Assembly (NCBI GenBank): GCA_965237885.1 | Contig: CBDEGN010000001.1 | Span: 71,527-135,526 of the forward strand | Reading direction: 5' to 3' | Length of the DNA: 64,000 nucleotides | From: Longimicrobiales bacterium | GTDB lineage: Bacteria > Gemmatimonadota > Gemmatimonadetes > Longimicrobiales > Gaopeijiaceae | In this document: one piece after another, positions 1-64,000 of the stretch | How the letters are laid out: every line of letters begins with the position of its first letter | Numbering within the stretch: position 1 is the first letter of the stretch | Made by a program: the position numbers and the translations under genes | Notes under the pieces: generated by a model | What the model saw: the letters and a program-made list of their open reading frames with translations, nothing else | What the model was told of the DNA's origin: nothing | Databases searched by the model: none

Positions 1-94
1 GTCACTTGTACCGCTCCTCATCACCACCAGTACCGGAGCCTTCCCACTCCGCACAGATCCGCTCGACTTCAACCACGGGAGCATCAAGCGGTGA
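1..94 (+). CDS. 3' end of an unidentified protein-coding gene (partial, begins left of the window)
   Basis: + frame 2 is open from nt 2 to TGA at 92-94 (...SLVPLLITTSTGAFPLRTDPLDFNHGSIKR*). Third codon positions are almost all G/C, as in the confident genes here. No family is recognisable from 30 aa. Confidence 0.3.
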   Translation, partial: SLVPLLITTSTGAFPLRTDPLDFNHGSIKR

Positions 95-161
95 ATGATG
101 AAGCTCCTCCACCGGGAGAGCACAGCCCTTAGCGCGAGGCCGGCATTTGCAGGGACGGGGA

Positions 162-995
162 TCATTGGCGCTCGCCGGCCAAGCTTGCCAGCGCCGCCTT
201 GAGAACCTGGAAGCAGACCTTGGCGGTGTGTTCGTCCGGCGTGAAACCCGAGATCAATTGTTGATACGGGTGGATGTAGTTTCGGAAGTCGCGCAACCCG
301 TGGCTGAACTTCTTGATGTCAAGCTTCAGGACCCCGACCTCGCAGGAGACGTTGATTAGCTGGGCGAGGCTCCACTCGTGAAAGCGTTTCGGCGACCCAT
401 TCTCTGTCTTCGGCGTCGCCTTCGCCTGATTGAAGCTCGCTGGATCCTGTTGCGCTGCGCCAAGCAGGACGGCTTCCAGGACGCTGCCGCAAAGGAAGAT
501 CACAGACAGATGAGCACCGGCGCCGAGCGCTACGCGGGCCTCGTTCAACCGTGCTTCGACGATCGGCGCGACCTGCGTGTCGATCGGCAACTTGTGGATG
601 TTTGGAATGGTGAACTCGCGGTTCAGGAACTCGCTCTCCTTACTGGCAGAGTTGAGGACCACTGGTCGACCGGTCATACGGCCAACGATACCTCGTGCCC
701 TTTCCAGCAAGACCCCGTCGATGTCCTTGCCATTGAGTTCGCAGTCGGTCTCATAGGAATCCAGCATCTCGGAGAGCGCGGCCCCAACCAGCTGATCGGG
801 TTCCAATTGCCAGAAGGCGCGAAGCTTCTTCGCCTTGGAGGTGCCGAAGGTCTGGTACCTGCGGCCGTGGATATCGACGTTGTGTCGTCGGAAGAACTCG
901 CCAAAAGTGGCGTCGGTGAAGTCAAGCACATAGCCGCTGCTCATGCCGAGCAACTTCTCGAAATAGCGTTTCTCAATATCCGTCAGAGAACTCAT
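162..995 (-). CDS. AbiJ-like protein: N-terminal AbiJ-NTD-like region plus C-terminal HEPN domain
   Basis: 277-aa ORF. The N-terminus (EKRYFEKLLGMSSGYVLDFTDATFGEFF) resembles N-terminal domains of AbiJ-family proteins; this is from memory, not a search. The C-terminus carries a HEPN-type Rx4-6H signature (LRDFRNYIHP). Its ATG (995-993) overlaps the hsdS TGA (994-992) as ATGA. Confidence 0.55.
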   Translation of the reverse strand: MSSLTDIEKRYFEKLLGMSSGYVLDFTDATFGEFFRRHNVDIHGRRYQTFGTSKAKKLRAFWQLEPDQLVGAALSEMLDSYETDCELNGKDIDGVLLERARGIVGRMTGRPVVLNSASKESEFLNREFTIPNIHKLPIDTQVAPIVEARLNEARVALGAGAHLSVIFLCGSVLEAVLLGAAQQDPASFNQAKATPKTENGSPKRFHEWSLAQLINVSCEVGVLKLDIKKFSHGLRDFRNYIHPYQQLISGFTPDEHTAKVCFQVLKAALASLAGERQ

Positions 996-2620
996 GCCTC
1001 GGCCTCGATCGCTAGGGCGGCCATGGCCAATTGAGTTTCCCCGGACATGAGCTTGGGAAGGAGGCCGTCACGCAGGGCGGCGAGTAGCCGAGATTGGTCC
1101 GCGTTGTGCCTAACCATGGCGAAGAGAGGAGCGATCAAGCGGGAAAAGGCTCTACTCGTCGAGTTCGCTGGTACGACCAGAGGAATCGCTTTCAGGTTCT
1201 TCTGGTTGAGTTTGGGCTGGACGGCACCGGTAACGAACGCAGTGATGTTGGTGCTCTTTAGGTGAAGGTACAGATGCTCGTCGCTGATTCCCTTGGTGCC
1301 CTTGATCACGTGTGCGTGATTGTTGACCCAGAATCTGCCCCAGACGTACTGCACGACCGGATGGCCGTGAGCGTCGACCACCGAGCCATCTTCGCCCGTC
1401 AGTATGTGGACTCCGTCAAAGAGATAACCGTCCACGTAGTCCATGATGCCAGCCGCACCGTAGTACGGATATGAGCCCTGTCGGTCGGCTCGCTGGCGCT
1501 TGTTGAGGGGAATCCGCTTGCGGTCGTGGAGCTCAATCACCGTCCCCAACCTCGCGACCTCCCACCCCTCCGGTATCTCCCCCATCTCAGCATCCACAAG
1601 GCGGTCGGGGAACAGGTCGGCGATGTCCTGCGGCAACCCCGTGTCTCGGCCCTCCACCTTGGCCTGCACCGGATCGAAATCGACGAACCAAGACTTGAAC
1701 AACGCCCGCGCTATCGCTTCCAGCGTTTCGTTCATCCGACGGTTCACATCGATCTTGTCGTCCAACGTCCCGAGGATGTGGGCGATGGCGCGTTGCTCGG
1801 ACAGGTCGTCCGGGGCCTCCACATCGAAGGCTGCGACCATAGCTTTCGTCAGGGCGTTCCGTGTTCCGCCAGACCCGGCCCAAGACAATAGCTTGGCCTG
1901 CGTCTCGGGACAGACCAGGAAATACCGTAGAAAGCCAGGATCGAGCTGGGTCGGATCAGGGCGAATGATCGCTACATGCTGGTTGACGCGGGCGGGCAGG
2001 ATGTGCGGGTCCACCTGACATGCGCGCGCGACTGAATCCCCGGTAATGTTGAGTAGAACGTCTCGGTCCAGAACCTCCACTCCTGCGAGGTCTGAGGCGT
2101 GCTGCTCGCCGATGTACGCAAGCCCGTCGTGACGAAAACCGTCATTGAATACGTTCTGGCTTCGGATGAATGCGTACGGCCCGCCCGGCAAGTAGACATC
2201 TTTGCCACCGCGCGGCGTCGCGCCACTGCCGATCTTGGTGCAAACCGCACCGAGACTGAGCGACACCCAGTCGCCCGGACAACCGAGCGTTGAGGAGGAA
2301 TCGTACCCTTCATGAGTCGGCCGTTCGTACCAGGCGATACCCTGCCGCCGGATATGTTCTCGCAGCGTCCGGTCTCGTATTGAATTGTACAGCAGCAGAT
2401 CGACCGACTGCGCCATCGGAATCTTGTCGATCGCCGCAGCCAGGCGCGCCTGATCCGTCCACGTAAGCCGGTCCCCAAACAACGCGATGTCGACGTCGGA
2501 CGTCACGGTATTCGTCTCGGTCGCTCGGGATCCGAACAACACGGCCCGTTCTACCCGATCATTGGCTGCGATCACAGCGATGATCGCCTCGCGATGAGCG
2601 TCCTTGAGGCCGTCCGTCAT
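992..2620 (-). CDS. hsdS: Type I R-M specificity subunit HsdS with an N-terminal minimal nucleotidyltransferase (MNT, HI0073-like) domain fused in-frame
   Basis: 542-aa ORF. Residues 1-100 carry the MNT signature (LFGSRATETNTVTSDVDIALFG = GSx10DxD, then ...LLLYNSIRDRTLREHIRRQGIAWYE). From ~aa 115 onward it is a typical two-TRD HsdS (GDWVSLSLGAVCTKIGSGATPRGG..., central conserved SEQRAIAHILGTLDDKIDVNRRMNETLEAIARALFKSWFVDF, C-terminal LLPKLMSGE). There is no stop and no internal start between the two parts. Confidence 0.8.
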   Translation of the reverse strand: MTDGLKDAHREAIIAVIAANDRVERAVLFGSRATETNTVTSDVDIALFGDRLTWTDQARLAAAIDKIPMAQSVDLLLYNSIRDRTLREHIRRQGIAWYERPTHEGYDSSSTLGCPGDWVSLSLGAVCTKIGSGATPRGGKDVYLPGGPYAFIRSQNVFNDGFRHDGLAYIGEQHASDLAGVEVLDRDVLLNITGDSVARACQVDPHILPARVNQHVAIIRPDPTQLDPGFLRYFLVCPETQAKLLSWAGSGGTRNALTKAMVAAFDVEAPDDLSEQRAIAHILGTLDDKIDVNRRMNETLEAIARALFKSWFVDFDPVQAKVEGRDTGLPQDIADLFPDRLVDAEMGEIPEGWEVARLGTVIELHDRKRIPLNKRQRADRQGSYPYYGAAGIMDYVDGYLFDGVHILTGEDGSVVDAHGHPVVQYVWGRFWVNNHAHVIKGTKGISDEHLYLHLKSTNITAFVTGAVQPKLNQKNLKAIPLVVPANSTSRAFSRLIAPLFAMVRHNADQSRLLAALRDGLLPKLMSGETQLAMAALAIEAEA

Positions 2621-3030
2621 CTCGTTCGCCTGGCGTCCAGAGCCTGGTGGAGTCGTAGCAGCGCAGGGTGGTAGCGTTCCTTGATCAGCGTCTCCGCCTC
2701 CTGCGCCACGTCGAGCAAATAGGCATGGCTCAATAGGTTGCGCTTGTCCAGCGCGTCGAGCAGGGTCTCGCAGTCGCTCTCGTCGATGTAGTCCACCTCG
2801 AAGCTCTTGCGGATCACCGCGCGCGGGGCCTTCACGTCATAGCCCTCGTAGAAGAGGAGATCCTTGAGCACCTTCCAGGACAGCTCGAAACTGAACTCGA
2901 ACGTCTTGATCAGTCCGGCTAGTTCCAGGTAGTCGTACCGTTCCCGGTCACAGGCATTTGTGAGTTGCGCGAGCGCCGTCCCGAAAGTATCGAGTCGCTG
3001 CTGCCAGCGCCGCTCGTCCGAATTGCTCAC
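2617..3030 (-). CDS. HEPN-domain protein, HI0074-type nucleotidyltransferase substrate-binding family (HepT-like toxin candidate)
   Basis: 137 aa from GTG at 3030. [16 protein letters not shown]...[26 protein letters not shown]...[14 protein letters not shown] matches the HI0074 family pattern, including the RNxxxH (Rx4H) HEPN motif. The GTG overlaps the hsdM stop as GTGA (3030-3027), and its TGA overlaps the hsdS ATG as ATGA (2620-2617). The longer 272-aa ORF in the track would run inside hsdM and is Arg/Gly-rich junk upstream of this start. Confidence 0.75.
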
Positions 3031-4583
3031 GGTCCCTTCCCCCCGAATCCCAGCGCCTCCAGGTTCTTGGTGATCGCGGCGTCGAGCCGGGCGCCTTCGG
3101 CCTGCTGCTGCCGAAGCTCGGCAACCAGCCGCTTCATCTTGTCCTCGAACGGCTCGCCGTCGTCCTCCTGCGGCTCCACACCGACGTACCGGCCCGGCGT
3201 CAGCACATGGCCGTGCTTGCGTACCTCGTCCAGCACAACACTCTTGCAGAATCCGGGAACATCGGCGTAACCGTCCCCCTCCGCTCCCGTCCGCCAAGCG
3301 TGGTAGGTATCCGCGATCCGTGCGATGTCCTCGTCGGTCAGTTCCCGGTGCGTCCTGTCCACCATCCGGCCGAGCTTCCTCGCGTCGATGAACAGGATCT
3401 CTCCGCGCCGCCGGCACCCACGCGCCAGGAACCACAGGCAGGCTGGGATCTGGGTCGAATAGAAAAGCTGGCCCGGCAGAGCGACCATGCAGTCGACCAG
3501 CTCCGCCTCGATCAGGTTCTTCCGAATCTCGCCCTCTCCGGACTGATTCGACGACATCGACCCGTTGGCCAGCACGAACCCCGCCACCCCCTTCGGGGCG
3601 AGGTGGTGGACCATGTGCTGCACCCAGGCGAAGTTCGCGTTGCCCTTGGGCGGGATGCCGTAGCGCCAGCGCTTGTCCTCGACCAGCCGCTCGCCGCCCC
3701 AGTCCGAGACATTGAACGGCGGGTTGGCGAGGATGAAATCAGCCTTCAGGTCCGGATGGCGATCGTTGTGGAAGCTGTCGCCATGGGCGATCTGCCCGCC
3801 GATCCCGCGAATGGCCAGATTCATCCTGGCGAGCCGCCACGTCGTGTAGTTCGACTCCTGGCCGTAGATCGAGATGTCACCTTGCCCCTTGCCGCCGTTA
3901 CCGTTGCCGCTGGCGTGGGCGTGAATGAACTCGACCGACTGCACGAACATTCCCGAGGACCCGCAGCAGGGATCATAGACCCGCCCCCGGTAGGGTTCGA
4001 GCATCTCGACGAGGAGCTTGACAAGGCAGCGTGGGGTGTAGAACTCGCCACCCCGCTTCCCCTCGGCACTCGCGAACTGCGAGAGGAAGTACTCGTATAC
4101 GCGGCCGAGCACGTCCCGGGAGCGGGCTTCGGCATCCCCGACACGGATGTTTCCGATCATGTCGATGAGTTGGCCGAGACGTTGCTTGTCCAAGGCAGGT
4201 CGCGCGTAGTCCTTGGGCAGCACTTCCTTCAGCGCCGGGTTGTCGCGTTCGATCGCGGTCATGGCCCGGTCTACGGTCTGGCCGATGGTGGGCTGCCGCG
4301 CCCGGGCCTTCAGGTGTGCCCAGCGGGCTTCCTGCGGCACCCAGAAAATGTTCTCGGCGATGTACTCGTCGCGATCCTCTGCGGCCTCCTCTCCCCACTC
4401 GGCCAGCACCGTCGCGTGCCGCTCCTCGAACGCGTCCGAGATGTACTTGAGGAAGATCAAGCCGAGCACGACGTGCTTGTACTCGGACGCATCCATGGAG
4501 CCGCGGAGCGTATCCGCCATCGCCCACAGCTCGGCCTCGTAGCCGGTCGTGGCGCCGCTGTCGGTCTTCTTTCTTGCCATCAT
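3027..4583 (-). CDS. hsdM: Type I R-M N6-adenine DNA methyltransferase subunit HsdM
   Basis: N-terminal HsdM_N-like region ([34 protein letters not shown]). AdoMet motif [12 protein letters not shown]-like ([13 protein letters not shown]). Catalytic motif IV is ILANPPFN. The start is taken at the MMARKK methionines; the upstream part of the track ORF is less protein-like. Confidence 0.9.
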
Positions 4584-4788
4584 CCTCGCTGCCTTCATGC
4601 TCGCCATCGCCCTGGGCGAACTTCCAGAGCCGGATCGGAGCCCAAGATACGACATTTGACGTGCCGCCGTACACCTTGCTCAGGCGGGTCGCTAATTCGG
4701 GGAGATTCCCCGCCCCCAAAGTACTCGATCCGACTACCGGGGCGTGTCGGCGGTGGGTAACACCGGTATCTACGCCGGTTCTCCTCCA

Positions 4789-5925
4789 TCACGCCGTTTG
4801 GGCTCGCCGCCAGTCGTCGAAGTCGAGCAGATTGCGGAGGAAGAGTTCGTACTGCTCGCTCGGGTCAGTAGTTGGTCTATCGGCAAAGGTGGTGTTCGCC
4901 TGACGACCTTCCAGGAAAGCTTCCAGTTCGCCGGGATTCAGCACCGGAATGTCGAGTCTCCCGTCCCATCGCGACCGCGCCTCAGTAGCAGATTCGCCTT
5001 CTCCGCGTGCCAGTAAGCCCTTCGAGTCGTCACGGCCTTGGAGCGCGGTCCAGAACCGCTGGACCGCGTAGCGAATGCTGTCGGCCCTGTAGAAGTAGAA
5101 ACGCCCTCGCCCGACCGGCTCCCAGTGAGGAGCGACCATGTCCTTCTTGCGGTTGTCGAAGCTCACGTAGTGGATGCGTCTCAACAGCGTTTGGTGGCAA
5201 CGGAGTTCGTACCAGCCGGCGTGATTGTCGTCGGTTCGGACCTCGCCCCGCGTCCACTCCTGAGCACTGTCCAAGTGGTCGTGTGCCGCACTCGCCGCCT
5301 TCAGCGTGAATTCGGGAAAGACATCGTGGTGGCAGCAGATGAATCCGGCCTCTTCACGCAGGGTCCAGGCCGCCGGTTCGGCGAGCAACCGTTTGGCTTT
5401 CTCCAGCGCGGGCGCGTCCAAGCCGAACCGCTGCCGCCACATTCGCTCGATCTCGTGGGGCTGGGCGGCGCGGTTGACTGGCGTGTTGGTGTCACAGACG
5501 CGCGTGTAGATGTGATGCGCGCAGACCTTCTGGATCCTCTTGACAAGGTAGTACGGCTTCTTCGGCTCGTCCTCGATGATCAGCACGTCCACCTGCTTGG
5601 CGTCTATCTCTATCGTGCGGAGGTGGAATGTCGGGAATCTCGACTGGAAGAACTTGTCCGCGTTGTCCCGGAACAGGCCGGCGATTTCAGCCTGGGTCAG
5701 GCGCCCTTCGTCGTCCTCGATCGTCTGCACCGACGCACCGCCGTCCTCCACACCAAAAACGAGGAATCGGGGACCATCGTGCTCCGCGTTCGCGAGGCAG
5801 AGCACGTCGTGGACTAGATCCCCTTTGTTGGCGTGGTGCTTGAGCTTGAAGTCCCAGTAGACGCCTTCGCTGCGGCGACCGATCAGGTCCCGGACGATCT
5901 GCGCGAGAGTGTGGTCAGCGATCAC
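4789..5925 (-). CDS. AlbA_2 (Schlafen-like putative DNA/RNA-binding) domain protein with an uncharacterised C-terminal half
   Basis: 378-aa ORF. The N-terminus (SEGVYWDFKLKHH...LVHDVLCLANAEHDGPRFLVFGVEDGG) fits the AlbA_2 pattern (E.K....l.k.i.A.aN..GG.l.iGv.d.g). The C-terminal ~200 aa are unrecognised. It lies on the same strand as hsdM, 134 nt upstream. Confidence 0.55.
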   Translation of the reverse strand: MIADHTLAQIVRDLIGRRSEGVYWDFKLKHHANKGDLVHDVLCLANAEHDGPRFLVFGVEDGGASVQTIEDDEGRLTQAEIAGLFRDNADKFFQSRFPTFHLRTIEIDAKQVDVLIIEDEPKKPYYLVKRIQKVCAHHIYTRVCDTNTPVNRAAQPHEIERMWRQRFGLDAPALEKAKRLLAEPAAWTLREEAGFICCHHDVFPEFTLKAASAAHDHLDSAQEWTRGEVRTDDNHAGWYELRCHQTLLRRIHYVSFDNRKKDMVAPHWEPVGRGRFYFYRADSIRYAVQRFWTALQGRDDSKGLLARGEGESATEARSRWDGRLDIPVLNPGELEAFLEGRQANTTFADRPTTDPSEQYELFLRNLLDFDDWRRAQTA

Positions 5926-6040
5926 GGTTGCCGACTTCGGCTGCGGTTGGCTTCTTGGCGCGGGGATGTCTGTGTACCTATTGCGATGAATTGCAGGGAA
6001 TTAGGATGGCACATAAGACATCCTGAAACCTCCCGAGACC

Positions 6041-7087
6041 TCAGAAGATCGACTTCGGCATGTGCATGCTGACCAGCATGTGCGGCACGTCCACCGTCTC
6101 GGAGATCTTCATGTCGCCGGCGATCGAGCAGAGCACGTAGGCTTCCTCGGGCGTGAGGCCGTGCTCGGCGACCAGGTAGTCGATCATGTAGCGGGTCGCC
6201 TTGCGGGCGGCTTCGTCGATGGTGGTGGCGAAGCCGGTCACGGCGTAGTAGTCGTCGGTCTCGTACTGGGGCTCGACCATCCCGCGTGTGTTCTCCATGA
6301 CCTCGACTTCGAAGACGATGCGCATGGGCGTCTCGATGGCCGAACCGGACACCTCGCCGTCGCCCTGGGCCGCGTGCGTGTCGCCGATGGAGAACAGGGC
6401 GCCCTCGACCTGCACCGGGAAGTAGACGGTCGTCCCGGCGATCATGTGGCGGTTGTCCATGTTGCCGCCGTTGGTGCGCGGCGGGATGGTCACCAGCATG
6501 GAGTCGGTAGCGGGCGCGACCCCCATGACCCCCGCGAACGGCGCGAGCGGAATGGTGATGTCGTCGTTGAAGCGGACTTCCGTCGCCCCCGCCTCCATCG
6601 GGAAGCCCCGGATCCAGGGCCCGGGGAAGTCTTCCGGCAGGAAGCCGAAGCCGGGGAAGATGCCTGCCCATCCCCAGCCCTGGACCTCGATCTCGTGCAG
6701 CGTCACCGCCAGAATGTCGCCGGGGCTGGCGCCCTCGACGTAGATCGGCCCGGTCAGGGCATGGATGAGGCCGAAGTCGACACTGACCAGGTCCTCCGCC
6801 GTCGTGGATTCCGTGATCTGGCCGTCGGAGGCCTCCTTGGTGAATGCTTCGACGACCGTTCCCGAGGGCACCGTCAGCTGGGGTGGGATGGTAGCGCTCC
6901 AGCGGTTGTGGCTGTTCTCGGAGCCGAGCGTGTACTCGGGGGCCGGAGTCTCGGCGGCGGCGGACGGCGCCTGGCCGGATTGCTCCCCCGGGGCGGACTC
7001 GCTCTGGCAGGACGCCAGGGCCAGCGGGATGACGAAAGCGAAGGTGGCGGCGCACCTGGACGAGCGAGACATTGGCGTGGCGAACAT
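6041..7087 (-). CDS. Acetamidase/formamidase family amidohydrolase (lipoprotein signal)
   Basis: LTGPIYVEGASPGDILAVTLHEI...GGNMDNRHMIAGTTVYFPVQVEGALFSIGDTHAAQGDGEV is characteristic of the FmdA/AmdA family. The start is chosen at MFATPMSRSS, with lipobox LALASC. The track ORF extends further upstream. Confidence 0.85.
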   Translation of the reverse strand: MFATPMSRSSRCAATFAFVIPLALASCQSESAPGEQSGQAPSAAAETPAPEYTLGSENSHNRWSATIPPQLTVPSGTVVEAFTKEASDGQITESTTAEDLVSVDFGLIHALTGPIYVEGASPGDILAVTLHEIEVQGWGWAGIFPGFGFLPEDFPGPWIRGFPMEAGATEVRFNDDITIPLAPFAGVMGVAPATDSMLVTIPPRTNGGNMDNRHMIAGTTVYFPVQVEGALFSIGDTHAAQGDGEVSGSAIETPMRIVFEVEVMENTRGMVEPQYETDDYYAVTGFATTIDEAARKATRYMIDYLVAEHGLTPEEAYVLCSIAGDMKISETVDVPHMLVSMHMPKSIF

Positions 7088-7286
7088 CGGGACGGCTCCT
7101 TGGGTGTCGGTGAACTTGGCCCGAGGGCTTGGTCTATTCTTGATGCGTAACCGTTCTCGCGCCATACGTAGTGCGGCTCGAGCCACCAAAGCCGGCGCCG
7201 TTCCTCCCGTCCCGGCCAGGACTTGTCCCTGGCCTGGAAGACTGCGGACCTCGAGTGGCCCTGCGACCCTCCAACACCCACTGCAC

Positions 7287-8015
7287 ATGAGCTTCGAACT
7301 TCCCGAACTGCGGCCCGGCGTCGTGTACATCTGGGAAGGACGGCTGGATGTGCCCGACCGCGTCACGGCCGCCGCCCGCACGCTCCTCTCCGGGAGAGAA
7401 CGCAAGCGGGCCGACCGCTTCGTGTACGACCGCCACCGCCGCCGCTACACCGTCGCGCAGGCCCACCTGCGCCGGGTTCTGGGGCAGCTGACCGGCACCC
7501 TCCCCGACAGAATCCGCTTTCACTACGAGGAAAAGGGGAAGCCCTTTGTGACCGGCGGCCCGTCCTTCAACCAATCGCATTCGGAAGATCGGCTGATGAT
7601 CGCGGTGGCCGCCTCCGGGCGCCTGGGCGTGGATATCGAGGAGTTGCGGCGGGTGCGCCTGATGCTCGGCATCGCCGACAAGAACTTCGCCCCCGACGAG
7701 GCGGCCCGTATGCACACGGCCCCCGCGGACGAGCGCCAGGAACTCTTCTTCCGGATCTGGACCCGCAAGGAGGCGTTCCTCAAGGCGCTCGGCTTTGGGC
7801 TGACGCACCCGCTGAGGTCGTTCTCGGTAGATCCTTCGCCTGGCGCGGAGCGGGGACTCCTGCACGTCGAGGATCTGCCGGAGGATCCTGCGCGCTGGTA
7901 CATCGGCGGGGTCCGCTGCGCGGAGGGCGCGGAGGCCGCGCTGGCCGTGGACCGGGCCGAAATAGAGGTCGAGCCGTTGCGCTACGATCCAGCGGGGCTC
8001 GGCGGGGAAAGCTGA
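7287..8015 (+). CDS. 4'-phosphopantetheinyl transferase (Sfp-type)
   Basis: The sequence from MSFELPEL carries RADRFVYDRHRRRYTVAQAHLRRVLG, KGKPF, FNQSHSEDRLMIAV, GVDIEE and IWTRKEAFLKALG, the typical Sfp/EntD family motifs. Confidence 0.8.
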   Translation: MSFELPELRPGVVYIWEGRLDVPDRVTAAARTLLSGRERKRADRFVYDRHRRRYTVAQAHLRRVLGQLTGTLPDRIRFHYEEKGKPFVTGGPSFNQSHSEDRLMIAVAASGRLGVDIEELRRVRLMLGIADKNFAPDEAARMHTAPADERQELFFRIWTRKEAFLKALGFGLTHPLRSFSVDPSPGAERGLLHVEDLPEDPARWYIGGVRCAEGAEAALAVDRAEIEVEPLRYDPAGLGGES

Positions 8016-8045
8016 TCGGATCCGGGCGATGGACCGGCCTGCTGC

Positions 8046-9605
8046 CTATCTGCGGCTGGCCGGTGTCCCGTACGGATAGAACTCGCTCAGGTCCACGTTC
8101 TCGTAGGGGAGCGCATCCAGGAAGGTCGTGCCCACGAAGGGCTCCGGCGCCTGCACCAACACGATCGTGGGCGCGTAACCGGTCTCGTCGAAGCCGCGGC
8201 GGAAGTGCACGCGTGACTTGACGACGAACACCTCGTAGTCGTCGGGGTCGATATCGCCGTACCGGAAGGCGTCGGGGTAGAGCACCTGTTCGTATGCCGG
8301 GGTGAGGAAGACCAGGTTGCCGTCGCCGAACGAGACCGCGGCGATCAGGTCGTAGCTGAAGCCCTCACCGATGTAGGCGATGGTGCCGGTGATCCGCCGC
8401 GGCGCGCCTCCCGAGGGCGTGAATCCGCCGATCTCCATGTCGAAGGCGTCGCCGGAGGTTGCTCCGGACGCCGCCAGCGCTTCCAGGGCGTCGGGGGAGG
8501 TGATCGTTCCGTAGAGCACCTTGCCGATCCCGGCCGACTCGAAGGCGTTCAGAATGTGGGTCGCGTCGCCGGGACGGTCGCTGTAGTCGCCCACCGCCAC
8601 CGCCACCTCCCCGCGCGCAACCGCCTCCGCCACGGTCACCGCCGCCTCGTCGGGCCCGGGGTAGCCGCCCACGGCGAACTCCTCCCGCACCCGCCACATG
8701 AATTCCTCCATGTCGCCGGCGATCTCGTCCGCCAGCGCCTGGTCGCCGTTGGTCATGACGTGTACGGTGGCGCCCACGTCGGGCACGTCCGACCAGGGGA
8801 ACCCGTAGAACACGCTCACGTAGGCGTCGTCCTCGCGCGACTCCCAGCGCCGGGCCCGCTCCATGATGTCCATCGAGGGCGACTGGCCGGTCCACTGCAG
8901 GACGGTCGCGGTGATGATCCCCGGTCTGCGGGTCGCGGTCGTGGACCGGTACTCGTCGCGGGCCGCCAGCCGCAGCGCCCGCGCCGCGCGCTCGCCTTGG
9001 ATATAGGCGTCGTAGTGGGGAAAGCGCTTGGTGACGAAGGCGAAGTCGGCGTGCTCCAGGAACTCGCCGTCCTCGTTGCCGTGCAGGTCGAACGTCCCGG
9101 CGATGGGCACCCCGGGGCCGACCACCTCGCGGAAGCGCCGCGCGATCTCCGCCTCGGGGCGGGGCACGTCCCGCACCGCCATGGCGCCATGCAGTGCGAG
9201 GTAGACCGCGTCGACGGGCAGCTGTTCCCGCAACTCGGCAAGCATGGCGTCCATGAAGTGGTCGAAGGTCTCCTTCGTGTTCCAGCTCCGGGACGATCCG
9301 CCGAAGACTCCGACCGGCGAGGTCAGCGGCACCAGCTCGACGTCCCCGAATTCGCGCGCCCTCTTCGTGAAGCCGCCGACGTAGTCCCCCGACGCCAGCA
9401 GCGCCTCCCCCGAGAGCGGCTCGCTGTAGCGCAGCCAGTCCTCGACTTCGGTGTCGCCGCCCGGGCAGAAGGTGCAGGTCTCATGCTGGAAGGCCGCGAC
9501 GGCGAAGCGCAGACGCTCCGTCTCCCCGGGCGCCTCGGCGCAGGAGGACAGCAGGACGGCCGCGGCGGCCAGCAGCGAGGCGGCGGCGGGAGAAGCCGGG
9601 CTCAT
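8046..9605 (-). CDS. M81 family metallopeptidase (MlrC-like), lipoprotein
   Basis: 519 aa. The N-terminus after a lipobox (LLSSC) reads RFAVAAFQHETCTFCP, the hallmark start of the MlrC N-domain. Length and C-domain are consistent. Confidence 0.7.
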   Translation of the reverse strand: MSPASPAAASLLAAAAVLLSSCAEAPGETERLRFAVAAFQHETCTFCPGGDTEVEDWLRYSEPLSGEALLASGDYVGGFTKRAREFGDVELVPLTSPVGVFGGSSRSWNTKETFDHFMDAMLAELREQLPVDAVYLALHGAMAVRDVPRPEAEIARRFREVVGPGVPIAGTFDLHGNEDGEFLEHADFAFVTKRFPHYDAYIQGERAARALRLAARDEYRSTTATRRPGIITATVLQWTGQSPSMDIMERARRWESREDDAYVSVFYGFPWSDVPDVGATVHVMTNGDQALADEIAGDMEEFMWRVREEFAVGGYPGPDEAAVTVAEAVARGEVAVAVGDYSDRPGDATHILNAFESAGIGKVLYGTITSPDALEALAASGATSGDAFDMEIGGFTPSGGAPRRITGTIAYIGEGFSYDLIAAVSFGDGNLVFLTPAYEQVLYPDAFRYGDIDPDDYEVFVVKSRVHFRRGFDETGYAPTIVLVQAPEPFVGTTFLDALPYENVDLSEFYPYGTPASRR

Positions 9606-9618
9606 GGCGCCGCGTCGC

Positions 9619-10200
9619 CTAGCTGAAGAACGGATTCTCCCCGGCCTGATGGTCGGTGACGTCGTGGATTGCCGTCACCTCCGGGATGGACTGGTGGATC
9701 ATCTTTTCCACGCCCTGACGCAGGGTGAGCCGCGACATGGCACATCCCTGGCACCCGCCCATCATCTCGAGATAGATCTCGGTGTCCTGTACGCCGGCGA
9801 GGCGAATTTCCCCCCCGTGGGCCGCGATGGAAGGGTTCACCTGACGATTCAGAAGCTCGGTGACCCGGTCGGCCAGCGGACCGGAGGGCGCCGTCGAGTC
9901 ACGCCCGTCCGCTTCCGGAACGGTCTTCACCTCGAAGCCGCTCTGGTTCAGCTGGTCCACGAAGTCGACCGTGGCTCCTTTCAGCCGGGGGGCGCTGGCG
10001 CTGTCGACCAACACTGTGAATCCGTCTCCGTCCAGCGTCACATCGTCGTCGCCGCTGTCAGCGGTTCCGACCAGCGTCAGCTCGAAGTGAGGCGAGAAGG
10101 GGCTTCCTTCCATCTTTACGCGCAGGGCCTGCTCTCCGTCGGGATCGTCTCCCATGAAGGAAAGCACCATTTCGCGGGCTTTGTCCGTGAAGGTCAGCAT
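9619..10200 (-). CDS. NfuA-like Fe-S cluster carrier (degenerate HesB/IscA-like N-domain + Nfu C-domain)
   Basis: 193 aa from ATG at 10200. The C-terminal NifU-type region reads VNPSIAAHGGEIRLAGV...YLEMMGGCQGCAMS, with the CxxC motif. Confidence 0.8.
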   Translation of the reverse strand: MLTFTDKAREMVLSFMGDDPDGEQALRVKMEGSPFSPHFELTLVGTADSGDDDVTLDGDGFTVLVDSASAPRLKGATVDFVDQLNQSGFEVKTVPEADGRDSTAPSGPLADRVTELLNRQVNPSIAAHGGEIRLAGVQDTEIYLEMMGGCQGCAMSRLTLRQGVEKMIHQSIPEVTAIHDVTDHQAGENPFFS

Positions 10201-10479
10201 CGATTCGTCCTTGCGTGCAGGCCTCGCGGCCTTCGGGGTTCTTGTGCGTTCATGGACCGCTGGACGCGGGTTGTACGCGCATGCGCGTCGTGTCCCGCCC
10301 TCGTGCGGCCAACCAGAAAATATGGCCCGGTGCCACCTGGAAGCAACAGCCCGTCGGTTGCTGGCGAGCCATGCCTTGCCGATATTCCCGCCCGGTCGGG
10401 GCGCGTTTCTGGGCGGATTCCGGACCGGGCCACAGCGCAAGACTCGCGGATAGCGTGATTCAACAAGGTGCAAGTTGTT

Positions 10480-11817
10480 ATGCCCGAGCTAGATAGTATG
10501 GACAAACTCGTCTCGCTCACCAAGCGGCGCGGGTACGTGTTCCAGTCTTCGGAGATCTACGGCGGCACCGGATCGGTGTGGGACTACGGGCCGCTGGGTG
10601 TCGAACTCAAGCGCAACGTGAAGGAAGCCTGGTGGAGCGCGATGGTGCACCAGCGCGACGACGTCGAGGGGGTCGACGCGGCCATCCTCATGCATCCGCG
10701 CGTGTGGGAGGCCTCGGGCCACGTCGACGGCTTCACCGATCCGCTAGTCGAGTGCAAGATGTGCAAGAAGCGCTATCGCGCCGACGCCATGGAGGGTGCC
10801 CGCTGCGGCAGGAAGCCGAGCAAGGCGCCTGGCGACTTCAAGGCCTGCGAACTCGGGGAGCCGAGGCTCTTCAACCTCATGTTCAAGACCTTCATGGGAC
10901 CGGTGGAGGAGGCCGCCGCCACCGTCTATCTGCGTCCCGAGACGGCGCAGGGCTCGTACGTCAACTTCCTCAACGTGCAGACGACCGCGCGCCAGAGGAT
11001 CCCCTTCGGCGTGGCCCAGATCGGCAAGGCGTTCCGCAACGAGATTACGCCGGGGAACTTCATCTTCCGAACGCGCGAGTTCGAGCAGGCCGAGATGCAG
11101 TTCTTCGTGACGCCCGGGAGCGACGAGGACTGGTTCGAGCACTGGCGCGAGGCGCGCATGCAGTTTCATCAGGAGACGCTCGGGATCCGGGCCGAATCGC
11201 TCCGCTTCAGCGAGCACGGGCCCGACGAGCTGGCGCACTACGCGAAGCGGGCCGTGGACATCCAGTACGAGTTTCCCATCGGCTGGAAGGAGCTGGAGGG
11301 CATCCACAACCGCACCGACTTCGACCTCTCGCGGCACCAGCAGTACTCGGGCAAGAAGATGCTCTACGTGGAGCCCGGGGGCGGGGGCCGGTACGTCCCC
11401 TACGTCATAGAGACCGCCGCGGGCGTGGACCGCATGCTCCTCATGGTTCTGTGCGACGCCTACCACGAGGAGCAGGTGGGGCGCGAGCGGCGCACGGTGC
11501 TCCGCATCCATCCGAGGCTGGCGCCGGTGAAGGCGGCGATCTTCCCGCTGATGCGCAAGGGCGGCCTGCCCGAGATCGCGACCCGGCTGAACGACGCCTT
11601 CAAGGCGGCGGCGCTCCCCAGCTTCTACGATGCCGCCGGATCCATCGGACGCCGCTATCGCCGGCAGGATGAGGCCGGCACGCCCTGGTGCGTGACCGTG
11701 GACGGCCAGACCGCCGAGGACGGGACGGTCACGGTGCGCGACCGCGACACCCTGGAGCAGGTGCGCGTGAACGCGGACGGCGTGATAGACTACCTGCGGG
11801 AGCGCCTGGCGCGCTGA
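10480..11817 (+). CDS. glyQS: Glycine--tRNA ligase (dimeric class II GlyQS type)
   Basis: MPELDSMDKLVSLTKRRGYVFQSSEIYGGTGSVWDYGPLGVELKRNVKEAWW is near-identical in pattern to bacterial alpha2 GlyRS N-termini. Class II motifs are present (FRNEITPGNFIFRTREFEQAEMQFF). Confidence 0.9.
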   Translation: MPELDSMDKLVSLTKRRGYVFQSSEIYGGTGSVWDYGPLGVELKRNVKEAWWSAMVHQRDDVEGVDAAILMHPRVWEASGHVDGFTDPLVECKMCKKRYRADAMEGARCGRKPSKAPGDFKACELGEPRLFNLMFKTFMGPVEEAAATVYLRPETAQGSYVNFLNVQTTARQRIPFGVAQIGKAFRNEITPGNFIFRTREFEQAEMQFFVTPGSDEDWFEHWREARMQFHQETLGIRAESLRFSEHGPDELAHYAKRAVDIQYEFPIGWKELEGIHNRTDFDLSRHQQYSGKKMLYVEPGGGGRYVPYVIETAAGVDRMLLMVLCDAYHEEQVGRERRTVLRIHPRLAPVKAAIFPLMRKGGLPEIATRLNDAFKAAALPSFYDAAGSIGRRYRRQDEAGTPWCVTVDGQTAEDGTVTVRDRDTLEQVRVNADGVIDYLRERLAR

Positions 11818-11882
11818 GCGCCGGGAATCCACACCATATCGGAGCGGGCGGAATCACCGCGGGGGTCACGGGAGGAACGCTG

Positions 11883-13340
11883 ATGACATCCAGGTCGGAA
11901 GTATTCACCTCGCGCTGGGGCATGCTGCTCGCGATGCTGGGCATGGCGGTCGGAACGGGAAACATCTGGCGCTTCCCGCGCGTCGCCGCCTCCAACGGCG
12001 GGGGCAACTTCCTGGTCGCCTGGGCGTGCTTCCTGCTCCTGTGGTCGATCCCGCTCCTCATCCTCGAGTTCGGGATGGGGAAGGCCGTGCGCAGGGGGCC
12101 GGTAGGAGCCTTCGCCAAGACCCTGGGGCCGAAGTTCGCCTGGATGGGCGCGTGGGTCGCCTGGGTAGCGACCGCGATCACCTTCTACTACAGCGTCGTG
12201 ATGGGATGGACGCTGCGCTTCCTGTGGGCGTCCATCACGCGCGAGATCCCGACGGAAGTGCCCGACGCCTTCTGGAATTCGTTCGCCGCCTCGCCCTCGG
12301 CGGTGATCACGCACGCCATCGCGCTGGCACTGGGGGTGTTCGTGGTGTCCAGGGGCGTGAAGGGCATCGAGACCGCCGCCCGCTTCCTGATTCCCAGCCT
12401 GATCGTGCTGGTGATCGTGCTGGCCATCCGGGCCGTGACGCTCCCGGGCGCCTCCGCTGGCCTCGCGTTCCTCTTCACCCCGAACTTCAGCGAGCTGGCC
12501 GACTACCGCATCTGGCTCGAGGCGCTGACCCAGAACGCGTGGGATACGGGTGCCGGATGGGGCTTGGTGCTCACGTACGCCATCTATATGAGAAAGCGGG
12601 AAGACACCGCGCTCAATGCCTTCGTGATCGGCTTCGGCAACAACTCCATGTCGTTGCTGGCGGGCATCATGGTGCTGTGCACGGTCTTCTCGGTGATGCC
12701 CGACGCGGCCAGCCAGATCGTCGGGGCGGGGAACGAGGGCATCACCTTCATCTGGGTGCCGCAGCTCTTCGCGCGCATGCCCGGCGGTCAGTTCTTCATG
12801 ATCCTCTTCTTCATGGCGCTGGTGTTTGCGGCGTGGACGAGCCTGGTGGCCATGATCGAGCTTGCAAGCCGCGTCCTGCGCGACGCCGGGGTCGCGCGCG
12901 GGCGCGCCGTGGGCATCGTCGGCATCGCGGCGCTGCTGTGCGGCGTCCCGAGCGCGCTCAACATGGACTTCTTCCACAACCAGGACTGGGTGTGGGGGGT
13001 GGGACTGATGCTCTCGGGCTTCTTCTTCGCCTTCGCGGTCTTGCGCTACGGCGTGACCGAGTGGCGCCAGAAGTTCATCAACACGGGCGATTCCGACATC
13101 CGCATCGGGGCTTGGTGGGACTGGGCGATTCGCCTCGTGATGGTGGAGGCGGTGGTGCTCATGGTGTGGTTCCTCTGGGGAGCGCGCGGCGAGAGCTTTG
13201 CCGAGACCTGGACTCTGTTCAGCCCCTACAACGTGGGGAGCGTGATCATCCAGGGGTCGGTGGTGATTGTCATCCTGTTGGCGCTGAACCGCCGGATCAC
13301 GCGTGCCACCCTGGGCGGGAGCGGCGGTCCCTCGGCGTAA
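11883..13340 (+). CDS. Sodium-dependent transporter, neurotransmitter:sodium symporter (NSS/SNF) family
   Basis: WGMLLAMLGMAVGTGNIWRFPRVAASNGGGNFLVAWACFLLLWSIPLLILEFGMGK is the canonical SNF N-terminal signature. The remainder is multi-TM. Confidence 0.9.
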   Translation: MTSRSEVFTSRWGMLLAMLGMAVGTGNIWRFPRVAASNGGGNFLVAWACFLLLWSIPLLILEFGMGKAVRRGPVGAFAKTLGPKFAWMGAWVAWVATAITFYYSVVMGWTLRFLWASITREIPTEVPDAFWNSFAASPSAVITHAIALALGVFVVSRGVKGIETAARFLIPSLIVLVIVLAIRAVTLPGASAGLAFLFTPNFSELADYRIWLEALTQNAWDTGAGWGLVLTYAIYMRKREDTALNAFVIGFGNNSMSLLAGIMVLCTVFSVMPDAASQIVGAGNEGITFIWVPQLFARMPGGQFFMILFFMALVFAAWTSLVAMIELASRVLRDAGVARGRAVGIVGIAALLCGVPSALNMDFFHNQDWVWGVGLMLSGFFFAFAVLRYGVTEWRQKFINTGDSDIRIGAWWDWAIRLVMVEAVVLMVWFLWGARGESFAETWTLFSPYNVGSVIIQGSVVIVILLALNRRITRATLGGSGGPSA

Positions 13341-13342
13341 GG

Positions 13343-14122
13343 ATGATCTTTCGCCAGTTCGAACGGGCCGCCAGGCGCGCGTTCCGCGAGATCCCCGAGG
13401 AGTACCGCAGCGGAGTGGACGGGCTTTCGGTCCGCCGCGAGGCGCTTCCGCATCCGGTCTTCCCCGACATCTACACGTTGGGGATGTGCTCGACGGAGTC
13501 CTACCCGTCGGACTGGCAGGGACCGGAGACGACCCGCTCGGTCGTCGCGCTCTATCACGGTTCGTTTCGCGAGCTGGCCCGGCTCGACCCCGGCTTCGAC
13601 TGGGACGGCGAACTGTGGGAGACGCTCACCCACGAGCTTCGCCACCACCTCGAGTCGCTGGCGGATCAGGACGGGCTGGGGGGCGTCGACTACGCCATGG
13701 AGGAGTCGTTCAAGCGGAGCGAAGGGCTCGATTTCGATCCCTGCTACTATCAGTCGGGCGACGAGATCGCGCAGGGTGTCTTCCGGGTCGAGACCGATTT
13801 CTATGTCGAGCACGCCTGGACGGAGGAGGGGCTGGCCCGGGCCGGGGAGGTGCGCTTCCAGTGGCGAGGGGAGGCGTTTCGCATCGAGGCGCCCGAGCGC
13901 CTCGGGGACGTGCATTTCATCTGGATCGATGGAGTCGACACCGGACCGGGCGAGCTTCAGCTCGTGCTGGTGCGCAAGCGCAAGTGGTGGGAGGCCTTCC
14001 TGAACCGGCCCGCGCGGGAACTCTGGGAATCGGAGGCGCTGGCGCGTCGGGTTGAAGGCGCTCCGACATCCGGCCAGGACGACGTACCATCGGGGTCCGG
14101 CGGGAGAGGCGATCCATCATGA
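13343..14122 (+). CDS. Putative zincin-like metallopeptidase-fold protein (HExxH)
   Basis: 259-aa ORF with good GC3 bias and a single HExxH (THELRHHLE). The family assignment is tentative. Confidence 0.45.
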   Translation: MIFRQFERAARRAFREIPEEYRSGVDGLSVRREALPHPVFPDIYTLGMCSTESYPSDWQGPETTRSVVALYHGSFRELARLDPGFDWDGELWETLTHELRHHLESLADQDGLGGVDYAMEESFKRSEGLDFDPCYYQSGDEIAQGVFRVETDFYVEHAWTEEGLARAGEVRFQWRGEAFRIEAPERLGDVHFIWIDGVDTGPGELQLVLVRKRKWWEAFLNRPARELWESEALARRVEGAPTSGQDDVPSGSGGRGDPS

Positions 14123-14958
14123 GGATTCACGACCGCTACGCTCGGGTCACGCCGTACGAGGTCGCCGTTCCGGGGCGGGCGTTTGCGGAGGAGCGCTTCG
14201 CGTTGATCCAGGAGGAGGCGGCCCAGCGCGGTGCCGACATCTGGGATCCCGGCGCGTTCACCATGCTCGGTCAGGCGGGAGAGGCGGTGCGTGACATTCG
14301 CGGCGAAGACGAAGATCCCGTCCTCTTCGTTCAGCACGGGGTCATCCTGTTCCATGCGTTCCATTTCTGGAGCGCCGGCGAGCCCCTGTATCTGCTGAGG
14401 ACCGAGGCGGCTCAACAGCTGGTACGCGCCGGGATGCTCGACGGACCGGCCGACTGGGCCTTCGCGGCGCCGTCCCGAGCCGGGTACCTGCAGCTCCCCC
14501 ATCACCTCTTCTGGGCGAGGCCCGAGGCGGACGGCCCGGCGGAGCCGCTCGACGGCTTCTTCTGGACGCTCGCGCCCGCGGATCGTCTGCATCTCATGGT
14601 CGCGAGCGGGATGCGTGCCGACCGCCCCGGATTCGGCGTGATGCCGGTTCCGGGAGTTTCCGGCGAGGAAGCCGCCCGCTGGGCCGCGGGAACGGTGCGC
14701 GAGCAGGGCGAAGACTTTGCGAGTACCTTGCCCGGCGGCGAAGAGCTGTGCTCGGTCGAGACGCTCGGGGAGGTGGTGAAGCTCGCCAGCCGCCTCTTCT
14801 GGCAGCTCGAACAGGGGTTGCTGCAAGCCGGAGCCCCACTGCCCGGCGATCCGGCCGGCTCCCGGCCGGGGCAGGGGACACGAGCCAGCGGGCCGGGCAG
14901 CGACCCCCTCGCCAGCACCTTGTCCTACCGGCCGGTCGCACCAGCGGAGGCGCCATGA
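14119..14958 (+). CDS. Hypothetical protein
   Basis: 279-aa ORF, ATGA-coupled at both ends (to the upstream gene at 14119-14122 and to nth at 14955-14958). No recognisable motifs. Confidence 0.5.
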   Translation: MRIHDRYARVTPYEVAVPGRAFAEERFALIQEEAAQRGADIWDPGAFTMLGQAGEAVRDIRGEDEDPVLFVQHGVILFHAFHFWSAGEPLYLLRTEAAQQLVRAGMLDGPADWAFAAPSRAGYLQLPHHLFWARPEADGPAEPLDGFFWTLAPADRLHLMVASGMRADRPGFGVMPVPGVSGEEAARWAAGTVREQGEDFASTLPGGEELCSVETLGEVVKLASRLFWQLEQGLLQAGAPLPGDPAGSRPGQGTRASGPGSDPLASTLSYRPVAPAEAP

Positions 14959-15602
14959 GGGAATCGGCGAAGGCGCGCAGGGAGCGAGCCGCCAGGATCT
15001 ATGAACTGCTCGTCGAATGCTATCCCGCGGCCCACTGCGCGCTGCATCACCGCAACCCCTACGAGCTGGCGGTCGCCACCATCCTCTCCGCCCAGTGCAC
15101 CGACGAGCGCGTGAACAAGGTCACGCCGGCCCTCTTCGAGCGATATCCGGAGGCGGAGGATCTGGCCGGGGCGCGCCAGAGCGACGTCGAGGAACTCATC
15201 CACTCCACCGGCTTCTTCCGCAACAAGGCCAGGAATCTGATCGGCATGGCGACGGCGGTTACGGAGAAGCACGGCAACGAGCTGCCGCGCACGATGAAGG
15301 AGCTGGTTGCGCTGCCGGGGATCGGCCGCAAGACCGCCAACGTCATCCTCGGAAACGCCTTCGGCCTCGATGAGGGCGTCGTGGTGGATACCCACATCAA
15401 GCGCCTCTCCGGACGCATGGCTTTCACCCGCTATCCCGATCCCATCCGCATCGAGCGCGACCTGATGAAGCTCTTCCCGCGCGAAAGCTGGACACTGCTG
15501 GCCCATCTCCTGATCTTCCACGGGCGCCAGGTGTGCGCGGCCCGCAAGCCTCGCTGCGAGGAATGCGCGATGTCGCGTCTTTGCCCGTCTTCGAGCGTTT
15601 GA
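14955..15602 (+). CDS. nth: Endonuclease III
   Basis: NPYELAVATILSAQCTDERVNKVTPALF, the HhH-GPD motif LPGIGRKTANVILGNAFG, and the C-terminal 4Fe-4S cluster CAARKPRCEECAMSRLC. Confidence 0.9.
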   Translation: MRESAKARRERAARIYELLVECYPAAHCALHHRNPYELAVATILSAQCTDERVNKVTPALFERYPEAEDLAGARQSDVEELIHSTGFFRNKARNLIGMATAVTEKHGNELPRTMKELVALPGIGRKTANVILGNAFGLDEGVVVDTHIKRLSGRMAFTRYPDPIRIERDLMKLFPRESWTLLAHLLIFHGRQVCAARKPRCEECAMSRLCPSSSV

Positions 15603-15621
15603 ACCCACCCAGCCAAGGACG

Positions 15622-16215
15622 ATGCCCATGCCCAGCCGCCAGGACGCGGTAGCTCTGCTGCACGAGTGGGTCGACAACGAAGGGCTGAGGAAGCACATGT
15701 ACGCGGTCGAGGCCGCCGTGCGCTTCTACGCCCGCAAGCTCGGCGGGGATGAGGAAACGTGGGGCCTCGCCGGCCTCCTGCACGACCTGGACTGGGAGAA
15801 ATACCCGGAGGAGCACCCGCACCGTGGTGTCGCCCGCCTGCGTGAGGACGGCTATTCGGAAGAGGTGATTCGCGCCGTGCTCGCGCACGGATACCCGGAT
15901 CTCACCGACGTCCCCCCGGAGACCGACCTCGACAAGGTCCTTTGCGCCTGCGACGAGCTGAGCGGCCTCGTCTATGCCTGTTGCCTGGTTCGCCCCAACG
16001 GCATCGACGACCTCAAGCCCAGGTCGGTGGCCAAGAAGCTGAAAGACAAGTCGTTCGCTGCGGGCGTTCACCGCGACGAGGTGGCGCGCGGGGTCGAACT
16101 CATCGGGATCCCCCGTCCCGATCACATCCAGAACGTGATCGACGGGCTGAAGACGGCCGCGGACGTGCTGGAGATTCGTGGGGAGGACCTGGCGGCGCGG
16201 AGGAAAGCCAACTGA
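15622..16215 (+). CDS. HD-domain metal-dependent phosphohydrolase
   Basis: KHMYAVEAAVRFYA...AGLLHDLD supplies the H...HD signature. 197 aa. Confidence 0.7.
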   Translation: MPMPSRQDAVALLHEWVDNEGLRKHMYAVEAAVRFYARKLGGDEETWGLAGLLHDLDWEKYPEEHPHRGVARLREDGYSEEVIRAVLAHGYPDLTDVPPETDLDKVLCACDELSGLVYACCLVRPNGIDDLKPRSVAKKLKDKSFAAGVHRDEVARGVELIGIPRPDHIQNVIDGLKTAADVLEIRGEDLAARRKAN

Positions 16216-16351
16216 TCCGGGCCGCGCGGGGCCGGCTGAACCCAGGGGCGCGGAGCGAACCGGGCCCCGCCGGGTTGATTCCGCCAGAGCGGGCGGTCAC
16301 TTTACAACGACCCGATCTCACCACCCGTACCCCATCGATGGAGCCCACTCT

Positions 16352-16474
16352 TTGACGACGGCTACCTGGGTCACCATGATCGTGATCACCGCGTTTGTTT
16401 GGGGCGGCTTTGCCTTGGTTCTCACCAAGGCCGTGCGCACGGAATCGGAGAAGTCAGAAGCCGAACGTGCCTAA
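16352..16474 (+). CDS. Possible MetS-like small single-TM protein (micro-ORF)
   Basis: TTG at 16352 (or ATG at 16376) to TAA at 16472-16474: (M)[39 protein letters not shown]. It has one TM helix with a WGG motif and a basic/acidic tail, like NSS small subunits. It overlaps the carB GTG by 8 nt. Confidence 0.3.
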
Positions 16475-19400
16475 AAGGACCGACCTCGAAAACATCCTCA
16501 TCCTGGGATCCGGGCCGATCATCATCGGTCAGGCCTGCGAGTTCGACTACTCCGGAACGCAGGCGGTTCGCGCCCTGAAGGAAGAGGGCTACCGGGTCGT
16601 GCTGGTCAATTCCAATCCGGCGACCATCATGACCGATCCGGAGCTGGCCGACCGCACCTACATCGAACCTCTCACCCTCGAATGGGTGGAACGCGTGATC
16701 GCGCGCGAACGCCCGGACGCGCTGCTTCCCACCATGGGCGGGCAGACCGCCGTCAACCTCGCCGTGGAGCTGGCACAGGCCGGGGTCCTGGAGCGCTACG
16801 GTGTCGAGCTGATCGGGGCCAACGCCCGCTCCATCGCCATGTGCGAGGACCGGGAGGAGTTCACCCGGGCCATGCAGCGCATCGGGCTGGAGGTGCCCGC
16901 CGGCGGCGTCGCGAGCTCGCTGGCCGAGGCCCGCGAGCTGGTGCGCGATACAGGCTATCCGGCCATCATCCGGCCCAGCTTCACCCTTGGCGGCACCGGG
17001 GGCGGCATCGCCTACAACGCGGAGGAGTTCGAGGGCCTGGTGCGCCGCGGACTGGACGCCTCGCCCATCACCCAGGTGCTCATCGACCGCAGCGTGATCG
17101 GCTGGAAGGAATACGAGCTGGAGGTGGTGCGCGACGGCTCCGACAACGTGATCGTGGTGTGCTCGATCGAGAACTTCGACCCGATGGGCATCCACACCGG
17201 CGATTCCATCACGGTGGCGCCCGCCCAGACCCTGACCGACGTCGAATACCAGACGATGCGCGACGCGGCCATCGCCGTGATCCGCGAAATCGGGGTCGAA
17301 GCCGGGGGATGCAACGTCCAGTTCGCGGTCAATCCGGAGGACGGCCAACTACTCGTGGTGGAGATGAATCCGCGGGTTTCGCGCTCCTCCGCGCTCGCGT
17401 CCAAGGCGACCGGTTTCCCCATCGCGCGCGTGGGGGCCAAGCTGGCGGTGGGCTTTCTCCTTTCGGAGCTCCCCAACGACATCACGCGGACCACGCCTGC
17501 GTCCTTCGAACCGGTTCTGGACTACGTCGTGGCGAAGTTTCCGCGCTTCGCCTTCGAGAAGTTCCCGGAGACCGACGGCGTGCTTGGCGTCCAGATGCAG
17601 GCGGTGGGCGAAACCATGGCTATCGGGCGCACCTTCCGCTCCGCGTGGCAGAAGGGGCTGCGCGGCCTCGAGGTCGGCCGTCCCGGGTGGACGACCGGCA
17701 AGTCCCTGTCCGACGACGGGCTCGAGAGCGAGGATCGCGACCGCCTGCTGGCGGCGCTGCGCATCCCCACGGCGGAGCGCCCCTTCCAGCTGAAACGGGC
17801 GCTCGAGGCGGTGCTGCATGGCGGGGGAGAGGCGCCGCTGACGCTCGCAGACGTCTATGAAGCCACCGGTATCGACCCCTGGTTCCTCGACCAGCTGATG
17901 CAGGTGATCGAAGACGAGCAGGAGTATGCCACCGTCTCCGACGTGACGCCGGCGCACCTGCGCGCCATGAAGCGCGACGGCTTCTCGGACCGGCAGTTGG
18001 CCCGGCTCCGCTCCGAGACGGAAGCCGAGGTGCGCGCCCGCCGCCATGCGTGGGACATCCGGCCCACCTACAACGTGGTGGATACCTGCGCGGGGGAGTT
18101 CCCGGCCGCCACGCCCTACTACTATTCGTCCTACGAGGACGAGGATGAATCCAACCCCTCGGACCGCGACAAGATACTGATCCTGGGGAGTGGCCCGAAC
18201 CGCATCGGGCAGGGCATCGAGTTCGACTACTGCTGCGTTCAGGCCGTGTTCGCGCTGCGCGAGGCCGGGTTCGAGACCATCATGGTCAACTCCAATCCGG
18301 AAACCGTCTCCACCGACTTCGACGTCTCCGACAAGCTCTATTTCGAGCCGCTGACCCTGGAGGACGTCCTGGAAATCGTCGAGCGCGAGAAGCCGAAGGG
18401 CGTCGTGGTGCAGCTTGGCGGGCAGACCCCGCTCGCGCTGGCGCAGGGGCTGGAGGAAGCCGGGGCCCCCATCCTGGGCACCTCGGTGGACGCCATCGAC
18501 CGGGCCGAGAATCGCGAGCGCTTCGAGCGCCTGTGCCGGAGGATCGGCGCCGCCGTGCCGCCCAACGGGGTGGCCACCAGCGTCGAGGAAGCTGTGGAGG
18601 TCGGGCGTCGGGTGGGGTATCCGGTGCTTGTCCGGCCGAGCTACGTGCTGGGCGGGCGGGCCATGCAGATCGCCTATGACGAGGCTGCGCTGCGAGGCTA
18701 CTTCGGCCGGGCGATAGCGGCCGCGCCCGAGCACCCCGTCCTGATCGATCGCTTTCTGGAGGATGCCTTCGAGGCGGATGTCGACGCCCTGTGCGACGGC
18801 ACCGATGTCGTGATCGGCGGCATCATGCAGCACATCGAGGAGGCGGGCATCCACTCCGGGGACTCCGCGTGCGTCCTGCCTCCCTACCTGCTGACGGGCG
18901 CCGAACTCGACGAGATGCGTGAACTCACCCGGCGCTTCGCGCTCGAGCTGGGCGTGGTCGGGGTCATGAACGTGCAGTACGCGATCCGCGACGGCAGGGT
19001 CTACGTGCTGGAAGTGAACCCGCGCGCCTCCCGCACGGTGCCGTTCGTGGGGAAGGCGACCGGAGTCCCCCTGGCGCGCCTGGCCGCCCGCGTGATGGCG
19101 GGCGAACGGCTGGCCGACCTGGATGTGCCGGAGCAGCCCGCCGTGCCCGGCGTTGCGGTGAAGGAGGCGGTGTTCCCCTTCAACCGCTTTGACGTCGACA
19201 TCCTGCTCGGTCCCGAGATGCGCTCGACCGGCGAGGTCATGGGGTTCGACGACTCTTTCGGCATGGCCTTCGCCAAGGCCCAGACCTCCGCCGGGAATCA
19301 CCTGCCTGAGGGCGGCGGCACGCTGATCATCACCGTCAATGACGCCGACAAATCGACGGTCACCCCCCTCGCGCGCCGCTTCCACGACCTGGGATTCCGC

Positions 19401-19787
19401 ATCCTGGCCACTTCGGGCACCTTCGCCTACCTGAACCGCCTGGGCGTGCCCGCGGAGCACATCTTCAAGGTGAACGAAGGCCGTCCCAACATCGTGGACG
19501 TGATCGTGAGCGGAGGCGCCGACCTGCTGGTGAACACGCCGCTGGGCAAGAGATCGCAGTACGACGACTACACCATGCGACGGGCCGCCATCACCTGCGG
19601 GGTGCCGTACCTGACCACCATGTCGGCGATGACCGCCGCCTGCGACGGCGTGATCGCGCTGCGCTCGCGCACTCCGGAGGTGAGAAGCCTGCAGGAGCGG
19701 CTGGCGCGCCCCGGAAGCGGGGCTGCGGTCCCCCCGGTGGCCGCCCCCGGCGACTTGGTCGCCGCAGTTCCGGACCCGGCCGGCTGA
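16467..19787 (+). CDS. carB: Carbamoyl-phosphate synthase large subunit
   Basis: The GTG start gives (M)[32 protein letters not shown]. Two ATP-grasp halves are present (second repeat [23 protein letters not shown]), plus a C-terminal MGS-like domain. Confidence 0.95.
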
Positions 19788-20764
19788 TGGAGGGCCGGGC
19801 ACCCACCGCTTTCTATCTGCATCCCGACGCCGCCCTGCACGACACCGGTTGGGGACACCCCGAGCACCAGGGCCGCTTGCGCGCCCTGGCCTCCACGGTG
19901 GGCCAGAGCCTGCTCACCCTCCACGACCGGGTGGAACAGCGCGATGCCCGCCCGGCCACCGAGGCGGAGCTGCTCCGGGTGCACACCGCCGACCATGTGG
20001 AGCACATCCGGCGGGCGGTGGCGCGCTCGCGCGAGGAGGGGCTGGTGCGGCTGGACCCCGATACGGTGGTCTCACCCGCCTCGTGGGGGGCGGCGGCGGG
20101 GAGCGCGGGCGCGGTGATCACGGCCGCGGAGGCGGTTGCCGGCGGGACGGCCGCCAACGCGTTCGTGGCCACCCGCCCGCCCGGCCACCACGCCACTGCC
20201 GACCGCGCGATGGGCTTCTGCCTGTTCAACCATGTCGCCATCGGCGCGCGCCACCTGCAGGCCAGCGGGCTCGCCGAGCGGGTGCTGATCGTGGATTGGG
20301 ACGTGCACCACGGGAACGGCACCCAGGACATCTTCTACGAAGACGGATCCGTTTTCTACCTGTCCCTGCACCAGTCGCCGCACTACCCGGGCTCGGGTTC
20401 CTTCGAGGAGCGGGGCAGCGGCGCAGGCGCCGGAGCCACCCTGAACCTGCCCCTGCGAGGGGGCACCCCCCGAGCGGCCTACCTGGAGGTGTTCGATGAG
20501 GCGCTGGCGAAGGTCGTGGCCGGCTTCGAGCCCGACTTCGTCTTCATCTCCTCGGGGTTCGATGTGATGGCGGGCGATCCGCTGGGCGGCATGCTGCTGG
20601 AGCCGGAGGATCTACACCGGATGACGCGGCGGGTCATGGATCTCGCCAGGGAACGTGCCCGGGGCCGGGTCGTGGCGCTGCTGGAGGGAGGCTATGATCC
20701 CGCGCGCACCGGGGCCGGGGCTGTCGCTGTCATTCAGGCGCTGGCCGGGTTGGAGATATCCTAG
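19787..20764 (+). CDS. Histone deacetylase-family (acetoin utilisation/acetylpolyamine amidohydrolase-like) protein
   Basis: HPEHQGRL, RPPGHHA, GFCLFN, DWDVHHGNGTQ and the EGGY motifs of the class I/II HDAC fold. Shares 1 nt with the carB stop (TGATG). Confidence 0.85.
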   Translation: MEGRAPTAFYLHPDAALHDTGWGHPEHQGRLRALASTVGQSLLTLHDRVEQRDARPATEAELLRVHTADHVEHIRRAVARSREEGLVRLDPDTVVSPASWGAAAGSAGAVITAAEAVAGGTAANAFVATRPPGHHATADRAMGFCLFNHVAIGARHLQASGLAERVLIVDWDVHHGNGTQDIFYEDGSVFYLSLHQSPHYPGSGSFEERGSGAGAGATLNLPLRGGTPRAAYLEVFDEALAKVVAGFEPDFVFISSGFDVMAGDPLGGMLLEPEDLHRMTRRVMDLARERARGRVVALLEGGYDPARTGAGAVAVIQALAGLEIS

Positions 20765-20949
20765 CGCTGCGTCTTCGGTCGGGCTGCGCAAGTCGCCCGC
20801 ATCTGTTGAATCGCCCGCGCGCCGTTCCTACTATTCGCGGCCCGGTCGACCCGGCCGGAATCACTCCCGGAACAGGAGGATCCTTTGGCCGATAGTCCGC
20901 TTCTCAGCCGCGAGAAGGCGTCGAGCAGGTCCAGTCTGCGCTAGCCGAG

Positions 20950-22083
20950 ATGAGGCTGCACGGCTGGCTGCTCTTCGAGTTTCACGGCCAGAACCCGATC
21001 GCCGCCTCCATGGTGGGGCTCGGGTGGAACACGCGCCGCTCCTTCACCCTGGTCCCCGACCGCGGAGATCCGGTGGCGCTGATTCACGCCATCGAGGGGT
21101 CTTCGTGGCGACACTGGCCCTGGCGCAAGCGCATGTACTCGTCCTGGCGCGAGATGGAGTCGGCGCTGGCCGATCTGGTACGCGGCCGGCCGCGTCTCGC
21201 CCTCGAGACCTCGCCCGGTTCGGCCATCCCGTACCTGGACCGGGTGCCCGCCGGGATGGTGGAGCTGCTGCGCGCGGTGGGGGTGGATCCCGTGAGCTCG
21301 GGCGACCTGGTGTCGATGTTCCACTCGCGCTGGTCCGACGAACAGCTGGCCACCCACCGCCGCTCCGCGACCATTGCGGCCCGCGTCGCGCGCGAAGCCT
21401 TCGAGCACGCCGCCGCTGCCGTGGAGGCCGGGGAGCCCACCACCGAGGGAGCGCTCTCGGACTGGATCCGCGCCCGCATGAATGCGGCCGGCCTCGCCGA
21501 GGAGGTGGACTGCATCGTCGCCATCGGCCCGCGCGCCGCCGACCCGCACTATGCTCCGCAGGGCGCCGGCGAGCCGATCCAGCGCGGCGACCTCCTCCTC
21601 ATCGACCTGTGGGGCAAGCCCACGGCCGGCGACGTTCCCGCCGACCAGACCTGGATGGGCTACCTGGGCCACAAGCTCCCCCGGCGCACCCGGAAGATCT
21701 GGGAAGCCGTGCGCGATGCCCGCGACGCCGCAGTCGACTTCCTGCGCGAGCGCGCCGCCGCCGGCGACGAGGTGTGCGGCTACGAGGTGGACGACGTCTG
21801 CCGCCAGCTCATCCGCAAGCGCGGCTACGGCGACCGATTCGTGCACCGCACCGGCCATTCCATCGATGTGGACCTTCACGGCAGCGGCCCCAACATCGAC
21901 AACCTGGAGACCCGCGACACCCGTCTGCTCCTGCCGGGCGTCGGCTTCTCGATCGAGCCGGGCATCTACCTTCCGGACGACATCGGCATACGCAGCGAAA
22001 TCGACGTGTATCTGGGCGAGGACGGGCCCGAGGTGACCACGCCCGATCCCCAGGAGGAGGTCTTCCTCCTGCTCGACCGCTGA
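20950..22083 (+). CDS. M24 family metallopeptidase (Xaa-Pro dipeptidase-like)
   Basis: The C-terminal pita-bread fold motifs are DLLLIDLWG, HRTGHSIDVDLHG, GVGFSIEPGIY and IRSEIDV. Confidence 0.75.
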   Translation: MRLHGWLLFEFHGQNPIAASMVGLGWNTRRSFTLVPDRGDPVALIHAIEGSSWRHWPWRKRMYSSWREMESALADLVRGRPRLALETSPGSAIPYLDRVPAGMVELLRAVGVDPVSSGDLVSMFHSRWSDEQLATHRRSATIAARVAREAFEHAAAAVEAGEPTTEGALSDWIRARMNAAGLAEEVDCIVAIGPRAADPHYAPQGAGEPIQRGDLLLIDLWGKPTAGDVPADQTWMGYLGHKLPRRTRKIWEAVRDARDAAVDFLRERAAAGDEVCGYEVDDVCRQLIRKRGYGDRFVHRTGHSIDVDLHGSGPNIDNLETRDTRLLLPGVGFSIEPGIYLPDDIGIRSEIDVYLGEDGPEVTTPDPQEEVFLLLDR

Positions 22084-22117
22084 TGGCCCCCGAGGGGTTT
22101 ACCGGTCGGCGCCCGCA

Positions 22118-24391
22118 TTGACGACCCGCGTCGAAGTCGCCCTGCCGCTTCCCGTTGACCAGACCTTCACCTACGCGCTCGGTCCGGGCGCGCGCATTCC
22201 CGTGCCGGGAACACGCGTCCTGGTTCCCTTCCACAGGAGGAAGCGGGTCGGATGGGTGGTGGGCCCCGGACGTCCGGGATCCGAGTCCCTGCGTCTGCGC
22301 CGGGTGTCCGCGGTCCTCGAAGAGGAGCCATCGCTGCCACCCAGGCTCCTCGAACTGACTCGCTGGATCGCCGACTACTACGTGGCCCCGCTCGGCCTCG
22401 TACTGCGCGCGGCTCTTCCGTCGGTTCTGTGCGGGACGGCCCGGGGGGCTCAACCGGGAGTGCGCACCCAGAAGGTCGCGCTCATCTCGCGGTGGCTGGA
22501 GTCGCTCGCCGCACGGGATGCCGCTTTCGCGCGGGCCCCGCGGCAAAGGGCGGCCTACGAAGCCCTGGAGGGAGCGGCGGGCTCCATGCCCCTGGCCTCA
22601 CTCATCGAGCAGGGCTTCAGCCGGGGCGTGGTGAAGGCTCTGGAAGGGAAGGGCATCGTGGAAACGCGGGACCAGGAGGTGGTGCGTGACCCGTTCGCCG
22701 CCACCGGGACGGAACCGCCTCCGCCGCTGGTGCCCAACCCCGCCCAGGCTTCTGCCCTGCGGCATCTGGTCTCCCGGCTTGACGGGCCCGCCCCCGCCCC
22801 CTTCCTGCTCCACGGGGTCACCGCCTCCGGCAAGACCCTCGTCTACATCGAGTTGCTGAAGGAGGTCGTGGAAAAACGGGGCCGGTGCGGCATCGTGCTG
22901 GTCCCGGAGATAGCGCTCACGCCCCAGACCGTCACCCGCTTCCGGGCCCACTTCGGCGACCGCGTCGCCGTGCTTCACTCGAGGCTCTCCGACGGAGAAC
23001 GCTACGATGCCTGGCGGCAGTTGCGATCGGGAGCCCGCCGCGTCGCAATCGGCGCCCGATCGGCCATCTTCGCGCCCCTCACCGATGTGGGCGCGATCAT
23101 CGTGGACGAGGAACACGAGGCCAGCTACAAGCAGTCCGACGCGCCCCGCTATCACGCCCGCGACGTGGCCATCATGCGCGCCCGGCAGGAGGGCGCGGTA
23201 TGCCTGCTGGGGAGCGCGACCCCCTCGCTCGAGAGCTGGTTGAACCAGGCCAGCGGCAAGTTCGAGCTGCTGCGCCTCCCCGAGCGGGCCACCGGGGGCT
23301 CGCTGCCTCCCGTGCGCACCGTGGACCTTCGCGAGGCCCCGGCCGACGGAGCAGCGCCGCGCAACGGCGGCCCTCCCGCTCGCCCCTCGGTCACGGGCCG
23401 GACCGTGCTCTCCCCGGAGCTGACGGGCGCCATCCGCACCCGCCTGGAACGGAGTGAACAGTCGATTCTGCTGCTCAACCGTCGGGGATACTCCAGCTTC
23501 TTCCAGTGCCGCGAGTGCGGCGATGTGCCGGCGTGCGTGTCCTGCTCGGTATCGCTGACCTACCACCGCGTCACCGGGCGCCTGCTGTGTCATCACTGCC
23601 GGTACGAGGAACCGGTGCCGAAGAGCTGCCGGCGCTGCGGAGCCGAGGCGCTTTCGCGGCGGGGACTGGGCACCGAGCAGGTGGAGCGGGTCGTCGCCGA
23701 GTCCTTCCCCGGAGCCCGCATCGCGCGCATGGACGTGGACACCACCTCCCGCAAATGGGCGCACAGCGAGATTCTGGGACGTGTGGGCCGGGGCGAGGTC
23801 GACATCCTGCTGGGGACCCAGATGATCGCCAAGGGGCTCGACTTCCCGCGCGTGACCCTGGTCGGAGTCATCGATGCCGATGTCGGCATCCATCTGCCGG
23901 ACTTCCGCGCCAGCGAGCGCACCTTCCAGCTCCTCAGCCAGGTCGCCGGACGAGCCGGGCGCGGGCCTCTGGGCGGGGAGGTTCTCATCCAGACCCGCAT
24001 GCCGTCCCACTACGCCATCGAGGCGGCGCGGCGACACGACTACGAGGGATTCGCCGAACGCGAACTGAAGGAGCGCGCGGGGCCGGGCTATCCGCCCCAC
24101 GCGCGCATGGTCAACGTGATCGTTACGAGCCGCGACCCCGAGACCGCCGCGGCGGAGGCCGAGGAAGCCGCCACCTGGTTGGAGCGTCGCCTGCGCCGAA
24201 CGCCTGTCGAGCTGACCGGCCCGGCTCCCGCCCCCATCGAACGGCTACAGGAGAGGTGGCGCTGGCACTTTCTCCTGCGCAGCCGCTCCCCAGGCGCACT
24301 GGGGAGCCTCACGCGCGCGTTCGCGGAGAACTTCCGGCCACGCTCCGGCGCCCGCGTTCTGATCGACCGGGATCCGATGGCGTTGCTGTAA
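22118..24391 (+). CDS. priA: Primosomal protein N' (replication restart helicase PriA)
   Basis: TTG start. N-terminal 3'BD (VALPLPVDQTFTYAL), Walker A (GVTASGKT), DEEH box (IIVDEEHE), the Cys-rich zinc region (CRECGDVPACVSCSVSLTYHRVTGRLLCHHCRY...CRRCG), and the C-terminal WRWHFLL. Confidence 0.9.
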   Translation: MTTRVEVALPLPVDQTFTYALGPGARIPVPGTRVLVPFHRRKRVGWVVGPGRPGSESLRLRRVSAVLEEEPSLPPRLLELTRWIADYYVAPLGLVLRAALPSVLCGTARGAQPGVRTQKVALISRWLESLAARDAAFARAPRQRAAYEALEGAAGSMPLASLIEQGFSRGVVKALEGKGIVETRDQEVVRDPFAATGTEPPPPLVPNPAQASALRHLVSRLDGPAPAPFLLHGVTASGKTLVYIELLKEVVEKRGRCGIVLVPEIALTPQTVTRFRAHFGDRVAVLHSRLSDGERYDAWRQLRSGARRVAIGARSAIFAPLTDVGAIIVDEEHEASYKQSDAPRYHARDVAIMRARQEGAVCLLGSATPSLESWLNQASGKFELLRLPERATGGSLPPVRTVDLREAPADGAAPRNGGPPARPSVTGRTVLSPELTGAIRTRLERSEQSILLLNRRGYSSFFQCRECGDVPACVSCSVSLTYHRVTGRLLCHHCRYEEPVPKSCRRCGAEALSRRGLGTEQVERVVAESFPGARIARMDVDTTSRKWAHSEILGRVGRGEVDILLGTQMIAKGLDFPRVTLVGVIDADVGIHLPDFRASERTFQLLSQVAGRAGRGPLGGEVLIQTRMPSHYAIEAARRHDYEGFAERELKERAGPGYPPHARMVNVIVTSRDPETAAAEAEEAATWLERRLRRTPVELTGPAPAPIERLQERWRWHFLLRSRSPGALGSLTRAFAENFRPRSGARVLIDRDPMALL

Positions 24392-24604
24392 CCCGGCGGG
24401 CGTGCCACATCCGCCACGGCCTCACGCCCCCGCCACGGTTGCTCCTTCCCCCGATCCCCGGTACTTTGCGGCGCTGAGCGGCCTCAGGTCGCCCGGGGAT
24501 GCGGCGTTGCGCCGTTTCCGCGGGCGCAATCCGGGTGAGCCCCCAGGGAGAAAGCCGGACCGGGGCCGCCGGAGGCCGGCAACCTCCCGACAACCGATTC
24601 TCCG

Positions 24605-25180
24605 ATGAACTGCCTCGCACTGAACGCCTCCTACGAGCCGTTGACCATCGTACCCGCCCGTCGCGCGGTGCGCCTGGTGCTGGACAGCAAGGCGGAAATT
24701 CTCGAGGCGGAGGAGGCCCGTGCGTTCCGCTCGGAGCACCGCAACGTCCCGTTTCCGGCGGTCATCCGCCTTGTGCGCTTCGTGCACGTTCCGCGTCGCT
24801 TCCGCCGGCAGGTCACCAACACCTTCCTGTTCGCGCGCGACCAATACTCCTGCCAGTACTGCGGCCGCCACCGGGACCGCTTGCGGGGTCGCGAGTTCCT
24901 GACCCGCGACCATGTCCTGCCGATCTCCAGGGGGGGCAGCAACGACTGGACGAACGTCGTGTCCGCCTGCTCACCGTGTAACAACCGCAAGGGGAATCAT
25001 ACCCCCGCCGAGGCGGGCATGCGGCTTCTCTCCGCACCCGACGAGCCCAACTACGTGCACCTGGTCTGGGCCGTGCGCAGCGTAACCCCCGTCCAGGCAA
25101 AGTACGTGCGCATGTTCTACGGAGACGAGATCCTGGAGGCGCTTTCCCTGTCCAGCGTGTCGCCGGCGACCGGCGAGTGA
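24605..25180 (+). CDS. HNH endonuclease
   Basis: CQYCGR...TRDHVLPISRGGSNDWTNVVSACSPCNNRKGN is a classic HNH/Cys-box motif. Confidence 0.8.
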   Translation: MNCLALNASYEPLTIVPARRAVRLVLDSKAEILEAEEARAFRSEHRNVPFPAVIRLVRFVHVPRRFRRQVTNTFLFARDQYSCQYCGRHRDRLRGREFLTRDHVLPISRGGSNDWTNVVSACSPCNNRKGNHTPAEAGMRLLSAPDEPNYVHLVWAVRSVTPVQAKYVRMFYGDEILEALSLSSVSPATGE

Positions 25181-25674
25181 AGGCGCCGTCCCCGCCGCCG
25201 GCTCGTCCGCAGCCGCCTTCGTCTCCGAATCCCCCGCCTCCTAGATCCGCTTCCGGGTCGCCGCCGCCGCCGCCGGCTCGCGCGAATCCCGCTGGCACTC
25301 CGCCGCCCACGCCGGCCGGTGAACGAGGAGCCCGTCGTGACGTCCCTGCGGACCAGGCAACCCTCCCCCCCTCGGCCGCGTCCACTGAGTGGAGCTTTGC
25401 TGACGCCGAAGGCGTGGCTTGGACGGCACAGGTCGCAGGCACTTCACGAAGCGGGGGGGTCGCGGATTCCGGGGCCGCGCTGATGCTGGTGCGGTTTTTT
25501 CCGGAAGCCGACGAGTCCGAGGAACCCCATGGCGAGATTCTGATGGCCGCCCGCAATCTGGGAGAACTCTATCCTGAAGAGTGGCGGGCGTTGCTGGCGG
25601 AGGCCACGCACATGCGTTCCGAGCGTGGCAAGATGCGCCGTAGACACGGTGGACGGCGCCGCCGCCGGCGCTAG
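25177..25674 (+). CDS. Hypothetical protein with Pro-rich N-terminus and Arg-rich tail
   Basis: GTG overlaps the HNH stop (GTGA, 25177-25180). Low-complexity PPPP stretches are followed by a ~90-aa globular-looking segment and RRRHGGRRRRRR. The true start is uncertain. Confidence 0.35.
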   Translation: MKAPSPPPARPQPPSSPNPPPPRSASGSPPPPPARANPAGTPPPTPAGERGARRDVPADQATLPPSAASTEWSFADAEGVAWTAQVAGTSRSGGVADSGAALMLVRFFPEADESEEPHGEILMAARNLGELYPEEWRALLAEATHMRSERGKMRRRHGGRRRRRR

Positions 25675-25727
25675 CGATTCAACAACGTTCGCGATCCACG
25701 TGTCATTCTCGTTGAGGTGACGATCAC

Positions 25728-26258
25728 TTGGACGACGCCACGCTGGTTGAACTGGCCCGGTCCGGAGACGGCGAAGCTTTCGGGCAACTCGTCACTCGGT
25801 ATCGGAGGGCAGCTTATCTGGTGGCTCTCTCGGTGATCGGGAGGCCGGAGGATGCCGAGGACGCGGCCCAGGAAGCATTCCTGGTCGCCCTTGAGCGGCT
25901 CAACGATTGTCGCCGCCCGAGCCGGTTCGCGGGCTGGCTGATGACGATCGTGCGAAACCGGTCGAGCAACCTCGTGCGTCGGGAGGCGCTGCGGGTGACG
26001 GACCAGATACCGTTCAGCGCCCGCTCAAGCATCCCGACGCCGGAAAGGGAGGCTCAGTTGTCCGAGCTGCGCAGCGAGATCGCCGCGGCACTCGGGGAGC
26101 TGCCGGAAGTGCAACGGGAGATCGTGCTCCTCCATGACCTGGAGGGATGGAAACATAGAGAGATCGCGCAGCGGCTCAAGCTTCCCGCGGGAACGGTGCG
26201 CTCCCATCTCCACTACGCGCGCAAGGCGCTGCGCCAGCTGCTGAAGCAGGACAGATAG
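25728..26258 (+). CDS. ECF-type RNA polymerase sigma-70 family factor
   Basis: Region 2 (FGQLVTRYRRAAYLVALSVIGRPEDAEDAAQEAFLVA) and region 4 (VLLHDLEGWKHREIAQRLKLPAGTVRSHLHYARKALR). Confidence 0.85.
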   Translation: MDDATLVELARSGDGEAFGQLVTRYRRAAYLVALSVIGRPEDAEDAAQEAFLVALERLNDCRRPSRFAGWLMTIVRNRSSNLVRREALRVTDQIPFSARSSIPTPEREAQLSELRSEIAAALGELPEVQREIVLLHDLEGWKHREIAQRLKLPAGTVRSHLHYARKALRQLLKQDR

Positions 26259-26324
26259 GTTGAGACGCTCTCAAGTGATGCATATTAAGGCACTAACTAG
26301 CAACGAGATAGGCAAATCAGGCAC

Positions 26325-26726
26325 ATGAGCAATCGAGCTAAGCCGAACAGGCATCAGGATGCGGTCCGCAGCGACAGAATCACCTTGGACGTACTCGATC
26401 CCGGGCACGCGGATCCGGACTACTGGACTCGATTCCAGGCGCGCGTGATGTATCTCGCCGTGCCGGAACTCGCGAGGAGGCGAGCGGCGCGCCAGCCTTC
26501 GATTGGCGATGTGCTGGCGTCCTGGTGGAGGCTGCTGATCCCGGCGTCGGCGGTGGCGGCCGTGGCCATGGCCACCCTCTTGATGCCTGCCGAGGCCACG
26601 ATCGGGCCGGATATCGCTCTCGAGGAGGCATTGGTGTCGGGGTTCGACGATGAACCCCTTCCGGCTGTCCTCGTCGCCGACCAGGTGGATGAAGTAGCCT
26701 TCCTGGTCGCTCTCGAAGGAGCCTGA
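26325..26726 (+). CDS. Putative membrane-anchored anti-sigma-like protein
   Basis: 133-aa ORF immediately after the ECF sigma gene, with a single predicted TM (LLIPASAVAAVAMATLLMP). The assignment is by position only. Confidence 0.35.
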   Translation: MSNRAKPNRHQDAVRSDRITLDVLDPGHADPDYWTRFQARVMYLAVPELARRRAARQPSIGDVLASWWRLLIPASAVAAVAMATLLMPAEATIGPDIALEEALVSGFDDEPLPAVLVADQVDEVAFLVALEGA

Positions 26727-26728
26727 AG

Positions 26729-27271
26729 ATGACTACACGCAACACGCGCGCGGCCGCCGCCGGTGTCCTCGGTTTCACCCTGGCCGCCGGAGTGCTGCTC
26801 GGCGTGGTTTGGGCAAGGAGATCGCCGGACGCGCCGGAACCGGTTGCGTCTACGGCCGTGGCGGCGGAGGGGGCGGAGGAGGACCGCGGAAGGGAGAGCC
26901 GCCGCCGCGGCCTGATGGTCGAACGCGTAGGCCTCAGCGCGGAGCAGCAGATCCAGGTGGACTCCGTGGTGGGCCATGCACGCGGGATGATGCGGCAGCT
27001 GCGGGAGGACTACCGGAACGGATACGGAGAGTTGATCGAGTCCACACGTTCTTCCATCAAGGACGTTCTCACCTCCGAGCAGGCCGCCGAATACGAGGCG
27101 CTGCTGGCCGACTTCGACCGCCGCCGGGCGAGAGATGGAGGTCGAGACGGCGAGCGGCCGGAGACTCGCGAGCGCCGAAGCGAGCCGCGTAGCCCGGGCG
27201 ACACTCCACGACAGAGCGAGGAGCCGGACCGGAGCGAACGGGACAGGGGACAATGGTCATACAGCTATTGA
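26729..27271 (+). CDS. Periplasmic Spy/CpxP-like (LTxxQ motif) protein
   Basis: A signal/TM sequence, then two LTxxQ-like motifs (LSAEQQ, LTSEQA) in helical, charged sequence. Confidence 0.45.
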   Translation: MTTRNTRAAAAGVLGFTLAAGVLLGVVWARRSPDAPEPVASTAVAAEGAEEDRGRESRRRGLMVERVGLSAEQQIQVDSVVGHARGMMRQLREDYRNGYGELIESTRSSIKDVLTSEQAAEYEALLADFDRRRARDGGRDGERPETRERRSEPRSPGDTPRQSEEPDRSERDRGQWSYSY

Positions 27272-28566
27272 GGAGTGGCCGGCGCCTGGCCGCTCTGGCC
27301 GCTCTGCCGATAACCGCGCTCGCGCTGGCGAGCAGCCTTTCAGCGCAGCAGGTGCTGACCCTGGACGAGGCGATCGCCCGATCCCTCCAGGTTCACCCGG
27401 CGATGGCACAGTCCCAGGCCGGTCTGGACAACGCGGGCGTCTCCCACCGGGCCGCCTGGGGAAGCTTTCTTCCGAGCCTGAGCGTCAGCTCCGGGGCCTC
27501 GACCAACAGCAGCCAGCGTTTCGACGCGGCCACCCAGCGGACCGTCGTGGGCGCGAGCGAGAGCTACAACGCGGGCCTGTCGCTCTCCTACAGCCTGTTT
27601 AGCGGAGGGCAGCGTTTCTCCGAGGTCGACCGGGCGCGGGCGGACATCGCCGCGGCCGAAGCAAGCATGGAAGACCAGCGCTTCGGGGTCACGTTGCAGA
27701 CCAAGGATCTTTTCTTCGCCGCGCTGCGCCAGGCGGACCTGCTGGAAGTATCGCGCGCGAGCGTGGCTCGAGCCGAGGAGAGCCTTGCCAACACGCGCCG
27801 CCGCACGCAGCTCGGGTCAGGGACCCGCTCCGACACCCTTCGGGCGCGTCTGGAGCGTGCGAATGCCCTCCAGGCCGTGCTCGCCGGGGAGGCCGCCACG
27901 CGCGCGGCCCGTTTCTCCCTGGGACGGCAGGTGGGGCTGTCGGAGCCGGTCGTGCCCGGGTTCCCGGACAATCTTGATCCGAGCCCGCTGTCCCTCGGCG
28001 AGGCCGAGATTCTGGCCATCGCCGAGGAACGCTCCCCGGCCGTACGCAGCGCCCGCGCCGCCGCCAGGGCAGCTTCCGCTGCCGCTAGCTCCTCACGGAG
28101 TACTCGCCTGCCGTCGCTCCGTCTTTCCTCGGGCTACGACTGGTCGAACAACCAGGCCGCCTTCGACGGGGGGCGCACGGCGTGGAATGTGCGGGTCTCC
28201 GGGAGCTACAACATCTTCGACGGCTTCAACCGCGACCAGAACATCGAGCGCGCGGAGAACCAGGAGCGGGTTTCGTTCGTACAGGAGGAAGACGCCAGAC
28301 GCTTCGCCCGTGCGCAAGCGGACGGAGCGCTGTACGCGCTACGGACTTCCGAGCAAGCCATCCTCCTCGCCAGGGAAGCGCGAGACGTGGCCGCGGAGGA
28401 TCTGCGGGTCGTGCAACAGCGCTTCGACCTCTCAGCTGCGACGATTCTCGACCTGATCACCAGTCAGATCGCGCTCGACCAGGCGGAGTCCGGCCTGGTA
28501 ACTGCGCGATACGACTACGCGGTCGCTCGCGCGCAACTGGAAGCCATTCTGGGGAGGGAGCTGTGA
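27253..28566 (+). CDS. TolC-family outer-membrane efflux protein
   Basis: A signal peptide, then [22 protein letters not shown]..., two OEP repeats, and C-terminal [17 protein letters not shown]. Confidence 0.85.
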
Positions 28567-29273
28567 ACAAGCGTGTCATAGAGACAAAGGACTTGACCAA
28601 ACACTACGTTCTCGGAGCCGAGACCGTACGCGCGCTGCGCCGTGTTGACATCGAGATCTCCCGCGGCGATTTCGTCGCCATCATGGGACCTTCCGGCAGC
28701 GGCAAGTCCACATTCATGAACCTGATCGGCTGCCTGGACACGCCCACCAGAGGTCAGTACTGGCTGAACGGTCAGCTGGTGAGCGAGTTGAGCGACGACC
28801 AGCTCGCCCGGGTCCGCAACCGCGAGATCGGTTTCGTGTTCCAGACCTTCAACCTGCTGCCGCGGGCCACGGCGCTGCACAACGTGGAGCTGCCGCTGAT
28901 CTACGCCGGCGTGGCCGCCCGCGAACGCCGCAAGCGGGCCCGGGAAGCCCTTGAGACCGTGGGATTGGGCCTGCGCATGGAGCACCGGCCTCCCGAGCTG
29001 TCCGGTGGGCAGCGGCAGCGTGTGGCGGTCGCGCGCGCTTTGGTGAACGAGCCTGCCATCCTGCTCGCCGATGAGCCGACTGGAAACCTGGATTCGACCA
29101 CCAGCGAGGAGATCATGTCCGTCCTGGTGGAGTTGAACCGGCGGGGACAGACCATCCTCGTGGTTACCCACGAGCGTGACATCGCCCGATACGCGCAGCG
29201 CCAGATACACCTGCGGGACGGCCTTGTCGAACGCGATTTCAAGAACGAACGCATGATGGCGGCGACTGTTTGA
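28563..29273 (+). CDS. ABC transporter ATP-binding protein (MacB/LolD-type)
   Basis: GTG overlaps the TolC stop (GTGA). Walker [10 protein letters not shown], signature [15 protein letters not shown], Walker [13 protein letters not shown]. Confidence 0.9.
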
Positions 29274-29327
29274 ATCTTGAACCAGACTGTTCGCGACATT
29301 GCGAAGCGGGATTCTTTGGAGAAGAGA

Positions 29328-30923
29328 ATGAGAGCCAGCACGAAGATATGGAGACACCGGGGCGTCGGGCTCCTCGCACTGATCGCGATCGGGGCCTGCG
29401 AAACCGCGGAAGTGGCGGAGGCGCCCGGCATCACCACGATGCCGGCCCTGCGCTACGATCTGCGCTTGGTGGTCGAAGCCACGGGGCTGGTCGAGCCCGT
29501 GCGCACCGTCGAGGTCAAGTCCAAGGCCTCCGGAGAGGTCCTGCGGCTACATGTAGACACCGGAGACGAACTCGACCCCGGGGCGCTCCTCGCCGAGATC
29601 GATCCGCGCGACGTGCGCAACGCCTACAACCAGGCTGAGGCCGATATGAACGTGGCCGTGGCGCGGGTTGACATCTCCAGCGCCCAGCTTGAACGATCGC
29701 GGGCGCTTCTCGAAGCCGGGGTCATCACCGAGCAGGAGCACGAGTCGGCCAACCTGGACTACGCCAACGCTCAGGCGACTCTGGTCAAGGCGAACACCAA
29801 CAAGGACCTGGCCGAGCTTCGCCTGAGCGACGTGACCATCCGCGCACCGATGTCCGGCACCATCATCCAGAAGAGCGTCGAGGAGGGACAGGTCATCCAG
29901 TCGGCGTCCCAGAACGTGTCTGGAGGGACCACGCTCTTCATGATGGCCGATCTGGCCCAGATGCAGGTGCGCACCCTCGTGGACGAGACCGATGTCGGGC
30001 AGATCTCCGACGACCTGACCGCCATGGTCACGGTCGAGGCGTTCCCCGGGCGCACCTTCCAGGGGATCGTCGACAAGATCGAGCCGCAGGCCGAGGTCCA
30101 GCAGAACGTGACCATGTTTGCGGTGATCGTCACCATCGACAACCGCGGCGGGCTTCTCAAGCCGGGAATGAACGCCGAGGTGGAAGTTCTGGTCGCCGAG
30201 CGCCCCAACGCCCTGCTGATCCCCAACAACGCGCTGGTGCAGTTCCAGGAGATGGCGCCCGCGGCGATGGTGCTGGGGATGGACCCGGACGCGATCGAGA
30301 TGGATCGATCGGTCTTCGCGGAGCTTCAGGCCTCGTTGCGGGGTGCCTCCGCTCCGGCGGGCGCCATGATGGGTGCGCCCGGCGGCATGATGGCGGGCGG
30401 GGGACCCATGGGAGACGGTGAAGGGAACGCGCGCCTGGAGCAACTTCGCGAGCAGTTGGCGAACGGCGAGATCTCACGCGAGGAGATGCGCGGGCAGATG
30501 AGACAGGCCCGGGCCGCCAACGGCGACGCCCCCGGTATGGCCGCTGGGCGTCCCGGAAGGGGCGCTGACGGCGGCGCCGGAATGATGGGGATGGGACGTG
30601 GAGGAGGTCAGGACATGATGGATGACCTGGGTGACGCGTTCGCGGGTGGCGGAGACCGACGCCGGGACGACGCGCCGCCCCGTCCGGCGATCACGTTCGT
30701 CGTATCGGCGGACGGAACCATCGAGCCGCGCCCCATCCTGATCGGTTTGAACGACTGGGACAACACCGAAGTGGTCGCCGGTCTGGAAGAGGGAGAGGAG
30801 GTTGCGCTGATCGGCGCGGCGCAGCTGCAGGCCCAGCAGCAGGAATTCGTGGACCGCATGCGCGAGCGGATGGGCGGAGGAAGCCCGTTCGGGGGCGGTG
30901 CACCGCGTGGGGGACGGCGCTGA
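29328..30923 (+). CDS. Efflux periplasmic adaptor (HlyD/MacA family) with Gly/Met-rich C-terminal insert
   Basis: Lipobox LIAIGAC, a coiled-coil hairpin region, IRAPMSGTIIQKSVEEGQ, and a barrel-sandwich/beta-barrel pattern. An unusual GAMMGAPGGMMAGGGPMG low-complexity segment is present. Confidence 0.8.
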   Translation: MRASTKIWRHRGVGLLALIAIGACETAEVAEAPGITTMPALRYDLRLVVEATGLVEPVRTVEVKSKASGEVLRLHVDTGDELDPGALLAEIDPRDVRNAYNQAEADMNVAVARVDISSAQLERSRALLEAGVITEQEHESANLDYANAQATLVKANTNKDLAELRLSDVTIRAPMSGTIIQKSVEEGQVIQSASQNVSGGTTLFMMADLAQMQVRTLVDETDVGQISDDLTAMVTVEAFPGRTFQGIVDKIEPQAEVQQNVTMFAVIVTIDNRGGLLKPGMNAEVEVLVAERPNALLIPNNALVQFQEMAPAAMVLGMDPDAIEMDRSVFAELQASLRGASAPAGAMMGAPGGMMAGGGPMGDGEGNARLEQLREQLANGEISREEMRGQMRQARAANGDAPGMAAGRPGRGADGGAGMMGMGRGGGQDMMDDLGDAFAGGGDRRRDDAPPRPAITFVVSADGTIEPRPILIGLNDWDNTEVVAGLEEGEEVALIGAAQLQAQQQEFVDRMRERMGGGSPFGGGAPRGGRR

Positions 30924-30942
30924 CGCCATCCGGAGGCTCTAA

Positions 30943-32163
<1,221 letters not shown>

Positions 32164-32220
32164 GGGGGGGAATTCCCGGGCGGAGGGATTCCGGATCCAG
32201 GCAGCCCGGGGGAGACCTGC

Positions 32221-33288
32221 CTATCGCGGCAGGACGACCACCAGGGTCGTATCGCCGCGTACCACCTGCATCTCCGGGCGGCCCTGAATGCCCAGCCGGC
32301 GAAGGCGGATCCGGAATTCCCTCAGGTTGCCCACCGGTTCGCCGCCGATGCTCACGATCACATCGGAGGGGGCGAGGCCGGCGCGCTCGGCGGGGCTACC
32401 CTCCACGACCCGCACGACCTGAAGCCTTCTCCCGTCGGCGCCGGCATCGGCGCTGGCGTCCGGCTCCATCTCCTCCAGCTCGGCTCCCGCCACGACCCGC
32501 TCGCCCAGAAGGTAGGGAGATCGGGAGCGAACCCCCGGCGGCGGTTCCCCTCGTCCACCTGGGCCCCTGCGCTCGTCGAACCCGGTGTTACCGACCGTGA
32601 CCCGTACCCGCACGGACCGCCCATCCGGGTCTGGACGCTCGCCGAAGCGGGGGTCGCCGACCGTGACCCGTCCGCGCGCCGGGGGGCCATCGACCTGCGG
32701 GGGCGGGCCACGGAAACGCATGGAGCGCATCACCTGACGGGTCCGGTCCATGACCTGGCGGACGGCCTCCGCCTCCGCATCCAGGGCTCGGCGCGCGGCT
32801 TCCATCTGTCTGGGGGCGAGGGCCCAGGTGCTATCGGCCAGGAGCGAATCCACCACCTGCAGGATGCGGCTCCGAGCCGAGTCGACGCGTGCCGCGAGTT
32901 CCTCCATCGCGGCGGGTCCCATGCGCTCCGGCTGCCTCCCGGCGGTCACGCGCATGCGGTGTTCCCGGTTTTCGCGAAGCACCGTAAACTGAAACGCCGT
33001 TCCCGGACGGAGGCGGTCGCCCATGCCGCGCAACGTCTCCTCCGAGACATCCTCGCCGTCCAGGCGCAGCAGGACATCGAACGGGCGCAGGCCGGCTTGC
33101 CGGGCCGGGCTGCCAGGCTCGACGCGCACGATCATGACCCGCAACGAGCCGTCGGGCAGCGAGCCCCCCTCGACCTGGATGCCGATCCATCCGCGCTCCT
33201 CCGGGGCCTCGTCGGCCTGGGCCGCCGCCCCCGCGGGCAGGGTCGACAGCAGCAGAATCGCGGCAACGCGAAGGCGGTGGGAGACCAT
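32221..33288 (-). CDS. Secreted protein with two PDZ domains
   Basis: Signal peptide. Two PDZ-like segments are present: GWIGIQVE...VEPGSPARQAGLRPFDVLLRLDGEDV and VVRVVEGSPAERAGLAPSDVIVSIGGEPV. Confidence 0.6.
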   Translation of the reverse strand: MVSHRLRVAAILLLSTLPAGAAAQADEAPEERGWIGIQVEGGSLPDGSLRVMIVRVEPGSPARQAGLRPFDVLLRLDGEDVSEETLRGMGDRLRPGTAFQFTVLRENREHRMRVTAGRQPERMGPAAMEELAARVDSARSRILQVVDSLLADSTWALAPRQMEAARRALDAEAEAVRQVMDRTRQVMRSMRFRGPPPQVDGPPARGRVTVGDPRFGERPDPDGRSVRVRVTVGNTGFDERRGPGGRGEPPPGVRSRSPYLLGERVVAGAELEEMEPDASADAGADGRRLQVVRVVEGSPAERAGLAPSDVIVSIGGEPVGNLREFRIRLRRLGIQGRPEMQVVRGDTTLVVVLPR

Positions 33289-33290
33289 CG

Positions 33291-33953
33291 CTAATACCGG
33301 TCGGCCGAAGCGAAGAAGGAGTTGAGCGCCGCATCACGCTCGGCGACCGCGCTCACCAGGAACCCGTTCAGATACGGGTCGTCCGGCGCCTCCTGAACCG
33401 CTGCCTGACTGGCGGCCACCAGCGTCTCGAGCGCGGCGATGTGGCGCACATCCATCGGCAGCTCGGCTTCGAGGCTGCGGGACAGCACCCGGTAGCGCAG
33501 CACGGCGTCCCGGTACTGCTGTTCGGTGAGGCGGACGATCTCCGCCGCTTCCTCGGGGGTTGCCGCCTCCGATGCCGCGATCTCGACGCCCGACCCGGCT
33601 TCCTGTGCTGACCCCGCCGGCGCCAGCGCGGCTCCCGAGAGACCACCCGCGACGAAGAGCACCAGGGCCGCGGCGACCTGCATCCAGCCGCGCCTTCTCT
33701 CGATGAGGCGGATACCCGCGGCCGCCGAGTTGCTCCTGAGCAGCAGCCCCTCGCTCTCCAGGCGCGCTTCCAGCGCCGACCAGCCTCCGGGCGCCGGACG
33801 CAGGTCCGGCAGCGACCCCAGTGCCTCCGTCTGCTCACGCAGCAGCTCCAGCTCCTGGGAACAGGCTTGGCAGCGCGCCAAATGCTGCCTCTCGCTCCTG
33901 AAGGGTGTCTCGTCCACCAGGCGAGCCAGAGCTTCCAGACTCAGATGCTCCAT
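33291..33953 (-). CDS. Putative anti-sigma factor (zinc-finger type, single TM)
   Basis: 220 aa from ATG at 33953. The N-terminus has an H..C..C pattern (RQHLARCQACSQEL), and there is a central TM (WMQVAAALVLFVAGGLSGAAL). It overlaps the upstream ECF sigma gene by 13 nt. Confidence 0.5.
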   Translation of the reverse strand: MEHLSLEALARLVDETPFRSERQHLARCQACSQELELLREQTEALGSLPDLRPAPGGWSALEARLESEGLLLRSNSAAAGIRLIERRRGWMQVAAALVLFVAGGLSGAALAPAGSAQEAGSGVEIAASEAATPEEAAEIVRLTEQQYRDAVLRYRVLSRSLEAELPMDVRHIAALETLVAASQAAVQEAPDDPYLNGFLVSAVAERDAALNSFFASADRY

Positions 33954-34501
33954 GCTTCTTGCTCCTGTTCGTAGTGGGAATCGTGAATCGACCCCATCCA
34001 TTGCCTCATTTTCGCCCGTGCCTTGAAGAGCTGGGACTTGGATGTGCCCGGGACCACCCCTATCAGCTCTCCGATATCCTGGTGCGTGTAACCCTCCACA
34101 TCGTGAAGGATCAGCACGCGCCGCATGCCTTCCGGAAGCCGGTCCAGAGCCTCCTCCAGTCGCTGCGTGAGGAGCGGATCGCCGATTGTTGACCGCGCCG
34201 CGATCGTATCGGGCATCGGTACTTCCCGATCCTGCCGGGTGTTGTCCCTGCGCCTCGCCTGAAGCGCCGCGTTCACGGCGATACGATGCAGCCAGGTCGA
34301 GAACTTCGATTCGCCCCGGAACCGGGGGAGGGCCCGGATGACGCGCAGCCACGTCTCCTGCGCGTAATCCTGGGCGGTGTGATCGTCACCGGCGATTCTG
34401 CGCACCACGGCGTACACGCGAGGGTTGTAGCGGTCGTAGAGTGACCGCACCGCCCGAGCGTCGCCTTCGCTCGCTCTGCGGATCAGCTGGGATTCAGTCA
34501 T
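33941..34501 (-). CDS. ECF-type RNA polymerase sigma-70 family factor
   Basis: Region 2 (LYDRYNPRVYAVVRRIAGDDHTAQDYAQETWLRV) and region 4 (VLILHDVEGYTHQDIGELIGVVPGTSKSQLFKARAKMR). Confidence 0.85.
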   Translation of the reverse strand: MTESQLIRRASEGDARAVRSLYDRYNPRVYAVVRRIAGDDHTAQDYAQETWLRVIRALPRFRGESKFSTWLHRIAVNAALQARRRDNTRQDREVPMPDTIAARSTIGDPLLTQRLEEALDRLPEGMRRVLILHDVEGYTHQDIGELIGVVPGTSKSQLFKARAKMRQWMGSIHDSHYEQEQEAWSI

Positions 34502-34720
34502 CCCTTCATCCGGTGATATTCCGCTTGACGCGACGCGCGAATACCCGTTGTGCGCGATTCATCCGGGTGTGTCCGGATCCGTTCCGACATCCCGGAGTAA
34601 CGTGACTTGGACTCGTGGCGGCAGCGGAAGGTTGCCCCGGGCCCTTGCGCGCGCGCATTTATCAGCCTACACCACGGCTGACGTATCGCAAACCTCGAGT
34701 GCCGGAACGGTGCCGGTGCT

Positions 34721-34750
34721 GGAAGACCACTGCAACCCGGAAGACCACTG
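34721..34750 (+). repeat. Tandem 12-nt direct repeat GGAAGACCACTG x2 immediately upstream of the thrC start
   Basis: Copies lie at 34721-34732 and 34739-34750, and the ATG is at 34752. The second copy occupies the Shine-Dalgarno position. Confidence 0.8.
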
Positions 34751-34751
34751 A

Positions 34752-35942
34752 ATGAACGCGATTCCCTGGAAGGCGCGGGGTGCCACCCATCTGGAGTGCA
34801 CCTGGACCGGCGAGACCTTTGAGAGCGAGCAGCTGATCGGCCTCTCGCCCGCCGGCAAGCCCCTCTTCGCCCGCTATGACCTCGACACCATCCGGCGCCA
34901 CTTCCGGCCCGGAGACCTGGCGGGACGGCGGCCGGATCTGTGGCGCTACGAGGAGGTTCTCCCGGTGCGTGTGCCGGAATGCCAGCTTTCCCTTGGAGAG
35001 GGATGGACACCGCTGACGGACGCGCCCCGGCTGGCGAAGCGCTACGGCATGCGGCGCCTGTGGGTGAAGAACGAGGGCATGAACCCGACCGGGAGCTTCA
35101 AGGACCGCGGGCTGTCGCTGGCGGTGTCGCGCGCCAAGGAGCTGGGGGCGAAGGAGCTGGCGATCCCTTCGGCTGGCAACGCCGGCAGCGCTGCGGCCGC
35201 CTATGGGGCCGCGGCCGGGCTCCCGGTCCACGTTGTCGCGCCAAACGACACCCCGACGCCGATTATCGAGGAGATCCGCGGACTGGGCGCGGACCTGGTG
35301 CTGATGGACGGGCTCATTACCGACTGTGGCCGGGTGGTGCGCGAGGGAGCGGACTTCATGGGATGGTGGGATCTCTCCACCCTCAAGGAGCCGTACCGGG
35401 TGGAGGGCAAGAAGACCATGGGGTACGAGCTCTTCGAGCAGCTGGGGTTCCGGCTCCCCGACGCCGTGATCTACCCGACGGGCGGGGGCACGGGTCTGAT
35501 CGGCATGTGGAAGGCGTTCGACGAGATGGAGCAGATGGGTTGGATCGGGGACGAGCGCCCGAAGATGTTCTCCGTGCAGGCGACGGGGTGCGCCCCGGTG
35601 GTGCGCGCCTGGGAGGAAGGCGCCGAAGACGCGGGATACTGGGAGGGCGCCGAGACCTACGCGGCGGGCCTGCGGGTCCCGGCGGCGGTCGGGGACTTCC
35701 TGATGCTGCGCGCGATCAGGGAATCCGGGGGCGGCGCGGTCGCGATCGAGGACGCGGCGATGGCGGAAGCGGTGCGCGCCATGGGGGCGTGCACCGGCAT
35801 CTTCGCGTGCCCTGAGGGAGGTGCGGTGCTGGCGTCGGTCACGGAGCTGATGGACATGGGGTTGCTGTCCGAGGACGACGAAACGGTGCTGTTCAACACC
35901 GGGAGCGGCCTCAAGTACGTGGGGATGACGCCTGTGAAGTGA
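34752..35942 (+). CDS. thrC: Threonine synthase (PLP-dependent, short form)
   Basis: The PLP-lysine motif (NPTGSFKDRG), SAGNAG, and the YPTGGGTGLIGMWKAF glycine loop. Confidence 0.8.
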   Translation: MNAIPWKARGATHLECTWTGETFESEQLIGLSPAGKPLFARYDLDTIRRHFRPGDLAGRRPDLWRYEEVLPVRVPECQLSLGEGWTPLTDAPRLAKRYGMRRLWVKNEGMNPTGSFKDRGLSLAVSRAKELGAKELAIPSAGNAGSAAAAYGAAAGLPVHVVAPNDTPTPIIEEIRGLGADLVLMDGLITDCGRVVREGADFMGWWDLSTLKEPYRVEGKKTMGYELFEQLGFRLPDAVIYPTGGGTGLIGMWKAFDEMEQMGWIGDERPKMFSVQATGCAPVVRAWEEGAEDAGYWEGAETYAAGLRVPAAVGDFLMLRAIRESGGGAVAIEDAAMAEAVRAMGACTGIFACPEGGAVLASVTELMDMGLLSEDDETVLFNTGSGLKYVGMTPVK

Positions 35943-36032
35943 GGTCGGGCGCTCGGCCGGGCGACCAGAGGCGCCAATGGCCGGAGCTGCGCGGGTATGT
36001 TGGTCCCTGGGAGCCGCTGGCTGGCCGCGTCT

Positions 36033-36617
36033 TCAGCGGGGATCCGCGAAGCGGTAGTAGAACGCCGGCAGGGGGATGATGCGGGTCCGGGGCGGGCGCT
36101 CGTCCAGCGGGTCGGGGCGGCGCATGGCCAGCGCCCGGTTGAAGGCGAGTTCGAACCCGGCTGCGTGCTTTTCGGCTGCGTGCCAGTCCACCCCGATCGG
36201 CGCCCGCGCGATGAGAGCGAATCCTGCTCGCTGGTCGGCGGGGAAGGCGGCGACGCCCCAGAACCCGGCGCCCGCGAAAGCGCGCAGATCGCCTCCGCCG
36301 ACGTATTGCTTGCCGGTGACCGCCAGCGACAGGTCTCGTCCCGAGAAGGTCCCGAGCGCGAATTCCAGCGCCCGGTTGTTGGACTCGTATTCGAAGACCA
36401 GAGAGACGAAGCTGGTGCCACCAAGGGTCAGGCCGTAGCGGTAGACCGGTGGATCGTCGGCCGTGTCGGGTGCTTCCGGGCTCGCGCGTCCGGCGGGGCT
36501 GACCGCCCCTTCCACCTCAGTGGCCGGGGACAGCGCGTGCAGCGAGTTGCCGGGGACGAACCCGAGGCAGCCGAGCAGCGCCAACCCGGCCAGGCTTTGG
36601 CTCACGGCACGCCCCAA
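36033..36617 (-). CDS. Hypothetical secreted protein
   Basis: 194-aa ORF with a signal-like N-terminus (LAGLALLGCLG). Overlaps the 3' end of the TonB-dependent receptor gene by 16 nt. No family recognised. Confidence 0.4.
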   Translation of the reverse strand: MGRAVSQSLAGLALLGCLGFVPGNSLHALSPATEVEGAVSPAGRASPEAPDTADDPPVYRYGLTLGGTSFVSLVFEYESNNRALEFALGTFSGRDLSLAVTGKQYVGGGDLRAFAGAGFWGVAAFPADQRAGFALIARAPIGVDWHAAEKHAAGFELAFNRALAMRRPDPLDERPPRTRIIPLPAFYYRFADPR

Positions 36618-38767
36618 CGCGTGCCGAAGTAGAAACTCCGGCCGGGGCCGGGCTCGTTGAAGCGGCCTCCGAATGCGTTCACGATCACCGAAGCGGTGTA
36701 CAGCGTGTCGAAGATATTGGTCACACCCATGAACCCGGTGACGTCCAACACGCCAAAGGCCCTCCCGGGATTGGACTCGAAGCGCGCATCCAGAAGCTGG
36801 TAGGCGTCGGTTTCTGCCGTGTTGCGGTCGTTGACGGCAATGGCCGACACATGGGTTGCACGCAGCTCCCAGTGTCCCCCCCAGAACCCCTCCGGGACCC
36901 GCAGCGAGGCGATGGCTTCGGCCCGATGGGGAGCGAGTCCGGGAATCTGGTTGCCGCCGTAGTCGTTGCCGTCCACCACATAGTCGTCGAAGACCGCGTC
37001 GGTGTAGCTGTAGGTCGCGCGCAGGGAGGCCCCTCCCCCTGGGGCCAGCGTGAATGCGGCCTCGAAGCCCTGGTGGCTCGCCGAGCCGGCGTTGGCGTAG
37101 AAGGTGCGGTCGATGTCGGGTACCTCGATAGGCACCAGCGCGTCGGTGATGCTGGTCCGGAAGACGCTGAGCTCGTAGGCGAAGCGGTTCCCGGAGACAC
37201 CGCGCGTGCCGACTTCGAAGCTGACGCTGCGCTGCGGCTCCAGTTCCGGGTTGAAGCCCCCACGGCCGCTGGGGTCGTTGGCCAGTTCCGTGGTGGTGGG
37301 GCTCTCGAAGGAGGTGCCGACGGCCACGAACAGTCCGGCGCTGGCGCCGGCGGCGACGTGCAATCCGAGCGACGGGCTGATGGCGTCCATCAGGCGGTTC
37401 CCCGAGTCGTCGGCGTTGGAGAGAAAGCGATCCTCCACCGAGAAGCTCAGGCGGTCGTAGCGCACGCCGCCGACCAGCCGGGCGCGCTCAGCCAGCCGCA
37501 GGTCGCCCTGGCCGAAAAAGGCCAGCGTGCGGACGTTTTCCAGCTGGTCCAGCCTCAGGTCTGCCTGCTCGCCTCCATCGTTCCCGTGGTTCTGTCGGTC
37601 GTCGCGCTGCAGGGCGTACTCCCCGCCGAAGTTCCAGGTGAACTGCTCGGATTCACCCGCCTGTCCCCGGAGCGCGCCGCGCACGCCGGCCGCGTTGCGC
37701 TTCAGGTCGATGACCGCGGAGGGAATGGGGTTGTCCAGGTTGCGGAAGAGCCCCCAGGCGGAGATGTCCGCCTCCCCCGCGGCGGCGGGTCCGGTCCAGG
37801 CGACGCCCAACTGGCCCTGGGTCATCTTTTTGTTGGTTTGCTGGAAGATGCTGCCCGTATGCGACCGCCGGTCACCGAGCGCCATCAGCGAATCGTTGAG
37901 CGAGCCGGGGTTCTCGCCGTCCAGGTTGGCCAGATTCGCGGTCACAACGAGGTTCCCGTCGGCCAGCGGAGAGCGCAGCTGGCCGTTGAGGTGCAGCCGG
38001 CGCGCGCTCCCGTAGAGCGAGCCGTCGTCGGCGATCGGGTTTCGGCGGAAGCCCTCGTATTTGAAGCGGGAGGCGCTGAGGAGGTATTCCCGATCCCCGC
38101 TCACGCCGCTGGCGGTTGCCTGCAGCCGGCTCATGCCGTTGCTGCCGCTAACGGCCAGCAAATCCTGGCGGAACGGCTGGTCGGCCGCCCGCCGGGTCTC
38201 GAAGCGCAGCACCCCGCCCGCGCCGTTGCCGTAGGCGGATGAACCGGGACCGCGCAGCGCCTCCACCCGCCCGAGGGTGCCGATGTCGAGATGGTCCAGG
38301 GTCGACTGTCCGTCGGGGAGCGTGGCGGGAATACCGTCCACCAGCACCGTCACCCCGCGCACGCCGAACTGTGAGCGGGCGCCGAATCCTCGAATGGAGA
38401 TGCGCTCACCCATGGCCGAGTTGTAGCGGTTCTGCACCTGTACGCCCGGGAGGCCCTGGAGCGCCTCTTCGATGGAGAGCCCGGCCTTCCCCCGGGTGAG
38501 CGCGGACTGTCCCAGCACCGAAACGGAGAACGGAACCTCGCCCAGAAGGATCGGCGTTCGCAGGACCGTGACCTCGATTTCATCGAGCGGAACCACCGCG
38601 GTCGAGTCGGGCTCCTGCGCCGAGAGTGGTCCGGGAACATGTGCCAGCGCGAGCGCCAGGACGAGACTCGCGAAGGTGAGTCCGCGAGCGGAGATCCACT
38701 GGCGGGACGAGCCGGGCAGGCAAGGCCGCAGCTGCGCAGAGTCGTCGTGCAGAGGATGTGTCGTCAT
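36602..38767 (-). CDS. TonB-dependent outer-membrane receptor
   Basis: A plug domain (LDEIEVTV..., SIEEALQGLPGVQV, RISIRGFG, VTVLVDGIP), a long beta-barrel, and a C-terminal aromatic end (FYFGTRWGVP). Confidence 0.85.
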   Translation of the reverse strand: MTTHPLHDDSAQLRPCLPGSSRQWISARGLTFASLVLALALAHVPGPLSAQEPDSTAVVPLDEIEVTVLRTPILLGEVPFSVSVLGQSALTRGKAGLSIEEALQGLPGVQVQNRYNSAMGERISIRGFGARSQFGVRGVTVLVDGIPATLPDGQSTLDHLDIGTLGRVEALRGPGSSAYGNGAGGVLRFETRRAADQPFRQDLLAVSGSNGMSRLQATASGVSGDREYLLSASRFKYEGFRRNPIADDGSLYGSARRLHLNGQLRSPLADGNLVVTANLANLDGENPGSLNDSLMALGDRRSHTGSIFQQTNKKMTQGQLGVAWTGPAAAGEADISAWGLFRNLDNPIPSAVIDLKRNAAGVRGALRGQAGESEQFTWNFGGEYALQRDDRQNHGNDGGEQADLRLDQLENVRTLAFFGQGDLRLAERARLVGGVRYDRLSFSVEDRFLSNADDSGNRLMDAISPSLGLHVAAGASAGLFVAVGTSFESPTTTELANDPSGRGGFNPELEPQRSVSFEVGTRGVSGNRFAYELSVFRTSITDALVPIEVPDIDRTFYANAGSASHQGFEAAFTLAPGGGASLRATYSYTDAVFDDYVVDGNDYGGNQIPGLAPHRAEAIASLRVPEGFWGGHWELRATHVSAIAVNDRNTAETDAYQLLDARFESNPGRAFGVLDVTGFMGVTNIFDTLYTASVIVNAFGGRFNEPGPGRSFYFGTRWGVP

Positions 38768-38856
38768 CGGGCACCCGGTTCGGTGACAGGGGACTTCGGG
38801 CGGGCCTCAGCCGTTCTCGCGATCGGCCCGTGCCTTTCGCTAATGATACCACCGTG

Positions 38857-38881
38857 TTCGCGGATGTACACGGTCACGAAC
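38857..38881. repeat. Copy A of a 25-nt direct repeat (TTCGCGGATGTACACGGTCACGAAC)
   Basis: Matches 39001-39025 at 23/25 positions, offset by exactly 144 nt. Lies in the intergenic region between the TonB receptor start and the upstream gene stop. Confidence 0.9.
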
Positions 38882-38997
38882 GCCAAGGTGGCGCCCGGAT
38901 TGCCGCACGGTCCGCAGACTCGGCGCCCCGCGCTTTCCGGGCGTCCGCCGGCCTCCTGTCCCGGGCCTGCGTCACGCGGGAAGGGGGAGTCTGGCGC

Positions 38998-40770
38998 CTA
39001 TTCGGGGATGTGCACGGTCACGAACATGCCTTGTCCCGCTTCCTCGAGGACGAAGGTCTGAGGCTGGGCGGTCCCCTGTGCCGCGATGGCTTCCACGACC
39101 ACGTTGGGGCCGACGGGGACCCGGCAGAAGAGGAAACGCCCGTCCGTGCCGGTGACTTCCTCGTACTGGCGGACACGCTCCTCCACCGTCACCAGGCCCG
39201 CCGCCGGGTCTCCTCCCCCGCGCGGGCTCGACCCTGTGCCGGCGCCGGAGGAATAGGCGTTCCACCCCGTCCAGGTACCGGTGACGGTGGCGCCTCCCAC
39301 GGGGACTCCGGAGACGGCGTTCACCACGCGTCCCCCCAGGAAACCTGTGCCGTCCACCGCTTCTTCCTCCGCGCATGCAGCCCGCAGCACCTCCCGCCGG
39401 GAGGGTGTGAGCAGCCGGAGCGCCGCAACCTCCCCGCGCCGGACCTCCACCTCGATGGGTGGCGCCGCGTAGCCGATCTCGTCGAGCGCCGGATGCAGGT
39501 AGGCGATCCGGTAGACGCCCTCGGTGAGGCCGGTAAGGCGGTATCGCCCGTCCGGCCCGGTCACGGCGGAGTGGTCGGTCCCGTCGGCGAACACGCGCGC
39601 TCCCTCGAGGGGGCGGGTGTGCAGCGAGTCCAGGACGGTGCCCTCGATCACGCCGGTCTCGGATTCGAGGAGCGTCTCCCCTTCCGGGGTGAGGATGCGC
39701 ATGACCAGGGCGCCGGTCTCCCGGATCCCGGCCAGGAAGCGCTGGGGGATGTGGGTGAACGGATTGGGCCGGACGCCGGCCCGGGGCATGCGGATGTACC
39801 ACTCGCGCACCACCCATGTCCCGTTCGGCAGCCCGGTGAACACGACCTTGCCTCCCAGGTGGCGAGAGCGCACGTCGGCGTCCAGATCCGCGTAGCGATA
39901 CTCCATCCACTGGAGCTCGGAGGACTCGGGCTCCAGCCACATGACCCCGCGGATGTCGATGTGGCCGCGGCTCCGCCGCCCCACGGGTTCGAAGGCGAGC
40001 CCGATAAGCCCCTCGGTCTCGTCCTCTCCCTCGCGCACGCGCAGGCAATGGCTGTCGAGGAAGGCGTCCGCGAGCAGCACGTTGGCGTCGGGGGCGTAGT
40101 AGAAGGTGCCGGACTCCTCCTCCTGCACGAAGCCGTCCGTCATGAGCTCCTCGACAGGCCGCGATACGAAGGTCTGCCGCTGCATGAGATCGCTGAAGAT
40201 GCGCTGCTCGTTCTTCACGGTGCGGGCTTCGGGGTCCATATCCCGCTCGTACTTCATGGTGTGGTAGCGGTAGACGGATGTCTCGTCGGTGAAGGCTGCC
40301 GCCGCCAGTGCCTTGCGCGCCTCTTCCCACACCCGCGCCACGTCCAGCCCGCCTTCCGGGCGCAGCACGCAACGGCGCTCGCCCTCGACGGTGATGTTGG
40401 CCAGCACGATGGCCTGCACCGGGACCACCAGGTCGTGGGAGACTGCCGCCCCGGAGGCCAGCTCCAGCGGGGGGGAGGTCGCGCTCGCGTAGCCGATCCG
40501 GTCCGCGCGCAGCGTGTAGGTGCCGGCCCGCGGGGCGCGCAGCACGAAGGCGCCCAGATCGTTGGTGAGGACGCGTCCCGCCTGTGTGCCGGCCGCGTCG
40601 GTGAGCACGATCATGGCTCCGGCGAGGGGCGCGCCGCTGCCCTCCTCCAGCACGCGCCCTCGCACGATCTGGGCGGCGGTGCCGGAAGCGGTGGCGCAGG
40701 CCAGAGCGAGCCAGACCGCGGACGCGAGCAACGTGCTGCAAGCGCGATTCCGTGTTTTGTGTGTCGCCAT
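38998..40770 (-). CDS. Carboxypeptidase-regulatory-like (CarboxypepD_reg) domain protein, secreted
   Basis: Signal peptide, then IVRGRVLEEGSGAPLAGAMIVLTDAAGTQAGRVLTNDLGAFVLRAPRAGTYTLRADRIGY. A second similar domain lies near the C-terminus (IEGTVLDSLHTRPLEGARVFADGTDHSAVTGPDGRYRLTGLTEGVYRI). Confidence 0.65.
   Translation of the reverse strand: MATHKTRNRACSTLLASAVWLALACATASGTAAQIVRGRVLEEGSGAPLAGAMIVLTDAAGTQAGRVLTNDLGAFVLRAPRAGTYTLRADRIGYASATSPPLELASGAAVSHDLVVPVQAIVLANITVEGERRCVLRPEGGLDVARVWEEARKALAAAAFTDETSVYRYHTMKYERDMDPEARTVKNEQRIFSDLMQRQTFVSRPVEELMTDGFVQEEESGTFYYAPDANVLLADAFLDSHCLRVREGEDETEGLIGLAFEPVGRRSRGHIDIRGVMWLEPESSELQWMEYRYADLDADVRSRHLGGKVVFTGLPNGTWVVREWYIRMPRAGVRPNPFTHIPQRFLAGIRETGALVMRILTPEGETLLESETGVIEGTVLDSLHTRPLEGARVFADGTDHSAVTGPDGRYRLTGLTEGVYRIAYLHPALDEIGYAAPPIEVEVRRGEVAALRLLTPSRREVLRAACAEEEAVDGTGFLGGRVVNAVSGVPVGGATVTGTWTGWNAYSSGAGTGSSPRGGGDPAAGLVTVEERVRQYEEVTGTDGRFLFCRVPVGPNVVVEAIAAQGTAQPQTFVLEEAGQGMFVTVHIPE
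39001..39025. repeat. Copy B of the 25-nt direct repeat (TTCGGGGATGTGCACGGTCACGAAC)
   Basis: On the minus strand it encodes the last residues (FVTVHIPE) of the CarboxypepD_reg protein. See copy A. Confidence 0.9.
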
Positions 40771-40866
40771 CGCCTGACCCTCCCGCCTTTCGCGGTACCG
40801 TGACCCCGGTCCCACACTATATTGAGTGAAATCGCCGGTTGTTTCGTTGAGCGCAGGAGGTCCGGA

Positions 40867-43011
40867 ATGTCTGGCCTACCCCATGGATCGCTACACTATT
40901 CCCGCTCGCCTGTCCACTCGGTGAGGTTGCTGGCGGCCTGGCTGGCCGTGGCCGCGTGGCCGCTCGCCGGGCAGGAACGCGGCTTCCTCGCTACCGACTA
41001 CTACCGCATCGTGGACGTTTCGGAGACCGCGATGTCTCCCACCGGTGCGTACGTCGCCTACACGATCACGCGCGTGATCGAGGAGGAAAACCGGCGCCAC
41101 CGCGAGGTGTGGCTGCAGCCACTTTCCGGGATGAGGCCCGACGGCGAAGCGATCCGTTTCTCGGATCCGACGTCGGAGTCGAGTTCTCCGGGATGGTCGC
41201 CGGACGGCAGCCTGCTCTCGTTTCGCTCCCGCCGTGGTGACGACCCCAACCCCATCTGGTTCCTGCGGGTGGACGGGCCGGGCGGGGAGGCCTTCCACAT
41301 CGACGGTGTCGACGGCGCACCGGTGTGGTCGCCGAACGGCCAGAGCATCGCCTTCACCCGGGGCGGGGAGGAGGATGACGATGAGGGCGAAGATGGCAAC
41401 ATCCACATCGCGCCCGACGCAGTCACCGCCACGCTGGACGCGGAGCGCTTCGATGGCCACGTCATCACCGCCATGCGCTACAAGCGCAACGGCGTGCACA
41501 CCCTGCTCCCGCACTACTCGCTGAGCGACAAGACCCAGCTGTACGTGGTGTCCGACGACGGCGGCACCCCGCGCCGGCTCACCGATCTGGACTTCGATGT
41601 GGGCGGGATCGAGTGGTCGCCCGACGGACGGCGCATCTACTTCACCGGCGACGAGCGCCAGGACGACGAGTACAACTCCGAAAACACCAACGACATCTGG
41701 TCGGTGGCGGTCGCGGGCGGGTCGGTGCGCCGGCTCACCACCAACCCGGGCAGCGAGTCCGCGCCGGCGCTTTCGCCCGACGGGGGCTCCATCGCATTCC
41801 TGTCGAGCTCGGCACGCGGCGAGCAGTCCGATATCCTGGTGCAGGAAGTGGGGTCGGACGGCAGCTTTCGCGGCGTGGCCGTGAACCTCACCGCGGAGTG
41901 GGATCTTCAGCCGGGCGCGCCCTCCTGGTCCGCGGACGGCGGCCAGATCCGCTTCTCCGCCGGGATCGGAGGCAACTCCCACTTGCTCGCCATCGCGGTG
42001 GAGGGGGGTGAGATGGGGCAGGTTACCGCCGGCGAGCGGCAGTTGGCCGGCTTTTCCTTCTCCGCGGACGATCGCGTGATGGCGTTCACCGCCACCGACC
42101 CGGTTACGCCGCGCGAGCTCTACGTGGCGGCCGGCGACGGCTCCACCGAGCAGAAGGCGACCGGCTTCAACGACGGCTGGCTCTCAGACATCATTCTCAT
42201 GCCGGCCGAGCGCATCGCCTGGACGATGGACGACGGCACCGAGGTCGAGGGCTGGGTGGTCCGGCCCGTCGGCGAAACCTCGGGACGCAGCTATCCCATG
42301 ATTCTAAAGGTCCACGGGGGGCCGCACGGCGCCTACGGAAATACCTTCTTCCCGACCTTCCACGTGCTCTCCGCGGCGGGCTTCTACGTCCTCTACACCA
42401 ACCCGCGCGGCTCCTCCGGCTACGGGCACGACTTCCAGTACGCGACCGTCGAGCAGTGGGGCATCCTCGACCGCGAGGACTACCTCGCCGGGGTGGATGC
42501 GACGCTGGCGGCGTACCCCGCCATCGACCCGGAGCGCCTGGGTGTCTCGGGCGGAAGCTACGGCGGATTCATGTCCAACTGGCTGACCGCCACCACCGAC
42601 CGCTTCGCGGCCTCGGCGTCGAGCCGCTCCATCACCAACTGGGAGAGCTGGTGGGGCACCTCGGACGCCCAGGGGCTCACCGAGTACGAGTTCGGCGGAA
42701 CGCCCTGGGAAGAGCGCGATCTGTACCGGCGCCTGTCGCCCATCTCCTATGTCGAGAACGTGACCGCGCCCACCCTGCTCATCCACTCGGAACAGGACTG
42801 GCGCACGCCCATGCCCGACGCCGAGCAGTGGTTCATGTCGCTCAAGAAGCTGCAGGTCCCGGTGGAGCTGGTGCGCTATCCCCGCTCCGACCACGGCCTT
42901 TCGCGCACGGGCGAGCCCTGGCTGCTGGTGGACAGGCTGGAGCGCATCCGCAGCTGGATGGTGCACTGGCTGATCGAGGAAGGGGAGACCGTGACCAGCC
43001 AGCGCAGGTAG
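40867..43011 (+). CDS. S9 family serine peptidase (beta-propeller + prolyl oligopeptidase/acylaminoacyl-peptidase catalytic domain)
   Basis: N-terminal WD40-like/TolB-like repeats (PGWSPDGSLLSF, WSPNGQSIAF, WSPDGRRIYF, LSPDGGSIAF). The catalytic nucleophile motif is GGSYGGFM, with a later D and H (PRSDHGL). Confidence 0.85.
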   Translation: MSGLPHGSLHYSRSPVHSVRLLAAWLAVAAWPLAGQERGFLATDYYRIVDVSETAMSPTGAYVAYTITRVIEEENRRHREVWLQPLSGMRPDGEAIRFSDPTSESSSPGWSPDGSLLSFRSRRGDDPNPIWFLRVDGPGGEAFHIDGVDGAPVWSPNGQSIAFTRGGEEDDDEGEDGNIHIAPDAVTATLDAERFDGHVITAMRYKRNGVHTLLPHYSLSDKTQLYVVSDDGGTPRRLTDLDFDVGGIEWSPDGRRIYFTGDERQDDEYNSENTNDIWSVAVAGGSVRRLTTNPGSESAPALSPDGGSIAFLSSSARGEQSDILVQEVGSDGSFRGVAVNLTAEWDLQPGAPSWSADGGQIRFSAGIGGNSHLLAIAVEGGEMGQVTAGERQLAGFSFSADDRVMAFTATDPVTPRELYVAAGDGSTEQKATGFNDGWLSDIILMPAERIAWTMDDGTEVEGWVVRPVGETSGRSYPMILKVHGGPHGAYGNTFFPTFHVLSAAGFYVLYTNPRGSSGYGHDFQYATVEQWGILDREDYLAGVDATLAAYPAIDPERLGVSGGSYGGFMSNWLTATTDRFAASASSRSITNWESWWGTSDAQGLTEYEFGGTPWEERDLYRRLSPISYVENVTAPTLLIHSEQDWRTPMPDAEQWFMSLKKLQVPVELVRYPRSDHGLSRTGEPWLLVDRLERIRSWMVHWLIEEGETVTSQRR

Positions 43012-43023
43012 CGCCGGAGGGGA

Positions 43024-44103
43024 ATGCGCGAGTCCGGGAGAGGCCTGCGCGCGGATCCGGCCCGCATACTCGAAGCGCTTCCGACGGGTCCCGACGCCGG
43101 GCTGCGCATCGGCGCGTCGAGGGAGGGGCGCCCCATCCACGCCTTCCGCTTCGGCTCCGGACCCTTGCGCGTGAGCCTGCTCGGGGGATGCCACGCCGAT
43201 GAGCCCGTGGGGCCGGCGCTACTCCGGCGGCTGTGCGGCTGGCTGGACGGGCTTTCTCCGGATCATCCGATGCTCGAACGTTTCGAGTGGTGGATCGTGC
43301 CGCACGTGAACCCCGACGGCGAGGCGCGCAATCGTCCGTGGCAGGCGAACGGGCTCGCCTTCGAGCTCGGGGAGTACATGGCGCACGTCGTGCGAGAACT
43401 CCCCGGGGACGACATCGAGTTCGGATTTCCCTCGCAGCCTGAAGACGATGGCGCGCGGCCGGAGAATCGCGCGGCGTTCGACTGGTGGCGGAGCACCCGC
43501 GGCGCATTCGACCTGCACGTTTCCCTTCACGGGATGGGGTTCTCGTCGGGTCCCTGGTTCCTCATCGACCCCCACTGGATCGAGCGTACCCAGCCCCTGC
43601 GCGACCGCTGCGCGCAGGCCGTGCGCGACATGGGCTACCGGTTGCACGACGTGGAGAGGGAAGGGGAGAAGGGCTTCGTGCGCATCGCTCCGGGGTTCTG
43701 CACGCGCCCCAACCACAACGCCATGCGCGAGCACTTCCTGGCGCTGGGGGACCAGGCCACCGCCGGCCGCTTCCGCCCCAGCTCGATGGAGGCGGTGCGC
43801 TCGCTGGGGGGCGACACGCTCACGCTGGTGACCGAGATGCCCCTCTTCATCACCCCCGGGGTGGGCGCGACCCTCGGTCCTCCGGATCCGGCGGCAGAGC
43901 GGTGGAAAGCCCGCATCGAGAGGTGGAAGGTGGATCTCGCGAGCGGCCGCACCTCACCCGCCGAGGTCACCCGCGAGGGTGCCCGCCTCGGCATCCGGCC
44001 CATGCCGGTGGAGCACCAGATGAAGCTGCAATGGACGCTGATTGCCGCGGGGCTGGAGACTGTCGCCGGCAGCGGATCGCGGTTGGTGCGGAGCGGCGAA
44101 TGA
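43024..44103 (+). CDS. M14-family zinc carboxypeptidase-like protein
   Basis: The HxxE zinc motif in context (LLGGCHADEPVG) and VPHVNPDGEARN, typical of M14 peptidases. Confidence 0.6.
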   Translation: MRESGRGLRADPARILEALPTGPDAGLRIGASREGRPIHAFRFGSGPLRVSLLGGCHADEPVGPALLRRLCGWLDGLSPDHPMLERFEWWIVPHVNPDGEARNRPWQANGLAFELGEYMAHVVRELPGDDIEFGFPSQPEDDGARPENRAAFDWWRSTRGAFDLHVSLHGMGFSSGPWFLIDPHWIERTQPLRDRCAQAVRDMGYRLHDVEREGEKGFVRIAPGFCTRPNHNAMREHFLALGDQATAGRFRPSSMEAVRSLGGDTLTLVTEMPLFITPGVGATLGPPDPAAERWKARIERWKVDLASGRTSPAEVTREGARLGIRPMPVEHQMKLQWTLIAAGLETVAGSGSRLVRSGE

Positions 44104-45428
44104 CGGGAAACGCGCTGGACCTCGGACGCGACATCTTCGGAGAGCGCCGGTCGATTGCGCTCGACGAACTCGGGAGCGCGGCGATGGTGCTGTCGGCGGC
44201 GGCGGACGCCTGCCACAGAGGCGAGGATCCCTCTCCGCATCGGCCAGACTCGGAGTTCTTCTATCTGACCGGTTTCACCGAGCCCGGTGCCGTGGCGGTC
44301 CTGCGGGGCTTCGCCGATGAACGGCGTTTGGTTCTCTTCGTTCGCCCGCGCGACGCCACTGCGGAGTTGTGGGGCGGGCCGCGGCTCGGTCCCGAAAGAG
44401 CGTGCGAGCAATTGGGCGCGGATGCGTGCTATCCGCTGCCGGAGCTCGAGGCGCAGTTGGGCCCGCTGCTGGCGGGAGCCAGCCACGTTTTCTTCCGGCT
44501 GGGGGCGGATCCATGGGTGAATCGGCTGGTGCGCGGCGCGCTGGCCCTTGCGCGTGCCCGCGGCGCCCGGACCGGGTCGGGGCCGCGCGGCATCATCGAT
44601 CCGGGTGAGATTCTGGACGAGATGCGGTTGTGCAAGGACGCGGGCGAGGTGGAGTCGCTGCGGAGGGCGACCTCGCTTTCCATCGCCGGACACCGTGCCC
44701 TGGCCCGCGAGCTGCGGCCCGGGGTCGGGGAGTGGGAGCTCCAGGCCGCCATCGAAGCGGTGTTCCGCCGGCACGAAGGCTCCACCCCCGCCTACCCGTC
44801 CATAGTCGCCTCGGGCGCGAACGCGTGCGTGCTGCACTACGCCGAGAACGGCCGCCGGGCGCAGGTGGGTGAGCTGGTGCTGGTGGACGCGGCCGCGGAG
44901 GTGGGCCGCTACTGCGCCGATGTGACCCGCACCTATCCGGTGGACGGGCGCTTCACCGCGGAGCAGCGGGCCGTCTACGATATCGTCGACGAGGCACGGG
45001 CGGCCGCGATCGCCGCCGTGGGGCCGGGCGTCTCGGTGGCAGCGGTCCATCAGGCGGCGTGCGCCGTGCTGGCCGACGGGCTGGTTGCGCTGGGCGTCCT
45101 GGCGGAAGGCGAGGTCTCGGGCGAGGAGAGCGGAGCGCTTCGCCGCTACTTCCCCCACCAGACCTCGCACTGGCTGGGGCTCGACACCCACGACGTGGCG
45201 GACTACGCGGTCGACGGCGAGTCGCGGGAACTGGAAGAAGGGATGGTCCTCACGGTAGAGCCGGGGCTCTACTTCCGCGAGGATGTCGAGGGGCCGGCCG
45301 CCCGCTTCGCCGGGATCGGCATCCGCATCGAGGATGATGTGCTGGTGACGCCAACCGGCGTGGAGAACCTCACCGCGGATCTGCCGACGGAGGCCGGGGC
45401 GGTGGAGGCGCTGGTGGGCGCTCGATGA
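44100..45428 (+). CDS. pepP: Xaa-Pro aminopeptidase (M24B)
   Basis: ATGA overlap with the upstream gene. An AMP_N-like N-domain (DSEFFYLTGFTEPGAV). Catalytic motifs are YPSIVASGANACVLHY, LVDAAAEVGRYCADVTRTYP, HQTSHWLGLDTHD, VLTVEPGLY and GIRIEDDVLVT. Confidence 0.85.
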   Translation: MTGNALDLGRDIFGERRSIALDELGSAAMVLSAAADACHRGEDPSPHRPDSEFFYLTGFTEPGAVAVLRGFADERRLVLFVRPRDATAELWGGPRLGPERACEQLGADACYPLPELEAQLGPLLAGASHVFFRLGADPWVNRLVRGALALARARGARTGSGPRGIIDPGEILDEMRLCKDAGEVESLRRATSLSIAGHRALARELRPGVGEWELQAAIEAVFRRHEGSTPAYPSIVASGANACVLHYAENGRRAQVGELVLVDAAAEVGRYCADVTRTYPVDGRFTAEQRAVYDIVDEARAAAIAAVGPGVSVAAVHQAACAVLADGLVALGVLAEGEVSGEESGALRRYFPHQTSHWLGLDTHDVADYAVDGESRELEEGMVLTVEPGLYFREDVEGPAARFAGIGIRIEDDVLVTPTGVENLTADLPTEAGAVEALVGAR

Positions 45429-46285
45429 GCGGAGACCTGCTGGCCCGACTGAGGGCTCCGCAGCCCACCATCACAGTCGAGCTCCGTCCCCCCAGGAGCG
45501 GGCTCTCCTACGCCCTGGGGATGGACGCCTGGATCGACATGTACCACACCCTCGAGCGGCTGGCGCGCGACGACCGCTACATCTTCCTGACCGACAACGC
45601 GGTCGATGCCTCGGAGGAGGAGAGCCTCGGCCACGTCGCCGCCAACCTGGCCCGCGGCGTGCCGGCTTCGCGCATCATCCCCTTCCTGACAGCCAAGCAC
45701 TCGCTGGACTACTGCATGATGTTCGCCCGGCGGGCGGTCTCGAATGGGTGTGAAGCGCTCGCCGTGGTGGGAGGAGACACGAGCGGCCCGCCGCCGCGTT
45801 GCGTCGACCACGGGTACCAGCTGCGCGACCTCATCCGGTGCGAGTTCCCGTCGCTTACGCTGGGGGGATGGGCGAACCCGCATGAGGACCCGGCCGTCCA
45901 GGTCGACTACATTGCGCGCGGCGACTTCGAGGCCGACTTCTTCCTGACCCAGATCGTGTCGCACCACTCGCTGCCCGCGGTGGAGCGCTTTCTGGAGGAA
46001 CTGGATCGCCGAGGCGTCGGCATCCCCGTCATCTTCGGCGTCTTCTTCTACCGCAGCGCGAATCCGGCGACCCTGCGCCGGCTGAGCCGGTTCCTGCCGA
46101 TTCCCGCAGAGGAGATCACGCGCGAGTTCGCCGCCGCCGCGAGCGCCGCGGAGGTCTGCGCGCGCAGCGTCCGGGCGCTGCAGACGGCGGGCGCCCCCAA
46201 CATCTACCTGGCGAATCTGGGCTTCCGGAGCGTGGACCGGCGCTACCGGGCGATCGTGCGGGCGCTGGAGGGGATGGGGGGTTGA
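45425..46285 (+). CDS. Methylenetetrahydrofolate reductase-like (MetF fold) protein
   Basis: 286 aa with TIM-barrel MTHFR-like features (ITVELRPPRS..., ALAVVGGDTS, DFFLTQIVSH, IPVIFGVFFYRS). Divergent, so the function is uncertain. Confidence 0.5.
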   Translation: MSGDLLARLRAPQPTITVELRPPRSGLSYALGMDAWIDMYHTLERLARDDRYIFLTDNAVDASEEESLGHVAANLARGVPASRIIPFLTAKHSLDYCMMFARRAVSNGCEALAVVGGDTSGPPPRCVDHGYQLRDLIRCEFPSLTLGGWANPHEDPAVQVDYIARGDFEADFFLTQIVSHHSLPAVERFLEELDRRGVGIPVIFGVFFYRSANPATLRRLSRFLPIPAEEITREFAAAASAAEVCARSVRALQTAGAPNIYLANLGFRSVDRRYRAIVRALEGMGG

Positions 46286-46367
46286 GGGGGACGCGCAACG
46301 GACCTTGTTGCGCAGTCTGATTCGCCGCGCGACCGTCCGACGACGACAACTGGACTGACGAGGACGA

Positions 46368-47954
46368 GTGATGAAGCGGAAACTCTACATGCTGACACGG
46401 GAATGCCGAGTTGGCGCAGCGATCGGTCTGGTGGCCCTGGTTCCATGGCTCTCCGGCTGCGACGACACCACCACCTCTTCGGGCGCGGAATCCTTCCTCG
46501 TCCGTGGCGCCACGATCGTGGACGGCACGGGGAGTCCCGGCTTCATCGGTTCTCTGCGTGTGGTCGAGGGAGTGATCGCGGAAATGGCCGGCGACGACGG
46601 GGGCGACGCCCTCTCGCCCACAAGCGGCGAGCCGGTCTACGATGCCGGCGGCCTCGTCCTCGCCCCCGGGTTCATCGACACGCACAGCCACCACGACGGC
46701 GGCCTGCTGGACGAGCTCACGGCGCTGGCGGTGGTGAGCCAGGGGATCACGACCATCGTCGCCGGACAGGACGGGGGTTCGCGGTTCCCGATCGGCGACT
46801 TCTTCGCGGCGCTGGAAGAGACCCCGCCCGCGGTCAATGTGGCGTCCTACACCGGGCACGGCACGCTGCGGCGGCAGGTCATGGGCGACGACTTCCGCCG
46901 CGAGGCCAGCGATGAAGAGATCGCGGCGATGCAGGCGCTGCTCGAGACCGAACTCGCGAACGGTGTCCTGGGTCTCTCGACGGGACTGGAGTACGACCCC
47001 GGAATCTACTCGAACACGGACGAAGTGGTCGCGCTCGCGATGACGGCCGCGGCGAGCGGCGGCCGCTACATATCGCACATGCGCAGCGAGGACCGCGCCC
47101 TGCACGGAGCGATCGGGGAGGCGATCGAGATCGCGGAGCGCGCCCGTCTCCCCGTGCAGATCTCCCATTTCAAGCTCGCCGCGCGGGGGCTCTGGGGGCA
47201 GGCCGCGGAGGTGCTGGAGCGGCTCGACGAGGCGCGCGCCGACGGCCTCGACATCACTGCGGACGTGTACCCGTACGAGTACTGGCAGTCCGGCATGACG
47301 GTCCTGTTCCCGGAGCGCGACTTCACCGACCGGGAGGCGGCCCGCTACGCCCTGGAGGAGCTGGTCGCCCCCGAGGGGATGCTGATCGGTCGCTACGGGC
47401 CCGACCCCACCCTGGAAGGGAAGACCCTGGCGGAGATCTCTGCCGAGCGGGGGACGGATCCCGTCACGACCTATCTCGACCTCATCGAGGTGTCACAGGC
47501 CGCGAGAGCGGGCGGCGGGCTGGACGCCGGCGCAAGCATCGTCGCGACCAGCATGACCTTCGACGACATCGCCACGCTGATGTCCTGGCCGCACACCAAC
47601 GTCTCTTCGGACGGGGGGCTGCGCGGCGCGCACCCGCGCGGTTTCGGCACCTACCCGAGGGTGCTGGGGCGCTATGTGCGCGAAGAAGGGCGGCTCAGCC
47701 TCGAGGAGGCGATCCACAAGATGACCGGGCTGGCCGCGGCCCACATGGGACTGTCGGACAGGGGCACGCTCCGAGCCGGCGCGCCCGCCGACCTCGTCCT
47801 CTTCGACCCGGCCACCGTGATCGACCGGTCGACCACGGCCGAGCCGCATCTGACTTCGGTCGGGATCGAGCGTGTGTGGGTGGCGGGAACGGTCGTCTAC
47901 GAGGAGGGGGCGGTGACGGGAGCGCTGCCGGGGAGGGTGCTCAGGCGGCGGTAG
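46368..47954 (+). CDS. N-acyl-D-amino-acid deacylase (D-aminoacylase) family amidohydrolase, lipoprotein
   Basis: Lipobox LSGC. IVDGTG..., metal motif PGFIDTHSHHD, ISHMRSE, QISHFK, and C-terminal GAPADLVLFDP. Confidence 0.8.
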   Translation: MMKRKLYMLTRECRVGAAIGLVALVPWLSGCDDTTTSSGAESFLVRGATIVDGTGSPGFIGSLRVVEGVIAEMAGDDGGDALSPTSGEPVYDAGGLVLAPGFIDTHSHHDGGLLDELTALAVVSQGITTIVAGQDGGSRFPIGDFFAALEETPPAVNVASYTGHGTLRRQVMGDDFRREASDEEIAAMQALLETELANGVLGLSTGLEYDPGIYSNTDEVVALAMTAAASGGRYISHMRSEDRALHGAIGEAIEIAERARLPVQISHFKLAARGLWGQAAEVLERLDEARADGLDITADVYPYEYWQSGMTVLFPERDFTDREAARYALEELVAPEGMLIGRYGPDPTLEGKTLAEISAERGTDPVTTYLDLIEVSQAARAGGGLDAGASIVATSMTFDDIATLMSWPHTNVSSDGGLRGAHPRGFGTYPRVLGRYVREEGRLSLEEAIHKMTGLAAAHMGLSDRGTLRAGAPADLVLFDPATVIDRSTTAEPHLTSVGIERVWVAGTVVYEEGAVTGALPGRVLRRR

Positions 47955-47985
47955 CGAAGCCAGGCGCCTGCTGGGCTCTGCGCGC

Positions 47986-50280
47986 CTACGACGCCGGAGG
48001 CCGCGACTCCGCGCCGCCGGGCCGGTTCCGACGGGGCCCGCCCCGGCGCGGAGCCGCCAGCAGATCCTGTCCGGTGCGCACCAGAGCGGACTTGGGCCGG
48101 CGGCCGATCAGGATCAGGGGGGTTTTCGATCCGACCGCGACCGTGTGCGGGATGCCGCGCAAGCTCCGCTTCCCATTGGGTTCCGTGCGCATCCCCATGA
48201 CCACGAGATCGGCGGAAGCCGCGTGCCGGATGATGGCATCCTCGGGGAACGCTGCGGTCTCAACGACCACGTCGTACGGGCCGCTGGCCTCGTCCCGGAC
48301 CATCCGGTGGATGTCGCGCTCGAAGCGCCGGCGGGTCTCTGGCGAGGCTGAGGGCAACAGCGTCGAGAGGTAGCGGATCGATCGGCCCCGGCTACGCGCC
48401 AGGCTGGCGAGCAGGCGAACCCGGGTGCGGCTGTGGTCACGTTGTCCCCCCAGAGGTATCAGAACCTTTTCTGCGTCGTCCATGCACCAGCCCGGCGGGG
48501 TGCGCGCAACGACTACGTCGCAGGCGATCCTCGAAATACGCCGCTCCAGCGCGGATTCCACGATCGGATCCGAAAGGTTGGGAAGACCGAGCAGCACAGT
48601 CTCGCAGCGGTGTTCCTCGGCGACGCGCGCGATCTCGACCCAGGGATCGGGGGCGATGGTGAAGAGGACTTCGGCGATCAGCGAGTGCTCCAGACTGTGC
48701 ATCAGTGACTTGCCCAGGATGCTCTGTGCATCGATGACCGGTGATCCCGCCACGGACGCCGAGTCCGGCTGAGAGAGAACGGTGAGGAGCAGGACCCTTC
48801 CCGATCCCGGTGCCCTGAGGGTGCCGGCGATGCCCACCAGGCTGGCGGCGTTGGCCGGGTTGGCGATGGGGGCCAGCACCAGGGGGCTCCGGCCTCTGAG
48901 AAGGGCAAGGTGAGGTTGAGTGGCTTCTGCCGAGACGTCGGTGAGGCGCGCGGCGGGGGCCAGGAGGGTCAGGTAGAGCGCGGTGCCGAGGGCGATCCAG
49001 GTCATTACGATGCTGCCCGCAAACGGCACGGCAAAGATCTGGAAGGCCGCGAGTGATGCGCAGGCAACGCCTCCGATGATGGGCAGCGCAGGGATGCTCC
49101 GCCGGCCTCCCGAGCGGTATTCGACCAGGATGGCCGCGAGGTGCACCATCGCGAAGGAGATCAGGAAGATCAGGCTGGATGCGGCGCCGGCGGCCGGCAC
49201 CTCGCCGACGGCGAGTGCGATCACCGCCACCACCCCACCCGTGACCACGACCGCCGTCGCGGGGGTGCCGCTCGACCCGCGCATGCGCGCCAGCTGGCGG
49301 GGCAGGGTGCGGTCGCGCGCCATGGCAAAGGCCACCCGCGATGCGCCCAGCAGGTTGGCCTGGAGCGCCGAGAGCATCGCCAGGATGCCCGCACCGATCA
49401 CCAGCCAGTACCCCGTCACCCCCATGTACTCCTCGACCGCGGCCGCCACCAGCCCCTCCGGGTTGGCCGTCGCCACCGCCGCCACCCCGCCCGCCCCCGC
49501 CGGTGTCCCCACCGTCGCGATCAGGAAGAGCATGGGCAGGTAGAGGGCGAGCGCGATGCCCAGCGAGAGGTACATGGCGCGCGGGATGTTCCGCGTGGGG
49601 TCGCGCACCTCCCCCCCCACCGCGGCGATCAGGTCGAACCCCTGCAGCGCGATGAAGGTGTAGCCCATCGCCCGCACCACCCCGCCCGGCCCCGACGTCA
49701 GGAACGGGTTCAGCCGGTCGGCCAGCTCGCCCGGCGACCCGGTGACCCACGCCCACGCCCCGCCGCCAATCACCACGGCGAACACCACGACCTTGCCGAT
49801 GGTTTCCGCGGTGCCGCCCCCGGCCGCCCGGCGCACCAGCGCCAGCATGTACGCGCCGATGGCGAGCGCGGCCACGGCCAGGCGGGCGATGTCCCCGCCC
49901 AGCCGGGTCGCGGCCAGCTGAGGCAGGGCGCGCAGCAGCCCCTCCATGAAGAACGCCGCGAACCCGAGCGCGTAGAGCACCCCGGCCACGATCGAGGCGA
50001 ACCACACCACCCATCCCACCACGAAGGCGAACTCGATGGAGAGGACGTTCTTGGCGTAGGTGTAGGTGCCGCCGGACTCCGGGAAGCGCCGGGCCAGGCG
50101 GGCGAAGCTGGCCGCGGTGAGCAGGGCGATGCCGCCGTTCACGGCGAAGGCGACCATCGCGCCCGGCCCCGCGACCGCGAAGGCGGTGCCTGCGAGCGCG
50201 AGGATGACCCCGCCCACGATGGCGCCCACCCCCAGGACGGTGGCGCCGAACAACCCCATGTGGCGTTCCTGAACCTGCAC
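47986..50280 (-). CDS. APC-superfamily amino-acid permease fused to C-terminal tandem universal stress protein (Usp) domains
   Basis: The N-terminal ~440 aa are multi-TM (GLFGATVLGVGAIVGGVILALAG..., SGGTYTYA). The C-terminal ~300 aa carry two Usp-like alpha/beta units (VLLLTVL...ETVLLGL and KVLIPLGG...DLVVMGM). Confidence 0.8.
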   Translation of the reverse strand: MQVQERHMGLFGATVLGVGAIVGGVILALAGTAFAVAGPGAMVAFAVNGGIALLTAASFARLARRFPESGGTYTYAKNVLSIEFAFVVGWVVWFASIVAGVLYALGFAAFFMEGLLRALPQLAATRLGGDIARLAVAALAIGAYMLALVRRAAGGGTAETIGKVVVFAVVIGGGAWAWVTGSPGELADRLNPFLTSGPGGVVRAMGYTFIALQGFDLIAAVGGEVRDPTRNIPRAMYLSLGIALALYLPMLFLIATVGTPAGAGGVAAVATANPEGLVAAAVEEYMGVTGYWLVIGAGILAMLSALQANLLGASRVAFAMARDRTLPRQLARMRGSSGTPATAVVVTGGVVAVIALAVGEVPAAGAASSLIFLISFAMVHLAAILVEYRSGGRRSIPALPIIGGVACASLAAFQIFAVPFAGSIVMTWIALGTALYLTLLAPAARLTDVSAEATQPHLALLRGRSPLVLAPIANPANAASLVGIAGTLRAPGSGRVLLLTVLSQPDSASVAGSPVIDAQSILGKSLMHSLEHSLIAEVLFTIAPDPWVEIARVAEEHRCETVLLGLPNLSDPIVESALERRISRIACDVVVARTPPGWCMDDAEKVLIPLGGQRDHSRTRVRLLASLARSRGRSIRYLSTLLPSASPETRRRFERDIHRMVRDEASGPYDVVVETAAFPEDAIIRHAASADLVVMGMRTEPNGKRSLRGIPHTVAVGSKTPLILIGRRPKSALVRTGQDLLAAPRRGGPRRNRPGGAESRPPAS

Positions 50281-52270
50281 CGCATCCTCCCTCTAACGAC
50301 CGGCCCGGAAATGGTTTCGGGTCCGCCCTTCTCGTCAATACGGCCCGCCTCCGCCCGCGGAGCCTGCAGCACGCGGCTGGCCGGGCAGTTCCGGTTCCCT
50401 CTGCCCGTCGGAAAGTAGCCCGTCTACCCCCGCTGCACCTCAAGTGAGCCCAGCAGCTCCGGCACCCGGGTCAGATCGTCGTCGGGCAGGCGGATGCGCA
50501 CGCCCCGCACCAGGTGCCGCACCCCCGCGAATGCCTCCCGGGCGATCGCCAGCCCCTCGGCGCGGGCGTGCGCCGGGCTCCTCCGCTCGGCCGTCCGCAT
50601 GCGGCGCACGATCCGCTCCGGCACCTCGACTCCCGGGACTTCGTTGGCCATGAACTCGGCGTTGCGCAGGGAGGCGAGCGGGAGCAGCGTCGCGATCACC
50701 GGGATGCCCGTGTCGGCGCGCTCGAGGAAGTCCTCCAGGCGCTCCGGGTCGAAGATCGGCCGCGTGACCGCGAAGTCCGCGCCCGCGTCCACCTTCCAGG
50801 CGAAGCGGCTGAGCTCCAGCGCCTGATCGACCGCCGCCTGGTCGAGCGCCACCCCCGCCACCAGTTCGGTGGGCGCGCCGATGTCGTTGCCTCCCGCGTC
50901 CAGGCCGCGGTTCAGGCGCTGCACCACGTTCACCAGGCCGATGGAGTCGATGTCGGAGATCGCGGTAGAGTCGGCGTAGGGGCCCAGGCTGGTGGACTCG
51001 CCGCTCACGATCAGGAGGTTGCGGATGCCCGCCGCGGAAGCCCCCAGCAGATCGCTGATCATCCCGTGCATGTCGCGGTCGCGGCAGGTGTAGCGCACCA
51101 GCGGCTCGATGCCCGCCCGGGCGCCGAGCAGCACGGCGGTGGTGAGTGCGTCCATGTGCGCCTGTCCGCGGGCGCCTGCCACCACGAAGACCGCGTCCAC
51201 TCCGTCACGGGCCAGCTCGCGCGCCCGCCGGGTGGTCTCGTCCATCCGCCACCCGCGCGGAGCGGCGACCTGCACGGTGGTGACGAACTGCCCCGTGGCG
51301 AGCTTCCGTCCCCACGCCGAGCGCTCGCCAAGCGGTGCCTCGGCCCGGCCCGGCAGTTCGGCGGGCTCCGCGCGCGCGGAGACAGACACCCGCGCCGGCT
51401 GCACGCTGGCCACGTGGTCGCGGATCCTGCGCACGTGGGAGGGGGTGGTCCCGCAGCATCCCCCCACGAAGCGCGCCCCGACCGCGATCAGGCGGCGGGC
51501 GTACTGGCCCATGTACTCCGGGCTCGCCATGTAGATCTGGCGGTTTTCCACCACCCGGGGCAGCCCCGCGTTGGGCTGGGCCGAGGCGGGTAGCCCGGAA
51601 CTCGCAGCCACTCGCTCCACGGCGTCCAGCATGATGGCCGGCCCGACCGAGCAGTTGATCCCCGCCACCTCCACCCCCCACGCGGCCATGGCGGTGCCCG
51701 CGGTCTCCATGGTCGTGCCCCCCGGGGTAAGGCCGTTCTCGCCGATGGTGACCTGGGCCAGCACCGGCAGGTCGGTGAGCGAGCGCACCGCCCGGAAGGC
51801 CGCCTCCAGCTCGCTCAAGTCGCTGAAGGTCTCGAGGCAGAACCCGTCCACGCCGCCCTCCAGCAGCCCATCGACCTGTCGCCGGAAGAAGTCCACCGCC
51901 TCCTCGAAGGCCGTCGCGCCCCAGGGCTCGATGCGTATGCCGAGCGGACCCACCGCGCCCACCACGCTGGCCCGTCCCGCCGCCGCCGCGCGCGCCAGCT
52001 CGCCGCCCGCCCGGTTGATGGCCTCGGTGCGCCCGTCCAGCCCGAAGCCGGACAGCTTCACCGGATTGGCGCCGAAGGTGTTGGTCTCCAGGATCTCGGC
52101 CCCGGCGTGCACATACTTCTCGTGCACCTCCCGCACCATTTCCGGCTCCTGCAGGTTGAGCTCGTCGTAGCAGACGTTCACGAACACGCCCCGCCCGTAC
52201 AGCATGGTGCCCATGGCGCCGTCCACGACGTGGGCACGGCCGTCGCCGATCAGGTCGCGCAGCGTGACGC

Positions 52271-56002
<3,732 letters not shown>

Positions 56003-56080
56003 GGCGTCAGTATACTAATGGAACGCGCGTCCGGTCCCTCAGGAACTTTCTCGTCCCGGGGCCGTTACCCGGGGAAGATC

Positions 56081-56986
56081 ATGGAAACCGTCCGCATCCC
56101 CAATCAGGCGACCTACTCGCCCATCTCGCTGACCGACCTGATGGTCGCGGCGCCTCTCGCGTCGCGCATCCTGCTCGGGGCGACTCCCCCCGGGCGCGCA
56201 CTCCAGGCTGTGGCGCTGGGCGCCTACGCCGGCAGCGTGGCGATCGACTGGATCTCCCGGCGGGGCGTGCGCGTCATCGACTTCCTGGACACCTTTGGGG
56301 CGGACGTGCAGCAGCTCACGCCGATGCCGGTGCCGGAGCGCGACCGCGAGGCCCGCCACCTCATCGAACTTGTGAGCGACGAGTATACCCCCGAGCGCAT
56401 CCCTCGCTCCCGTAGCGCGCGCCTCGTCAACCGGCACCTGACCGACTACATCGCCGGGATTACCGGGCAACGTGTGGAGACCAGTTCGGAGGTGCGGCAG
56501 TTTAGCCTCGCGGGGCTCGTCTTTCCCTTCGCCCTCGGCACCTGTGACATCTTCTCCGGAGACGTCTCGATCCTCAGGGATGCCGGGATCTTCGAGCCGC
56601 ACATCATCGCGCATGAATTCTGTCACCGGAAGGGGTATCTGAAGGAGCTGCACGCGCAGGCGTTGGGGTACCTGGCCATGATCGGGTCGGACGAGCCCGT
56701 GCTGGTGCAGTCGGCCCGTTGCGAGCGGCTCCACCGCAATCTCTGGGTGCTGGCGGATCGCGATCCCGTGCGGTATCGTACGATGGTCGAGGAGGGAGGC
56801 CTGCGCGAGGAGCTGCGGGACGACTTCCTGGCCCTGCACTCCGAGGATGGCCCAGCCCAGGGAACGATGGCGAATCTGATGCGCCGCCTCTACGACGAGC
56901 GCATGAAACTCACCGGCCAGAACGGACTTTCGGACTATGACGAAGGCTTCACGAACTTCCTGTACACGAGCAGCGTGGATTCATAG
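56081..56986 (+). CDS. Hypothetical HExxH protein (possible DUF3810-like zinc peptidase)
   Basis: 301 aa from ATG at 56081, with a single HExxH (IIAHEFCHRKGY). The long upstream part of the track ORF is the antisense shadow of metH. Confidence 0.45.
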   Translation: METVRIPNQATYSPISLTDLMVAAPLASRILLGATPPGRALQAVALGAYAGSVAIDWISRRGVRVIDFLDTFGADVQQLTPMPVPERDREARHLIELVSDEYTPERIPRSRSARLVNRHLTDYIAGITGQRVETSSEVRQFSLAGLVFPFALGTCDIFSGDVSILRDAGIFEPHIIAHEFCHRKGYLKELHAQALGYLAMIGSDEPVLVQSARCERLHRNLWVLADRDPVRYRTMVEEGGLREELRDDFLALHSEDGPAQGTMANLMRRLYDERMKLTGQNGLSDYDEGFTNFLYTSSVDS

Positions 56987-57108
56987 AGTTCCCAGCGGTT
57001 CGCATAACCTGTTGACATACCGCCGTTTACGCGCAAACCCGTAATTCCCTTCCGTTCCATATATCTTAAGTGCAGAAGTGACACATGCACTGCCACACGG
57101 AGCGGAAG

Positions 57109-57500
57109 ATGCGCAAAACAAGGACACCAAAGCGACTAACGGCGGCGTTCTGTCGGACCGTGCAGCGGCCGGGCTACTACGGCGACGGCGGACACGGCTC
57201 GCGCGGGCTCCAGCTTCGCGTGCATGTCACGAAGGGCGGCCACGTGACGCGAAGATGGATTCAGCGTGTCAGCATCGCGTGGCGCACCACGAACATCGCT
57301 CTCGGGGCGTTCCCTGACGATCTGACGCTGGGCACGCGCGCGCGCGTGCCCAAGAGAACAGCAAGGACGGCGATCGGAGCGAGCGGGAAGGGCTTGGCGA
57401 GTTCAAGCGGTACGCGTTCCCGTACTTCGGCGCGAGGCGAATTGACAAGATCGCCACCGCCGACGTGCTCGCGGCGCTCACCCCGATCTGGAAGGTGGTC
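57109..57500 (+). pseudogene. Decayed P4-type tyrosine integrase (N-terminal arm-binding/DUF4102-like and SAM-like segments only)
   Basis: Frame 1 reads MRKTRTPKRLTAAFCRTVQRPGYYGDGGHGSRGLQLRVHVTKGGHVTRRWIQRV...IALGAFPDDLTL, the pattern of DUF4102 integrase N-termini. After the GCGCGCGCGCG run (~57336-57348) similarity continues in another frame (FKRYAFPYFGARRIDKIATADVLAALTPIWK). No catalytic domain (R..HxxR..Y) was found downstream. Confidence 0.6.
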
Positions 57501-57692
57501 ATTTCCCGTGGACGTGCCGCGCCTTGGCCGCGCCGCGCGCCGCGCTCCAGTACCTTGCCGGAGTCGGGTTCGCCGAACTCGTACCGGACGGCGACAACGA
57601 ACGCGTCCGACCCGGGCCCGAGTGGACAGGCTGGCCGCCGCAATCAGCGGCCAACGGCAACACTTGACAACGCCGACAGGCCTGCGCGCACC

Positions 57693-57730
57693 GGCGTGCT
57701 TAGGCGTGCAAATGGCGTGCTTTGGCGTGC
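57693..57730. repeat. Four direct GGCGTGC heptamers with 10/11/10-nt phasing
   Basis: GGCGTGC occurs at 57693, 57703, 57714 and 57724 (ccGGCGTGCttaGGCGTGCaaatGGCGTGCtttGGCGTGCactt), followed by the most AT-rich stretch of the area (gatagaaccgaatatattcg). Confidence 0.85.
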
Positions 57731-57790
57731 ACTTCGAGGCAAAACAGCACGATAGAACCGAATATATTCGTCGCCCGACACCGACTCCGA

Positions 57791-57865
57791 CCCTACGGAG
57801 GAGTAGGGCGGGACGCGGTGCGGTGGCGGTCCGCTGACGCGGCCACCGACCGGCGTCCCGCCTTT
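57791..57865 (+). other. GC-rich nested inverted repeats (possible structured RNA or intrinsic terminator)
   Basis: CCCTAC(57791-96)/GTAGGG(57803-08). Then GGCGGGACGC(57807-16)/GCGTCCCGCC(57853-62) encloses CGGTGGC/GCCACCG, followed by TTT. Confidence 0.35.
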
Positions 57866-58413
57866 GCGGAGCCAGCAATCCACACCACGACCACGCCGCC
57901 AGAATCGCCCCAGAACGCGCCTAAAGACCTTGCTGCAACCGGCCATGGAGTGACCTACGGACGCCCAGGGGCGGTTCCTTGCGCAGCTACGGCCATGCTG
58001 AAGGCCAACCCTCGCGGGATGGTGCAAGGATTCCGCTTCCGCTACGATTCGGGCGCTCCAAACGGGGGAATGAACAAGCAGGCGGAGGCCAACGGCAATC
58101 ATGGCTCGGAAGGACATAGCATTGGGGGGCGGCGACGCCACATCTGACAAGACGTTCCTACGTGGGACGTGCCCACACTGTAGGACAAAAGGGGTCAGCT
58201 TTTCGCTGGCCGGCCATCATCGGAGGATCTTGGAGAAGTCGAATTGGAGCTACCCCGCTTTCACGGACGGTTGGTTTCTGGGGTTGATGGTGTCTGATGT
58301 GGTTCCTTTTCTCCCTCGTCATTCCAGTGAGAGAGGCAACGTACATCGCCGACGATGCGAACAGCCAGGAGAAGTCCGGAGCGCTTCGGTCGCCCCGGCG
58401 CTGCACCTTCGCT

Positions 58414-58731
58414 TCAGGCCGCATAGTTGAGTCTCTCGAAGTTCGCCGGCGACTTGTAGCCGAGCGCCGAGTGGATCCTGCGGGTGTTGTAGAAGCCCTC
58501 GATGAAGCCGAAGACTTCACGCCGCGCGTCTGCGGGCGTCGGAAAGCGGCTTCGGTCGAGGAGTTCGCACTCCAGCGTCGCGAAGAAGCTCTCGCACATC
58601 GCGTTGTCGTAGGCGTCGCCCACCGAGCCCATCGACTGCACGATGCCCGCCTCGCGGCAGCGCTTCCCGAAGGCCAGCGAGGTGTACTGTCCAGGTTCAA
58701 GGGGTCGTCGCAACAGTACGGTATTGAAGGG
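58414..58731 (-). pseudogene. 3' remnant of an IS3-family transposase OrfB (rve C-terminus)
   Basis: ...GQYTSLAFGKRCREAGIVQSMGSVGDAYDNAMCESFFATLECELLDRSRFPTPADARREVFGFIEGFYNTRRIHSALGYKSPANFE matches the conserved end of IS3 OrfB proteins. The N-terminal two-thirds are absent, and the upstream part of the ORF is unrelated sequence. Confidence 0.7.
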
Positions 58732-59490
58732 TTTTCCTGGGCCCTCGATTTTACTGGACACCAGACTGGCGAGCGAGAGCGGTGGAGCACTTAGCGCAAC
58801 GTGGAGGTCCGGTTCAGTGATTGTAAGAGATCTTCCAGGGTTTCCGCCGGAGTTCTCCAACCGAGGGTCTTGCGGGGGCGGCTGTTGAGAGCGGTTGCGA
58901 CGGCGGAGAGATCGTCAGCGGTATGTCTGCTGAGATCCGTGCCTTTGGGGAAGTACTGCCTCAACAGGCCGTTGGTGTTCTCGTTCGTGCCGCGCTGCCA
59001 CGGGCTCTGCGGGTCGCAGAAGTAGACGGCCAGGCCAGTATCGATGCGAAGCCGTGCGTGCTGAGCCATCTCTGCTCCCTGGTCCCATGTCAGAGACCGG
59101 CGGAGTTGCTCGGGCAGGGTCGTGATCGACGAAGCGATCGCGTCCCGGACGGCTTCGGCACCGTGTCCAGCCAACGCTGGACCGTTCTTGGTCCTGGGCT
59201 CGCCGTGTTTGTCAAGGCGGGGGAGGTAGAGCAGCATCGTGAACCTGGAGGTCCGCTCGACCAGCGTTCCGATCGCCGAACTGCCCAGCCCCAGGATCAG
59301 GTCGCCTTCCCAGTGCCCGGGGACGGCGCGGTCGTCTGCCTCGGCCGGTCGCTCGCTGAGCATGATCTCGGGGTGAACGAACGTCTTTCCCCGTCTGCGG
59401 GTGCGAGCTCGAGGCACCCGTAGCGCGCGTCCCGTCCGAAGGCACGCTGTCAGCTCCCGTCGCAGCGCACCCCTCTCTGCCAACGCAGCA
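58732..59490 (-). mobile_element. 5'-truncated IS30-family element
   Basis: Contains only the C-terminal ~230 aa of an IS30 transposase (58791-59490). The upstream side is cut by the IS3-family element starting at 59491, and the downstream side abuts the IS3-OrfB remnant. Boundaries are approximate. Confidence 0.6.
58791..59490 (-). pseudogene. IS30-family DDE transposase, N-terminally truncated
   Basis: RPAEADDRAVPGHWEGDLILG..., SLTWDQGAEMAQH, and VYFCDPQSPWQRGTNENTNGLLRQYFPKGTDLS...LNSRPRKTLGWRTPAE are the conserved IS30 catalytic-core motifs. The HTH region is missing. Confidence 0.8.
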
Positions 59491-59561
59491 TGAGACACGA
59501 GAGGAGCAAACGCTTAGAGTAGGGCGAGGTGGAGAGTTGGAGGATGGGACGAGGAGAAGGA

Positions 59562-59993
59562 ATGAAATCGAACGGAGTCCCCCCTGCTGCGGGGGAGAGG
59601 AAGCGAGGCGCGGCGGTCCCGCCGGACCCGGAGGTTTCGGCGAAGGCGAAGCGGCGGCGCTTCACGGCGGGGTACAAGCTGTCGATCATCGAGCAGGCCG
59701 ACCAGTGCGGGACACCGGGCGAGATGGGTCGTCTGCTGCGGCGCGAGGGGCTGTACAGCTCGCATCTGTCGGCGTGGCGGAAGGCGGCGCGGGAAGGGTC
59801 GCTGCGGGAGCTGGCCAGGAAGCGCGGCCCGAAGCCTTCGGCCGGGAAGCGGGATTTGAAGAACCTGCGAAGGCTCGAGCGTGAGAACGCGCGCCTGCGT
59901 GAGGAGCTCCGCAAGGCGCGGATCGTCATCGAGGTGCAGGGAAAAGTATCGGGGCTGCTGGGGTTGAGCCTCGGGGACGGGAAGTCCTCTTGA
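59562..59993 (+). CDS. IS3-family transposase OrfA (HTH)
   Basis: RRRFTAGYKLSIIEQADQCGTPGEMGRLLRREGLYSSHLSAWRK... followed by a leucine-zipper-like LRRLERENARLREELRKARIVIEV. The ATG at 59562 is preceded by AGGAG. Confidence 0.8.
   Translation: MKSNGVPPAAGERKRGAAVPPDPEVSAKAKRRRFTAGYKLSIIEQADQCGTPGEMGRLLRREGLYSSHLSAWRKAAREGSLRELARKRGPKPSAGKRDLKNLRRLERENARLREELRKARIVIEVQGKVSGLLGLSLGDGKSS
59939..59945 (+). promoter_or_regulatory. Candidate -1 programmed ribosomal frameshift heptamer G_GGA_AAA
   Basis: In the orfA frame the codons are cag GGA AAA gta. The heptamer fits X_XXY_YYZ. The -1 frame (the orfB frame) is open from here through the annotated orfB start at 59990. Confidence 0.55.
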
Positions 59994-61045
59994 GCGCGGC
60001 CGGAGAGCTTGCCGGGCATGTGGGCGTGAGAGCCGCGTGCAAGGCGCTGCGGGTTGCGCACTCGACGTACTACCGTCGCCGGAGGCCGAAGAAGACCGGG
60101 CAGCGGCAGCCCCGGCCGACGCCTGCCCGGGCCTTGAGCGAAGCGGAGCGGACGGAGGTGTTCGAGGTGCTGTGCTCGTCGCGCTTCGCGGACCGCGCTC
60201 CCGCGGAAGTGTACGCGACGCTGCTGGACGAAGGCGTCTACCTGTGCTCCGAGCGCACGATGTACCGGATTCTGGCCGAGAACCGGGCGGTCCGTGAGCG
60301 CCGCGCCCAGCGCAGCCACCCGAACCATCCGAAGCCCGAGGTCGTGGCCCGCGGGCCCAACGAGGCGTGGTCCTGGGACGTCACCCGGCTTCTTGGACCG
60401 CGGAAGGGGCAGTACTTCCACCTCTACGTGATCCTGGACATCTTCAGCCGCTACGTCACCGGATGGATGGTGGCGGAGCGCGAAACCGCAGGCCTGGCCG
60501 GACGCCTGATCGAGGCAAGCTGCCTTAAGCACGGCGTCCGGCCCCAAGTGCTTACCCTTCATTCGGATCGGGGATCTCCCATGACGGCCAAGTGCACGGC
60601 GCAACTGCTGGCCGACCTGGGCGTCACGCAATCGCTGAGCCGTCCCCGGGTCTCGAACGACAACCCCTACTCGGAGGCGCAGTTCAAGACCGTCAAGTAC
60701 CACCCCGGCTTCCCCGGCCGGTTCTCCAACATCGAGGAGGCGAAGGAGTTCTGCCGGTCGTTCTTCCCGTGGTACAACACCGAGCACCGGCATGGCGGCA
60801 TCGGCCTGCTCACCCCCGCCCAGGTCCACTTCGGCGATGCCCCCGAGGTGATCCGCCAGAGGCAGGACGTTCTCGCCGCCGCCTACGCCGCCCGTCCGGA
60901 GCGCTTTGTGGCCGGCCCGCCCCGGGCCTCGGAACTCCCCGCGCAGGTCTGGATCAACCCCCCACTCCCCGTCAGCGCAGTTGACGGTGAAGATCGGACA
61001 GCGGATGGTGAGGGTGACGACGGAAAGGAGGGCTCACTACACTGA
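59990..61045 (+). CDS. IS3-family transposase OrfB (rve integrase core; probably expressed as an OrfAB fusion)
   Basis: WSWDVTRL...YVILDIFSRYVTGWMV, LHSDRGSPMT, and PRVSNDNPYSEAQFKTVKYHP...YNTEHRHGGIG supply the DDE/rve motifs. The frame is -1 relative to orfA. Confidence 0.85.
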   Translation: MSAAGELAGHVGVRAACKALRVAHSTYYRRRRPKKTGQRQPRPTPARALSEAERTEVFEVLCSSRFADRAPAEVYATLLDEGVYLCSERTMYRILAENRAVRERRAQRSHPNHPKPEVVARGPNEAWSWDVTRLLGPRKGQYFHLYVILDIFSRYVTGWMVAERETAGLAGRLIEASCLKHGVRPQVLTLHSDRGSPMTAKCTAQLLADLGVTQSLSRPRVSNDNPYSEAQFKTVKYHPGFPGRFSNIEEAKEFCRSFFPWYNTEHRHGGIGLLTPAQVHFGDAPEVIRQRQDVLAAAYAARPERFVAGPPRASELPAQVWINPPLPVSAVDGEDRTADGEGDDGKEGSLH

Positions 61046-61064
61046 ATCAGCAACGTGTCTCAAA

Positions 61065-62078
61065 TTCGTTGACAGGTTCCGGAGCAGCATCCGTCGCACC
61101 ATCGGGATCGACATCTCCAAGGACTGGCTCGACGCCTTCGCCTCGCCCGAGGGGAGAGCATCCCGGTTTTCGAACGATGCGGCCGGCTTCCGCAAGCTGA
61201 TCGCCTGGATCGGCTCCGAGGTCGACCGGATCGCGTACGAACCCACCGGACCCTTCCACCGCGACTTCGAGGATACCCTCCTGAAGGCCGGACTCCCCCT
61301 GTACGCGATCAACCCCTTCCAGGTCCGTTCCTTCGCCCGCTCCCTCGGCCGGCGCGCCAAGACCGATGCCGTGGGCGCCCGCATGCTGGCCACCATGGCG
61401 GCGGCCATCGAGGATCTGCGCCCGGCTCAAGCGAGATCGGAGGGACAGCGCGATCTCGCCGAACTCCAACAGATCCGCGACGCGCTGCTGAAGGACCGAG
61501 TCGCCACCACCAACCGCGGCAAGCACTTGCGCACTCCCGTGGGCAAGCGGCTCACCAGGCAGAGGCTGAAGCAGATCAAGCGCCAGCTGAAAGTCATCGA
61601 CGCCGAGATCCGGCAACGGCTCGAGGCGGAGGAGGCCCTGGAGCGCCGGGCCGAGATCCTGACCTCCATCCCGGGCATCTCGGACATCACCGCCGCGGGA
61701 CTGATCATCCACATGCCGGAGCTGGGCACGCTCACCGGCGCCCGTGCCGCCAGCCTCGCCGGACTCGCCCCGATCACCCGGGAGTCCAGATACTGGAAGG
61801 GACGCGGCTTCATCCAGGGCGGCAGGCACCGGTTGCGCCGGCTGCTCTACATGCCCGCGCTGGTCGCGGTCCAGTACAATCCCGACCTCAAGCGGAAGTA
61901 CGAGGCGCTCGTGGCCAAGGGGAAACCGCCGAAAGTCGCCCTGACGGCGGTGATGCGGAAGCTCGTTCTCGCCAACACGCTGGTGCAGCAGGACCGCATC
62001 TGGACGGCGCATGCGCCCAGAGAATGCTCCAGCTCCGTCTTCCCGACGCCCCGCCACGCGGGGAGCGGTCACGGATGA
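61065..62078 (+). CDS. IS110-family (DEDD) transposase lacking a canonical start codon; 5' end abuts the IS3 right terminus
   Basis: IGIDISKDWLDAF...IAYEPTGPFH...YAINPFQVRSFA...KTDAVGARMLA (DEDD_Tnp_IS110 part), and ILTSIPGISDITAAGLIIHMPELG...SLAGLAP...SGRHRLRRLLYMPALVA (Transposase_20 part). There is no in-frame ATG/GTG/TTG between the IS3 end (61062) and the conserved GIDxSK. Confidence 0.75.
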   Translation, partial: FVDRFRSSIRRTIGIDISKDWLDAFASPEGRASRFSNDAAGFRKLIAWIGSEVDRIAYEPTGPFHRDFEDTLLKAGLPLYAINPFQVRSFARSLGRRAKTDAVGARMLATMAAAIEDLRPAQARSEGQRDLAELQQIRDALLKDRVATTNRGKHLRTPVGKRLTRQRLKQIKRQLKVIDAEIRQRLEAEEALERRAEILTSIPGISDITAAGLIIHMPELGTLTGARAASLAGLAPITRESRYWKGRGFIQGGRHRLRRLLYMPALVAVQYNPDLKRKYEALVAKGKPPKVALTAVMRKLVLANTLVQQDRIWTAHAPRECSSSVFPTPRHAGSGHG

Positions 62079-62451
62079 TCGAGCCGGGGAAGAGCGGACA
62101 TCGCAACGGAGGCGTCGCGAGGAACGCCGCGAGGCACGTCTATGCCGCGAGTACGGGCATCCACTTGACATGGATACTCCCCTCCATCAATCCCTCGCGG
62201 GAAGACCACTGTCGCCGCTGCTAGAGCGGCGGAGTACGCTTTCGCGTGCGTCAGTTGCCACCGGCCACCCGGCGTAAAGCGGGGGATTCTGTTCCGGTCG
62301 GGCCCATTTGGCCTATACGCGAGGACTAGGCTAGCGAGAAATCCCGCCCAGTCCGTAGCCCAGCCTCCGCGCGCTCTCGCTCCCCGCGCGGACAAACGTG
62401 TCGAGAATTCCGATCAGATGGCGCCGAGCCTCATCGTCGCGCTCTCGTGGG

Positions 62452-63750
62452 CTAGCCGCCGATCGGTCCCCAGAACTCGCCCGAAAACGATCCAGAGGGT
62501 TCGAATGATCGCCGACGCATTCCGGAGGCGAGCAAGTCACGAAGGTCGGAGTCGTCGGTCTGAGGCTTCGCGATAACTGTGCGGCGTGACGAGGCCGCCA
62601 ACTGGAGGTTCAGTTGCGAGAGCCGATGTTTGTCCATCGGGCGAACGTAAGGCACGACGGGCCTCGGCATTTCAGCGGCAGCCGGTCCGGCTACGAAGCA
62701 GTACGTCGGAGTCAAGGGATAAATGAGGCGCCAGCCTCCTCCACCTGCCGAAGTGACCAGCGCGGCTTCATCCGGCCGGATGAAGCCCGGATCGGGCGCC
62801 GTCCTCCACATCTCCCAGCGCCGGCCGACGAGGCGTTGGTGCATCTCCGCGTACATTCTGTCGTTCGAGAACAGCGTCTCGTAGGCTCTCCGCAAACTTC
62901 CAGTGTCTGTCGGAAAATCGAGATCCTGCTCGGTGACGAAACTGCTCACCCTCCGCAGAAGACGAAGGATGAAGGCAGGCGTGCGCATACACTGAACGGC
63001 CAAGTAGGCCACCCACCGCTTCGTCTCGTCCTCGTTGAGCGGGACCATCTGGAGGAGCTTGCTGTAGGGTTCTCCAGCATCCCCCTCGACCAGGCTGAAC
63101 CAATGTTCGAGTTCCTGGGAATAAAGAAACGACTCACGTCCCCAACTCCTGGCTGGAACGTCGTTCGAGCGAACAGTTCCATCTACACCGAGCGCGTAAA
63201 CGCGCAGTTTGCCCGCAGGAGCCCAGTGCTTGTTGCTGAATGCGGGGCTGTAATGCATCCGGCGGGTGCCGCCAGGCTTCGGGTGCGGAGCAAAGCACTT
63301 CACCGATTTGGAACGCTCCTGCGGGATCGCGGGGAAGCGTTCCCACCACAACTCACACAGCCGTAGCCACACGTGCTCCGCGAGAATTGAGGCTGTATTC
63401 TCGATCCGATCTTGGATGAGTGGAGACTTCAGAGCATCGCGTTCGGCTTCCACATCGATCGCCTGGATTGGCGCTTGGGCGGTCTTTGCCTTGATGATCT
63501 GTCCTTCCAGCCAGAGGACGAGATTGGCGAGTTGGAAGATGGCTTCCGGGCGTACCTGCGCAGGAAGGCTCCTGACTCCGCGGTCCTTCGTGATCCTGAG
63601 CATCCGGTCGACGATCTTCGATACCTCGACCGACCAAACGTCGGCGAGCACGGCCATGTGAACCGGATCCGCGTCGGGGAACTTGTTGCGAAGGGTCTCA
63701 AGCATCTGGGAATCGTAGTGAAGCGGATATGACCCCCGAATCTTGAACAC
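62452..63750 (-). CDS. DUF4238-like protein with a ~164-aa N-terminal extension
   Basis: 432-aa ORF in a clearly lower-GC stretch. From MHYSPAFSNKHWA onward the pattern (H.vP..., FLYSQELEHWFSLVEGDAGEPYSKL, LAVQCMRTPAF) resembles DUF4238; this is from memory. Possible starts are GTG at 63750 or ATG at 63705. Confidence 0.55.
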   Translation of the reverse strand: MFKIRGSYPLHYDSQMLETLRNKFPDADPVHMAVLADVWSVEVSKIVDRMLRITKDRGVRSLPAQVRPEAIFQLANLVLWLEGQIIKAKTAQAPIQAIDVEAERDALKSPLIQDRIENTASILAEHVWLRLCELWWERFPAIPQERSKSVKCFAPHPKPGGTRRMHYSPAFSNKHWAPAGKLRVYALGVDGTVRSNDVPARSWGRESFLYSQELEHWFSLVEGDAGEPYSKLLQMVPLNEDETKRWVAYLAVQCMRTPAFILRLLRRVSSFVTEQDLDFPTDTGSLRRAYETLFSNDRMYAEMHQRLVGRRWEMWRTAPDPGFIRPDEAALVTSAGGGGWRLIYPLTPTYCFVAGPAAAEMPRPVVPYVRPMDKHRLSQLNLQLAASSRRTVIAKPQTDDSDLRDLLASGMRRRSFEPSGSFSGEFWGPIGG

Positions 63751-63780
63751 CTCACCATTGTGGAGTTGACCTCCGGGAGC

Positions 63781-64000
63781 TGTGCTGGCCAGGGTAGAAC
63801 CAGGCAGACACGAAGGAGGTTGTCATGGCGAGGCGGAGGTACACGCCCAAGCTCAAGGCGCAAGTGGTGCTGGAGGTGCTGGAGGGGGACAAGACGCCCG
63901 GCCAGGTGGCCAAGGCGTACGGGGTGCACCCGAACTCGGTCGGGCTCTGGAAACGGCGCTTCATCGAGCGCGCGCCGGAGGTCTTTGCTGAGGAGACGAC
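63781..64000 (+). mobile_element. Left end of a second IS3-family element (continues beyond the window)
   Basis: The putative IRL begins TGTGCTGGCCAGGG at 63781, followed by a strong SD and an orfA-type gene. The end assignment is tentative. Confidence 0.5.
63825..64000 (+). CDS. IS3-family transposase OrfA (partial)
   Basis: MARRRYTPKLKAQVVLEVLEGDKTPGQVAKAYGVHPNSVGLWKRRFIERAPEVF is a typical HTH_Tnp_1 (IS3/IS911) OrfA. GAAGGAGG lies 5 nt upstream of the ATG. Confidence 0.85.
   Translation, partial: MARRRYTPKLKAQVVLEVLEGDKTPGQVAKAYGVHPNSVGLWKRRFIERAPEVFAEET

Follow-up and report, generated by a model that had tools for sequence, protein, structure and literature searches.

The locus is a complete type I R-M operon, in which hsdM is followed by a gene for a small HEPN protein, by a gene whose product joins a minimal nucleotidyltransferase (MNT) domain to the specificity subunit HsdS, and by a gene for a protein of 277 aa (gene X); rhuM and hsdR follow past the edge of the window (the whole stretch of DNA analyzed, 64,000 nt). 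Judging from sequence similarity, a type VII (HepT/MntA-like) toxin-antitoxin (TA) pair is most likely embedded in this operon. The minus strand carries all the operon features, and these are listed below together with an upstream gene.

4789..5925, minus strand: SLFN_AlbA_2 gene, 378 aa, upstream of hsdM (PF04326, E 1.4e-9)
3027..4583, minus strand: hsdM, type I N6-adenine DNA methyltransferase subunit (profiles and gene call on an identical contig)
2617..3030, minus strand: HEPN toxin-type gene, 137 aa, HI0074 / NTase_sub_bind family (PF08780, TIGR01987)
992-2620, minus strand: MNT::HsdS gene, 542 aa (profiles and AlphaFold)
2321..2620, minus strand: MNT domain, aa 1-100 of the 542-aa protein (Polbeta PF18765)
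2270..2320, minus strand: flexible linker, aa 101-117, PTHEGYDSSSTLGCPGD (low pLDDT, variable sequence)
992..2269, minus strand: HsdS part, aa 118-542, two TRDs with central and C-terminal conserved helices (Methylase_S, PADLOC)
162..995, minus strand: gene X, 277 aa, translationally coupled to hsdS (without profile match)

The genes hsdM, HEPN, MNT::hsdS and X are joined by 4-nt stop/start overlaps that can be read directly from the sequence. The TGA stop codon of hsdM (3029-3027) overlaps the GTG start codon of the HEPN gene (3030-3028), the TGA of the latter (2619-2617) overlaps the ATG of the 542-aa ORF (2620-2618), and the stop codon of this ORF (994-992) overlaps the ATG of the 277-aa ORF (995-993). 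A previous sequence-only reading of this DNA had reported the first two overlaps and an in-frame MNT-HsdS fusion with the HEPN gene lying between hsdM and hsdS, and both reports hold, the latter from the junctions as well as from the recurrence described below. Gene X (162-995) was absent from that reading, and the operon is richer than it described, since it includes X, a RhuM-family gene and hsdR.

In profile searches HsdM matched HsdM_N and N6_Mtase (E 3e-107) and the PADLOC model MTase_I (E 7e-223), and its nearest PDB entry is 3khk (E 4e-143). The longest ORF of hsdM reaches position 4655; the start called on an independently assembled, identical contig (L087) gives a protein of 518 aa. 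No hsdR was found within the 64,000-nt window; contig L087, which is 100% identical to window positions 1-6064 (a block of 6064 bp), shows the continuation of the operon with X, a RhuM-family gene and a 1046-aa HsdR carrying the HSDR_N, ResIII, SWI2_SNF2 and T1RH-like_C domains, and hsdR is located downstream in most related loci too. Gene X had no match among the Pfam, NCBIfam or PADLOC profiles, and its 3664 homologs of ~277 aa have in common the invariant motif KKFSHGLRDFRNYIHP; among the related loci it occurs in just 3 (L001, L002 and L027), and is an optional part of the cassette.

The locus is a low-GC island beside other defense genes and IS elements. The SLFN_AlbA_2 gene, a PADLOC candidate (PDC-S50, E 6.5e-73), sits in the same low-GC block, within the 6064 bp identical to L087, and is probably a separate defense gene.

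The HEPN protein and the MNT::HsdS fusion

The domain assignments of the sequence-only reading (an HI0074-type HEPN, an MNT and a two-TRD HsdS) were borne out by profile searches of both ORFs. The 137-aa protein has NTase_sub_bind (PF08780, E 5.5e-28) as its sole Pfam domain, and scores 66.2 bits with the TIGR01987 model of HI0074, above its cut-off of 55.8. Residues 97-104 form the motif RNLLSHAY, i.e. R97-x4-H102-x-Y104, and the nearest match in the PDB is 8xdj, a HEPN toxin of Legionella (E 1.6e-16). In the 542-aa protein, Polbeta (PF18765, aa 11-100, E 6e-15) and NTP_transf_2 match the N-terminal region, and two stretches of Methylase_S follow. The MNT domain shows the motif GS-x10-DVD (G30 S31 ... 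D42 V43 D44) plus D74, and 48 fused homologs show no variation at G30, S31, R32, S41, D42, D44 and D74. Its nearest PDB entry, the Legionella chain 8xeh_E (E 2.7e-10), ends at the same point as the domain. With the NCBIfam MntA equivalog model NF047752 it reaches 42.2 bits, below the cut-off of 60; by these matches, the domain belongs to a subfamily other than the NCBIfam MntA, that of the Legionella type.

The PADLOC Specificity_I models span aa 114-538 of the 542-aa protein (model positions 4-442 of 446), and since they are covered end to end, HsdS is complete. The HsdS part matches PDB 1yf2 (E 7e-16), and its unfused relatives P0029, P0036 and P0043 begin at the equivalent of aa ~113. AlphaFold predicts two confident bodies, with pLDDT values of 80-91 for the MNT domain and the long HsdS helices 273-313 and 486-525 visible, and between them a low-confidence linker at aa 102-115 (pLDDT <50). 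Among homologs the linker varies in sequence and has a median length of 18 aa (range ~7-43 aa). It had been stated that the ORF has no internal start; this does not stand as worded, given that codon 119 is GTG, though no Shine-Dalgarno-like sequence precedes it.

Distribution and modularity of the cassette

A possible frameshift at a single odd locus had been considered; instead, the fusion is found in many independent assemblies, complete long-read chromosomes included, as dozens of protein clusters of 43-93% identity, and is genuine. A survey of GTDB species representatives for MNT-HsdS fusions identified the fused form in 47 of the 80 best loci, from ~10 phyla; the HEPN gene lies directly upstream in 44 of these 47, and hsdM abuts HEPN in 34 fused loci. 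In an alignment of the window protein with the nearest MNT-domain representatives at 50% identity (A3, 150 members), Methylase_S is carried by 69 members. The pair is unfused in 26 of the 80 best loci, including 16 stand-alone pairs without hsd genes and another 8 that lie beside hsdM. There are also 7 split forms; most of them look like decay, with frameshifts or a truncated hsdS, and not like tidy two-gene versions. In-frame stops or frameshifts at the MNT/HsdS junction occur in L019, L024 and L062.

The predicted active residues are widely retained. GSx(9-11)DxD is present in 48 of 49 MNT domains of fused loci (81 of 82 overall), and RxxxxHxY in 40 of 44 HEPN genes adjoining fused MNTs (66 of 75 among all adjacent HEPN genes); the latter motif is kept at an equal rate in fused-locus HEPNs and in free TA pairs. 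The order of the genes, HEPN first, had been noted as reversed relative to HI0073/HI0074, which is correct; as an oddity of the fusion it fails, because this order is found in 75 of 80 related loci, including the 16 stand-alone pairs without hsd genes, and is a trait of the whole MNT clade and not a consequence of the fusion. The HEPN-first order places MNT next to hsdS.

A second, distant pair (HEPN_B/MNT_B, 21-36% identity) occupies the same position, likewise with an MNT_B-HsdS fusion, and the HsdM of these operons is ~90% identical. Both HEPN types have R97, S101, H102 and Y104 without exception, and tandem MNT_A-MNT_B::HsdS forms and double cassettes were also found, as well as HEPN::MNT fusion proteins in the clade of the window pair (P0158, P0180, P0200 and P0206). 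The fused state is retained while the MNT domain diverges to ~42% identity, and on the domain tree fused and unfused states are interleaved, with ~17 parsimony changes. The MNT module shuffles in a modular manner, recombining independently of the two TRDs, and represents an extra layer of hsdS mosaicism. The HsdM of the window is 89-93% identical to those of loci L001-L004, which suggests a recent horizontal spread; for this reason, the loci are not independent observations.

The cassette is widespread and conserved in many uncultured phyla, and appears to be undescribed: the earlier remark that such a design had not been seen agrees with our search, in which no published description of an MNT fused to HsdS was found within the literature open to search. 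There is also a gap in annotation, as MNT::HsdS proteins are labeled just "restriction endonuclease subunit S". Free MNTs are sometimes mislabeled as S subunits.

Possible coupling of the pair to the restriction complex

We consider it probable, if by a small degree, that the operon encodes a functional TA pair of the AMPylation type, and that the M2S1 complex carries the antitoxin enzyme of this pair on a tether. The small HEPN protein would be a latent RNase, and the MNT domain, held on a flexible tether of ~17 aa at the N-terminus of HsdS, would neutralize it by transferring AMP to the conserved Y104 beside the RxxxxH site, as in the closest characterized homologs. Since HsdS serves the M2S1/R2M2S1 enzyme as its scaffold, the restriction complex would carry the antitoxin activity and, in all probability, the HEPN oligomer bound to it, and translational coupling would have the antitoxin produced in fixed proportion to this complex. 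If HsdS-MNT were removed, blocked or outpaced (which might happen when the operon is lost, through proteolysis, by the action of a phage anti-restriction factor or when ATP runs out), HEPN would be unmodified and active, and would cut RNA and arrest the cell; the R-M cassette would in this way gain a second line of defense, an addiction function, or both. We infer AMPylation, RNase toxicity and a physical docking to the R-M complex, as well as the trigger. Given that AMPylation is covalent, loss of the antitoxin alone would not reactivate the existing toxin, for which de-AMPylation or fresh synthesis would be needed. The position of MNT at the N-terminus means that truncation of HsdS leaves MNT intact, which weakens a simple argument of hsdS protection, and the free pairs (16/80 without hsd genes and 8 unfused beside hsdM) together with the 7 split forms indicate that tethering is not required for the function of the pair.

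A bolder version of this proposal, which we put forward tentatively and regard as doubtful, is that the type I methyltransferase/restriction complex itself is the antitoxin. MNT on HsdS would hold and AMPylate the HEPN oligomer on the M2S1 scaffold, the RNase would be silent only while an intact, unobstructed complex is made, and abortive infection or addiction would be set off by phage anti-restriction factors, by losing the island or by running out of ATP. It is just as tentative that two or more different HEPN/MNT pairs arrived at this design, shuffling like a third "TRD-like" module of hsdS. If true, it would represent a general, previously unrecognized class of R-M-coupled type VII TA defense in uncultured bacteria.

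An assembly or sequencing artefact or a pseudogene, in which a lost stop codon or a frameshift joins two separate genes, would be suspected a priori, and the few related loci with junction stops or frameshifts are all that speaks for it; the continuous frame in dozens of independent assemblies, long-read complete chromosomes among them, the 100% identity over 6 kb to an independently assembled contig, and a linker whose length is conserved while its sequence varies make it extremely improbable, and the recurrence of the fusion refutes it. A neutral or merely genetic fusion deserves more weight, and we judge it unlikely but far from negligible. According to this explanation, a mobile cassette with HEPN ahead of MNT inserted itself between hsdM and hsdS, and the stop codon of MNT disappeared; MNT would act as it does when free, the state of the R-M complex would have no effect on the toxin, and co-inheritance would be the sole benefit, with the TA pair stabilizing the R-M island or hitch-hiking with it. 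The abundance of free pairs of the same clade and order, the variable and disordered linker, the interleaving of both states on the domain tree and the low-GC island near other defense genes and IS elements are consistent with it, as is the finding that accessory genes embedded in defense operons are a general phenomenon (bioRxiv 10.1101/2024.01.29.577857). However, easy reversion would then be expected, and the fusion was kept despite the divergence of MNT, is seen in two MNT clades far apart from each other and also as a tandem, and is split mostly in cases that resemble decay.

Anti-restriction DNA mimics target the HsdS subunit, and here the antitoxin is covalently attached to that subunit, which favors a guard similar to PrrC: MNT::HsdS would keep HEPN on the type I enzyme in an inactive state, and its release for abortive infection would come specifically when the complex is disabled or remodeled by an anti-restriction protein or peptide of a phage. 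This reading, which the sequence-only reading had proposed, is a specific and plausible form of the main explanation, and taken by itself we hold it to be improbable. It has precedents in PrrC/EcoprrI and in many HEPN families linked to R-M operons (PMC3710099), and the Legionella stoichiometry of one MNT to four HEPN is compatible with one MNT per M2S1; nonetheless, the HEPN protein has no ABC-ATPase sensor domain like that of PrrC, and a conformational change does not simply reverse a covalent AMPylation. Far less credible is a domesticated nucleotidyltransferase, in which MNT and HEPN would be the two parts of one transferase, HEPN would bind the substrate and not be a toxin, and restriction would be regulated through modification of some other target (HsdR, HsdM, DNA ends or a phage protein). 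The name of the Pfam family, the original structural proposal for HI0073/HI0074 and the frequent exaptation of NTase-fused HEPN domains as substrate-binding modules (PMC3710099) agree with this idea, but RxxxxH and the acceptor tyrosine are retained as often as in free TA pairs, and the nearest characterized HEPN is a toxic RNase AMPylated by its MNT.

For the tethered TA pair, the recurrent fusion suggests a physical coupling of restriction to a suicide or arrest RNase. To our knowledge, many HEPN RNases are present in R-M operons and PrrC alone has a worked-out link to a restriction enzyme. The conserved covalent MNT-HsdS link is a concrete and testable point of coupling between an antitoxin enzyme and restriction, and lets one ask if an RNase toxin is under the control of the restriction complex, and by what it is released.

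Comparison with known systems

By sequence, the pair is of the HEPN/MNT (type VII TA) kind, as the earlier reading had proposed, and both halves are nearest, among characterized proteins, to lpg2920/lpg2921 of Legionella pneumophila (PDB 8xdj, 8xeh, 8xeo). Both pairs have a HEPN of ~137-139 aa, the motif RNxxSHxY and overlapping genes; nevertheless, they share just ~30-40% identity, and the Legionella MNT is a free protein, whereas that of the window is the N-terminal domain of HsdS and its pair lies within a type I R-M operon. In Legionella, one MNT binds a HEPN tetramer and AMPylates Y105 in the RX4HXY motif; the substitutions R98A and H103A barely change the RNase activity, and the Mg2+ site Q44/E47 is catalytic according to the authors (PMC11586414). 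Of these two residues, the window HEPN conserves just the equivalent of E47, and a lysine aligns with Q44.

The HEPNs of Shewanella oneidensis and Aphanizomenon flos-aquae are described in the literature as being of the DUF86/HepT type, in contrast with the PF08780/HI0074 type found here. A GSX10DXD MNT of HepT/MntA (SO_3166/SO_3165) and of the Aphanizomenon pair (poly)adenylylates the RX4HXY tyrosine of the HEPN RNase (PMC7641770; PMC13000451), and the window pair shares this motif logic. As in Haemophilus influenzae HI0073/HI0074, the HEPN passes the TIGR01987 threshold and has a minimal nucleotidyltransferase as partner; in that system MNT (HI0073) precedes HEPN (HI0074) as separate small genes, while here the order is reversed and MNT is fused to HsdS. 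The MNT gene is first in most MNT-HEPN dyads (PMC3710099), unlike in this locus.

PrrC, with the type Ic enzyme EcoprrI, is also a HEPN-superfamily RNase encoded inside a type I hsd operon, and shares the idea of a latent RNase backing up restriction. At the N-terminus PrrC itself bears an ABC-ATPase regulatory domain, and a non-covalent association silences it, whereas the window HEPN is a minimal 137-aa protein without such a domain and its candidate silencer is a domain of HsdS. In the survey of Anantharaman et al. 2013 (PMC3710099), R-M-linked HEPN domains are fused to nuclease, helicase or ATPase subunits, and a fusion of MNT to the specificity subunit finds no mention in its text. Single-chain MNT-HEPN fusions, for which control by oligoAMPylation is demonstrated (PMC13000451), and the four HEPN::MNT proteins of this clade are alike in having MNT covalently joined to another protein; in those fusions the partner is the toxin itself, and in the window it is a subunit of another defense enzyme.

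Operon layout and domains of the fused subunit

The minus-strand operon at the left end of the window continues on L087, an independent contig (ENA ERZ26167107 contig_36) found by exact-protein look-up, which is 100% identical over window 1-6064. The genes considered here are the following:

3027-4655, minus strand: hsdM as the longest ORF; its start lies at 4583 according to the gene call of the identical contig
GTG at 3030 down to 2617, minus strand: HEPN gene, 137 aa
2620-992, minus strand: MNT::HsdS gene, 542 aa
995-162, minus strand: ORF X, 277 aa
L087 11297-11905, start codon at window 5-3: RhuM-family gene, between X and hsdR

Reading the junctions directly, hsdM and the HEPN gene overlap by 4 nt (GTGA, 3030-3027), as do the HEPN and MNT::HsdS genes (ATGA, 2620-2617) and the MNT::HsdS gene and X (ATGA, 995-992). 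The first two had been correctly described in the sequence-only reading, from whose account X, the fourth coupled gene, was absent; because every junction is a 4-nt overlap, the four genes are considered translationally coupled. A scan for promoters and terminators in window 1-6200 gave no signal above the shuffle background. Besides the fused MNT, the operon includes three accessory genes (HEPN, X and RhuM). Just upstream of hsdM lies a SLFN_AlbA_2 gene (4789-5925, minus strand), whose product was assigned by PADLOC to its 'phage defence candidate' PDC-S50 (E 6.5e-73); L087 has another, shorter SLFN_AlbA_2 gene after hsdR (15113-15706).

The domain assignments proposed from the sequence were borne out by profile searches. 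For the 137-aa protein the NTase_sub_bind profile gave E 5.5e-28, and its HI0074 score lies above the curated cut-off; it carries the HEPN motif R97-N-L-L-S-H102-A-Y104. The 542-aa protein begins with a Polbeta/NTP_transf_2 domain (aa 11-100) in which G30-S31-x10-D42-V-D44 and D74 are present, followed by a short hydrophilic stretch and the HsdS part. The latter is complete, given that it shows two Methylase_S stretches and that aa 117-538 cover the PADLOC Specificity_I model almost end to end (positions 4-442 of 446). Unfused relatives (P0029, P0036 and P0043) start at the equivalent of aa ~113. In the AlphaFold model (48 homologs) the pLDDT is 80-91 for the MNT body, below 50 for aa 102-115, and mostly above 90 for HsdS, which predicts two folded units joined by a flexible tether; among homologs the linker varies in sequence and in length (median 18 aa, range about 7-43 aa). 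The earlier statement that the ORF contains no stop and no internal start has to be qualified for the start, since a GTG stands at codon 119, although no ribosome-binding site is evident ahead of it; some free HsdS might still arise by internal initiation. An out-of-frame 'CATGAA' in the linker might have been left over from an earlier ATGA overlap between two separate genes, but this idea was dropped because its ATG and TGA both lie outside the MNT and hsdS frames, which makes a coincidence probable.

ORF X belongs to a large, strongly conserved and unannotated family, with 3664 homologs that are about 277 aa long (the best 120 being at least 71% identical) and an invariant KKFSHGLRDFRNYIHP motif that resembles the Rx4-6H site of HEPN proteins. 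It had no match among the Pfam, NCBIfam and PADLOC models. When X was considered as a second HEPN, a weak DUF4145 match (E 0.043) appeared, confined to the copy of locus L002. Its AlphaFold model is all-alpha (pLDDT 77); Foldseek returned nothing below E = 1, with only weak Csm6/Csx1 rows, and hhalign gave a probability of 0.4% against the HEPN alignment. X was rejected as a core component given that it is present in only 3 related loci, and a 280-aa ORF located after hsdR in locus L004 shows no similarity to it.

Within the window no hsdR was found by tblastn, and the left 135 nt diverge from the related loci. On L087, X is followed by the RhuM-family gene and then by a 1046-aa HsdR; the type I restriction system is thus complete, with hsdR on the identical contig. 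The GC content is 0.59-0.65 inside the 6-kb block versus 0.67-0.70 in the flank, and at position 6064 the window and L087 diverge completely, both of which are compatible with a mobile island. A 1.6-kb IS with an rve transposase (window 59471-61081) is identical to one ~6 kb past hsdR on L087. Taken together, the identity over 1-6064, the GC contrast and the common IS suggest that the block is a mobile island, that the strains differ, or that the assembly made a join here.

Distribution and recombination of the MNT::HsdS architecture

The in-frame fusion described in the sequence-only reading is genuine: the same architecture recurs in many assemblies, which rules out an assembly artefact or a lost stop. 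A whole-protein search returned dozens of 90%-identity clusters with Polbeta plus Methylase_S at 43-93% identity, which, where their sources name them, are called only 'restriction endonuclease subunit S'. Four distant members, whose contigs measure 0.1-6 Mb, share the order hsdM, NTase_sub_bind gene (137-142 aa), fused S gene, small ORF (optional) and hsdR. The MNT domain alone, searched against 1.84 billion representatives, has 1550 relatives at E <= 1e-3, and Methylase_S (Pfam) is present in 69 of the 150 members of the alignment of the window protein with the closest 50%-identity representatives of this domain.

A scan of GTDB with one genome per species gave 194 loci, of which the best 80 were censused by script. 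Among these 80, the MNT ORF runs into HsdS in 47, is 'split' in 7 (an in-frame stop, a frameshift or an intervening second pair) and is free in 26; the HEPN gene lies immediately upstream in 75, mostly with a 4-nt overlap. In the 47 fused loci HEPN is adjacent in 44, hsdM abuts HEPN in 34, and hsdR is downstream in most. The hosts of the scan include Gemmatimonadota/Longimicrobiales, Rhodothermales, Vicinamibacterales, Bryobacterales, Thermoanaerobaculia, Spirochaetia, Acidimicrobiales, Opitutales, cyanobacteria, Alpha- and Gammaproteobacteria, Nitrospinaceae and Binatia; all are MAGs, and several carry 2-4 copies. Judging by their names (RHO/COS bins, Candidatus Palauibacter, Aphanocapsa feldmannii), many seem to be symbionts of marine sponges or of other hosts, which would amount to a habitat bias. 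The plasmid collection yielded only distant free pairs (at most 37% identity) and the viral contigs only relatives at 28% identity; this lack of close relatives may be the reason why the architecture went unnoticed.

In two Rhodothermales genomes a single in-frame stop lies in the linker between MNT and HsdS (L019 6346-6348, L024 6370-6372); it could represent a recent fission, a sequencing error or read-through.

A second, distant MNT clade, type B, is likewise fused to HsdS with its cognate HEPN_B upstream (P0062, P0115, P0047, P0099 and P0116). Type B MNTs are 24-36% identical to that of the window; HsdM of these loci is 90-93% identical, whereas the HEPN proteins are only 21-33% identical. 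Over TRD1 and the central region the window protein shares 80-84% identity with P0062 and P0115, both of type B, while over the MNT it shares 85-90% identity with P0004 and P0020, which have different TRDs. MNT, TRD1 and TRD2 thus behave as three modules that are exchanged independently.

Both types, MNT_A being that of the window, also occur together. Tandem MNT_A-MNT_B::HsdS proteins were found (P0060, P0065, P0075 and P0105; loci L080 and L085), and in L085 HEPN_B and HEPN_A are both upstream. The double cassettes L049 and L051 show the order hsdM, HEPN_B, MNT_B::S, HEPN_A and a second MNT_A ORF; in L051 the latter is fused to a second HsdS followed by hsdR, and in L049 it is a 240-aa MNT_A-MNT_B protein without HsdS, and no hsdR was found at this locus. 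Such higher-order arrangements, listed at L080, L085, L049, L051, L067, L069 and L082, include a free pair followed by a fused pair. In locus L006 (2890-7108), which has no hsdM, HEPN and MNT-MNT::HsdS genes follow, directly and with a 4-nt overlap, a CBASS Cap2-like E1/E2 gene (patatin, CD-NTase, E1/E2); recombination at the locus may account for this, or else a chimera, as the coverage of the contig is 7x. Members of the same MNT clade (P0158, P0180, P0200, P0206 and P0265) form single-chain HEPN::MNT, HEPN-MNT-HEPN and Abi_2 (AbiD/F-type HEPN)::MNT proteins, so that this MNT has been repeatedly joined to different partners.

In a neighbour-joining tree of the ~100-aa MNT domain, so short that it is weak evidence, fused and unfused members are interleaved with about 17 parsimony changes; within the mainly fused clade, many of the 'unfused' forms seem to have arisen by decay. 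A word-indexed search for MNT_B was length-biased, returning short proteins only and missing the query's parent P0062, and no fused fraction is derivable from it. Several free MNT_B proteins of ~105-130 aa (P0472, P0476, P0488, P0496, P0498, P0499 and P0506) bear the JGI label 'type I restriction enzyme S subunit', probably carried over from fused reference proteins.

Proposed function and relation to known systems

What the analysis establishes is the anatomy of the locus, its conservation and its homology to a characterised AMPylating pair. The reading we favour, with a probability somewhat above even, is that of a working type VII pair whose antitoxin is part of the R-M complex. The HsdS-borne MNT domain would AMPylate Y104 of HEPN and would probably bind the HEPN oligomer, placing toxin control on the M2S1/R2M2S1 scaffold, with the proportions of the components set by translational coupling; active HEPN would be released upon loss or blockage of MNT::HsdS, or if the ATP supply fails. 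Of the HEPN genes in fused loci 40 of 44 retain RxxxxHxY, and of the MNT domains 48 of 49 retain GSx(9-11)DxD, a retention equal to or above that of unfused loci; selection therefore seems to maintain both activities after the fusion.

This proposal has its weaknesses. As the modification is covalent, the toxin could become active only after AMP has been taken off or fresh toxin made; free pairs in this clade work untethered; and the many loci are partly non-independent owing to horizontal spread. A functionally neutral fusion is given some weight, though we consider it rather unlikely; a guard trigger resembling that of PrrC, which overlaps with the favoured reading, is judged slightly more doubtful. 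That the MNT is a domesticated transferase seems very improbable, and an artefact has a negligible probability given the recurrence of the fusion in many assemblies.

Among solved structures, the HEPN toxin of Legionella pneumophila (8xdj, E 1.6e-16) and its MNT (8xeh_E, E 2.7e-10) are the closest to the window HEPN and MNT. In that system Y105 in the RX4HXY motif receives AMP from the MNT, the complex has one MNT per HEPN tetramer, the MNT is a short form without the C-terminal helix, and RNase catalysis is assigned to a Mg2+ site (Q44/E47) and not to R98/H103 (PMC11586414). The window MNT domain has the same end point as this short form, and it is there that the linker to HsdS starts. Of the Mg2+ site, the glutamate is kept in the window HEPN (E45, invariant), whereas the residue aligned with Q44 is a lysine, for which reason the mechanism carries a caveat.

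In MNT-HEPN dyads, according to Anantharaman et al. (PMC3710099), the MNT gene is nearly always first. The reversed order noted earlier does exist in the window, but it is not specific to the fusion: HEPN comes first throughout this MNT clade, including 16 stand-alone pairs without a nearby hsd gene among the best 80 of the 194 loci. The fusion thus presupposes this order, which places the MNT 3' end beside hsdS, and did not give rise to it.

The ideas that HEPN RNases are linked to R-M systems and that accessory defence genes are embedded in operons are established (PMC3710099; PMC3632139; bioRxiv 10.1101/2024.01.29.577857); the mechanism of type VII HEPN/MNT pairs and the fusion of MNT and HEPN in a single chain are likewise known (PMC7641770, PMC11586414, PMC13000451). 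According to the text of the 2013 survey, the subunits to which R-M-associated HEPN domains are fused are nucleases, helicases or ATPases, and an MNT partner is not mentioned, although an unlabelled cartoon (e.g. Figure 5) could depict one (PMC3710099). A full-text literature search turned up no description of HsdS carrying an MNT antitoxin domain, in agreement with the initial impression that the design had not been described; judging by the text searched, what is new here is this fusion, built on the known ground of HEPN/MNT pairs and R-M-linked HEPN proteins.
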